The notes under the pieces are model-generated. The model made no database searches. It was not told the DNA's origin and was given only the letters and a program-made list of their open reading frames with translations. From Acidimicrobiales bacterium (GTDB lineage Bacteria > Actinomycetota > Acidimicrobiia > Acidimicrobiales > UBA8190), in NCBI GenBank assembly GCA_035506735.1, contig DATJOV010000082.1, positions 1 through 31,631 of the forward strand: a stretch of 31,631 nucleotides of DNA. Reading direction: 5' to 3'. This document shows, in pieces, positions 1 through 31,631 of the stretch. The position numbers were made by a program, and so were the translations under genes. Every line of letters begins with the position of its first letter. Position 1 is the first letter of the stretch.

Positions 1-800
1 TGCCAGCGCACGGCCTGCGCCAGGACACGGCGCTCCACCTCCCGGCCGATCCGGATCATATCGTTCACGCCGTCCTTGTGCGAGATGTGGGCGACATCCT
101 GATGAATGATCGGGCCGGCATCGAGCTCCGCCGTGACGTAATGCGCCGTGGCCCCGATGACCTTCACGCCCCGGGCGAAGGCCTGGTGGTAGGGACGGGC
201 CCCGGCGAAGGACGGCAGGAAGCTGTGGTGGATGTTCAGGATCCTCCCGGCGAAGCGCTCGCAGATGGCGGCCGGGACGATCTGCATGTACCGGGCCAGC
301 ACCACCACGTCGGGACGGAGGTCGTCCAGGAGGCGCCCGAACCGCGCGAATCCCTCCTGGCGGTCCTCGGCCGGGATCGGCACACAGAAGAACGGGACCC
401 GGTACGAGGCGCTCAGCTCCTCCAGATCGGCGTGGTTGGACACCACACCCACCACGTCGCAGTGCAGGTCGCCCGTGCTCCACCGGTGCAGCAGGTCGAC
501 CAGGCAGTGACTCTCGCGGCTCACGCAGATGACCACGCGCTTGCGGGCCTCGGAGTCGGTGAGGTGCCAGTCGAGCCCGAACGCGTCGGCGACGTCGGCG
601 AAGTGCTGCCCGAAGGTGTCGAGGTCGAGGCCGAAGCCCTCGGCCAGGATCTCGATGCGCTGGAAGAAGGTCCCGGTCTCCAGGTCGCCGTGCTGGGCCG
701 CCTCGAGGACCCACCCGTCGTGCTCGGCGACGAAGCCGGTCACGGCGGCCACCACCCCGACGCGGTCGGGACAGCTCATGGTGAGGATCAACCGTCGCAT
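1..800 (-). CDS. purU: Formyltetrahydrofolate deformylase (3' end runs off the window)
   Basis: Absent from the ORF track; translated by hand from ATG at 800: MRRLILTMSCPDRVGVVAAVTGFV (ACT-like N-terminus) ... VVLARYMQIV ... NIHHSFLPSFAGARPYHQAFARGVKVIGATAHYVT..LDAGPII. SD AGGAG at 808..804. Confidence 0.95.
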   Translation of the reverse strand, partial: MRRLILTMSCPDRVGVVAAVTGFVAEHDGWVLEAAQHGDLETGTFFQRIEILAEGFGLDLDTFGQHFADVADAFGLDWHLTDSEARKRVVICVSRESHCLVDLLHRWSTGDLHCDVVGVVSNHADLEELSASYRVPFFCVPIPAEDRQEGFARFGRLLDDLRPDVVVLARYMQIVPAAICERFAGRILNIHHSFLPSFAGARPYHQAFARGVKVIGATAHYVTAELDAGPIIHQDVAHISHKDGVNDMIRIGREVERRVLAQAVRW

Positions 801-812
801 GGTCTCCTGTCA

Positions 813-847
813 CGAACGGGCCGGAGCCGCGGGCGCTCCCCCGTTCG
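813..847 (-). promoter_or_regulatory. 13-bp stem-loop in the putative purU 5' UTR, just upstream of the SD; candidate -10 TACGGT at 882..877
   Basis: Minus strand CGAACGGG-GGAGC-[GCCCGCG]-GCTCC-GG-CCCGTTCG: 8-bp plus 5-bp stems with a 2-nt bulge, ending 4 nt before AGGAG. Confidence 0.45.
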
Positions 848-948
848 CCGCTCGTCCGGGCGGATCGGCGTCGCAGACCGTAGCGGACGTCCCGACAGGC
901 GGTGACCCGAGAGCCGGCGACGCCCTCGAGGGTGCAGCGGATGCACGG

Positions 949-1023
949 TCGGGCTGGGGAGATTTGAACTCCCGACCTCTTGACCCCCAGTCAAGCGCGC
1001 TAACCAAGCTGCGCCACAGCCCG
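949..1023 (-). tRNA. tRNA-Pro (anticodon GGG)
   Basis: Reverse complement CGGGCTGTGGCGCAGCTTGGTTAGCGCGCTTGACTGGGGGTCAAGAGGTCGGGAGTTCAAATCTCCCCAGCCCGA. Acceptor stem CGGGCTG/CAGCCCG; anticodon arm CTTGA-CTGGGGG-TCAAG; T-loop GTTCAAAT. Followed by CCG, so CCA is not fully encoded. Confidence 0.98.
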
Positions 1024-1044
1024 TGACTCCAGTGGGGAGCGACT

Positions 1045-3078
1045 CTACCCCACGGGGCGAATCGCCAGGCCCTCCCGAGGCGGTCCCCGACCGGGCCTAC
1101 GTCGGTCCCCGCCCCTCCCCCCGTGGCCGGGGGCGAGCAGGCACCGGGCCTCGGCCACCAGGTCGGTGGCCCCGCCCGGGCCGAAGGCGGTGCAGCGGGC
1201 GAAGAGTGACGGGGCGACGACCAGGGCGTGGCGCGGGCGCGCCGCCCGCCATACGAGCGCCCCGGACTGCAGTGCGGGCCCCCGTCCCAGGGCCTCGGTC
1301 ACGATCCCGGTGAGGTTGGCGTCGGCCGCCAGGGGCACCCGCCCGCCCCGGGCCGGGACGAGCACCGCCAGCGTGACGCCGAAGCGCAGGAGGGCCCGCC
1401 GCATGGCGGTCACCGAGGACGGCGTGGGCGGCGCCGGGGGGAACTGGAAGATCCCCTGGGAGTAGGGGATGGCGGGCACCCGGGAGGTCTCGGGTCCTGC
1501 CCCCTCGGCCGTGAGGAAGCGCATGCCGTCCACGGCCTGCCACGCCAGGATGCGCCCGTAGGAGCCGGGGCCGGGGTGGGGGAATGCGACCACCACCTCC
1601 CCCGGCGCCAGGTCCGGGGCGCGCTGGGCGTACCAGCGCGGCATCCCGATGGGGGTGACGACCAGGGGGAGGACGCCCAGCTCGGTCGTGGCCATGGGGA
1701 CCACCGCCCCCAGGGCCACCACGGCGGCGCCGGCGCCGGCCAGCAGGGTCCGGCCCCTCGCCGCCGGCCCGGGCCCCGAGCCGGCCACGGCGTCGTGGAC
1801 GTGGTCCACCACGATGCCCACCACCACGGCCAGGCACAGGAGGGCCACCGCCATGAACCGCACCGGGATGACGTTGCGCAGGAGGGCGGCGCCGGCCAGG
1901 GCGCGCCACGGCGCCCACCACAGCCTGGGCTCGGTGCCGGCGCTCAGGACGGCGGTGAGGGCGCCCACGGCGGTGAAGCACCACAGGGCCCGGTCCCGCC
2001 GCCACAGCGCCAGCCCGAGCGCCGCCACGACCAGGGCACCGATCCCCACGGCGGCGCCGTCGGGCAGGGGCCGCCCCACGTACCCGGCGGCCAGGGCGAT
2101 GAGATCGCCGGCCCGGTTGGTGGGGGCCAGGCCGAGGAGGCCTCGCCACGTCGTCCCCTCCTTGCTGAGGTCGATCCCGGCCCAGATCTGGCCCGGGATG
2201 TGGGCCGGCCCGTCCAGGGCGAACCACACGGGATAGGCGAGGACGGCCGCCCCCGACACCGCCGCCACCCCCAGGCCCGCCAGGGCGTGGCGCACACGGC
2301 GGCGAAGGGCGTGGCGGCACCACAGCAGCCCGTGGACGACGAGGAGCACGACGGCGCCGGCGGCGCTCACCGCCACGATGGCCAGGATCTCGGTGCTGAG
2401 GAAGAACTGGAGGACGACGAGGGCGGCCAACCCCGCCCCGCCCCACAGGGGACGGTGGCGCTGGCGCACCAGCAGCTCGTCGAGTGCGGCCACGAAGAGC
2501 GGGAGCAGCGTGAGGGCCGAGGTCATGACGTGGCCCTCGGCCAGGCTCCCCACCATGAAGGGCGAGAAGCCGGTGACCAGGCCGCTCGTGAACGCAGCCG
2601 GGGCCCAGTGCGTCCAGCGGCGCACCAGCCAGAAGGTGCTCAGCGCCGTGAGGGCCGGAGCCAGGGTGAGCGCCACGTTGAGCGTGGCGATGGGCCCGAA
2701 CAGCCACGTGACGGGGGCGAGCACCACCCCAGCCAGAAGCGAGCTGGTATTGGCCAGGAGGTTCACCCCGTAGGGGTGGTACATGAAGGAGGAGAAGAAG
2801 GGGTCGAGGCCGTGGGCCATGGCGTAGGCGGGCCAGGCCAGGAACCAGGTGATGAGCCCGGGGTCCCCGCAGGCGCACACCGAGGTGGAGGTGGGATGGG
2901 TGCTCCACACGTGCCACCACACCCCGACGGCCAGGGCCAGGTAGCACCCCCCCGCCGTCGCCACCACCACGGCGGGCCCTGGAGCCGCACGGCGCCCGTC
3001 CGGCGCCGTCCCGGTGAAGGGCGGACCCGGGGCCCCCGACGCGGCCGCGCCCGAGGTGACGGGGAGCGACCCACGCAC
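1045..3078 (-). CDS. Multi-pass membrane protein, probable GT-C-fold glycosyltransferase using a polyprenol-phosphate-sugar donor
   Basis: 677 aa with many hydrophobic helices. First loop CGDPGLITWFLAW..HGLDPF..PYGVNLLANTS, later IPVRF motif, soluble C-terminal domain. Strong SD AGGAGG 6 nt before GTG 3078. Confidence 0.75.
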   Translation of the reverse strand: MRGSLPVTSGAAASGAPGPPFTGTAPDGRRAAPGPAVVVATAGGCYLALAVGVWWHVWSTHPTSTSVCACGDPGLITWFLAWPAYAMAHGLDPFFSSFMYHPYGVNLLANTSSLLAGVVLAPVTWLFGPIATLNVALTLAPALTALSTFWLVRRWTHWAPAAFTSGLVTGFSPFMVGSLAEGHVMTSALTLLPLFVAALDELLVRQRHRPLWGGAGLAALVVLQFFLSTEILAIVAVSAAGAVVLLVVHGLLWCRHALRRRVRHALAGLGVAAVSGAAVLAYPVWFALDGPAHIPGQIWAGIDLSKEGTTWRGLLGLAPTNRAGDLIALAAGYVGRPLPDGAAVGIGALVVAALGLALWRRDRALWCFTAVGALTAVLSAGTEPRLWWAPWRALAGAALLRNVIPVRFMAVALLCLAVVVGIVVDHVHDAVAGSGPGPAARGRTLLAGAGAAVVALGAVVPMATTELGVLPLVVTPIGMPRWYAQRAPDLAPGEVVVAFPHPGPGSYGRILAWQAVDGMRFLTAEGAGPETSRVPAIPYSQGIFQFPPAPPTPSSVTAMRRALLRFGVTLAVLVPARGGRVPLAADANLTGIVTEALGRGPALQSGALVWRAARPRHALVVAPSLFARCTAFGPGGATDLVAEARCLLAPGHGGRGGDRRRPGRGPPREGLAIRPVG

Positions 3079-3268
3079 GACCCACCTCCTGCGTCGACGA
3101 CCGACGGCGCCGGGATCGGCGGTGGGTCGGGGGCCGCGCCGTGCCGCACTCGACCGCCGACGGGATCATGGCGCCGTGGCGCGGATCCTAGGACCGCCCC
3201 CGCCCGCGGCCGTGGGATTGGGCGGGGCCCGGTGGTACCGTGGAGGCGGCATCGCCGGGGGGTCTGGG

Positions 3269-3985
3269 TTGGAAGAGCAGCCGTTTCTGTCCGTGCTGGT
3301 TCCCGCCTACAACGAGGCTCGCACCCTGCACGACGTGGTGAGCGCCGTGCGCAAGGTGCCCGAGGACCTCGAGATCGTGCTCGTGGACGACGGCTCCGAG
3401 GACGGCACCTGGCCCATCATGGAGAGCCTGGACGACGGCGCCCGCGTGCGGGCCTTCCGCCACGAGGTGAACAAGGGCAAGGGCGCCGCCATCCGCACCG
3501 GGCTGGCCCAGGCCCGCGGCGAGCTGGTCCTCATCCAGGATGCCGACCTCGAGTACTCCCCCGACGACTACGGGACGCTGCTCGAGCCCATCAGGGCGGG
3601 CCGGGCCACCGTGGTGTACGGGTCGCGCACCTTCTCGAGCCACGCCGCCTACAGCTTCTGGTACGTCATGGGCAACCGGGTGGTGACCCTCACCACCAAC
3701 GTGCTCTTCAACTGCTACCTCTCCGACATGGAGACGGGGTACAAGGTCATGCCCCTGGCCGTGGCCCGGGCCCTCGGCATCCGGGCCAACGGCTTCGACC
3801 TCGAGCCCGAGATCACGGCCAAGCTCCTGCGCATGGGGCACAAGATCTACGAGGTGCCCGTCAGCTACGCGGCGCGCTCGCGGGCCGAGGGCAAGAAGCT
3901 CACCGCCGCCGACGGGCTCAAGGCCATCGGGACCCTGGCCCGCTACCGCTTCTGGCGCCCCCCGGCGACCGGGGGCGGCGCCTGA
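3269..3985 (+). CDS. GT2 family glycosyltransferase, DPM1/GtrB-like polyprenol-phosphate sugar synthase
   Basis: LSVLVPAYNEA, VLVDDGSEDGT, NKGKGAAIRTG, IQDADLEY (DxD), VVYGSR, SDMETGYK, FDLEPEITAK. TTG 3269 chosen as start because homology begins there; -10-like TACCGT at 3236-3241. Start uncertain. Confidence 0.9.
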   Translation: MEEQPFLSVLVPAYNEARTLHDVVSAVRKVPEDLEIVLVDDGSEDGTWPIMESLDDGARVRAFRHEVNKGKGAAIRTGLAQARGELVLIQDADLEYSPDDYGTLLEPIRAGRATVVYGSRTFSSHAAYSFWYVMGNRVVTLTTNVLFNCYLSDMETGYKVMPLAVARALGIRANGFDLEPEITAKLLRMGHKIYEVPVSYAARSRAEGKKLTAADGLKAIGTLARYRFWRPPATGGGA

Positions 3986-4107
3986 CCCGAGGCGGCCGGG
4001 TGCCGCGGCGCGCCGGGCTCAACGTGGCCCACCGCCCACCCGATACCTTCCCCGGGCGGCCCGGGCCGCGCCACGGCGCCGGCCCGGACGAGCGGAGGAG
4101 GGCGCCG

Positions 4108-4881
4108 GTGCGGACACGGCGGGGACGGGGTCCGGGCGGACGGGCGCGGTGGGGACCGGTGTCGGCGCTCGCCCTGGTCCTGGGCGTCGTGGCTGCGGCC
4201 GGCCCCGCCCCGCCGGCCGGGGCGGCGACCGCTGCGTGCCGGCCCGCCCCCGGAGCCGACCTGGCCGGGTGCGACCTGGCCGGGGCCCACCTCCCCGGAG
4301 CCGACCTGGCCGGGGCCCGTCTGGCCGGCGCCGACCTGGCCGGCGCCGACCTGACCGGGGCCGACCTCGACGGCGCCGTCCTGCGCAGGGCCGACCTGCG
4401 GGGCGCCCGTCTGGGGGGCGCCGGCCTGGTGGGCGCCGACCTCACCTCGGCCGCCCTCAAGGGGGCGGTGGTGGGTGGGACCCAGCTGGCCCGGGCCACC
4501 CTCTTCGACGCCTCCTCGGGCCTGCTGGGGGGCGCCCCCGCCTCCTACCCCCCGTACTACGTCCTGGTGGACGGCTACCTGGTGGGGCCCGGGGCCGACC
4601 TGGCCGGGGCCGACCTGGCCGGGGTCGACCTGGCCGGGGTCCACCTGCGCTTCGGCTACCTGACCGGCACCGACCTGCGGAAGGCCGACCTGGCCGGGGC
4701 CGAGCTGCGCCACGCCTACCTGCACCACGCCGATCTCATCGGCGCCGACCTGGCCCGGGCCGACCTCCTCGACGCCCACCTCCTCGATGCCGCCCTGGCC
4801 GGCGTGACGTGGTACCTCACCACCTGCCCGGACGGCACCAGCAGCGCCGATGACGGGGGCACCTGCGCCGGCCACCTGTGA
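4108..4881 (+). CDS. Exported pentapeptide-repeat (A[D/N]LxxA) beta-helix protein
   Basis: 3' end of ORF 1228..4881. GTG 4108 with SD GGAGGAG; basic n-region plus hydrophobic h-region (SALALVLGVVAAAG); two blocks of ADLAG repeats; C-terminal TTCPDGT...GGTC. Candidate -10 TACCTT at 4044-4049. Confidence 0.88.
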   Translation: MRTRRGRGPGGRARWGPVSALALVLGVVAAAGPAPPAGAATAACRPAPGADLAGCDLAGAHLPGADLAGARLAGADLAGADLTGADLDGAVLRRADLRGARLGGAGLVGADLTSAALKGAVVGGTQLARATLFDASSGLLGGAPASYPPYYVLVDGYLVGPGADLAGADLAGVDLAGVHLRFGYLTGTDLRKADLAGAELRHAYLHHADLIGADLARADLLDAHLLDAALAGVTWYLTTCPDGTSSADDGGTCAGHL

Positions 4882-4925
4882 GGGGCTCCGGTCGGGGCCA
4901 CCCGTGCGGGGCCCCGGGTCGCCCG

Positions 4926-5123
4926 TCAGGCGTGGTGGACGACCCAGGTGATGCCCTGGTAGGCGCGCCAGCCCAGGTACACGGCGGTGCCGGCGATCAT
5001 GAGCTTGAAGTGCCAGGGGATCTTGCGGTGCTCGTGCAGCGCCTCGCCGCACGCCGGGCACGCCCCCGCCTCGGTGACGTCCTCCTCGTCCACCATGGCG
5101 TCGCACGTCTCGCACCACGGCAC
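4926..5123 (-). CDS. Small Zn-ribbon (CxxC-x14-CxxC) protein with a C-terminal transmembrane helix
   Basis: MPWCETC...CPAC...PWHFKLMIAGTAVYLGWRAYQGITW; SD GGGAGGAG upstream; co-directional, 57 nt after the der stop. Confidence 0.75.
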   Translation of the reverse strand: MPWCETCDAMVDEEDVTEAGACPACGEALHEHRKIPWHFKLMIAGTAVYLGWRAYQGITWVVHHA

Positions 5124-5180
5124 CTCAGTCCGCTCCTCCCCCGCCGCCGGCCGTCCCGGAGCGCCCCGTCCCGGCGCCGC

Positions 5181-6728
5181 TCACGACCCCACCCGCACCC
5201 GCAGCTTCATGGGGGTGGGGCCGATGTCGAACTGCTCGCGCAGCTTGCGCTCCACGTAGCGCAGGTAGGGGGCGGGGAGGCGCCGGTTGGCGAAGAGGGT
5301 GAAGGTGGGAGGGTCGGTGGCCCCCTGCACCCCGTAGCGGATGCGGGCCCCGGGGGCGGCGTGGGCGGCCTGGATGGAGCGCAGGGCCCGGTTGAGCTCG
5401 CCCGTGGGGATGCGCTGGTGGTAGGCCTCCTCCGCCGTGGCCAGGGTGGGCAGGATCTTGTGCACCCCGAGCCCGGTGCGGGCGCTCACCTTGACCACGG
5501 GTGAGGCCCCCAGGAAGGCCAGGCGGTCCTCGGTGTCCTCGACCACCTGTCGCCTGGTCTCGGTGTCGAGCTCCTCCCACTTGTTGAGCACCACCACCAC
5601 CGGGCTGCCCGAGGCCCCGATGCGCTCGGCCAGGCGCTGGTCCTGATGGGTCACGCCCTCGGTGGCGTCGATGACCAGGAGCACCACGTCGGCGCGGTCC
5701 AGGGCCTGCAGGGCCCGCACCATGGCGTAGTACTCGGTGCCCTCCTCGGTGCGCGACCGGCGGCGCATCCCGGCCGTGTCGATGAAGCGCAGGAGGCCGG
5801 CCTCGGTCTCGAGGAGGGTGTCGATGGCGTCGCGGGTGGTGCCGGGGAGGTCGTGGACCACCGACCGCTCCTCCCCCAGGAGGCGGTTGAAGAGGGTGGA
5901 CTTGCCCACGTTGGGCCGCCCCACGATGGCCACGGACGTCGCCCCGTCGCCCGGGGCGGGGGGCGGGGCCGCCCCGCCCGGCGCCGCGGCGTCCTCGGCG
6001 ACCACCTCGCCCTCGTCCGTCCCGGGTACGGGTCGGGCCGGTCCGGGCGGGGGCAGGAGGCTCACCACCTCGTCCAGGAGGTCGCCCGTGCCCCGACCGT
6101 GCAGGGCGCTCACGGGCCACGGATCTCCCAGCCCCAGGGACACGAACTCCCAGGCGTCGACCTCACGCCGGTCGTTGTCCACCTTGTTGGCCACCAGCAC
6201 CACGGGGGCCCCGGCCCGCCGCACCACCCGGGCCACGTCCTCGTCCTCGGTGGTGACGCCGACGGCGGCGTCCACCACGAGCAGCACCACGTCGGCCCCG
6301 GCCACGGCCCGCTCGGCCTGGCCCGCCACCTTGGCGTCGAGGGCGTCGCCGCGCCCCAGCCATCCCCCGGTGTCGACCACCACGAAGGGCCGCCCGTTCC
6401 ACTCCGCCTGGAGCTCGAGTCGGTCCCGGGTCACGCCCGGCTTCTCCTCCACCACGGCGGCGCGCCGGCCCACCACCCGGTTGACGAGGGTGGACTTGCC
6501 CACGTTGGGCCGCCCTGCCACAGCCACCACGGGCGTGCGCTCCGGCACCGCCACCACCGGCGTGCGCTCCGGCACCGCTACCACCGGCGTGCGCTCCGGC
6601 ACCGCCACCACGGGTGCGCGCTCCGGCACCGCCACCACCGGTGTGCGCTCGGGCACGGCCACCACGGGCGTGCGCTCCGGCACCGTCTCGTCGTCGGGCC
6701 CGTCGGTGGCCCCGTCGTCGGCGCTCAC
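5181..6728 (-). CDS. der: Ribosome biogenesis GTPase Der (EngA) with a repeat-expanded N-terminus
   Basis: Two G domains (GRPNVGKST twice; DTGG and DTAG; NKVD and NKWE) and a KH-like tail. GTG 6728 overlaps the upstream TGA (GTGA). Confidence 0.96.
   Translation of the reverse strand: MSADDGATDGPDDETVPERTPVVAVPERTPVVAVPERAPVVAVPERTPVVAVPERTPVVAVPERTPVVAVAGRPNVGKSTLVNRVVGRRAAVVEEKPGVTRDRLELQAEWNGRPFVVVDTGGWLGRGDALDAKVAGQAERAVAGADVVLLVVDAAVGVTTEDEDVARVVRRAGAPVVLVANKVDNDRREVDAWEFVSLGLGDPWPVSALHGRGTGDLLDEVVSLLPPPGPARPVPGTDEGEVVAEDAAAPGGAAPPPAPGDGATSVAIVGRPNVGKSTLFNRLLGEERSVVHDLPGTTRDAIDTLLETEAGLLRFIDTAGMRRRSRTEEGTEYYAMVRALQALDRADVVLLVIDATEGVTHQDQRLAERIGASGSPVVVVLNKWEELDTETRRQVVEDTEDRLAFLGASPVVKVSARTGLGVHKILPTLATAEEAYHQRIPTGELNRALRSIQAAHAAPGARIRYGVQGATDPPTFTLFANRRLPAPYLRYVERKLREQFDIGPTPMKLRVRVGS
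6523..6684 (-). repeat. Six tandem 27-nt repeats encoding (VPERTPVVA)x6 in der
   Basis: Units at 6523, 6550, 6577, 6604, 6631 and 6658; plus-strand consensus gccaccac(g/c)ggcgtgcgctccggcacc. No spacers; copies differ mostly at synonymous positions. Confidence 0.97.
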
Positions 6729-8113
6729 CGTGCCCCCACTGTGGCCGGCGCCGCCAGGGCGCGGCGCAACGAGGCCCCGTCGCTGCGCACGACCTCCACC
6801 GGTCGGGGGAGCTCGGCCGGGGTCATGCCGTCGAGGAAGCGGCCCTCGGACAGGCAGACGTCGGGGAGCAGGTAGCGCTGTCCCTCGGGCTCGTCGGCGA
6901 GGGCCCGGGCGATGTCGGTGCCGGTGAGGAGCCCGGTCACGGCGATGTTGCCCCCGAAGAAGCGGTTGGGCACCACCACCAGGCGGGCCGCCTCGTGGCC
7001 GGCGGCGAGGAGGGGGCCGAGCACGGCCGCCCCGTACTCGCCCGTCACCACGGCGGTGGGCCCGCCCCCCCGGACGGGGGCGGTGCCCAGGACCACGGGC
7101 GTCGGCGCCCCGGCCCGCGCCGCCCGGTAGCCGGCTGGAGGGGCGCCGTCGACGGCGGCGAAGAACCCGGGGCGGGTCCCGAAGGCGGCGTCCTCGTCGC
7201 CCCCGAAGGCGGCGGCGAAGGCCCGGGCCATCCCCACCCCGTTCTCGTGCTGGGGGAAGCCGTCGTAGGCCTCGGCGGCCGGGAAGGGCCGGCCCGCCAG
7301 GAGGTAGTACTCGTCGGCGGCGTACACCAGGCGCCGCCCCAGGGCGCCGAGGCACAGGGCCTGCCACTGCTCCACCGCGTCCACCACGGCGGCGGCCTCG
7401 TCGGCGCGGTGGGGCCGCATGGCGGGCTCGGTGGTGTGGTCGCTCACCCCGAGGGGCACGCAGGCGGCGGTGGCCAGCTCGGGGTACTCGTCCACGATCC
7501 CGGCCAGGGTGCCCTCGAGGACGGCCCCGTCGTTGACACCGGGGCACACCACGATCTGGCCGTGCACCTCGATGCCCCCGTCGAGCAGGGCACGCAGCCA
7601 CCGCAGGCTGGTGGCGCCGCGCCGGTTGCGAAGCATGCGGGCCCGCACCCCGGGGTCGGTGGCGTGGATGGACACGAACAGGGGGGACAGCCGTTCCTCC
7701 AGGACGCGCTCGAGGTCGAGCTCGGTGAAGCGGGTGAGGGTGGTGAAGTTGCCGTACAGGAAGGAGAGGCGGTAGTCGTCGTCCTTCAGGTACAGGCTGC
7801 GGCGCATGCCCGGCGGGAGCTGGTAGATGAAGCAGAACTCGCAGTGGTTGTCGCACGTGCGGACCCGGTCGAAGACGGCCGAGGACACCTCGATCCCGGC
7901 CGGGGTGCCGGCCTCTTTGTCCAGGGCCACGGTGAGCTCGTGGTGGCCCCGGCGCACCTCGAGCTCGGGATGGGCGTCGTCGACGAGGAGGCGGTACTCG
8001 ATGACGTCCCGGGGGGCGCGCCCCCCCACCAGCACCAGCTCGTCGCCCACCTGGAGGCCGGCTCGGGCCGCCGGGGACCCGGGGGCCACCGACACGACCC
8101 GGGGCCCCGACAT
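6725..8113 (-). CDS. DUF512 / TIGR03279-like radical SAM protein with N-terminal PDZ domain
   Basis: PDZ-like VAPGSPAARAGLQVGDEL; CDNHCEFC (CxxxCxxC); LYLKDDDYRLSFLYGNFTTLT; SIHATDP; QIVVCPGVNDG; YDGFPQHENGVG. ATG 8113 sits 7 nt after TAGCCT. Confidence 0.9.
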   Translation of the reverse strand: MSGPRVVSVAPGSPAARAGLQVGDELVLVGGRAPRDVIEYRLLVDDAHPELEVRRGHHELTVALDKEAGTPAGIEVSSAVFDRVRTCDNHCEFCFIYQLPPGMRRSLYLKDDDYRLSFLYGNFTTLTRFTELDLERVLEERLSPLFVSIHATDPGVRARMLRNRRGATSLRWLRALLDGGIEVHGQIVVCPGVNDGAVLEGTLAGIVDEYPELATAACVPLGVSDHTTEPAMRPHRADEAAAVVDAVEQWQALCLGALGRRLVYAADEYYLLAGRPFPAAEAYDGFPQHENGVGMARAFAAAFGGDEDAAFGTRPGFFAAVDGAPPAGYRAARAGAPTPVVLGTAPVRGGGPTAVVTGEYGAAVLGPLLAAGHEAARLVVVPNRFFGGNIAVTGLLTGTDIARALADEPEGQRYLLPDVCLSEGRFLDGMTPAELPRPVEVVRSDGASLRRALAAPATVGAR

Positions 8114-8117
8114 GGTG

Positions 8118-8158
8118 CCCAGGCTACCCGGGGCCGCCGACGGTCCCGGTAGCCTGGG
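8118..8158. promoter_or_regulatory. Bidirectional leaderless promoter region with a perfect 11-bp inverted repeat
   Basis: cccaggctacc (8118-8128), 19-nt spacer, ggtagcctggg (8148-8158). Each arm contains TAGCCT 6-7 nt before an ATG. Confidence 0.7.
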
Positions 8159-8161
8159 ACG

Positions 8162-9226
8162 ATGGCCGTGGAGCGCGTCCTGCTGGCCTCGCCCCGGGGC
8201 TTCTGCGCCGGGGTGGAGAAGGCCATCAAGGCCCTGGCGTGGATGGTGCGGGTGTTCGAGCCCCCCGTCTACTGCTACCACGAGATCGTCCACAACCGGC
8301 ACGTGGTGGAGCAGTTCCGGGCCCGGGGCGTGGTGTTCGTGGACGACGTGACCGAGGTCCCGGCCGGCGCCCCCCTCATGCTCTCGGCCCACGGGTCGGC
8401 CCCGGCCGTGGTGCGCGCCGCCCGCGACCGCCACCGGGTGGTCGTCGACGCCGTGTGCCCCCTCGTCACCAAGGTCCACCACGAGCTCAAGGTGCGGGCC
8501 GGGAAGGGCTACACCGTGCTGTACGTGGGCCACGAGGGCCACGAGGAGGCGGTAGGGACCATGGCCGTGGCGCCCGAGGCGGTGCTCCTGGTGCGGGACG
8601 AGGACGACGTGGAGGCGGCCGCGGCCGAGCTGGCCCCCGACACCCCCGTGGCCCTCCTGGCCCAGACCACCCTCAGCCACGACGAATGGTCCGAGGTGAT
8701 GCGCCGGGCCACCGAGCGCTTCCCCGCCCTGTGGATGCCCAACCGCTCCGACCTGTGCTTCGCCACCACCAACCGCCAGGCCGCCCTCAAGGCCATCGCC
8801 GGGCGGGCCGACGCCGTGGTCGTCATCGGGTCGGACAACTCCTCCAACACCCGGGCCCTGGAGAAGGTGGCCCGGGCCTCGGGCTGCCCCCGGGTCCTGC
8901 GGGTCAACGAGGCCGACGAGCTCCCCGCCGACCTGGCCGGGACGGTGGGGGTGACGGCGGGCGCCTCGGCCCCCGACGAGCTCGTGGCGGCCGTGGTGGC
9001 CCGCCTCGCCCCCCGGGGCGGGGTGGAGGAGGTCCACGTCACCGACGAGGACGAGTACTTCCCGCCCCCGCCCGAGCTGCGCGACCTCCTGCGGGGGCTC
9101 GGGGCGGTGCTGGCCCTGGGGCTGTGGGCCCCCCCGCCCGGTGCCGGCGCCGACGAGGGGGGTGGCCCCGGGACCGGGGACCGCCAGGTCTCGGCCGCCG
9201 ACGTCCTCGCCGTCCTGGCCGGTTGA
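8162..9226 (+). CDS. ispH: 4-hydroxy-3-methylbut-2-enyl diphosphate reductase
   Basis: PRGFCAGV, HEIVHN, SAHG, DAVCPLVTKVH, GHEGHEE, AQTTLS, DLCFATTNRQ, SSNT, GVTAGASAP. Confidence 0.97.
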   Translation: MAVERVLLASPRGFCAGVEKAIKALAWMVRVFEPPVYCYHEIVHNRHVVEQFRARGVVFVDDVTEVPAGAPLMLSAHGSAPAVVRAARDRHRVVVDAVCPLVTKVHHELKVRAGKGYTVLYVGHEGHEEAVGTMAVAPEAVLLVRDEDDVEAAAAELAPDTPVALLAQTTLSHDEWSEVMRRATERFPALWMPNRSDLCFATTNRQAALKAIAGRADAVVVIGSDNSSNTRALEKVARASGCPRVLRVNEADELPADLAGTVGVTAGASAPDELVAAVVARLAPRGGVEEVHVTDEDEYFPPPPELRDLLRGLGAVLALGLWAPPPGAGADEGGGPGTGDRQVSAADVLAVLAG

Positions 9227-10737
9227 GCGACCCCGCCGCCGGCACCCTGCGCCTGGCCAGCCCGGCGGGCCGCTGGGTCCTGACGGCGGCGGTGCTCGGC
9301 TCCACCCTGGCGGCGATCGACTCCACCGTGGTGGGCATCGCCCTCCCCGCCATCGGCCGCACCTTCTCCCTCTCGGTGTCCAGCCTGCAGTGGGTGGTGA
9401 GCGCCTACCTCCTGGCCCTGGCCGGGCTCCTCCTGGTGGGCGGGGCCCTGGGCGACCGCTACGGCCGGCGCCGGGTGTTCCTGGTGGGGACGGCGTGGTT
9501 CGCCCTGGCCTCGGCCCTGTGCGCCGCCGCCCCCGACGCCACCGTGCTCATCGGGGCCCGGGCCCTCCAGGGCGTGGGCGGGGCCCTCCTCACCCCCGGG
9601 TCCCTGGCCATCATCCAGGCCTCCTTCGCCCCCGACGACCGGGGCCGGGCCATCGGGGCCTGGTCCGGGCTGGGCGGGGTGGGCACGGCCGTCGGGCCCC
9701 TGGTGGGCGGGGTGCTCATCGGGGCGGCCTCGTGGCGGGCCATCTTCCTCATCAACCTCCCCCTGGCGGCGGCGGTGCTGGTCCTGGGCCGCCGCCACGT
9801 CCCCGAGAGCCGCGACCCCTCGGCCCGGGGGCGGGTGGACCTCCCCGGCGCCGCCCTGGTGACGGCGGGCCTGGTGGGGCTGGTGGCCGCCCTCATCGCC
9901 GCCCCGGGCCGGGGCTGGAGCGCCGCCCCGGTGCTGGGCGGCCTGGTGGGAGGGACGGCGTGCTTCGGGCTCTTCGTGGCCCGGGAGCGCCGCACCCCCA
10001 ACCCCGTCCTGCCTCTGGGGATCTTCCGGGTCCGGCAGTTCAGCGCCACCAACGCCGTCACCTTCGTCGTCTACGCCGCCCTGGGCGGGGCCCTGTTCCT
10101 CCTGCCCGTGCAGCTGGAGGTGGTGGCCCGCTACTCGGCCCTCGAGGCCGGGGCCTCGCTCCTCCCCCTGACCGCGCTCATGCTGGCCTTCTCGGCCCGC
10201 TCGGGGATGGTGGCCGCCCGCATCGGGCCCCGGCGCCAGATGGCCCTGGGCCCGGTGATCGTGGGGGTGGGCATGGTGCTCCTGCGCCTCGTCGGCCCGT
10301 CCGGGTCCTACCTCACCGCCGTGCTCCCCGGAGTCCTCGTCCTGGGCGTGGGCCTCGTCATCACCGTGGCGCCCCTCACCGCCACGGCCCTGTCCTCGGC
10401 CCCGGTCGAGCACGCCGGGATCGCCTCGGCCGTCAACAACGACGTGGCCCGGACCGGGAGCCTCATCGCCGTGGCCGAGCTGCCCGTGGTGGCGCAGGTC
10501 GGAGGGCGCAGCTACCTGCACCCCGCCGTGTTCGCCGCCGGGTTCCGCACCGCCGTGGTGGTGGCCGGGGTGGCCGCCGCCGCCGGCGGGGTGCTGGCCG
10601 CCGTCCTGGTGCGCGACCACCCTCCCGCTCCACCCTCGGGGGGGGAGCCCGCCCCCGCCCCGCCGAGGGCCCTGTCGTGCCCGCTCGAGGCCACCCCGCT
10701 GGCCGCGCCGGCCCACGCCGGCGCCGAGCGGGCCTAG
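9223..10737 (+). CDS. MFS transporter, DHA2 (14-TMS) family
   Basis: 3' part of ORF 8239..10737. TTG 9223 overlaps the ispH TGA (TTGA). IDSTVVGIALP, LQWVVSAY, GALGDRYGRRR (motif A), GVGTAVGPLVGG (motif C), WRAIFLINLP. Confidence 0.9.
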   Translation: MSDPAAGTLRLASPAGRWVLTAAVLGSTLAAIDSTVVGIALPAIGRTFSLSVSSLQWVVSAYLLALAGLLLVGGALGDRYGRRRVFLVGTAWFALASALCAAAPDATVLIGARALQGVGGALLTPGSLAIIQASFAPDDRGRAIGAWSGLGGVGTAVGPLVGGVLIGAASWRAIFLINLPLAAAVLVLGRRHVPESRDPSARGRVDLPGAALVTAGLVGLVAALIAAPGRGWSAAPVLGGLVGGTACFGLFVARERRTPNPVLPLGIFRVRQFSATNAVTFVVYAALGGALFLLPVQLEVVARYSALEAGASLLPLTALMLAFSARSGMVAARIGPRRQMALGPVIVGVGMVLLRLVGPSGSYLTAVLPGVLVLGVGLVITVAPLTATALSSAPVEHAGIASAVNNDVARTGSLIAVAELPVVAQVGGRSYLHPAVFAAGFRTAVVVAGVAAAAGGVLAAVLVRDHPPAPPSGGEPAPAPPRALSCPLEATPLAAPAHAGAERA

Positions 10738-10749
10738 GACCGGGCGCCC

Positions 10750-11448
10750 TCAGCGCCGGGCCGCCGCCTGGGCCTCGGCCCGGTCGTAGAGGCGCTGGAG
10801 CTCGGCCGCCAGGGTCTCGGTCAGGGCGTGCACCTGGCTGCGCGGCACCCGCCCCTTGGCCGAGCGGGCCGGCGCCGGCAGGGGCTCGCCCACCACCAGG
10901 TTCACCTTCACCGGGCGCACCATCTTCGACCCCTTCGGCATGGCCTGGGCCGAGCCCCCGATGCCGATGGGGACGACCGCCGCCCCGGTGCGCGCCGCGA
11001 GGAAGGCCGTCCCCTCCCGCAGGTCCTCGACCACCGGCCCCGAGCGCCGGGTGCCCTCGGGGAAGAGGATGAGGACCTCGTCGCGCTCGAGGACGTCCTG
11101 GGCCCGGTCCAGGGCCAGGCGGTCCGCCCCCTCGCGGTGGACGGGGAAGGCCCCCACGTTGTCGAGGAAGGCCCCGAGGAGACGGTGGCGCCACATCTCC
11201 TCCTTGGTCATGTAGAAGATCTTGCGGGGCGTGACCTCCGACACCACGAAGAAGTCCAGGAAGCTGCGGTGCACGGGGGCCAGGATGACCGGGCCCGTGG
11301 CCGGGACGTTCCCGGCCCCCTCCACCTCCACCCGGAAGTAGGCGCGGTTGGCGGCGTGGGCCAGCCACCGCAGGCCCCGGTAGACGCCGTCGGGGAAGCG
11401 CACCGCCATGTGGCGGTCGGGCACGGGCCGCTCCAGGGTCACAGACAC
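10750..11448 (-). CDS. plsC: 1-acyl-sn-glycerol-3-phosphate / lysophospholipid acyltransferase
   Basis: PVHRSFLD (HxxxxD), FPEGTR, VVPIGI; directly follows cmk. Confidence 0.88.
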   Translation of the reverse strand: MSVTLERPVPDRHMAVRFPDGVYRGLRWLAHAANRAYFRVEVEGAGNVPATGPVILAPVHRSFLDFFVVSEVTPRKIFYMTKEEMWRHRLLGAFLDNVGAFPVHREGADRLALDRAQDVLERDEVLILFPEGTRRSGPVVEDLREGTAFLAARTGAAVVPIGIGGSAQAMPKGSKMVRPVKVNLVVGEPLPAPARSAKGRVPRSQVHALTETLAAELQRLYDRAEAQAAARR

Positions 11449-12098
11449 CCGAGCACCTCCTCCAGGACGGCCCGGGCCGACTTGCCGGTCGAGTCGATCA
11501 CGGTGGCGTCGGCGGCCACGTCGTCGGGCGAGGGCAGGGGCGAGGTGGACCGGGTCGAGTCCAGGGCGTCGCGCCGGGCCAGGGAGCGGGCCACGTCGTC
11601 GATGCTGCGCCCGTCGGCCCGCTCGGCGGCGCGCCGCTCGGCCCGGATGGTGGGGGCGGCCGTCAGGTAGATCTTGAGGTCGGCGTGGGGGAGCACCACG
11701 GTGCCGATGTCACGCCCCTCCACCACGCCCCGGCCCCGCCCCTCGACCCAGGCCCGCTGGCGGCGGACCAGCTCGGTCCGGACCTCGGGGTTGGCGGCCA
11801 CCTGGGACACGGCCGCGTCGACCTCGGCCGAGCGGATCCCGGCCGTGGCGTCCTCGCCGTCCACCACGACCCGCTCGCCCACCTCGATGGTGGCGGCCCG
11901 GGCCAGGCGGGCCACGGCGGGGGCGTCGGCCGGATCGATCCCGTGGCGCAGGGCCGACCACGCCACGGCCCGGTACATGGCCCCGGTGTCGAGGCGTTCC
12001 ATCCCCAGGTGCTCGGCCACGGCCCGGGCCAGCGTCGACTTGCCGGCCCCGGCCGGCCCGTCGATGGCCACCACCCGGATGTCACCCATCCCCGTCAC
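11439..12098 (-). CDS. cmk: Cytidylate kinase
   Basis: VAIDGPAGAGKST, LDTGAMYRAVA, VVEGRDIGTVV, KIYLTA..RAERR, RRDALDSTR. Confidence 0.96.
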   Translation of the reverse strand: MTGMGDIRVVAIDGPAGAGKSTLARAVAEHLGMERLDTGAMYRAVAWSALRHGIDPADAPAVARLARAATIEVGERVVVDGEDATAGIRSAEVDAAVSQVAANPEVRTELVRRQRAWVEGRGRGVVEGRDIGTVVLPHADLKIYLTAAPTIRAERRAAERADGRSIDDVARSLARRDALDSTRSTSPLPSPDDVAADATVIDSTGKSARAVLEEVLGCL

Positions 12099-12107
12099 CC
12101 CGGTCCC

Positions 12108-13436
12108 TCACCCCGGCCCGCCGGCGGTCAGCGCGGCCAGGTGCTCGGTGAAGCGAGGGTAGCTGGTGGCCACGGCCTCCCACCCCGCCACCCGGGTGGT
12201 CCCGGGGGCGGCCAGGCCGGCCACGGCCCCGGCCATGGCCATGCGGTGGTCCCCGCCGGCGTGCAGCGCCCCGGCCCGCAGGGCGCCGGCCCCGTGCACC
12301 ACCAGGGTGTCACCCTCGGCCTCGGCCCGGGCCCCGAAGGCCCGCACCAGCCCGACCACCCCGGCCAGGCGGTCGGACTCCTTCACCCGCAGCTCCCCCA
12401 CCCGGCGGAACTCGGTGGTGCCGGCGGCGCAGGCGGCCGCCACGGCCAGCACCGGGACCTCGTCCAGCCCGGTGATCTCGTCCCCGTCCACCGTGGTGCC
12501 GTGCAGCTCCCCGGCCCGGGCCGTGACGTCGGCGGTGGCGGCCAGGTCGTCCGGGCCGGTGACGGGCTCCTCGGCCAGGTCGGCCCCCATGCGACGCAGC
12601 ACGTCGAGGAAGCCCCGGCGCCCCGGCCCGGTGTAGATGCCGGCCACGGTCACGGCGCTGCCCGGCACCACGCACGCCGCCACCAGCCAGAAGGCGGCCT
12701 GGGAGGGGTCCCCGGGGACGTGCAGGGTGAAGGGGGCCAGGGCCGAGGGGCGCAGCCGCACCACGTAGCACCCGCCCTCCTCCCCCACGGCCAGGTCGGC
12801 CCCGCACCGGGCCAGCAGCTCCTCGGTGTGGACGCGGGTGGCCACCGGCTCGCGCACCACGGTCTCGCCCTCGGCCCCCAGTCCCGCCAGGAGCACGCAC
12901 GACTTCACCTGGGCGCTGGCCATGGGGGGCGTGTAGTCGATGCCGTGCAGGGCGCCCCCCCGGACCCGCACGGGGGGCAGGCAGCGCGCCCCGCGCCCCT
13001 CGACCTCGGCCCCCATGGCCCGCAGGGGCACCGCCACCCGGTCCATGGGGCGACCCGACAGCGAGTCGTCCCCCACCAGCTCGGTGCGCCACGGCCGGGC
13101 CGCCACCACCCCGGCCAGGAGGCGCAGGCTGGTGCCGGAGTTCCCCATGTCGAGGGGGCCGTCGGGGGGCCGCAGCCCACCGGGCCCCGGACCCACCCGC
13201 CCGTCGTCGACCACGGCCCCCATCCGGCGCAGGGCCTCGGCCGTGCGGGCCACGTCCTCGCCGTCGGAGAGGCCGCGCAGGCGCGACGGCCCGGTGGCCA
13301 GGGCCCCGAGCAGGAGGGCCCGGTGCGAGACCGACTTGTCCCCCGGCACGCTCACCCTGCCCCGCAGGGGACGTCCCCCCTCCACCTCCAGGACCCGGCC
13401 CCGGGCCGCCCCGGCGGTGCGCAGCCCCGGGCTCAC
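12108..13436 (-). CDS. aroA: 3-phosphoshikimate 1-carboxyvinyltransferase (EPSP synthase)
   Basis: PGDKSVSHRA, MGNSGTSLR, ASAQVKS, ELRVKESDRL, DHRMAMA. GTG 13436 overlaps the tyrA TGA. Confidence 0.96.
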   Translation of the reverse strand: MSPGLRTAGAARGRVLEVEGGRPLRGRVSVPGDKSVSHRALLLGALATGPSRLRGLSDGEDVARTAEALRRMGAVVDDGRVGPGPGGLRPPDGPLDMGNSGTSLRLLAGVVAARPWRTELVGDDSLSGRPMDRVAVPLRAMGAEVEGRGARCLPPVRVRGGALHGIDYTPPMASAQVKSCVLLAGLGAEGETVVREPVATRVHTEELLARCGADLAVGEEGGCYVVRLRPSALAPFTLHVPGDPSQAAFWLVAACVVPGSAVTVAGIYTGPGRRGFLDVLRRMGADLAEEPVTGPDDLAATADVTARAGELHGTTVDGDEITGLDEVPVLAVAAACAAGTTEFRRVGELRVKESDRLAGVVGLVRAFGARAEAEGDTLVVHGAGALRAGALHAGGDHRMAMAGAVAGLAAPGTTRVAGWEAVATSYPRFTEHLAALTAGGPG

Positions 13437-14512
13437 GCCAGGCTCCGGTGGGTGGCCCGGTAGCCGCGCTCGGCCAGGGCGGCGTGCAGCTTCATGGCGT
13501 CGTCGGCGTCCACCACCAGCACCAGCACCCCCCGGTCCCCCTCGGCGCTGTGGGCGATCTCGACGTCGAAGAGGTTGACCGAGAGGTCGAAGGCGGCCGT
13601 GGTCACCTCGTGCAGGGCGCCGGTGCGGTCGGGGACGGGGACGCGCAGCTCGGCCAGGCGCTCGGGGCGCACGGCCCGGGCCGGGAGCGAGCGGCGGGCC
13701 CCGGTGGCCCGGCCGAGGACGGCCAGGAGCTCGTCGCGCCGCCCCCCCGCCACCCGGTCGCGCATGGCCGTGAGCTCCACCACCACGGCGTCGAGGGCCC
13801 GCACGATGGCGTCGGCGTTCTGGGTGCACAGGTCGGGCCAGATGGCGGGGTCCCCGGCCGCCACCCGCGTCATGTCGCGAAAGCCACCGGCCGCCAGGCG
13901 CAGCAGGGCGGCGTGCTCGGCCGCCAGGCCGTCGGCCAGGTTCATGAGGGTGGCGGCGGTGAGGTGGGGGACGTGCGACACCACCGCCACCAGGGTGTCG
14001 TGCTGGTCGGGGGGCATGGTCACCACGTCGGCGCCGAGCGCGCCGAGCACGGGGCGGAGCCGGGCGTAGGCGCCGGGGTCGGTGGTGGCGGTGGGGGTGA
14101 GGACCCAGGTGGCCCCCACGAAGAGCTCGGCGTCGGCCCCCTCCACCCCGGCCTGCTCCGACCCGGCCATGGGGTGGCCCCCCACGAAGCGGGCGTCGGT
14201 CACCGCCGCCACCACCGGGGCCTTCACCCCGGCCACGTCGGTCACCACCACGTCCCGGGACCGGGCCCGGGCCAGGGCGGCCCGGGCCGCGCCGGGGACG
14301 GCCCCGGCCGGGGTGGCCACGAACACCACCTCGGCCTCGGGGTCCTCCCCCACGGCGTCGATCGCCTCGAGCTCGAGGGCCCGCCGGGCCCGGTCGGGGT
14401 CGACGTCGGTGCCGGTGACCCACCAGCCGCCCGCCCGTAGGGCGAGCCCCAGGGAGCCCCCGATGAGCCCGGTGCCGACGACCGCGGCCCGGCGGGCGCG
14501 GTCGGTGGCCAT
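13433..14512 (-). CDS. tyrA: Prephenate/arogenate dehydrogenase with C-terminal ACT domain
   Basis: VVGTGLIGGSLG Rossmann motif, TDVAGVK, FVGGHPMAGSE, HDTLVAVVSHVPH, GGFRDMTRVA; ACT-like VPVPDRTGAL. Confidence 0.93.
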   Translation of the reverse strand: MATDRARRAAVVGTGLIGGSLGLALRAGGWWVTGTDVDPDRARRALELEAIDAVGEDPEAEVVFVATPAGAVPGAARAALARARSRDVVVTDVAGVKAPVVAAVTDARFVGGHPMAGSEQAGVEGADAELFVGATWVLTPTATTDPGAYARLRPVLGALGADVVTMPPDQHDTLVAVVSHVPHLTAATLMNLADGLAAEHAALLRLAAGGFRDMTRVAAGDPAIWPDLCTQNADAIVRALDAVVVELTAMRDRVAGGRRDELLAVLGRATGARRSLPARAVRPERLAELRVPVPDRTGALHEVTTAAFDLSVNLFDVEIAHSAEGDRGVLVLVVDADDAMKLHAALAERGYRATHRSLA

Positions 14513-14521
14513 GCCCCGATG

Positions 14522-15340
14522 CTACCCAGGCCCGGCCCGTGGCCCGGTGGGGCGGGACCGGCCCGGCCCGTCCCGACGGGGGGTGGGGCCGGCCGCCCCG
14601 GCCAGGGCGCGCACCTCGGCCGGGGTGAGGTGGCGCCACTGCCCCGGGGCCAGGCGCCGATCGGTCAGGGGGCCGATGCGGGTGCGCACCAGGCGGCGCA
14701 CGGGGAAGCCCACCGCCTCGCACATGCGCCGCACCTGGCGGTTGCGTCCCTCGTGGATGACGATGCGCAGCACCCCGGGGGCGACCACGCCCACCCGGGC
14801 CGGGGCGGTGAGGCCGTCGTCCAGGCGCACCCCGCCCCGCAGGGCCCGAAGGGCAGCGGGCGTGGCCACCCCCGCCGTCTCGGCCAGGTACTCCTTGTCC
14901 ACGCCGAAGGAGGGGTGGGTGAGGCGCTGGGCCAGGGCCCCGTCGTTGGTGAGGACGAGGAGCCCCTCGGTGTCGGCGTCGAGGCGGCCCACCGGGAACA
15001 CCCGGGGCTCGGCTGGGACCAGGGACAGCACCGTGGGCCGGCCCTGGGGATCGCGCGCCGTGGTCAGCACCCCGGCCGGCTTGTGCAGCAGGTAGTGGAC
15101 CAGCCCCGGGGCCAGGGCCAGGGGCGCCCCGTCGAGCTCGACCCGGTCGGTGGCGGGGGCCACCCGCCGCCCGAGGGCCGCCACCTCGCCGTTGACGCGC
15201 ACCCGCCCGGCGGCGATGAGCTCCTCGCACGCCCGCCTGCTCCCCAGCCCGGCCCGGGCCAGGACCTTCTGGAGCCGCTCCCCCTCGGGGGCGTCGTGGG
15301 GCGGGTGGGGACGGGGCGGGGGCGGGCCCCCCTCAGGCAT
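14522..15340 (-). CDS. rluB: Ribosomal large subunit pseudouridine synthase (RsuA/RluB family)
   Basis: S4 domain ERLQKVLARAGLGSRRACEELI; catalytic VGRLDADTEGLLVLTNDG; EGRNRQVRRM. Confidence 0.92.
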   Translation of the reverse strand: MPEGGPPPPRPHPPHDAPEGERLQKVLARAGLGSRRACEELIAAGRVRVNGEVAALGRRVAPATDRVELDGAPLALAPGLVHYLLHKPAGVLTTARDPQGRPTVLSLVPAEPRVFPVGRLDADTEGLLVLTNDGALAQRLTHPSFGVDKEYLAETAGVATPAALRALRGGVRLDDGLTAPARVGVVAPGVLRIVIHEGRNRQVRRMCEAVGFPVRRLVRTRIGPLTDRRLAPGQWRHLTPAEVRALAGAAGPTPRRDGPGRSRPTGPRAGPG

Positions 15341-15905
15341 CGGCGCCCGGGCGCAGGCGCTCCTCGAGCTGCTCCATGGCCTCGGGACCGGGCAGCAGCT
15401 CCTCCACCGGGGGGAGGTCGTCGAGGCTGAAGATGCCGAGCTTCTCCAGGAAGGCGGGGGTGGTCCCGTACAGGACGGGGGCCCCGGGCCCGGGAGCGTG
15501 GCCCACGGCGGCGATGTAGCCGCGCTGCTCGAGCAGGCGCACCACCCCGTCCACGTTGACCCCCCGCAGGGCCGCCACCTGGGCCCGGGACACGGGCTGG
15601 CGGTAGGCCACGATGGCCAGGGTCTCCAGCGCGGCCGAGGAGAGGCGCGACGAGACGCCCTCCATGGCGAAGCGCTCCACGAACGGGGCCATGTCGGGGT
15701 GGGTCTGGTAGCGGTAGCCCCCCGCCACCTTGGCCAGCACGAAGCCCCGCCCCTGCTCCTCGTAGCCGGCGGCGAGCTCGGCGCAGGCCGTCTCCACCCG
15801 CTCCACCGACATCTCCAGCAGCTCGGCCAGCATGCCCGGGGGAACGGGCTCCACCGCCGCCAGCAGGACGGCCTCGATGGCCCGGTACTCCTCAGGGGGC
15901 GGCAC
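15333..15905 (-). CDS. scpB: Segregation and condensation protein B
   Basis: AIEAVLLAA, VAGGYRYQT, LSSAALETLAIVAYRQPVSR, RGVN, LYGTT..FLEKLGI..LDDLP. Start GTG 15905 is inferred. Confidence 0.94.
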   Translation of the reverse strand: MPPPEEYRAIEAVLLAAVEPVPPGMLAELLEMSVERVETACAELAAGYEEQGRGFVLAKVAGGYRYQTHPDMAPFVERFAMEGVSSRLSSAALETLAIVAYRQPVSRAQVAALRGVNVDGVVRLLEQRGYIAAVGHAPGPGAPVLYGTTPAFLEKLGIFSLDDLPPVEELLPGPEAMEQLEERLRPGADA

Positions 15906-15916
15906 GGGGCCTCGCC

Positions 15917-16702
15917 TCAGCCGTCGTATTCCTCGACCGTCCCCCCACCGCCCACGGTGGAGAGGACCGAGGCACCGGCGGTCCAGATGACCACCAGGTC
16001 GCCGAAGGTCTCGCCCTGGTCGAGGGTGACCCAGCCCCGCTTGCACAGCTCCAGCAGGGCCAGGAAGCGCACGATGATCTGCATGCGGGTGGTGCAGTGG
16101 GCGGTGAGCTGGCGGAAGCTGGCCCGGCCCTCGCCCGGCAGGCGCTCCTCGAGCTCCCCCACCGCCTCGGACACGGTGACGGCCTCCACCGTGACGTGGG
16201 AGAGGTCGAGGACGAGCTCGGGCCGGACCGCGGTCCCCGTCACGAAGGCGGCGGCCAGGCGCCCGGGGGTGATCCCGGCCAGGAGGTCGGGGGCGAGGTC
16301 GCGGAAGCGCTCCTCCAGCCCGGCGATGCGGGGGATGGAGCGCTTGGCCCGCTCGACCAGCACGGCGAAGGTGTCGGCGGCGGCGGCGTAGGCCTGGAGC
16401 TCGAGCAGGCGGGCCAGGAGGCGGTCCCGCTCCTCGAAGGCCCCCAGCTCCTCGTCCTCGTCGACCTCGTCGGCCCCGGGGAGGAGCCGCTTGGACTTGA
16501 GCTCGACCAGGATGGCGGCGATGACCAGGAACTCGGTGGCGGTCTGGAGGTCGAAGGGCTGGCGGGCCGTGATCTCGGCCACGAAGGCGTCCACGATCTC
16601 GGCGATCCGGATGTCGTAGACGTCGACCTTGTGGTCGGTCACGAGCTGCAACAGGACGTCGAACGGCCCCTCGTACACGGGCGTCGAGACCTGCGCCACC
16701 AC
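15917..16702 (-). CDS. scpA: Segregation and condensation protein A (kleisin)
   Basis: YEGPFDVLLQLV, EFLVIAAILVELKSKRLLP, FLALLEL, Q..TFGDL. GTG 16702 is 7 nt after TAACGT. Confidence 0.94.
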   Translation of the reverse strand: MVAQVSTPVYEGPFDVLLQLVTDHKVDVYDIRIAEIVDAFVAEITARQPFDLQTATEFLVIAAILVELKSKRLLPGADEVDEDEELGAFEERDRLLARLLELQAYAAAADTFAVLVERAKRSIPRIAGLEERFRDLAPDLLAGITPGRLAAAFVTGTAVRPELVLDLSHVTVEAVTVSEAVGELEERLPGEGRASFRQLTAHCTTRMQIIVRFLALLELCKRGWVTLDQGETFGDLVVIWTAGASVLSTVGGGGTVEEYDG

Positions 16703-16777
16703 GTCACCGACGTTACCGGCTCCCCCCCGCTCCCGGTTGCATCCCGCGTGAGCAGGGGTCCCGTACCATGGCCGCCC

Positions 16778-17776
16778 ATGGCCAGGGTGCTGTCGGGGGT
16801 GCAGCCCAGTGGGGAGCTCCATCTGGGGAACTACCTCGGGGCCCTCCGCGGCTGGGCCGAGGACCAGCACCGCTACGACGCCTACTTCTGCGTGGTCGAC
16901 CTCCACGCCCTCACCCTCGACTACGACCCGGCCCAGCTCGCCCCCCGCACCCTCCAGGCCGCCACCAGCCTCATGGCGGCCGGCCTCGACCCCGAGGTGT
17001 GCACCCTCTTCGTCCAGAGCCACGTCCCCGAGCACCCCCGCCTGACCTGGCTGCTCGAGTGCACCGCCACGGTGGGGGAGCTGCGCCGCATGACCCAGTT
17101 CAAGGACAAGGGGGGCGAGCAGGAGGGGTCGCGGGCCGGGCTCTTCACCTACCCCGTCCTCATGGCGGCCGACATCCTCCTCTACGACGCCGACCGGGTC
17201 CCGGTGGGCGACGACCAGCGCCAGCACCTCGAGCTCACCCGGGACGTGGCCATCCGCTTCAACCACCGCTACGGGGACACCTTCGTGGTGCCCGAGCCGG
17301 CTGTCCCCACGGTGGCGGCCCGGGTCATGGACCTCCAGGAGCCCACCCGCAAGATGTCCAAGTCGGTGCTCTCCCCCCAGGGGACCCTCCTCGTCCTCGA
17401 CCCCCCCGAGGTCCTCGAGCGCAAGGTGCGCCGGGCCGTGACCGACGCCGAGACCGAGGTCCGCTACGACCCCGAGGCCAAGCCGGGCGTCTCCAACCTC
17501 CTGGAGCTGCTGGCCTCGGCCACCGGGGCCGACCCCGCCGTGTTGGCCGGGGACTACGCCACCTACGGCGCCCTCAAGGCCGACACCGCCGCCGCCCTGG
17601 TGGAGCTGCTGCGTCCGGTGCGCCAGCGCTACGCCGAGCTCGAGGCCGATCCCGGCCACGTCACGGCCGTCCTCGAGCGGGGGGCGGCCAAGGCCCACGC
17701 CGTGGCCGGTCCCACCCTGGACCGGGCCATGCGGGCGGCCGGGCTCCTCCCTCCCCCGGGCGGCTTCGCCGCCTGA
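16778..17776 (+). CDS. trpS: Tryptophan--tRNA ligase
   Basis: SGVQPSGELHLGNY (HIGH), VDLHA, YPVLMAADILLY, VPVGDDQRQHLE, KMSKS. -10-like TACCAT at 16764-16769. Confidence 0.98.
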   Translation: MARVLSGVQPSGELHLGNYLGALRGWAEDQHRYDAYFCVVDLHALTLDYDPAQLAPRTLQAATSLMAAGLDPEVCTLFVQSHVPEHPRLTWLLECTATVGELRRMTQFKDKGGEQEGSRAGLFTYPVLMAADILLYDADRVPVGDDQRQHLELTRDVAIRFNHRYGDTFVVPEPAVPTVAARVMDLQEPTRKMSKSVLSPQGTLLVLDPPEVLERKVRRAVTDAETEVRYDPEAKPGVSNLLELLASATGADPAVLAGDYATYGALKADTAAALVELLRPVRQRYAELEADPGHVTAVLERGAAKAHAVAGPTLDRAMRAAGLLPPPGGFAA

Positions 17777-17803
17777 TCGGCGCGGCGTGGCCCCGGGGCG
17801 CCG

Positions 17804-18793
17804 TCACGCCACGAGGTGGCCGAACCAGGAGAGCGCCGGGCTGAAGACATGGCCGAGGGCGCCGGGGAAGAGCACCACCACGGCCAGGGGGATGAAGATG
17901 GTGAAGGGACGCAGGCGGTAGTAGTGGGGCAGGGCCTGGCGGGGCAGGAGGCGCTCGAGGACGGCCGACCCGTCGAGCGGGGGCAGGGGGATGAGGTTGA
18001 AGGCGGCCAGGATGACGTTCACGAAGCCGGCCACGAACACGTACTGGGCCCAACCCGGCAGGTCCGACAGGTACACGCCGGCCGGGGAGCCGAGCCCGGC
18101 CTCTTGCCGAACCGGCGCCGGCACGAAGTGCTTCACCGCCGCCGCGCACAGCAGGGCCAGGAGGATATTGACGGCCGGGCCGACCAGCGACACCAGCACG
18201 GCTTGGTTGCGGGGGTGCCGGAGGCCGGCGATGTTGACCGGCACCGGCTTGGCGTAGCCGAGGATCCCCACGCCGCTCAGGGCCATGATGGCGGGCAGGA
18301 TGATGGTCCCGAAGGGGTCGATGTGGGGGACGGGGTTGAGCGTGAGGCGCCCGGCTCGCTTGGCCGTGTCGTCGCCGCACGCCAGGGCCACGGCCCCGTG
18401 GGAGACCTCGTGGAGGATCACCGACGGGATCAGGGCGCCCAGCATGAGCAGCTCGAAGCTGGTGATCCTGTGCACGCGCACCAGCAGGACGAGCACGGCG
18501 ACCCCGATGGCCACCCACACGACGGTGCGGGGGTCGCGTGGGCGTCGGGGGCGAGCCGACGGCGGCCCGCCCGAGCGGTCCGGCCACCGGGCCGACATGT
18601 TCACGTAGTCGGGCCCTCTCCCCGCCTGCCCCCCACCCCGGGGCGGCCAGGGCGCGCCGGGCTCGATGTACTCGGGGCGCTCCGGTGCGGGGTGCTGGCC
18701 CTCCCCCGGCGGCCACCACGATCCCTCCGGGGGCGGGGATCCCGGGTCGGGCGGCCCCGGGGGGCCGCCGTGCTCCTCCCAGGCGTCGGTCAT
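17804..18793 (-). CDS. Site-2 protease (peptidase M50) with a Pro-rich N-terminal extension
   Basis: HEVSH (HExxH), GRLTLNPVPHIDPFGT, VSLVGPAVN, FNLIPLPPLDG. Confidence 0.93.
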   Translation of the reverse strand: MTDAWEEHGGPPGPPDPGSPPPEGSWWPPGEGQHPAPERPEYIEPGAPWPPRGGGQAGRGPDYVNMSARWPDRSGGPPSARPRRPRDPRTVVWVAIGVAVLVLLVRVHRITSFELLMLGALIPSVILHEVSHGAVALACGDDTAKRAGRLTLNPVPHIDPFGTIILPAIMALSGVGILGYAKPVPVNIAGLRHPRNQAVLVSLVGPAVNILLALLCAAAVKHFVPAPVRQEAGLGSPAGVYLSDLPGWAQYVFVAGFVNVILAAFNLIPLPPLDGSAVLERLLPRQALPHYYRLRPFTIFIPLAVVVLFPGALGHVFSPALSWFGHLVA

Positions 18794-18806
18794 GGCGGGG
18801 TCGCCG

Positions 18807-19148
18807 TCAGTGCTTGTGCTTGGCGGCGCAGTCGATGCAGTAGCGCGCCGCCGGCTTGGCTTCGAGCCGGAGGGGGTCGATGGGCTGCCCGCAGTCCTCG
18901 CAGCGGCCGTAGCTCCCCTGCCCGAGCTTGTCGAGGGCCCGCTCCACCTCGCCCAGGGTGTCCCGCAGGGTGGCTCCCAGGGCCTCCACTTCGCCACGCT
19001 CCGCGGTCACCTGGCTGGAGTCGGCGAAGTTGGAGTCATAGGTCAGGCCCGCGCCGGACAGACCCAGCTCCTCCAGTCTGGCCAGGAGCTCGGCCTTCTC
19101 CTCCTCCAGGAGGGCCCGGTAGTCGACGGTCGACGCCTCGGACTGCAC
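18807..19148 (-). CDS. DksA/TraR C4-type zinc-finger protein
   Basis: Coiled-coil N-terminus; ALDKL..GSYGRCEDCG.PI...RLEAKP.ARYCIDC. GTG 19148 is 7 nt after TAGTCT. Confidence 0.9.
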   Translation of the reverse strand: MQSEASTVDYRALLEEEKAELLARLEELGLSGAGLTYDSNFADSSQVTAERGEVEALGATLRDTLGEVERALDKLGQGSYGRCEDCGQPIDPLRLEAKPAARYCIDCAAKHKH

Positions 19149-19158
19149 CGGTACGAGA

Positions 19159-20150
19159 CTACTGCCCCACCCCTCGCCTGGCGCGCGGATGGGCCTGCTC
19201 GTAGGCGGTGCGCAGGTGCTCCAGGGTGACCTTGGTGTAGAGCTGCGTGGTGGCGATGGAGACGTGGCCGAGCAGCTCCTGGACCACGCGGATGTCGGCC
19301 CCGTGGGCCAGCATGTGGGTGGCGCAGGAATGGCGCAGGACGTGGGGGTGGACCAGCTCCTCGATCCCGGCCGCCCGGGCCCGCTTCTTGAGGATGCCCC
19401 ACACCCCCTGGCGGGTCAGCCGCCCCCCCCGGGCGTTCAGGAACACGGCCTCGGCGTCGCCCCGCCGGGCCCAGCGCCGGGGCTCGAGCAGTGGCCGTCC
19501 CCACGGCCCGAGCCAGTCCTCCAGGGCCCGGTCGGCGCAGCGCCCCACCGGGACCAGGCGCTCCTTGTCGCCCTTGCCCAGGACCCGCACCAGCCCGGTG
19601 TCCGAGCCCAGGTCGGCCAGGCTCAGCCCGGCCAGCTCCGAGACCCGCATCCCGGTCCCGTACAGGAGCTCGAGGATGGCCCGGTCCCGCAGGGCCACGG
19701 GGTCGTCGCCGGCGGTGGCGCCGAGGAGGCGGTCCACGTCCTCCTCCTCCAGGGCCTTGGGCAGGCGCCCGGGCAGGCGGCCCGTCTCGACGTCGGCGCT
19801 GGGGTCGTCCCCGGCCAGGCCCTCCTCGGCCAGGAAGCGGTGCAGGCCCCGGACCGCCGCCAGGGCCCGGGCCACCGAGGCGGCCCCCAGGCCCTCCGCC
19901 CGCCGGGCCGCCAGGTGGGCCTCGATGTCGCCCGGCCCGGCCCGCTCCGGGGCCCGGCCCCGGGCCCGGAGGTCGGCCTCGTAGTGGCGCAGGTCCCGCC
20001 GGTAGGCGGCCACGGTGTTGCGGGCCCGGCCCTGGTCCACCGCCAGCCAGGTGAGGAACTCCTCGCTCCCCGGGCTCAGCTGGCCCCCCTCGTCGTCGGC
20101 GGGGTCGGGGGGCCGGGGCCGTCGACGGCCCGCCACGACCGAGCCCGGCG

Positions 20151-20154
<4 letters not shown>
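19159..20154 (-). CDS. xerD: Site-specific tyrosine recombinase XerD
   Basis: SAM-like N-domain (NTVAAYRRDL); catalytic set GMRVSE, GKGDKER, HPHVLRH, LLGH, TTQLYT. Usual context after the NUDIX gene. GTG 20154 overlaps the NUDIX TGA. Confidence 0.93.
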
Positions 20155-22398
<2,244 letters not shown>

Positions 22399-22421
22399 TC
22401 ACGGTAGACCACGCACCGAGG

Positions 22422-24029
22422 CTACCGGTGGAAGGCGGGGGGCCCGCCCGTGGCCTCGAGGAGCTCCTCGGCGTGGCGGCGCGCCGTGGCCGAGTCGGGC
22501 GTCCCCGAGAGCATGCGGGCCAGCTCGACCACGCGGTGCTCGCCCTCCACCGCGGCGGTGCGGGCCACGGTGCGCCCCGACACCACGTCCTTGCGCACGG
22601 CCAGCTGGCACCGGGCGAAGGCGGCCACCTGGGCCAGGTGGGTGACCACCAGGACCTGGTGCCGCCCGGCCACCTCGGCCAGCGCCGCCCCCACGGTGCG
22701 CGCCGCCTCCCCGCCGATGCCGGCGTCGACCTCGTCGAAGACCATGGTGGGCGGGGCATCGGTGAGCACCAGGCGCAGGGCCAGCATGGCCCGGGCCAGC
22801 TCGCCCCCCGAGGCCACCTTGGCCAGGGGCAGCACGCCCTCCCCCGGGTTGGCCCCGAGCCCGAAGGTCACCTCGTCGCCCGGCTCGGTCTCGCCCACGG
22901 CCACCTCCAGGCGGGCCCGGGGCATGGCCAGGGCCCGCAGGCGCTTCTGCACCGCCGCCGCCAGCCGGGGGGCGGCGGCCCGCCGGGCCGCGCCCACCAC
23001 CGCCGCCGCGGCCGCCTCGTCGGCCTCGGCCCGGCGGCGCCGGTCCTCCCACGCCGCGGCCCGCTCCTCGGTGGCGTCGAGCTCGGCCAGCCGGGCCCGG
23101 GCCTCGGTGGCGTAGGCCAGCACCCCGGCCGGGCCCTCCCCGTACTTGCGCGACAGCTCCCGCAGGAGCTGGCGCCGGGCCCGGACCTGGGCCAGGCGCT
23201 CGGGGTCGTCGCCCCAGGTCTCCACCACCCGGCGCAGCTCGGAGGCGGCGTCGGCCGCCTCGGCCTGCAGGGCGGCCAGGCGCTCGGACAGCTCGGCCAG
23301 GGGGGCCCGCCCGTCGAGGACGGCCCGGGCCGCACCCAGGCGGTCCACGGCGGCCCCTCCCCCGCCCTCGTCGCCGTCCAGGGCGGCCAGGGCGGCCGCC
23401 GCCGCCTGGCGGTGGGCGCTCGCCTCGGCCAGGCGCTCCTCCTCGGTGGCGAGCTCGTCGTCCTCCTCCGGCCCCCCCAGCCCGGCCCCGTCGATCTCCT
23501 CCAGCTGGTAGCGCAGCAGGTCGGCCTCCCGGGCCCGGGCGCGGTCGTCGCCTCCCAGGGCGGCGAGCTCCTCCTCGGCCCGGCGCCGCTCCCCCCGGGC
23601 CGCCGTCAGGGGACCGAGGTCCACGGCCCCGAAGGCGTCCAGGGCCCGGCGCTGGGCGGCGGGGTCGAGGAGCGACTGGTGGCTGTGCTGCCCGTGGAGG
23701 TCGAGGAGGCGGGCCCCGGCCTCGGCCAGCGCCCCCACCGGGGCCATGCGCCCGTCGATCCAGGCCCGGGAGCGGCCCTGGGCCGGGACGGCCCGGGCCA
23801 GGATGACCTCGTCGTCGCCCACCACGAAGCGGGCCTCGACCAGGGCCTCGCTGGCCCCGGGCCGCACCAGGGCGGGATCGGCCCGGCCCCCGGTGAGCAG
23901 CTCCAGGGCCTCGACCAGCAGGGTCTTGCCCGCCCCGGTCTCGCCCGTGAGGGCGGTCATGCCCGGACCGAGGTCGAGCGCCACCGACTCGATGACCCCG
24001 AGGTCGCGCACCCGCAGCTCCACCAGCAC
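22422..24029 (-). CDS. recN: DNA repair protein RecN
   Basis: Walker A GETGAGKT, HGQHSHQ, signature ASGGE, Walker B FDEVDAGIGG, VTHLAQVAA. Confidence 0.97.
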   Translation of the reverse strand: MLVELRVRDLGVIESVALDLGPGMTALTGETGAGKTLLVEALELLTGGRADPALVRPGASEALVEARFVVGDDEVILARAVPAQGRSRAWIDGRMAPVGALAEAGARLLDLHGQHSHQSLLDPAAQRRALDAFGAVDLGPLTAARGERRRAEEELAALGGDDRARAREADLLRYQLEEIDGAGLGGPEEDDELATEEERLAEASAHRQAAAAALAALDGDEGGGGAAVDRLGAARAVLDGRAPLAELSERLAALQAEAADAASELRRVVETWGDDPERLAQVRARRQLLRELSRKYGEGPAGVLAYATEARARLAELDATEERAAAWEDRRRRAEADEAAAAAVVGAARRAAAPRLAAAVQKRLRALAMPRARLEVAVGETEPGDEVTFGLGANPGEGVLPLAKVASGGELARAMLALRLVLTDAPPTMVFDEVDAGIGGEAARTVGAALAEVAGRHQVLVVTHLAQVAAFARCQLAVRKDVVSGRTVARTAAVEGEHRVVELARMLSGTPDSATARRHAEELLEATGGPPAFHR

Positions 24030-24039
24030 GGTCCGGCCC

Positions 24040-24873
24040 TCAGCGATCGGGGAGGTGGAAGCGCGAGCGCAGGATGGAGAAGAAGTCGCGGGGCCCGAAG
24101 GTGACCAGGCGGGCGGGCTGGTCGCCCACCCGGCACACCACGGCGTCCCCGGGCTCGAGCCGCTCGCCCCCCTGGCCGTCGAGGACCAGCACGGCGGGAC
24201 GCGGTCCCACCAGCTCGAGGCGCACCCACTGCTCGGGCTCGAGGACCAGGGGACGGTCGAAGATCATGTGGGGCGAGACCGGGGTGAGCACCAGGGCCCG
24301 CAGCCCGGGGCTGAGGATGGGACCCCGGGCCGAGAGGTTGTAGGCGGTGGAGCCGGTGGGGGTGGCCACGAGCAACCCGTCGGCCACGTAGGTGACGAAG
24401 GGCCTTCCCCCGATCGAGGCCGTCATGCGGATGGTGTGGCCGGGGACGGTCTTCTCCACCGCGGCCTCGTTGAGCACGGCCCGGGGCGGACCCACGGCCG
24501 CGCCGGGCCCGCTCTCGTGGGTGACCTCGAGGGTCATCCGGGTCTCGAGGGTGTAGTCACCGGCGAGGAAGCGCTCCAGGGCGGCGGTGAGCCCGGCCGG
24601 CTCGACCTCGGTCAGGTAGCCCAGCCGTCCCAGGTTGACCCCCAGGACCGGTGTCCCCCGGGCGGTGGCCAGGGCCACGGTGCGGAGCATGGTCCCGTCG
24701 CCCCCGAGGCTCACGGCCAGGTCCACCGACCCGTCGAACCCCCCGGCCGGGTCGGCGCCCTCGCCCACCTCCCGGGCGTGGTGGCCGCCCGCCTCGAGCC
24801 ACAGCGCGACCCGGCGGGCCAGGGCGGGGGCGTCGGGGTGCTCGGGGTGCACGACCAGGGCCACGGTGGCCAC
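24040..24873 (-). CDS. nadK: NAD(+) kinase
   Basis: SLGGDGTMLR, GVNLGRLGYL, VLNEA, DGLLVATPTGSTAYNLSA. Start GTG 24873 is 4 nt after the tlyA stop. Confidence 0.96.
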   Translation of the reverse strand: MATVALVVHPEHPDAPALARRVALWLEAGGHHAREVGEGADPAGGFDGSVDLAVSLGGDGTMLRTVALATARGTPVLGVNLGRLGYLTEVEPAGLTAALERFLAGDYTLETRMTLEVTHESGPGAAVGPPRAVLNEAAVEKTVPGHTIRMTASIGGRPFVTYVADGLLVATPTGSTAYNLSARGPILSPGLRALVLTPVSPHMIFDRPLVLEPEQWVRLELVGPRPAVLVLDGQGGERLEPGDAVVCRVGDQPARLVTFGPRDFFSILRSRFHLPDR

Positions 24874-24877
24874 GGGA

Positions 24878-25789
24878 CTAGTCGTCGCCCGGCCCGGGGG
24901 CACGGGGAGCTGCCTGGGCGCCGGCCGGCGGCGCGTCGGGGGCCTCGCCCACGGCGGCGTCGAGCATGGCCAGCACCCCGGCCTCGAGCGACCCCGGGGT
25001 GACCCCTGTCCCCCCCGGGGCGACGGGGGCGGCGTGGGCCCGGGCACGGACCAGGAACTCGGCGTTGCCGGCCGGACCGAGCAGGGGGGACGCCATGGCC
25101 CCCATGATGGCGGCTCCCTGCGACACCAACGCGGAGGCGGCCCGCTCCAGGGCCTCCCGGCGCACGGCCGGGTCCCTGATGACCCCCCGCCCCCGGGCGG
25201 CGTGGCGGCGCCCCGCCTCGAACTGGGGCTTCACCAGCACCACGAGCTCGGCGTCGGGGAGGGCCAGGGTCCCGGCCAGGACGGGGGCCACGGTGGCCAG
25301 GGAGATGAAGGAGAGGTCGGCCACCACCACCGGGAAGGGGCCCCCCACGGCGGCGGGATCGAGGGCCCGCACGTCGGTGCGTTCGAGCACCCGGACGCGC
25401 CGATCGTGACGCAGGGACGGGTCGAGCTGTCCGTAGCCGACGTCGACGGCCACCACCTGGGCCGCCCCCCGCCGCAGCAGGCAGTCGGTGAAGCCCCCGG
25501 TGGAGGCCCCGGCGTCGAGACAGCGCCGCCCCGCCACCGCCACCCCGAAGCGGGTCAGGGCGGCGTCGAGCTTGGCCCCGCCGCGCGACACGAAGCGCGC
25601 CGTGTCGTCGCCGGCCAGCACCACCACGGCCTCGGACGCCGCCACCAGCCGGGAGGCCTTGTCGGCGGGGGCCCCGCCCACCAGCACGGCGCCGCTCGCC
25701 ACCAGGGTCCGGGCCCCCTCACGCGAGCCGGCCAGGCCTCGCCGCACGAGCTCGGAGTCGAGCCGGCGGCGAACGGGGGCAGGTGTCAG
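24878..25789 (-). CDS. tlyA: TlyA family 16S/23S rRNA 2'-O-methyltransferase; probable CTG start at 25789 (first canonical start is GTG 25747)
   Basis: S4-type [12 protein letters not shown] (partly upstream of GTG 25747), [54 protein letters not shown]. Confidence 0.94.
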
Positions 25790-26265
25790 GCGCCGGCCTT
25801 CTTGGCGGCGGCCTTCTTGCCGGCCGCCTTCTTGGCCGTGGCCTTCTTGGCCGAGGCCTTCTTCGACCCCGACTTGGCCGCCGTCTTCTTGGGCGCCGAC
25901 TTCTTGGCCCCCGCACCGGTCTTGGGGGACTTGGCCGGGCCCCGCGCCTTGCGGCCCGTGGCATGGCGGGCCGCGGCCGAGGAGCGGGCCAGGATGTCGG
26001 CCACCTTCTTGGCGAGGTCGTCGACGTTGGTGAAGCCCAGCTCCTTGAGCTGGCCCCGCACCTCGGAGCGCACCGTGGCCACCAGGGCCTCGGATCGGTC
26101 CTTGCTCGCCTTCACGAGGTCCTCGACCCAGTCCTGGGCCCGGTTGCGCTCGATCTCCCCGGTCTTGATGAGCTCGCGCACGAGCTCCTCGGCACGGGCC
26201 CGGGTGATCTGGGTCAGCGCCATGCCGGCCTCGACATAGCGGCGCAGTCCGTCGTTCTCACTCAT
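25786..26265 (-). CDS. Phasin-like helical protein with a histone H1-like Lys/Ala tail
   Basis: Amphipathic [28 protein letters not shown] domain followed by a KKAxA tail; ATG 6 nt after TAGCGT. Confidence 0.8.
25789..25863 (-). repeat. Five tandem 15-nt repeats encoding [25 protein letters not shown]
   Basis: Plus-strand units each end in gccttctt, starting at 25789, 25804, 25819, 25834 and 25849. Confidence 0.9.
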
Positions 26266-26367
26266 GACGCCACGCTACGGCCCGCCCCCCGCCGCGGCAA
26301 GGGTCGTTGGACCGTTTGCCCCGTGGGGCACGGCGGGTGGCCCGCCGGCCCCGGCGGCGGCGGCCCG

Positions 26368-27138
26368 TCACGGCACGAGGCGCGCCACCAGGGCGGCGAG
26401 GTCAGGGGCGCGCTCGTCCGGTTCGACCACCATGGGCTCGCGCCCGTCGGAGGTGACGCCCGAGGCCACGTGGGCGAAGGGCACGCCCAGCCGGCGCGCC
26501 AGCGCGCCGTCGGTGGCGGGGCGGTCCCCCACCATCATCACGGCCCGGGGGGCCCGGGCCCGCACCAGGGCCACCATGGCGTCGTGCGGCTTCCCCGCCA
26601 CCTCCGGGGTGGCCTGGGCGGCGGTGGCGACCGCCGCCAGGAGCGCCCCCGAGCCGGGGAGGAGGCGCTCGGGGGTGGGATGGGTGGCGTCCTCGTTGGT
26701 CCCGATGAAGCGGGCACCGGTGCGGACAGCGGTGGCGGCGTCGGCGAGCATGGCGAAGTCGAAGCGCCGCGTCCATCCCACCACCACGGCGTCGGCCGGG
26801 GCGGCGGGGACGATGGCGACCCCGCGCCGCTCCAGGGCCTCGACCACGCCGGCGTCGCCGCACACCACGGCGCTCGACCCCGGTTCGAGCATGGACGCGG
26901 CGGCCTGGGCCGAGGTCACGACCTCGTCCTCGGTCACGGCGATGCCGGCCCGGGCCAGGCGCCCGGTCAGCTCGGCCAGGGTGGGGGCGGCGTTGTTGGT
27001 GGCGAACAGCACGCCGTGGCCGGCGGCCCGCAGGGCGGCCACGGCCTCGGCCGATCCCGGGATGGGGTCGGCCGACAGCCAGATCACGCCGTCGAGGTCG
27101 ATGACCCAGGTCCCGTGGTCCGCCTCCGGTGCCGGCAC
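26368..27138 (-). CDS. HAD-IIA (NagD-like) phosphatase
   Basis: IDLDGVIW (motif I), [32 protein letters not shown] 27138 is 6 nt after CAACAT. Confidence 0.92.
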
Positions 27139-27248
27139 CGGGCCATGTTGGCAGACGGCACCGCCGGTACAGTGCAACGCGCCGGGCCGTGCCGCCTGTC
27201 CGGCAGCGGCACCCCGTCCCGCCGGCCGACGGACCGAGGAGGAGCCCC

Positions 27249-28499
27249 ATGCGTGTCATCCTCAGCGACGACCACCTCCCCCAGGCGTGGTTCAACGTGG
27301 TGCCCCACCTGCCCGGGCCGCTCCAACCGCCCCTGCACCCCGGCACCCGCCAGCCCGTGGGCCCCGACGACCTGGCGCCGCTGTTCCCCATGGCCCTCAT
27401 CGCCCAGGAGGTGAGCGCCGAGCCCTGGGTCGACATCCCGGGCGAGGTCCTCGACGTGCTGCGCTCGTGGCGCCCCACACCCCTGGTCCGGGCCACGCGC
27501 CTCGAGCAGGCCCTGGGCACGCCGGCCCGCATCTACTACAAGGACGAGTCGGTCTCGCCCGCCGGGTCCCACAAGCCCAACACGGCGGTGGCCCAGGCCT
27601 TCTACAACAAGGCCGAGGGTGTGGCCCGCCTCACCACCGAGACCGGCGCCGGGCAGTGGGGCAGCGCCCTGGCCTTCGCCACGGCCCGCTTCGGGATGGA
27701 GTGCAAGGTCTACATGGTGCGGGCCTCGTTCAACCAGAAGCCCTACCGCCGGGTGATGATGGAGGTGTGGGGGGCCGACGTCGAGCCCTCCCCCGTGGAC
27801 GACCCCGACCACCCCGGCTCCCTCGGCTCGGCCATCAGCGACGCCGTGCGCGACGCGGCCGGGCGCGACGACAGCCACTACTCGCTCGGCTCGGTGCTCA
27901 ACCACGTGCTCCTGCACCAGACCGTGATCGGCCTCGAGGCCAAGGAGCAGCTGGCCCTGGCGGGCGAGGAGCGCCCCGATATCGTCATCGGGTCGTGCGG
28001 GGGCGGTTCGAACCTCGGGGGCATCTCCCTCCCCTTCGTCCCCGACGCCGGCGTCGACATCCTGGCGGCGGAGCCCGCCTCGTGCCCCACTCTCACGGCG
28101 GGGCGCTTCGAGTACGACTTCGGCGACACCGCCGGCATGACGCCCCTGCTGGCCATGTACACCCTGGGCCACGACTTCGTCCCGCCCGCCATCCACGCCG
28201 GCGGCCTGCGCTACCACGGGGACGCCCCCATCGTGTGCAACCTGGTGCAGCACGGCCGCATGCGGGCCGTGGCCTACCCCCAGGGCAAGGTGTTCGACGC
28301 CGCCGTGCAGTTCGCCCGCACCGAGGGCACCATCCCCGCACCCGAGACGGCCCACGCCATCCGGGCCGTCATCGACGAGGCCCTGGCCGCCAAGGAGCGG
28401 GGCGAGGAGAAGGTCATCCTGTTCTCCTACTCCGGCCACGGCCTGCTCGACCTGGGCGCCTACGACGACTACCTCCACGGTCGCCTGATCGAGGCCTGA
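27249..28499 (+). CDS. trpB2: Stand-alone TrpB2 (tryptophan synthase beta-like PLP enzyme)
   Basis: [39 protein letters not shown] (PLP Lys), [52 protein letters not shown]; -10-like TACAGT at 27168-27173; no adjacent trpA. Confidence 0.93.
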
Positions 28500-28516
28500 C
28501 GCCGGGCCCGTGCCGC

Positions 28517-29665
28517 TCAGGTCCCGGGGGCGTCGAAGCGCAGCTGCTCGTCCCGGCCGGGAGGGGCGGGCGGGGACGGCGCCGGGGCGGGATGGAGCCG
28601 GCCCCGGCGCCCCGGTGCGGTGCCCCCCGGGGCGGTGACCGCGGCCGGGAGGTGCCCCACCCGGTCGCCGGCGTCGGGGCGCCGGCGCCGGCCCGTCACC
28701 GCGTCCACGCGGGCCTCGATGGCCACCTGGACGGGGCGGGGCAGGTAGGCGCGGCGGCCGTAGCGGGGGGCGATCTCGGCGTGCAGGGCCGGGCGCGCTC
28801 GGCGCAGGGACTCGAGGAAGTGCTCCTTCACCCCGGGCCGCAGGTGCAGGACGATGGGCGTGACCGACACCGCCCCGGCGTCGAGGCAGGCCCGGGCCAC
28901 GGCCTCGAGCTGCTCCTCGCCGTCGCTCCACCCCGGGATGACCGGGGCCACCAGGACCCCGGTGGGGATGCCGGCGGCGTTGAGGCGCCGCACCGCCTCG
29001 ACCCGCTGGCGGGGATGGGGGGTGCCGGGCTCGGTGGCGCGCCACACCTCCTCGTCCAGGGTGCCGATGGAGAGGTTGCAGTGCACCGTGGTGCGCGCCG
29101 CCGCCGCCACCAGGACGTCGAGGTCGCGCAGGATCAGCGTCGACTTGGTGAGGATCGAGAAGGGATTGCCGGCCTCGCCCAGGGCCTCCACGATGCCCCG
29201 GGTCAGGTGGTAGCGGCCCTCGGCCCGCTGGTACGGATCGGTGTTGGTGCCCATGGCGATCGGATCGCCGCCCCAGGTGCGGGCCCGCAGCTCGGCCCGG
29301 ACCCGCTCCACGGCGTTCACCTTCACCACCAGCTTGCGCTCGAAGTCCTCCCCCAGCCCGAGCCCCAGGTACTCGTGGGTGGGCCGGGCGAAGCAGTAGG
29401 TGCAGGCGTGGCTGCACCCCCGGTAGGCGTTGATGGTGTAGCGGAAGGGCAGCTGCGAGGCGGCCGGGACCTCGTTGATGACCCGCCGGGCGTTGACGTG
29501 GAGGAACTCGAGGCCGCGGTAGGCGCCCACCCCCACGTGCCGGTCGACCAGCTCCTCCTGGTCGAAGAGCATGGGCTGGCCCCCGTCGTCCTCGGCCCGG
29601 CGCCACCGCAGGGCCGAGGCTCGGGGGGCCGAGGGTCGGGGGGTGGTGCCGGACGCCGCCTCCAC
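28517..29665 (-). CDS. Rv2578c-family (SplB-like) radical SAM protein
   Basis: LPFRYTINAYRGCSHACTYCFARPTHEYL (CxxxCxxC), MGTNTDPYQRAEGRY, SILTKSTL, EPGTP. GTG 29665 is 7 nt after TAGGAT; the alternative ATG 29674 overlaps that hexamer. Confidence 0.92.
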   Translation of the reverse strand: MEAASGTTPRPSAPRASALRWRRAEDDGGQPMLFDQEELVDRHVGVGAYRGLEFLHVNARRVINEVPAASQLPFRYTINAYRGCSHACTYCFARPTHEYLGLGLGEDFERKLVVKVNAVERVRAELRARTWGGDPIAMGTNTDPYQRAEGRYHLTRGIVEALGEAGNPFSILTKSTLILRDLDVLVAAAARTTVHCNLSIGTLDEEVWRATEPGTPHPRQRVEAVRRLNAAGIPTGVLVAPVIPGWSDGEEQLEAVARACLDAGAVSVTPIVLHLRPGVKEHFLESLRRARPALHAEIAPRYGRRAYLPRPVQVAIEARVDAVTGRRRRPDAGDRVGHLPAAVTAPGGTAPGRRGRLHPAPAPSPPAPPGRDEQLRFDAPGT

Positions 29666-29688
29666 GGGGGCCATCCTAGCCCCTGAGG

Positions 29689-29702
29689 CGAACACGTGTT
29701 CG
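29689..29702. promoter_or_regulatory. LexA (SOS) box CGAAC-N4-GTTCG
   Basis: Perfect 14-bp palindrome CGAACACGTGTTCG matching the Gram-positive/actinobacterial LexA consensus, 10 nt upstream of the -10 TAGGAT (29678..29673). Confidence 0.9.
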
Positions 29703-29764
29703 ACCGGAGCCGGGGGCGGGCCGTGCCCGGCCGGGGGGACGGCCCCCGGAGGGAGGCCGGGGCG

Positions 29765-31483
29765 GTGCCGTACCATGGGGGCATACCCCCTGGAATCCCC
29801 CCCTCTTGGGGCCGGCGCGACGACTGGGCGCCTCCGGGCCGGGGCTCGCTCAGCCGGCGCCGGTTCCTCAAGGCCTCGGGCGCCGGTGTCGGGCTCGCCG
29901 CCCTGGGTGGCGCCGCCTACGCCGCCGACCGTGCCCTGGGCGCCGGCCCGCCGCGCCGGGCCACCCACGCCCGGCACCGCCGGCCGGCCCACGCCGACGT
30001 CGTGCGCACGGTGCACCTCGACAGCGGGGTGGAGGTGCCCTCGGCCCAGTGGATGGTGGAGGAGAACCAGCGTCCCGGCACCCTCGAGTGGGTCATGGTC
30101 TCCTCCACCCAGATCTCGGGCTACAGCGACCACGTGAGCGCCGTGGCGGGGGACGAGGTCACCCTGTACGTGGACCCGCCGCCGGTGCCCTACACCGTGA
30201 CCCTGTACCGCATGGGCTACTACGGCGGCCTCGGCGCCCGGGCCGTTTGGCGCTCGGGCCCCCTCACCGGAGCGGGGCCCCAGCCCGCCCCCACCACGGA
30301 GCCGGGGACCAACATGGTCGAGTGCCAGTGGCAGCCGAGCGTGCGGGTGCCCATCGGCGAGGACTGGCCCCCCGGGGCCTACCTCTTCAAGCTCACCGCC
30401 GGAGCCTCGGAGGCCTTCGGCGGCTACATCCCCCTGTGCGTGCGCGACGACGACAGCACCGCCGCCTACGCCATCATGCACTCGGTCACCACCTGGCAGG
30501 CCTACAACACCTGGGGAACCCGCAGCCTCTACGTGGGCCCGGGCGACGCCGGGGTCACGGGTGAGGCGGGGGGCACGGACCGCTCACGGGTGGTCTCCTT
30601 CGACCGCCCCTACGACCAGCGGGGCTGGGGCGCCCCCGACTTCATGGGCAACGAGTACCCCGTGATCTTCCGGGCCGAGGCGCTGGGCCTCGACGCCACC
30701 TACGTCACCGATCTCGACGTCCACCAGGACCCGGCCCGCCTCCTTCGCCACCGCTGTCTGTTCAGCTTGGGCCACGACGAGTACTGGTCGAGCGCCATGC
30801 GCGACGGGGCCACGACGGCCCTGGCCCGGGGCACCAACTTCGCCTTCCTCGGGGCCAACGCCGTCTACCGCCACATCCGGGTGGAGGACTCCCCCCTCGG
30901 GGCCAACCGCCGACAGGTCTGCTACAAGACGGACCTGGCCCAGGAGGACCCCCTGTGGGGCGTGGACCCGGCCGAGGTCACCGCCAACTGGCCCGATCCC
31001 CCCGTGCCCCGCCCCGAGCAGCAGCTCATCGGCTGCCAGTACGCCGACGTGGCTGCCAAGGCCGACCTCGTGGTGGGGGACGCCTCGGCATGGGTCTTCG
31101 ACGGCACGGGGGTCACCGACGGGCAGCACCTCACCCTGGTGGTGGAGGGCGAGTACGACCACTACTCCCCCGGGCTCCCCGGGACGCCGCCCGACGTCAC
31201 CATCCTGGCCCACTCCCCCGTCCCCAACCGCGGCCCGGGATCGGTCTCGGACATGACCTACTACAGCGTCCCGGGCGGGGGCGGCGTCTTCGCCTCGGGC
31301 TCAGCCTCCTTCGTTGGCAAGATGGCCGACGCCCCCCGGGTGCCGGCCGCCATCGTCAACCCCGCCGTCCCCGGGGTGACCGACGTCCTGCTGCGCATGA
31401 TGGACAACGTCTTCTCGGTGTTCGGGGCCGGGCCGGCCTCGGCCACCCAACCCTCGAGCGCCAACTGGGAGCAGTTCGCCTGA
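29765..31483 (+). CDS. Tat-exported DUF6605 / N,N-dimethylformamidase large-subunit-like protein
   Basis: Tat motif SRRRFLK (29852-29872) plus hydrophobic helix; TWQAYNTWG..SLY, VSFDRPY, YVTDLDVH, LGHDEYWS, AFLGANAVY. GTG 29765 has SD GGAGG 8 nt upstream. Confidence 0.85.
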   Translation: MPYHGGIPPGIPPSWGRRDDWAPPGRGSLSRRRFLKASGAGVGLAALGGAAYAADRALGAGPPRRATHARHRRPAHADVVRTVHLDSGVEVPSAQWMVEENQRPGTLEWVMVSSTQISGYSDHVSAVAGDEVTLYVDPPPVPYTVTLYRMGYYGGLGARAVWRSGPLTGAGPQPAPTTEPGTNMVECQWQPSVRVPIGEDWPPGAYLFKLTAGASEAFGGYIPLCVRDDDSTAAYAIMHSVTTWQAYNTWGTRSLYVGPGDAGVTGEAGGTDRSRVVSFDRPYDQRGWGAPDFMGNEYPVIFRAEALGLDATYVTDLDVHQDPARLLRHRCLFSLGHDEYWSSAMRDGATTALARGTNFAFLGANAVYRHIRVEDSPLGANRRQVCYKTDLAQEDPLWGVDPAEVTANWPDPPVPRPEQQLIGCQYADVAAKADLVVGDASAWVFDGTGVTDGQHLTLVVEGEYDHYSPGLPGTPPDVTILAHSPVPNRGPGSVSDMTYYSVPGGGGVFASGSASFVGKMADAPRVPAAIVNPAVPGVTDVLLRMMDNVFSVFGAGPASATQPSSANWEQFA

Positions 31484-31612
31484 TCGCCTCAGCTAAGCCC
31501 AGATCCACCGATCCGGGGCTGGACAACTGATGCGGACCGCTCGGTGAGCCGTCGACGACCCGGCTGACGGCGGGCGACCGGCGCCGGGGCGTGAGATGTC
31601 AGGAGGTTGGCG

Positions 31613-31631
31613 GTGATGGAGCTGGCCGCCC
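31613..31631 (+). CDS. Probable 5' end of a gene running off the window (GTG 31613 / ATG 31616, MELAA...)
   Basis: AGGAGG at 31601-31606 followed by GTG ATG GAG CTG GCC GCC; too short to identify. Confidence 0.45.

Follow-up and report, generated by a model that had tools for sequence, protein, structure and literature searches.

A lineage-specific, in-frame array of six 27-bp units between the start codon and the first P-loop of Der in an Acidimicrobiales genome

The gene for the ribosome-assembly GTPase Der (der, engA) of an uncultured Acidimicrobiales bacterium carries, just within its 5' end, an in-frame tandem array of six 27-bp units (6522-6683, minus strand; coordinates throughout are those of the window, the whole stretch of 31,631 nucleotides that was analysed). 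The array is a tandem repeat of ordinary kind in an unusual place: its last unit runs into the core beta strand and P-loop of the first G domain (GD1) of an essential, conserved protein, and it is lineage-specific. The reading that we hold to be probable is that the array is an in-frame slippage product, translated and tolerated, which acts as a near-neutral lengthening of the disordered N-terminal lead of Der. Below we document the gene and its repeat units, their predicted structure, the corresponding region in related genomes and the conserved context of the start codon, and weigh this reading against others that place the origin of the array in assembly, its action in RNA, or its maintenance in selection.

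The der gene, its tandem array and the predicted N-terminal tail

The coding sequence spans 5181-6728 on the minus strand, stop codon included, and encodes a protein of 515 aa with two G domains and a KH-like domain. Its assignment as Der/EngA, already made in an earlier note on this DNA, is unambiguous: the whole protein scores 485.7 bits with TIGR03594, above the curated equivalog cut-off of 306.7, and residues 66-512 correspond to profile positions 1-432. Pfam identifies two MMR_HSR1 stretches, with P-loops at residues 72 and 270, and the two consecutive G domains display the GxPNVGKS P-loop, DTxG and NKxD motifs within the invariant columns of the family (G72-L81, D119-G122, N181-D184, G270-L279, D317-G320 and N382-K383). 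The KH-like domain is matched by PF14714 at residues 439-512 (E=1.5e-18) and is modelled by AlphaFold2 with a pLDDT of about 90. Solved structures of Bacillus subtilis and Escherichia coli Der match with E-values of about 1e-96 to 1e-89 (PDB Der chains, E=3e-96), and the nearest named homologues come from MAGs of Acidimicrobiales. Compared with known Der/EngA/YphC proteins (TIGR03594; 2HJG, 4DCS, 1MKY, 3J8G), the protein aligns over its full length from residue 66 to residue 512, with two tandem Era-like G domains, all invariant motifs and the KH-like C-terminal domain; it departs from them at its beginning, where canonical, structurally solved Ders start 1-3 residues before beta-1 whereas this one has a lead of 66 residues. 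Since position 1 of TIGR03594 falls at residue 66, and residue 4 of 2HJG (B. subtilis Der) and residue 2 of 3J8G align to P66 and residue 65, respectively, residues 1-65 lie outside the family model.

The gene opens with a GTG start and a 15-residue acidic head (6684-6728, minus strand), which after the start reads SADDGATDGPDDET. The GC content of the head by codon position (0.80/0.47/0.93) is like that of the rest of der, and the third-position value of 0.93, which holds for head and array, matches the remainder of the gene. Beyond the head, Tandem Repeats Finder (TRF) reports a period-27 array at 6519-6685 with 6.2 copies, 89% matches and a score of 264; together with the translation and a table of variable sites, this resolves into six head-to-tail units (on the minus strand, 6683-6657, 6656-6630, 6629-6603, 6602-6576, 6575-6549 and 6548-6522) that follow one another in exact register, with no spacers between them. 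The peptide encoded per unit is VPERTPVVA, with VPERAPVVA in unit 3. After the sixth unit the ORF runs on as VAGRPNVGKSTLVN, the last unit joining VAGRPNVGKST, which comprises the beta-1 strand and P-loop of GD1; beta-1 (residues 67-72, made of the last unit plus VAG) and the P-loop (G72-S79) lie at 6492-6530 on the minus strand, as placed by AlphaFold2, by the invariant columns and by alignment with 2HJG and 4DCS. The six copies described in the earlier note are thus recovered by TRF and translation alike, and the interval of 6523-6728 given there does cover the array plus the head, with its low end one base off.

Differences between the units are confined to six of the 27 positions. Five of these are third codon positions at which the change is synonymous (CCG/CCC twice, ACG/ACA-GCA, GTG/GTA and GCC/GCG/GCT), and the sixth is a first codon position, where the change replaces Thr with Ala in unit 3; the description of the copies as differing synonymously except for a T to A change in the third copy was therefore accurate. 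This excess of third positions among inter-unit differences (5/6; binomial P=0.018) fits a translated frame. The units are 1-4 nt apart in pairwise comparison and no two are identical, the closest pair being units 1 and 6 (1 nt apart), while CCG/GCG variants are common to interior units. By score, the array ranks tenth among the 1515 TRF arrays of the 3.4-Mb genome, and it is far beyond chance.

An AlphaFold2 model of the protein, built on a 68-sequence alignment and having a mean pLDDT of 79, shows no secondary structure over residues 1-60 (pLDDT 38-45), followed by beta-1 at residues 67-72 and then the P-loop helix. Residues 1-60 are accordingly predicted to be disordered, with only the last copy predicted to make beta-1; that the last copy supplies this strand had been claimed from the DNA, and the claim agrees both with the model and with the alignment of the B. 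subtilis protein at P66. The spare copies are Pro-rich; each contains a single Glu and a single Arg and so has no net charge, and they shift the acidic head some 45 residues further from GD1. In the topology of G domains, beta-1 leads straight into the P-loop and lies in the middle of the sheet. Strand-swapping or a register shift of beta-1 within a folded monomer, which had been among the roles proposed for the repeats, was rejected: beta-1 and the P-loop form one uninterrupted stretch of chain, so that no copy further upstream can take over as the strand without disrupting the nucleotide-binding site, and the modelled strand is limited to residues 67-72, the first 60 residues being unstructured with a pLDDT near 40.

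Distribution among relatives and the context of the start codon

No 27-bp/9-residue array was found in the Der sequences of 28 sister genera or among the 119 nearest Der proteins. A HMMER scan with residues 1-72 against 1.84 billion cluster representatives, which are clustered at 50% identity so that a repeat-bearing Der could hide behind a repeat-less representative, returned 90 matches, none of them a GTPase and none with a Der-type P-loop; all are generic Pro-rich repeat proteins. DNA-pattern scans of metagenome and genome contigs, sets that may lack the records of the source genome itself, gave 0 matches both for two adjacent units and for the single-copy PERxPVVAVAGRPNVGK junction, and a search of the literature on Der N-terminal extensions and tandem repeats found nothing relevant. 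Judged by these sequence comparisons, the array is restricted to one lineage. The suggestion in the earlier note of a copy-number-variable tuning element is not borne out by the comparison with relatives, none of which has the array, and the comparison gives no sign of conservation either.

The N-terminal leads of the family are conserved neither in sequence nor in length. In the 119 nearest Ders the G1 motif starts between residues 3 and 48 (median 30, one fusion excepted); it starts at residue 72 here and would start at 27 without the five spare units, so that their removal would return the lead to the length usual for the family. Leads of Acidimicrobiales Ders are similarly unconserved and reach about 41 residues, compared with the 66 found here, 45 of which are the five extra copies of the junction. 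Three homologues present the junction once, immediately before the P-loop, as PERLPVVAV (P0065), PERLPVVVV (P0095) and PEKTPVVVV (P0004). Because the unit is present in single copy at this position in these homologues, the array would represent a fivefold duplication of the junction between the lead and beta-1 of der itself.

Upstream of der in the same operon is a gene for a 462-aa protein with PDZ, radical-SAM-like and DUF512 domains (6725-8113, minus strand; PF17820, PF19238, PF04459), whose TGA stop overlaps the GTG of der as GTGA (6725-6728, minus strand). Such an overlap of start and stop (ATGA or GTGA, with the ATG or GTG in the frame of der) recurs in about 22 of 28 related-genus loci, and in 26 of the 28 a long ORF upstream terminates at the start of der or close to it. 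Where relatives have an overlapping start, 27-123 nt separate it from G1; in the window the separation is 213 nt, which would fall to 78 nt without the five units. The GTGA overlap suggests translational coupling of der to the upstream gene, and this putatively coupled start is a conserved trait of the operon, which in the window stands upstream of the array. Since the overlap is kept in about 22 of 28 loci and the array lies downstream of it, we infer that the array is most likely translated, as part of the ORF that begins with the GTG at 6728.

Origin of the array and alternative readings

In its general character the array resembles the coding VNTRs that arise in bacteria by slipped-strand mispairing, which are head-to-tail, have a period divisible by three, are lineage-specific and lie in disordered segments. 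Six 27-bp units stand in register within an ORF, the repeat being absent in relatives and the unit single-copy in three homologues. The hallmark of a VNTR is variation in copy number; the two assemblies of this locus, the only ones covered for the genus, both have six copies. The array differs from typical coding VNTRs in two respects: those are found mostly in surface or contingency genes, whereas this one lies in an essential housekeeping GTPase, and the der unit includes, in its final copy, residues of a buried core strand. Mycobacterial interspersed repetitive units (MIRU) are intercistronic tandem repeats with small ORFs that overlap the flanking stop and start codons. The der array is like them in sitting at a gene junction of an operon, just past a start/stop overlap, in a genome of the actinobacterial phylum, and differs in that its unit measures 27 bp, derives from the coding sequence of der itself and is not dispersed. 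Within its own genome only one partial similarity to the unit was found, a 26-nt stretch at positions 664-689 of contig C128 (L037, G000:C128) that matches the junction of two units at 96% identity, encodes PVVGVPERT and lies in an unrelated ORF (E=1e-4); we judge it a coincidence in a GC-rich genome.

We reason that an ancestral der carried a single ...PERxPVVAVAGRPNVGKS junction, and that a 27-bp segment encoding the end of the disordered lead and the first residues of beta-1 was tandemly duplicated five times, probably through slipped-strand mispairing or through unequal recombination; the genome is very GC-rich and in general has many in-frame tandem repeats. The background favours slippage: the genome holds 85 arrays that reach a TRF score of 100, a period of 9 and four copies or more, and 76 of these have a period that is a multiple of three. 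Related Ders, moreover, carry short repeats of their own in the disordered linker between GD1 and GD2. The resemblance of units 1 and 6, together with the CCG/GCG variants shared by interior units, is typical of expansion from the interior of an array. With a period that is a multiple of three and a position downstream of the coupled GTG, the duplicated units would be translated; the copy joined to the P-loop would be the only one to fold as beta-1, and the five spare copies would lengthen a variable, unstructured lead from about 21 to 66 residues by a Pro-rich, charge-balanced segment. A longer tail of this sort would be tolerated and probably close to neutral, and we infer for it a slippage origin and no specific function. 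The nearly uniform synonymy of the differences does not sit well with pure neutrality and hints that weak selection at the peptide level could act on the spare copies; alternatively, the same bias could stem from synonymous polymorphism inherited from a constrained single-copy ancestor and shuffled by unequal crossing-over.

Three other readings bear on whether the array is genuine DNA, at what level it acts and why it is kept. The source genome is a MAG of 482 contigs, 91.6% complete, in which a repeat could be over-expanded by assembly or assembled as a chimera of strain variants, and strain SNPs could in principle account for what distinguishes the units. An artefact is nonetheless unlikely, in agreement with the earlier note: all six units are distinct, so that no k-mer of length 29 or more occurs twice in the locus and a de Bruijn assembler is left a single unambiguous path, and a second contig agrees. 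The second member of the 90%-identity protein cluster, P0122, comes from a separate JGI/IMG contig of 10,357 bp and has all six copies unchanged, down to the Ala of unit 3, yet it differs by a frameshift upstream; the two assemblies may share reads. The usual fault of assemblers, moreover, is to collapse a repeat rather than to expand it, and the reading frame is kept throughout the array, so that we regard an artefactual source as very improbable. Another possibility is that the array, if genuine, acts mainly at the level of RNA, as a run of internal ribosome-binding sites (GGAG 9 nt before GTG-GTG) from which Der is largely or partly made, the last start giving the canonical MVAVAGRPNVGKS N-terminus and the spare units serving as a leader or as the source of a ladder of isoforms. 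The motif reported in the earlier note is indeed present in five units, with CGAG in its place in unit 2, canonical Ders begin 1-3 residues before PVVA (residue 4 of 2HJG aligning to 66, residue 2 of 3J8G to 65), and TIGR03594 begins at residue 66. The proposal that these are internal starts fared less well than the motif itself. GGAG-N9-GTG occurs 20 times in the window, with 10.7 expected from shuffles, and 15 times outside the array, with about 11 expected, and outside the array a Shine-Dalgarno-like motif with a start codon is thus not seen beyond the chance of coding sequence; inside it, the motif is a by-product of CCG-GAG (Pro-Glu) in combination with Val codons. The coupled start, for its part, is kept in about 22 of 28 relatives, all with leads of 9-41 residues, and the synonymous bias between units fits translation of the array. 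A structured RNA in the array was tried and rejected (MFE no better than shuffles, z=+1.5), and searches of the array found no Rfam match and no promoter-like or terminator-like site. Internal initiation within the array might occur at a minor level, though nothing argues for it, and we consider action through internal starts improbable.

The third reading accepts translation and holds that the tail is a selected functional element whose copy number serves as a tuning knob, either as a semi-rigid Pro-rich spacer or binding surface that keeps the acidic head off GD1 or as a modulator of association with the E site and L1 stalk of the 50S subunit. In the E. coli 50S complex, GD1 of Der contacts H82, H88 and L1 and governs the specificity of binding (PMC4245960); the synonymous bias among the copies (P=0.018) also speaks for this reading, and their divergence of 1-4 nt per 27 indicates that the array is not brand new. 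These points are set against its absence from every relative examined, the predicted disorder of the segment, the lack of conservation of family leads in sequence and length, and the fact that no copy-number series was observed, and we find a selected tail improbable. That selection on the protein keeps the spare copies, which would serve either as a Pro-rich spacer or as decoys of the buried beta-1 strand flanked by Pro, Glu and Arg as gatekeepers, and which could modulate the folding of GD1 or docking near the E site and L1 stalk, we likewise think quite unlikely; if it were so, an essential assembly GTPase would be tunable by repeat copy number.

Under the slippage reading that we prefer, the array would open no new mechanism. 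It would indicate that an essential, highly conserved GTPase tolerates a fivefold tandem duplication reaching into the first residues of a core beta strand, since folding is required of no copy but the one attached to the P-loop, and that in this lineage Der is permissive at its N-terminus, as it is in the linker between GD1 and GD2. For annotators, it illustrates that a long N-terminal extension in a GC-rich MAG may be genuine. Should copy number prove variable and phenotypic, the array would offer a modest model of how repeats can tune ribosome biogenesis.

Neighbouring features and other repeats

Several related Ders and contigs have features of their own. The Der of the closest sampled genus (P0036; L002, G018:C67), 82% identical to the present one, contains a 5-residue unit, TGVAG/TGAAE, repeated about 9.4 times at residues 197-243 in the disordered linker between GD1 and GD2, where shorter repeats occur in P0063 and P0073. 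P0003, a Der-like protein of 646 aa on a 3,298-bp JGI contig, has three GRPNVGKS P-loops, combining an Acidimicrobiales-like GD1 with a complete Der of another type whose C-terminus is extended by a basic segment. This protein is probably a chimera, produced in assembly by a join at the conserved P-loop, but may be a Der with three G domains. The frameshift in P0122 lies near the C-terminal third of the PDZ/radical-SAM/DUF512 gene (window ~6725-8113), where P0122 reads ...VVLGTARVRGG and the window reads ...VVLGTAPVRGGG. It joins the upstream gene in frame to der, giving the 964-aa P0122, and may reflect either strain variation or a homopolymer error in assembly.

Within the window, just downstream of der, a 65-aa ORF (4926-5123, minus strand) has two CxxC pairs, resembling a zinc ribbon, and a hydrophobic C-terminal segment; it is preceded by GGAG-N9-GTG at 5121-5136, and a Pfam search with this ORF gave no match. 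Two period-15 arrays of about 12-13 copies each (4250-4766, plus strand) encode pentapeptide repeats of the ADLxG type in an ORF that ends at 4881. Overlapping arrays of period 15, 30 and 45 occur at 25789-25914 (GGCGGCGGCCTTCTT type), where the minus strand would encode a Lys/Ala-rich repeat like a histone-like tail.

Elsewhere in the source genome (G000), at least eight loci contain 4-6 copies of a 123-/126-bp unit (41-42 aa), among them C274:4109-4861, C439:16374-17112, C419:15809-16501 and five more. The consensus DNA of these units suggests a GYW...DGG(V/I)F.FGDA..YG motif and would fit a large family of paralogous repeat proteins. Near-perfect period-14 arrays are found at C126:1316-1461 and C208:11432-11549 (10.4 and 8.4 copies, 97-98% matches); because 14 is not a multiple of three, they probably do not encode protein or, should they fall within a gene, would shift its frame.

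Follow-up and report, generated by a model that had tools for sequence, protein, structure and literature searches.

Does an SOS-controlled radical SAM enzyme reach its place of work through the DnaN sliding clamp and, if so, by which part of the protein? This question is raised by a gene on the reverse strand of a 31,631-nucleotide stretch of DNA (the window) from an Acidimicrobiales MAG that is 91.6% complete. From the letters of this stretch, the initial annotation had read an intact CxxxCxxC motif, a QPMLF near the N-terminus, a QLRF in the C-terminal tail and an SOS box upstream, all four of which it had placed correctly, and had proposed a LexA-controlled enzyme with two clamp-binding motifs. 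The reading frame can begin at an in-frame ATG at 29674, yielding 385 amino acids, or at an in-frame GTG at 29665, yielding 382. The GTG is likely the real start, but residue numbers are given throughout for the 385-residue ATG form. The gene and its catalytic landmark are the following.

28517..29674, minus strand: radical SAM gene of the Rv2578c family (SplB-like, COG1533), from its translation and profile matches
28517-28519, minus strand: stop codon, from the translation
29393..29416, minus strand: CxxxCxxC, C87/C91/C94, the radical-SAM [4Fe-4S] cluster motif, from the sequence

The gene falls within a known family of DNA-damage-induced radical SAM enzymes and is ordinary for it. Its product belongs to the radical SAM superfamily by its match to Pfam Radical_SAM (PF04055; 60.9 bits, E 2e-16, cut-off 29.5), and Foldseek likewise matches its model to many radical SAM structures. 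The best-scoring family is NCBIfam NF038135 (the Rv2578c family), where the match of 377.2 bits spans positions 2-313 of the 317 in the model. Since this score stays below the equivalog cut-off of 430 bits, we refer to the protein as part of an Rv2578c-like branch in the Acidimicrobiia. The architecture of the family is present, comprising the N-terminal M-R-W element, the cluster motif, a GTNTDPYQ block and an HLRPG block. In an alignment spanning three actinobacterial classes, R23, W24, C87/91/94 and G142-Q149 never vary, and conservation is at least 90% for H277-R279; in a second alignment the three cysteines are likewise without exception. The nearest homologue is 89% identical to the window protein. 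Rv2578c of Mycobacterium tuberculosis and the other NF038135 members have in common with the window protein the M-R-W N-terminus, CxxxCxxC, the AMGTNTDPYQ and HLRPG blocks and a LexA box directly upstream. They differ from it in the N-terminal element (DDGALPGL instead of GQPMLF) and in the terminal motif (a terminal QxTLF instead of QLRF-DAPGT), and the divergent neighbor is a Tat-signal DMFA2_C protein here, whereas dhaA lies beside Rv2578c.

The other SOS-linked branch of COG1533, the proteobacterial PA0069 family (NF033668), has the same core, but the window protein scores only 249 bits against its cut-off of 360. The N-termini of the two are also unlike, as PA0069-branch proteins display GRGA…RFE…DDGW and lack the RW…LF element. 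Alphaproteobacterial members of this family have upstream LexA boxes of the form GTTC-N7-GTTC. The likeness to spore photoproduct lyase (SPL) is remote at the sequence level: the window protein reaches 26.5 bits against the TIGR04070 cut-off of 400 and 24.3 bits against the PF20903 cut-off of 27, phmmer and profile searches against the PDB recover weak similarity in the cluster motif and residues ~185-260 only, and a fragment query for an SPL alignment beyond these two short stretches returned no match. The core alpha/beta fold is modelled with confidence in both of two AlphaFold2 models, which were built from different input alignments, and SPL structures top the Foldseek list (PDB 4fhc, 4rh0; E 1.6e-7, TM 0.42-0.47). 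SplB thus resembles the window protein in fold and is a radical SAM enzyme working directly on DNA, but shares just ~18% identity with it, and the host of the window gene is not spore-forming. We know of no description of SOS control or of a clamp-binding tail for SPL.

Two elements upstream of the gene bear on its regulation.

29689..29703, no strand assigned: LexA (SOS) box TCGAACACGTGTTCG in gene-strand reading, from the sequence and a genome-wide pattern search
29673..29678, minus strand: -10-like hexamer TAGGAT (TANNNT type), read from the sequence

The box consists of a perfect palindrome, CGAACACGTGTTCG, at 29689-29702, which extends to TCGAAC-N4-GTTCG at 29689-29703. Within the window alone this match is not significant (one match, a perfect one, with up to one mismatch allowed, compared with 0.55 by chance). 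In the whole genome, however, six distinct TCGAAC-N4-GTTCG sites contrast with none for the reversed control pattern, and LexA motifs of the same genome precede imuA' (C44), a dinB-like Y-family polymerase gene (C428) and ruvC (C274). Moreover, 66 of 77 homologue loci from Acidimicrobiia, Thermoleophilia and Actinomycetes have GAAC-N4-GTTC at the homologous place, within the 170 nt searched upstream, compared with a background of 0.0037 per locus. In M. tuberculosis, a LexA ChIP-seq peak is located at Rv2578c/Rv2579 and induction is RecA-dependent (PMC3381160), and splB has been termed a core SOS gene (PMC8565304). Three lines of evidence, namely the genes that share it in this genome, its recurrence upstream of homologues and the M. 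tuberculosis ChIP-seq data, indicate that the box is a genuine actinobacterial LexA operator. The LexA control that had been proposed for this gene is consequently well supported by sequence comparison, but it is not new, as it has already been published for the Rv2578c family. Profile searches found neither lexA (PF01726) nor recA (PF00154) in the 91.6%-complete MAG; a weak Peptidase_S24 match of 26 bits was obtained on C33, and 18 of 20 relatives encode LexA. Another palindrome matching GAAC-N4-GTTC, CTAGAACGATCGTTCTAG on C182, was rejected as a LexA box, because its location between a TetR gene and the divergent partner of the latter (TetR/SnoaL) indicates a TetR operator.

The hexamer TAGGAT lies 10 nt past the LexA box and 7 nt upstream of the GTG at 29665, a spacing that makes a leaderless or near-leaderless transcript with the LexA box over the -35 region plausible. 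A scan of positions 29500-29950 for E. coli-type promoters and terminators found none, so that this promoter reading is drawn from the TANNNT hexamer and its spacing only.

Both linear motifs of the protein fall into segments with pLDDT < 50 in the two AlphaFold2 models, residues 16/17-36 and 349/355-385, respectively. The C-terminal one, contained in the peptide RDEQLRFDAPGT, is part of the following features.

28520..28630, minus strand: disordered C-terminal tail rich in Pro, Ala, Gly and Arg, residues 349-385 (pLDDT < 50 in both models)
28529..28555, minus strand: tail residues 374-382 (RDEQLRFDA), predicted beta-clamp-binding peptide, from the co-fold interface and the homologue alignment
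28535-28546, minus strand: QLRF, residues 377-380, from the sequence

The tail differs in length and sequence among homologues and is missing altogether from about a quarter of the close Acidimicrobiales homologues, which makes it dispensable. Nevertheless, QxxLF or QLxL(x)L occurs within the last 12 residues of 50 of the 73 complete homologues, as opposed to 0.45 on average and 3 at most after tail shuffling and to 4 of 1284 open reading frames in the background of the own genome. The pentamer and hexamer forms (QQSLF, QPTLF, QLNLGL, QLPLDL, QLALQL) share one position. The termini of four homologues from Mycobacterium and Mycolicibacterium are QPTLF (twice), QLSLF and PEPTLF, and those of all seven relatives sampled among Proteobacteria and Gemmatimonadota are QLDLF, QLSLL, QLTMF, QLSLF, QGSLF, QYSLF or QLSLGI; the six sampled proteobacterial termini, which represent the PA0069 family, account for the first six of these forms. 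The version encoded in the window places a glutamine at motif position 1 (Q377), with positions 2 and 4 hydrophobic (L378, F380), and constitutes a conserved motif in a disordered segment within a variable linker. It carries D381 and A382 where a hydrophobic residue is expected at position 5 of the pentamer or position 6 of the hexamer, a requirement that many homologues satisfy (for example QLPLL, QQSLF and QLNLGL), and as a sequence it is degenerate.

The clamp-binding SOS proteins Pol IV/DinB, ImuB, Pol V and Pol II are likewise LexA-controlled and carry a short Q-L-x-hydrophobic peptide where the chain is disordered. The cargo of these peptides is a polymerase or polymerase-like scaffold, whereas here it is a radical SAM enzyme, and the known QLxLF/QLxLxL clamp peptides keep the last hydrophobic residue that the QLRF of the window protein lacks. 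The genome's own DinB-like protein contains QLSLPF. The clamp peptide of mycobacterial ImuB is QLPLWG, and its docking pocket includes the C-terminal residues of the clamp (PMC10421592). When residues 341-385 were co-folded with the DnaN of the same genome, an ipSAE of 0.72 was obtained, compared with 0.02 for the best of three controls. In this model, tail residues 374-382 contact DnaN residues 170-175, 248-253, 324-326 and 350-352 and the C-terminal residues 366-373, and QLRF is predicted to occupy the canonical peptide pocket. The co-fold runs share at least 45% of their contacts, with a partner pLDDT of at least 46. Of 80 solved complexes, 58 attain the mark applied, as do 2 of 110 mismatched pairs; these counts are only rough here because the co-fold used analysis-specific alignments, and a pass may also stem from the model having learned the many clamp-peptide structures already solved. 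The clamp-binding role that the initial annotation had ascribed to QLRF thus gains support from two sides, the family survey and the structure prediction with DnaN that it had suggested: the peptide stands where the family at large carries a terminal QxxLF / QLxL(x)L motif, and the co-fold predicts docking at the site where such motifs bind. The SOS-box survey suggested along with these is the one that recovered the 66 loci described above. In the literature covered, which leaves out most subscription journals, we found no link between the Rv2578c/PA0069/COG1533 radical SAM family and the clamp.

The N-terminal peptide, DDGGQPMLFDQEE, belongs to an element that starts at the invariant arginine and tryptophan.

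29603..29608, minus strand: R23-W24 codons, with which the N-terminal linear element of the family invariably begins, from both alignments (pLDDT < 50)
29564..29578, minus strand: QPMLF, residues 33-37, N-terminal QxxLF-like motif, from the sequence

If this motif were a second clamp contact, as initially annotated, the enzyme might be tethered bivalently, with QPMLF and QLRF each filling one pocket of the DnaN dimer, or QPMLF might substitute for a tail that has been lost. QPMLF is an exact fit to the QxxLF pentamer in a segment that is disordered in both models, and Q..[LF]F recurs at this site in 105 of the 106 close homologues whose N-terminus is complete. N-terminal clamp motifs do exist elsewhere, Hda of E. 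coli being an example. In addition, the raw table assigns 28 of the 29 tail-less forms to lineages with the N-terminal QxxLF, and 35 of 37 'LPG' lineages retain the C-terminal motif. This association is not significant, however, once relatedness is allowed for, with approximately nine changes of tail state on the FastTree of the core, and an independent-pairs test is uninformative since the N-terminal state hardly varies within pairs. Further evidence against bivalent tethering comes from the family at large, where Q-x-x-L-F does not persist across orthologues: Actinomycetes and Thermoleophilia have LPG[LY] at the aligned site, and in the three-class alignment L36 alone is conserved (at least 90%), while Q33 and F37 are not. 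More distant Acidimicrobiia lack the glutamine at the motif start (AGTLF, AERLF), and the N-terminus of the PA0069 branch is unrelated. Access to the pocket may also be hindered, as F37 is only a few residues ahead of the first confident core strand (E41-47 in one AlphaFold2 model, E44-47 in the other). As a clamp motif QPMLF is less convincing than QLRF, and bivalent tethering or substitution appears possible but rather doubtful to us. QPMLF is, according to the alignments, the Acidimicrobiia form of a family-wide disordered element, M-R-W-x(8-12)-x-x-L-[FP], which could provide a second clamp contact, a contact to the substrate or DNA, or a contact to another partner.

The degenerate state of QLRF invites the opposite suspicion, namely that it is a decayed or repurposed remnant that either does not bind the clamp or binds a different protein of the SOS response, for instance RecA or an adaptor of the ImuB-C type. 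The last hydrophobic consensus position is absent (QLRF-D-A), the EQL[RST]FG form is common to a whole subclade, some homologues have no tail, and SplB-like radical SAM genes share operons with genes for ImuB-C domain proteins (PMC3765255). Yet the conservation of EQL[RST]F at the end of an otherwise variable linker argues for selection, QLRF aligns column by column with canonical QLxLF and QxxLF termini, and the co-fold places it in the canonical pocket with a score far above that of the best control, so that we regard a remnant as unlikely. Less probable still, in our estimation, is that a damage-induced and clamp-tethered enzyme serves a purpose other than repair, be it a mutagenic or marking modification of bases or nucleotides or an action on a protein stalled on DNA. 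Such a role would agree with the remoteness of the SPL similarity, with the great versatility of radical SAM chemistry and with the suggestion of thymine modification for related SOS modules of radical SAM, DUF4130 and UDG proteins (PMC3765255), and no member of the Rv2578c or PA0069 families has a known substrate. It is at odds with the nearest solved fold being that of a DNA photoproduct lyase and with the repair and tolerance genes that are its partners in the regulon. Known clamp clients, furthermore, act on DNA.

We consider it probable that the window encodes a LexA-regulated enzyme of the Rv2578c family that is tethered to DnaN by its C-terminal peptide and directs radical chemistry at a DNA lesion. 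According to the sequence, its conservation and the published relatives, LexA would repress the gene via the operator, which would cover the -35 region of a promoter of the leaderless type, and DNA damage would derepress it along with imuA', dinB and ruvC. The product would consist of a folded core (~40-327) with a [4Fe-4S]/SAM center, for which spore photoproduct lyase is the closest relative of solved structure, and of a disordered linker of ~55 residues with EQLRF at its end, presumably the local version of the terminal Q-L-x-[LF] / QxxLF peptide found across the whole COG1533 SOS radical SAM group. This terminal peptide is predicted to fit into the hydrophobic pocket that domains II and III of DnaN form between them, by which the clamp would hold the enzyme at forks, gaps or repair patches on DNA. 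There, a 5'-deoxyadenosyl radical would most likely act on a DNA lesion by direct reversal or processing, a step that we infer purely from the foregoing. The initial picture of a damage-induced radical enzyme recruited to the replisome for lesion processing remains an inference as a whole, and its recruitment side is now better founded.

SplB-like radical SAM genes, which include M. tuberculosis Rv2578c and Pseudomonas aeruginosa PA0069, belong to the most broadly conserved part of bacterial SOS regulons, being found in Actinobacteria, Proteobacteria, Bacteroidetes and Verrucomicrobia. By itself the gene in the window is unremarkable, and its worth is the family-level lead that the C-terminal motif offers as a route to the function of the enzyme. 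With LexA control already known, the family-wide occurrence of a C-terminal clamp-like peptide, as seen in the alignments and the co-fold, looks like the useful part. If the reading is true, the conserved terminal peptide places the work of the enzyme on clamp-loaded DNA, the enzyme becomes one more competitor for the clamp once DNA is damaged, and motif mutants, peptide competition, griselimycin and co-localization with DnaN become tools for finding its function. On a wider and much more tentative view, the SOS-controlled COG1533 radical SAM proteins of the Rv2578c and PA0069 families may form a class of DNA repair or processing enzymes, spread over three or more phyla, which the clamp brings to stalled forks or post-replicative gaps, and the Acidimicrobiia may have gained a second, N-terminal QxxLF with which the enzyme would hold both DnaN pockets or dispense with the tail.

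The radical SAM gene, which stands alone among flanking genes unrelated to it, lies on contig C82 of an Acidimicrobiales MAG of 3.4 Mb (74.7% G+C, 482 contigs, 91.6% completeness) and encodes a protein of 385 aa, P0001, whose ATG 29674 form provides the residue numbering used throughout. The features relevant here are:

28517-29674, minus strand: radical SAM ORF (end 28517; in-frame starts ATG 29674 and GTG 29665), 385 aa
C87-x3-C91-x2-C94 of P0001, minus strand: cluster motif CxxxCxxC, from sequence
Residues 33-37 of P0001, minus strand: QPMLF, from sequence
29678-29673, minus strand: TANNNT-type hexamer TAGGAT, 7 nt before GTG 29665, read from sequence
29689-29703, upstream of the radical SAM gene: SOS (LexA) box TCGAACACGTGTTCG, from sequence search
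29696-31483, plus strand: divergent neighbour with Tat signal and DMFA2_C domain, likely start GTG 29765 after GGAGGGAGG

P0001 matches Pfam Radical_SAM (60.9 bits), and its top NCBIfam match is NF038135, the Rv2578c family radical SAM protein, which gives 377 bits across positions 2-313 of the 317-position model, below the 430-bit equivalog cut-off. Scores against the PA0069 family and spore photoproduct lyase (SPL) are 249 and 26.5 bits. The cluster motif is intact, as the initial annotation had stated. AlphaFold2 models from two different alignments share a confident alpha/beta core (approximately residues 40 to 327), and residues 16/17-36 and 349/355-385 have pLDDT below 50 in both. SPL structures are the nearest solved fold to the core (Foldseek E 1.6e-7, TM 0.42-0.47, ~18% identity), but this likeness is too remote for the SPL reaction to be transferred. 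Inteins are common among relatives (P0084, 661 aa; P0112, 470 aa; the representatives P0123, P0129, P0133 and others, 500-715 aa), with LAGLIDADG and Hint domains and NF038136, which agrees with a report that inteins favour proteins of replication and repair (PMC4760082).

The gene was originally described as having an SOS box over the -35 region of a leaderless promoter. A single match in the 31-kb window is not significant alone (0.55 expected by chance). The box becomes convincing through the genome-wide sites, its conservation upstream of homologues and published LexA data. Only six distinct TCGAAC-N4-GTTCG sites occur in the whole genome, across which the reversed control pattern has none, and the other boxes directly precede genes for ImuA' (NF058630), a Y-family polymerase and ruvC, the classical actinobacterial SOS set. 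In the window, the box spans about -38 to -24 relative to the inferred start, so that LexA may plausibly repress a leaderless transcript there, at the -35 region. The 91.6%-complete MAG yielded neither lexA nor recA; LexA is present in 18 of 20 relatives, and both genes are probably on unassembled or unbinned contigs.

The strongest box of the genome, ATCGAACACATGTTCGAT (C44:1178-1193), is just upstream of the ImuA' gene (Rv3395c-type, 142.7 bits), which presumably opens an imuA'-imuB-dnaE2 mutasome cassette. A perfect box at C428:9667-9682 precedes the DinB-like Y-family polymerase (IMS, IMS_C; L010:1354-2664, minus strand). One and the same box, TCGAACGGGTGTTCG, occurs in opposite orientation at the ends of contigs C274 (20207-20221) and C286 (3521-3535); these probably abut, so that the box would have ruvC on one side and a divergent 200-aa ORF without family match on the other. 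The palindrome CTAGAACGATCGTTCTAG (C182:19891-19908) also matches GAAC-N4-GTTC, yet it lies between TetR-family and divergent SnoaL-like genes and looks like a TetR operator, not a LexA site.

Of the two neighbours, the convergent one is a PLP enzyme and the divergent one carries an N,N-dimethylformamidase beta-like C-terminal domain (PF20254, E 1e-105). This gene order, including the DMFA2_C pairing, is kept beside an 89%-identical homologue, and since only ~62 nt separate the LexA box from the DMFA2_C gene start, both genes may share one operator.

Among 77 usable homologue loci from species-representative genomes of Acidimicrobiia, Thermoleophilia and Actinomycetes, 66 have GAAC-N4-GTTC in a 170-nt window that lies upstream of the cluster codons, against a background of 0.0037 expected per locus elsewhere in the same loci. 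Typically, the box is 3-50 nt from the family-opening R-W codons, so near that many database entries begin with the translated box (ATGTTCGA) as 'MFD', 'MFA' or 'EHMF' (P0010-P0033; L024, L032, L039, L044 and others). Such entries were probably annotated with a start too far upstream, the true one lying beside M/V-R-W. LexA control of Rv2578c-type radical SAM genes is already in the literature, to which the window gene and its box add a member: in M. tuberculosis, a LexA ChIP-seq peak lies at Rv2578c/Rv2579 and induction is RecA-dependent (PMC3381160), and SplB-type radical SAM genes (COG1533) are counted among conserved SOS genes of several phyla (PMC8565304; PMC3765255). The LexA set of S. 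venezuelae also includes a radical SAM gene, possibly the orthologue (PMC9380542).

Behind the core, homologues carry a Pro/Ala/Gly/Arg-rich linker of variable length and sequence with a short conserved peptide at its end. Close Acidimicrobiales relatives end in EQLPLLPP, EQLRFG(S/P), EQLSFGS, EQLTFGS or EQLRLL, Solirubrobacterales in QQSLF, QTSLF or QPSLF, and Mycobacterium, Nocardia and Kribbella in QPTLF, QLSLF, QLALFG or QQTLF; hexamer forms (QLNLGL, QLPLDL, QLALQL) occur among 50%-identity representatives. A terminal motif, defined as Q..[LMFI][FLW] or QL.[LF].[LF] within 12 residues of the C-terminus, is present in 50 of 73 complete actinobacterial homologues, compared with a mean of 0.45 (maximum 3) when the 40 C-terminal residues were shuffled 500 times and with 4/1284 long ORFs of the own genome. 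All seven relatives sampled from plasmids and chromids of Legionella, Sinorhizobium, Azospirillum, Paracoccus, Ralstonia, Methylobacterium and Gemmatirosa likewise end in a Q-motif (QLDLFAGIV, QLSLL, QLTMF, QLSLF, QGSLF, QYSLF, QLSLGI), and the four alphaproteobacterial members (Sinorhizobium, Azospirillum, Paracoccus, Methylobacterium) all have GTTC-N7-GTTC boxes upstream. Motifs binding DnaN, the beta clamp, take forms such as QL[SD]LF and QLxLxL. The tails show the pattern expected of such a motif: five or six residues led by Q, in interchangeable forms, at the end of a disordered and variable linker. For comparison, the clamp-binding motif of the DinB-like protein on C428, QLSLPF, is internal and precedes a ~75-residue extension, and the clamp motif of mycobacterial ImuB is QLPLWG (PMC10421592). 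The initial annotation's QLRF thus holds as a member of a family-wide motif, but in the window version, EQLRF-DAPGT, Q, L and F are kept and the last hydrophobic residue is absent, which makes it, judged by its sequence, a slightly degenerate example.

When tail residues 341-385 were co-folded with the DnaN of the same genome (L017:1498-2616, 28-row alignment), scores were 0.72, 0.72 and 0.73 versus 0.02 for the best of three controls; the runs share at least 45% of contacts, with partner pLDDT of at least 46. The score mark is attained by 58/80 solved complexes and 2/110 mismatched pairs, counts that are only rough here because our own alignments were used. Confident contacts join tail residues 374-382 (RDEQLRFDA) to DnaN 170-175, 248-253, 284/286, 324/326, 350/352 and the C-terminal 366-373, which we take to be the canonical peptide pocket between domains II and III. 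As many clamp-peptide complexes have been solved, passing the mark indicates likeness to known clamp ligands and is no proof of binding; docking of the tail in the DnaN pocket is accordingly a prediction of the model.

That QPMLF is a second clamp motif, as also proposed initially, appears rather unlikely. The peptide itself is real, and 105 of the 106 close homologues whose N-terminus is complete have Q..[LF]F at this position. In the phylum-wide alignment, however, it belongs to a family-wide element that starts with M-R-W (R23 and W24 invariant), continues with 8 to 12 mostly acidic residues and ends in a hydrophobic patch of which only L36 reaches at least 90% conservation. This patch reads GQPxLF in Acidimicrobiales, AGTLF, AERLF or GGLF in more distant Acidimicrobiia, DDGALPGL in Actinomycetes and RLPGY in Solirubrobacterales, whereas the N-terminus of the PA0069 branch is unrelated. 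The QxxLF form is class-specific, being confined to Acidimicrobiia-type sequences, and only a few residues separate QPMLF from the first confident strand of the core. The whole element is conserved yet predicted to be disordered, even with a diverse alignment, and is therefore some kind of linear motif. A clamp function is kept alive by the distribution of tails: 28 of 29 tail-less forms fall in lineages with N-terminal QxxLF, and the C-terminal motif persists in 35 of 37 'LPG' lineages. The core tree has only about nine changes of tail state, and a pairwise test of this association is non-discriminating.

Sequence and comparison show that the gene has the LexA operator also carried by imuA', dinB and ruvC, and that its product joins an intact radical SAM core to a flexible tail with a conserved terminal Q-L-x-hydrophobic peptide. 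Damage would lead to LexA cleavage and release of the radical SAM gene; the terminal peptide is predicted to dock in the DnaN pocket, and the enzyme would be tethered to clamps on DNA after damage, where it would use the 5'-deoxyadenosyl radical on a lesion, by analogy with SPL. In the literature searched, largely open-access journals, we found no paper connecting the Rv2578c family with the sliding clamp. The interest of the gene lies in this family-level clamp lead, tested on 73 actinobacterial and seven other homologues.
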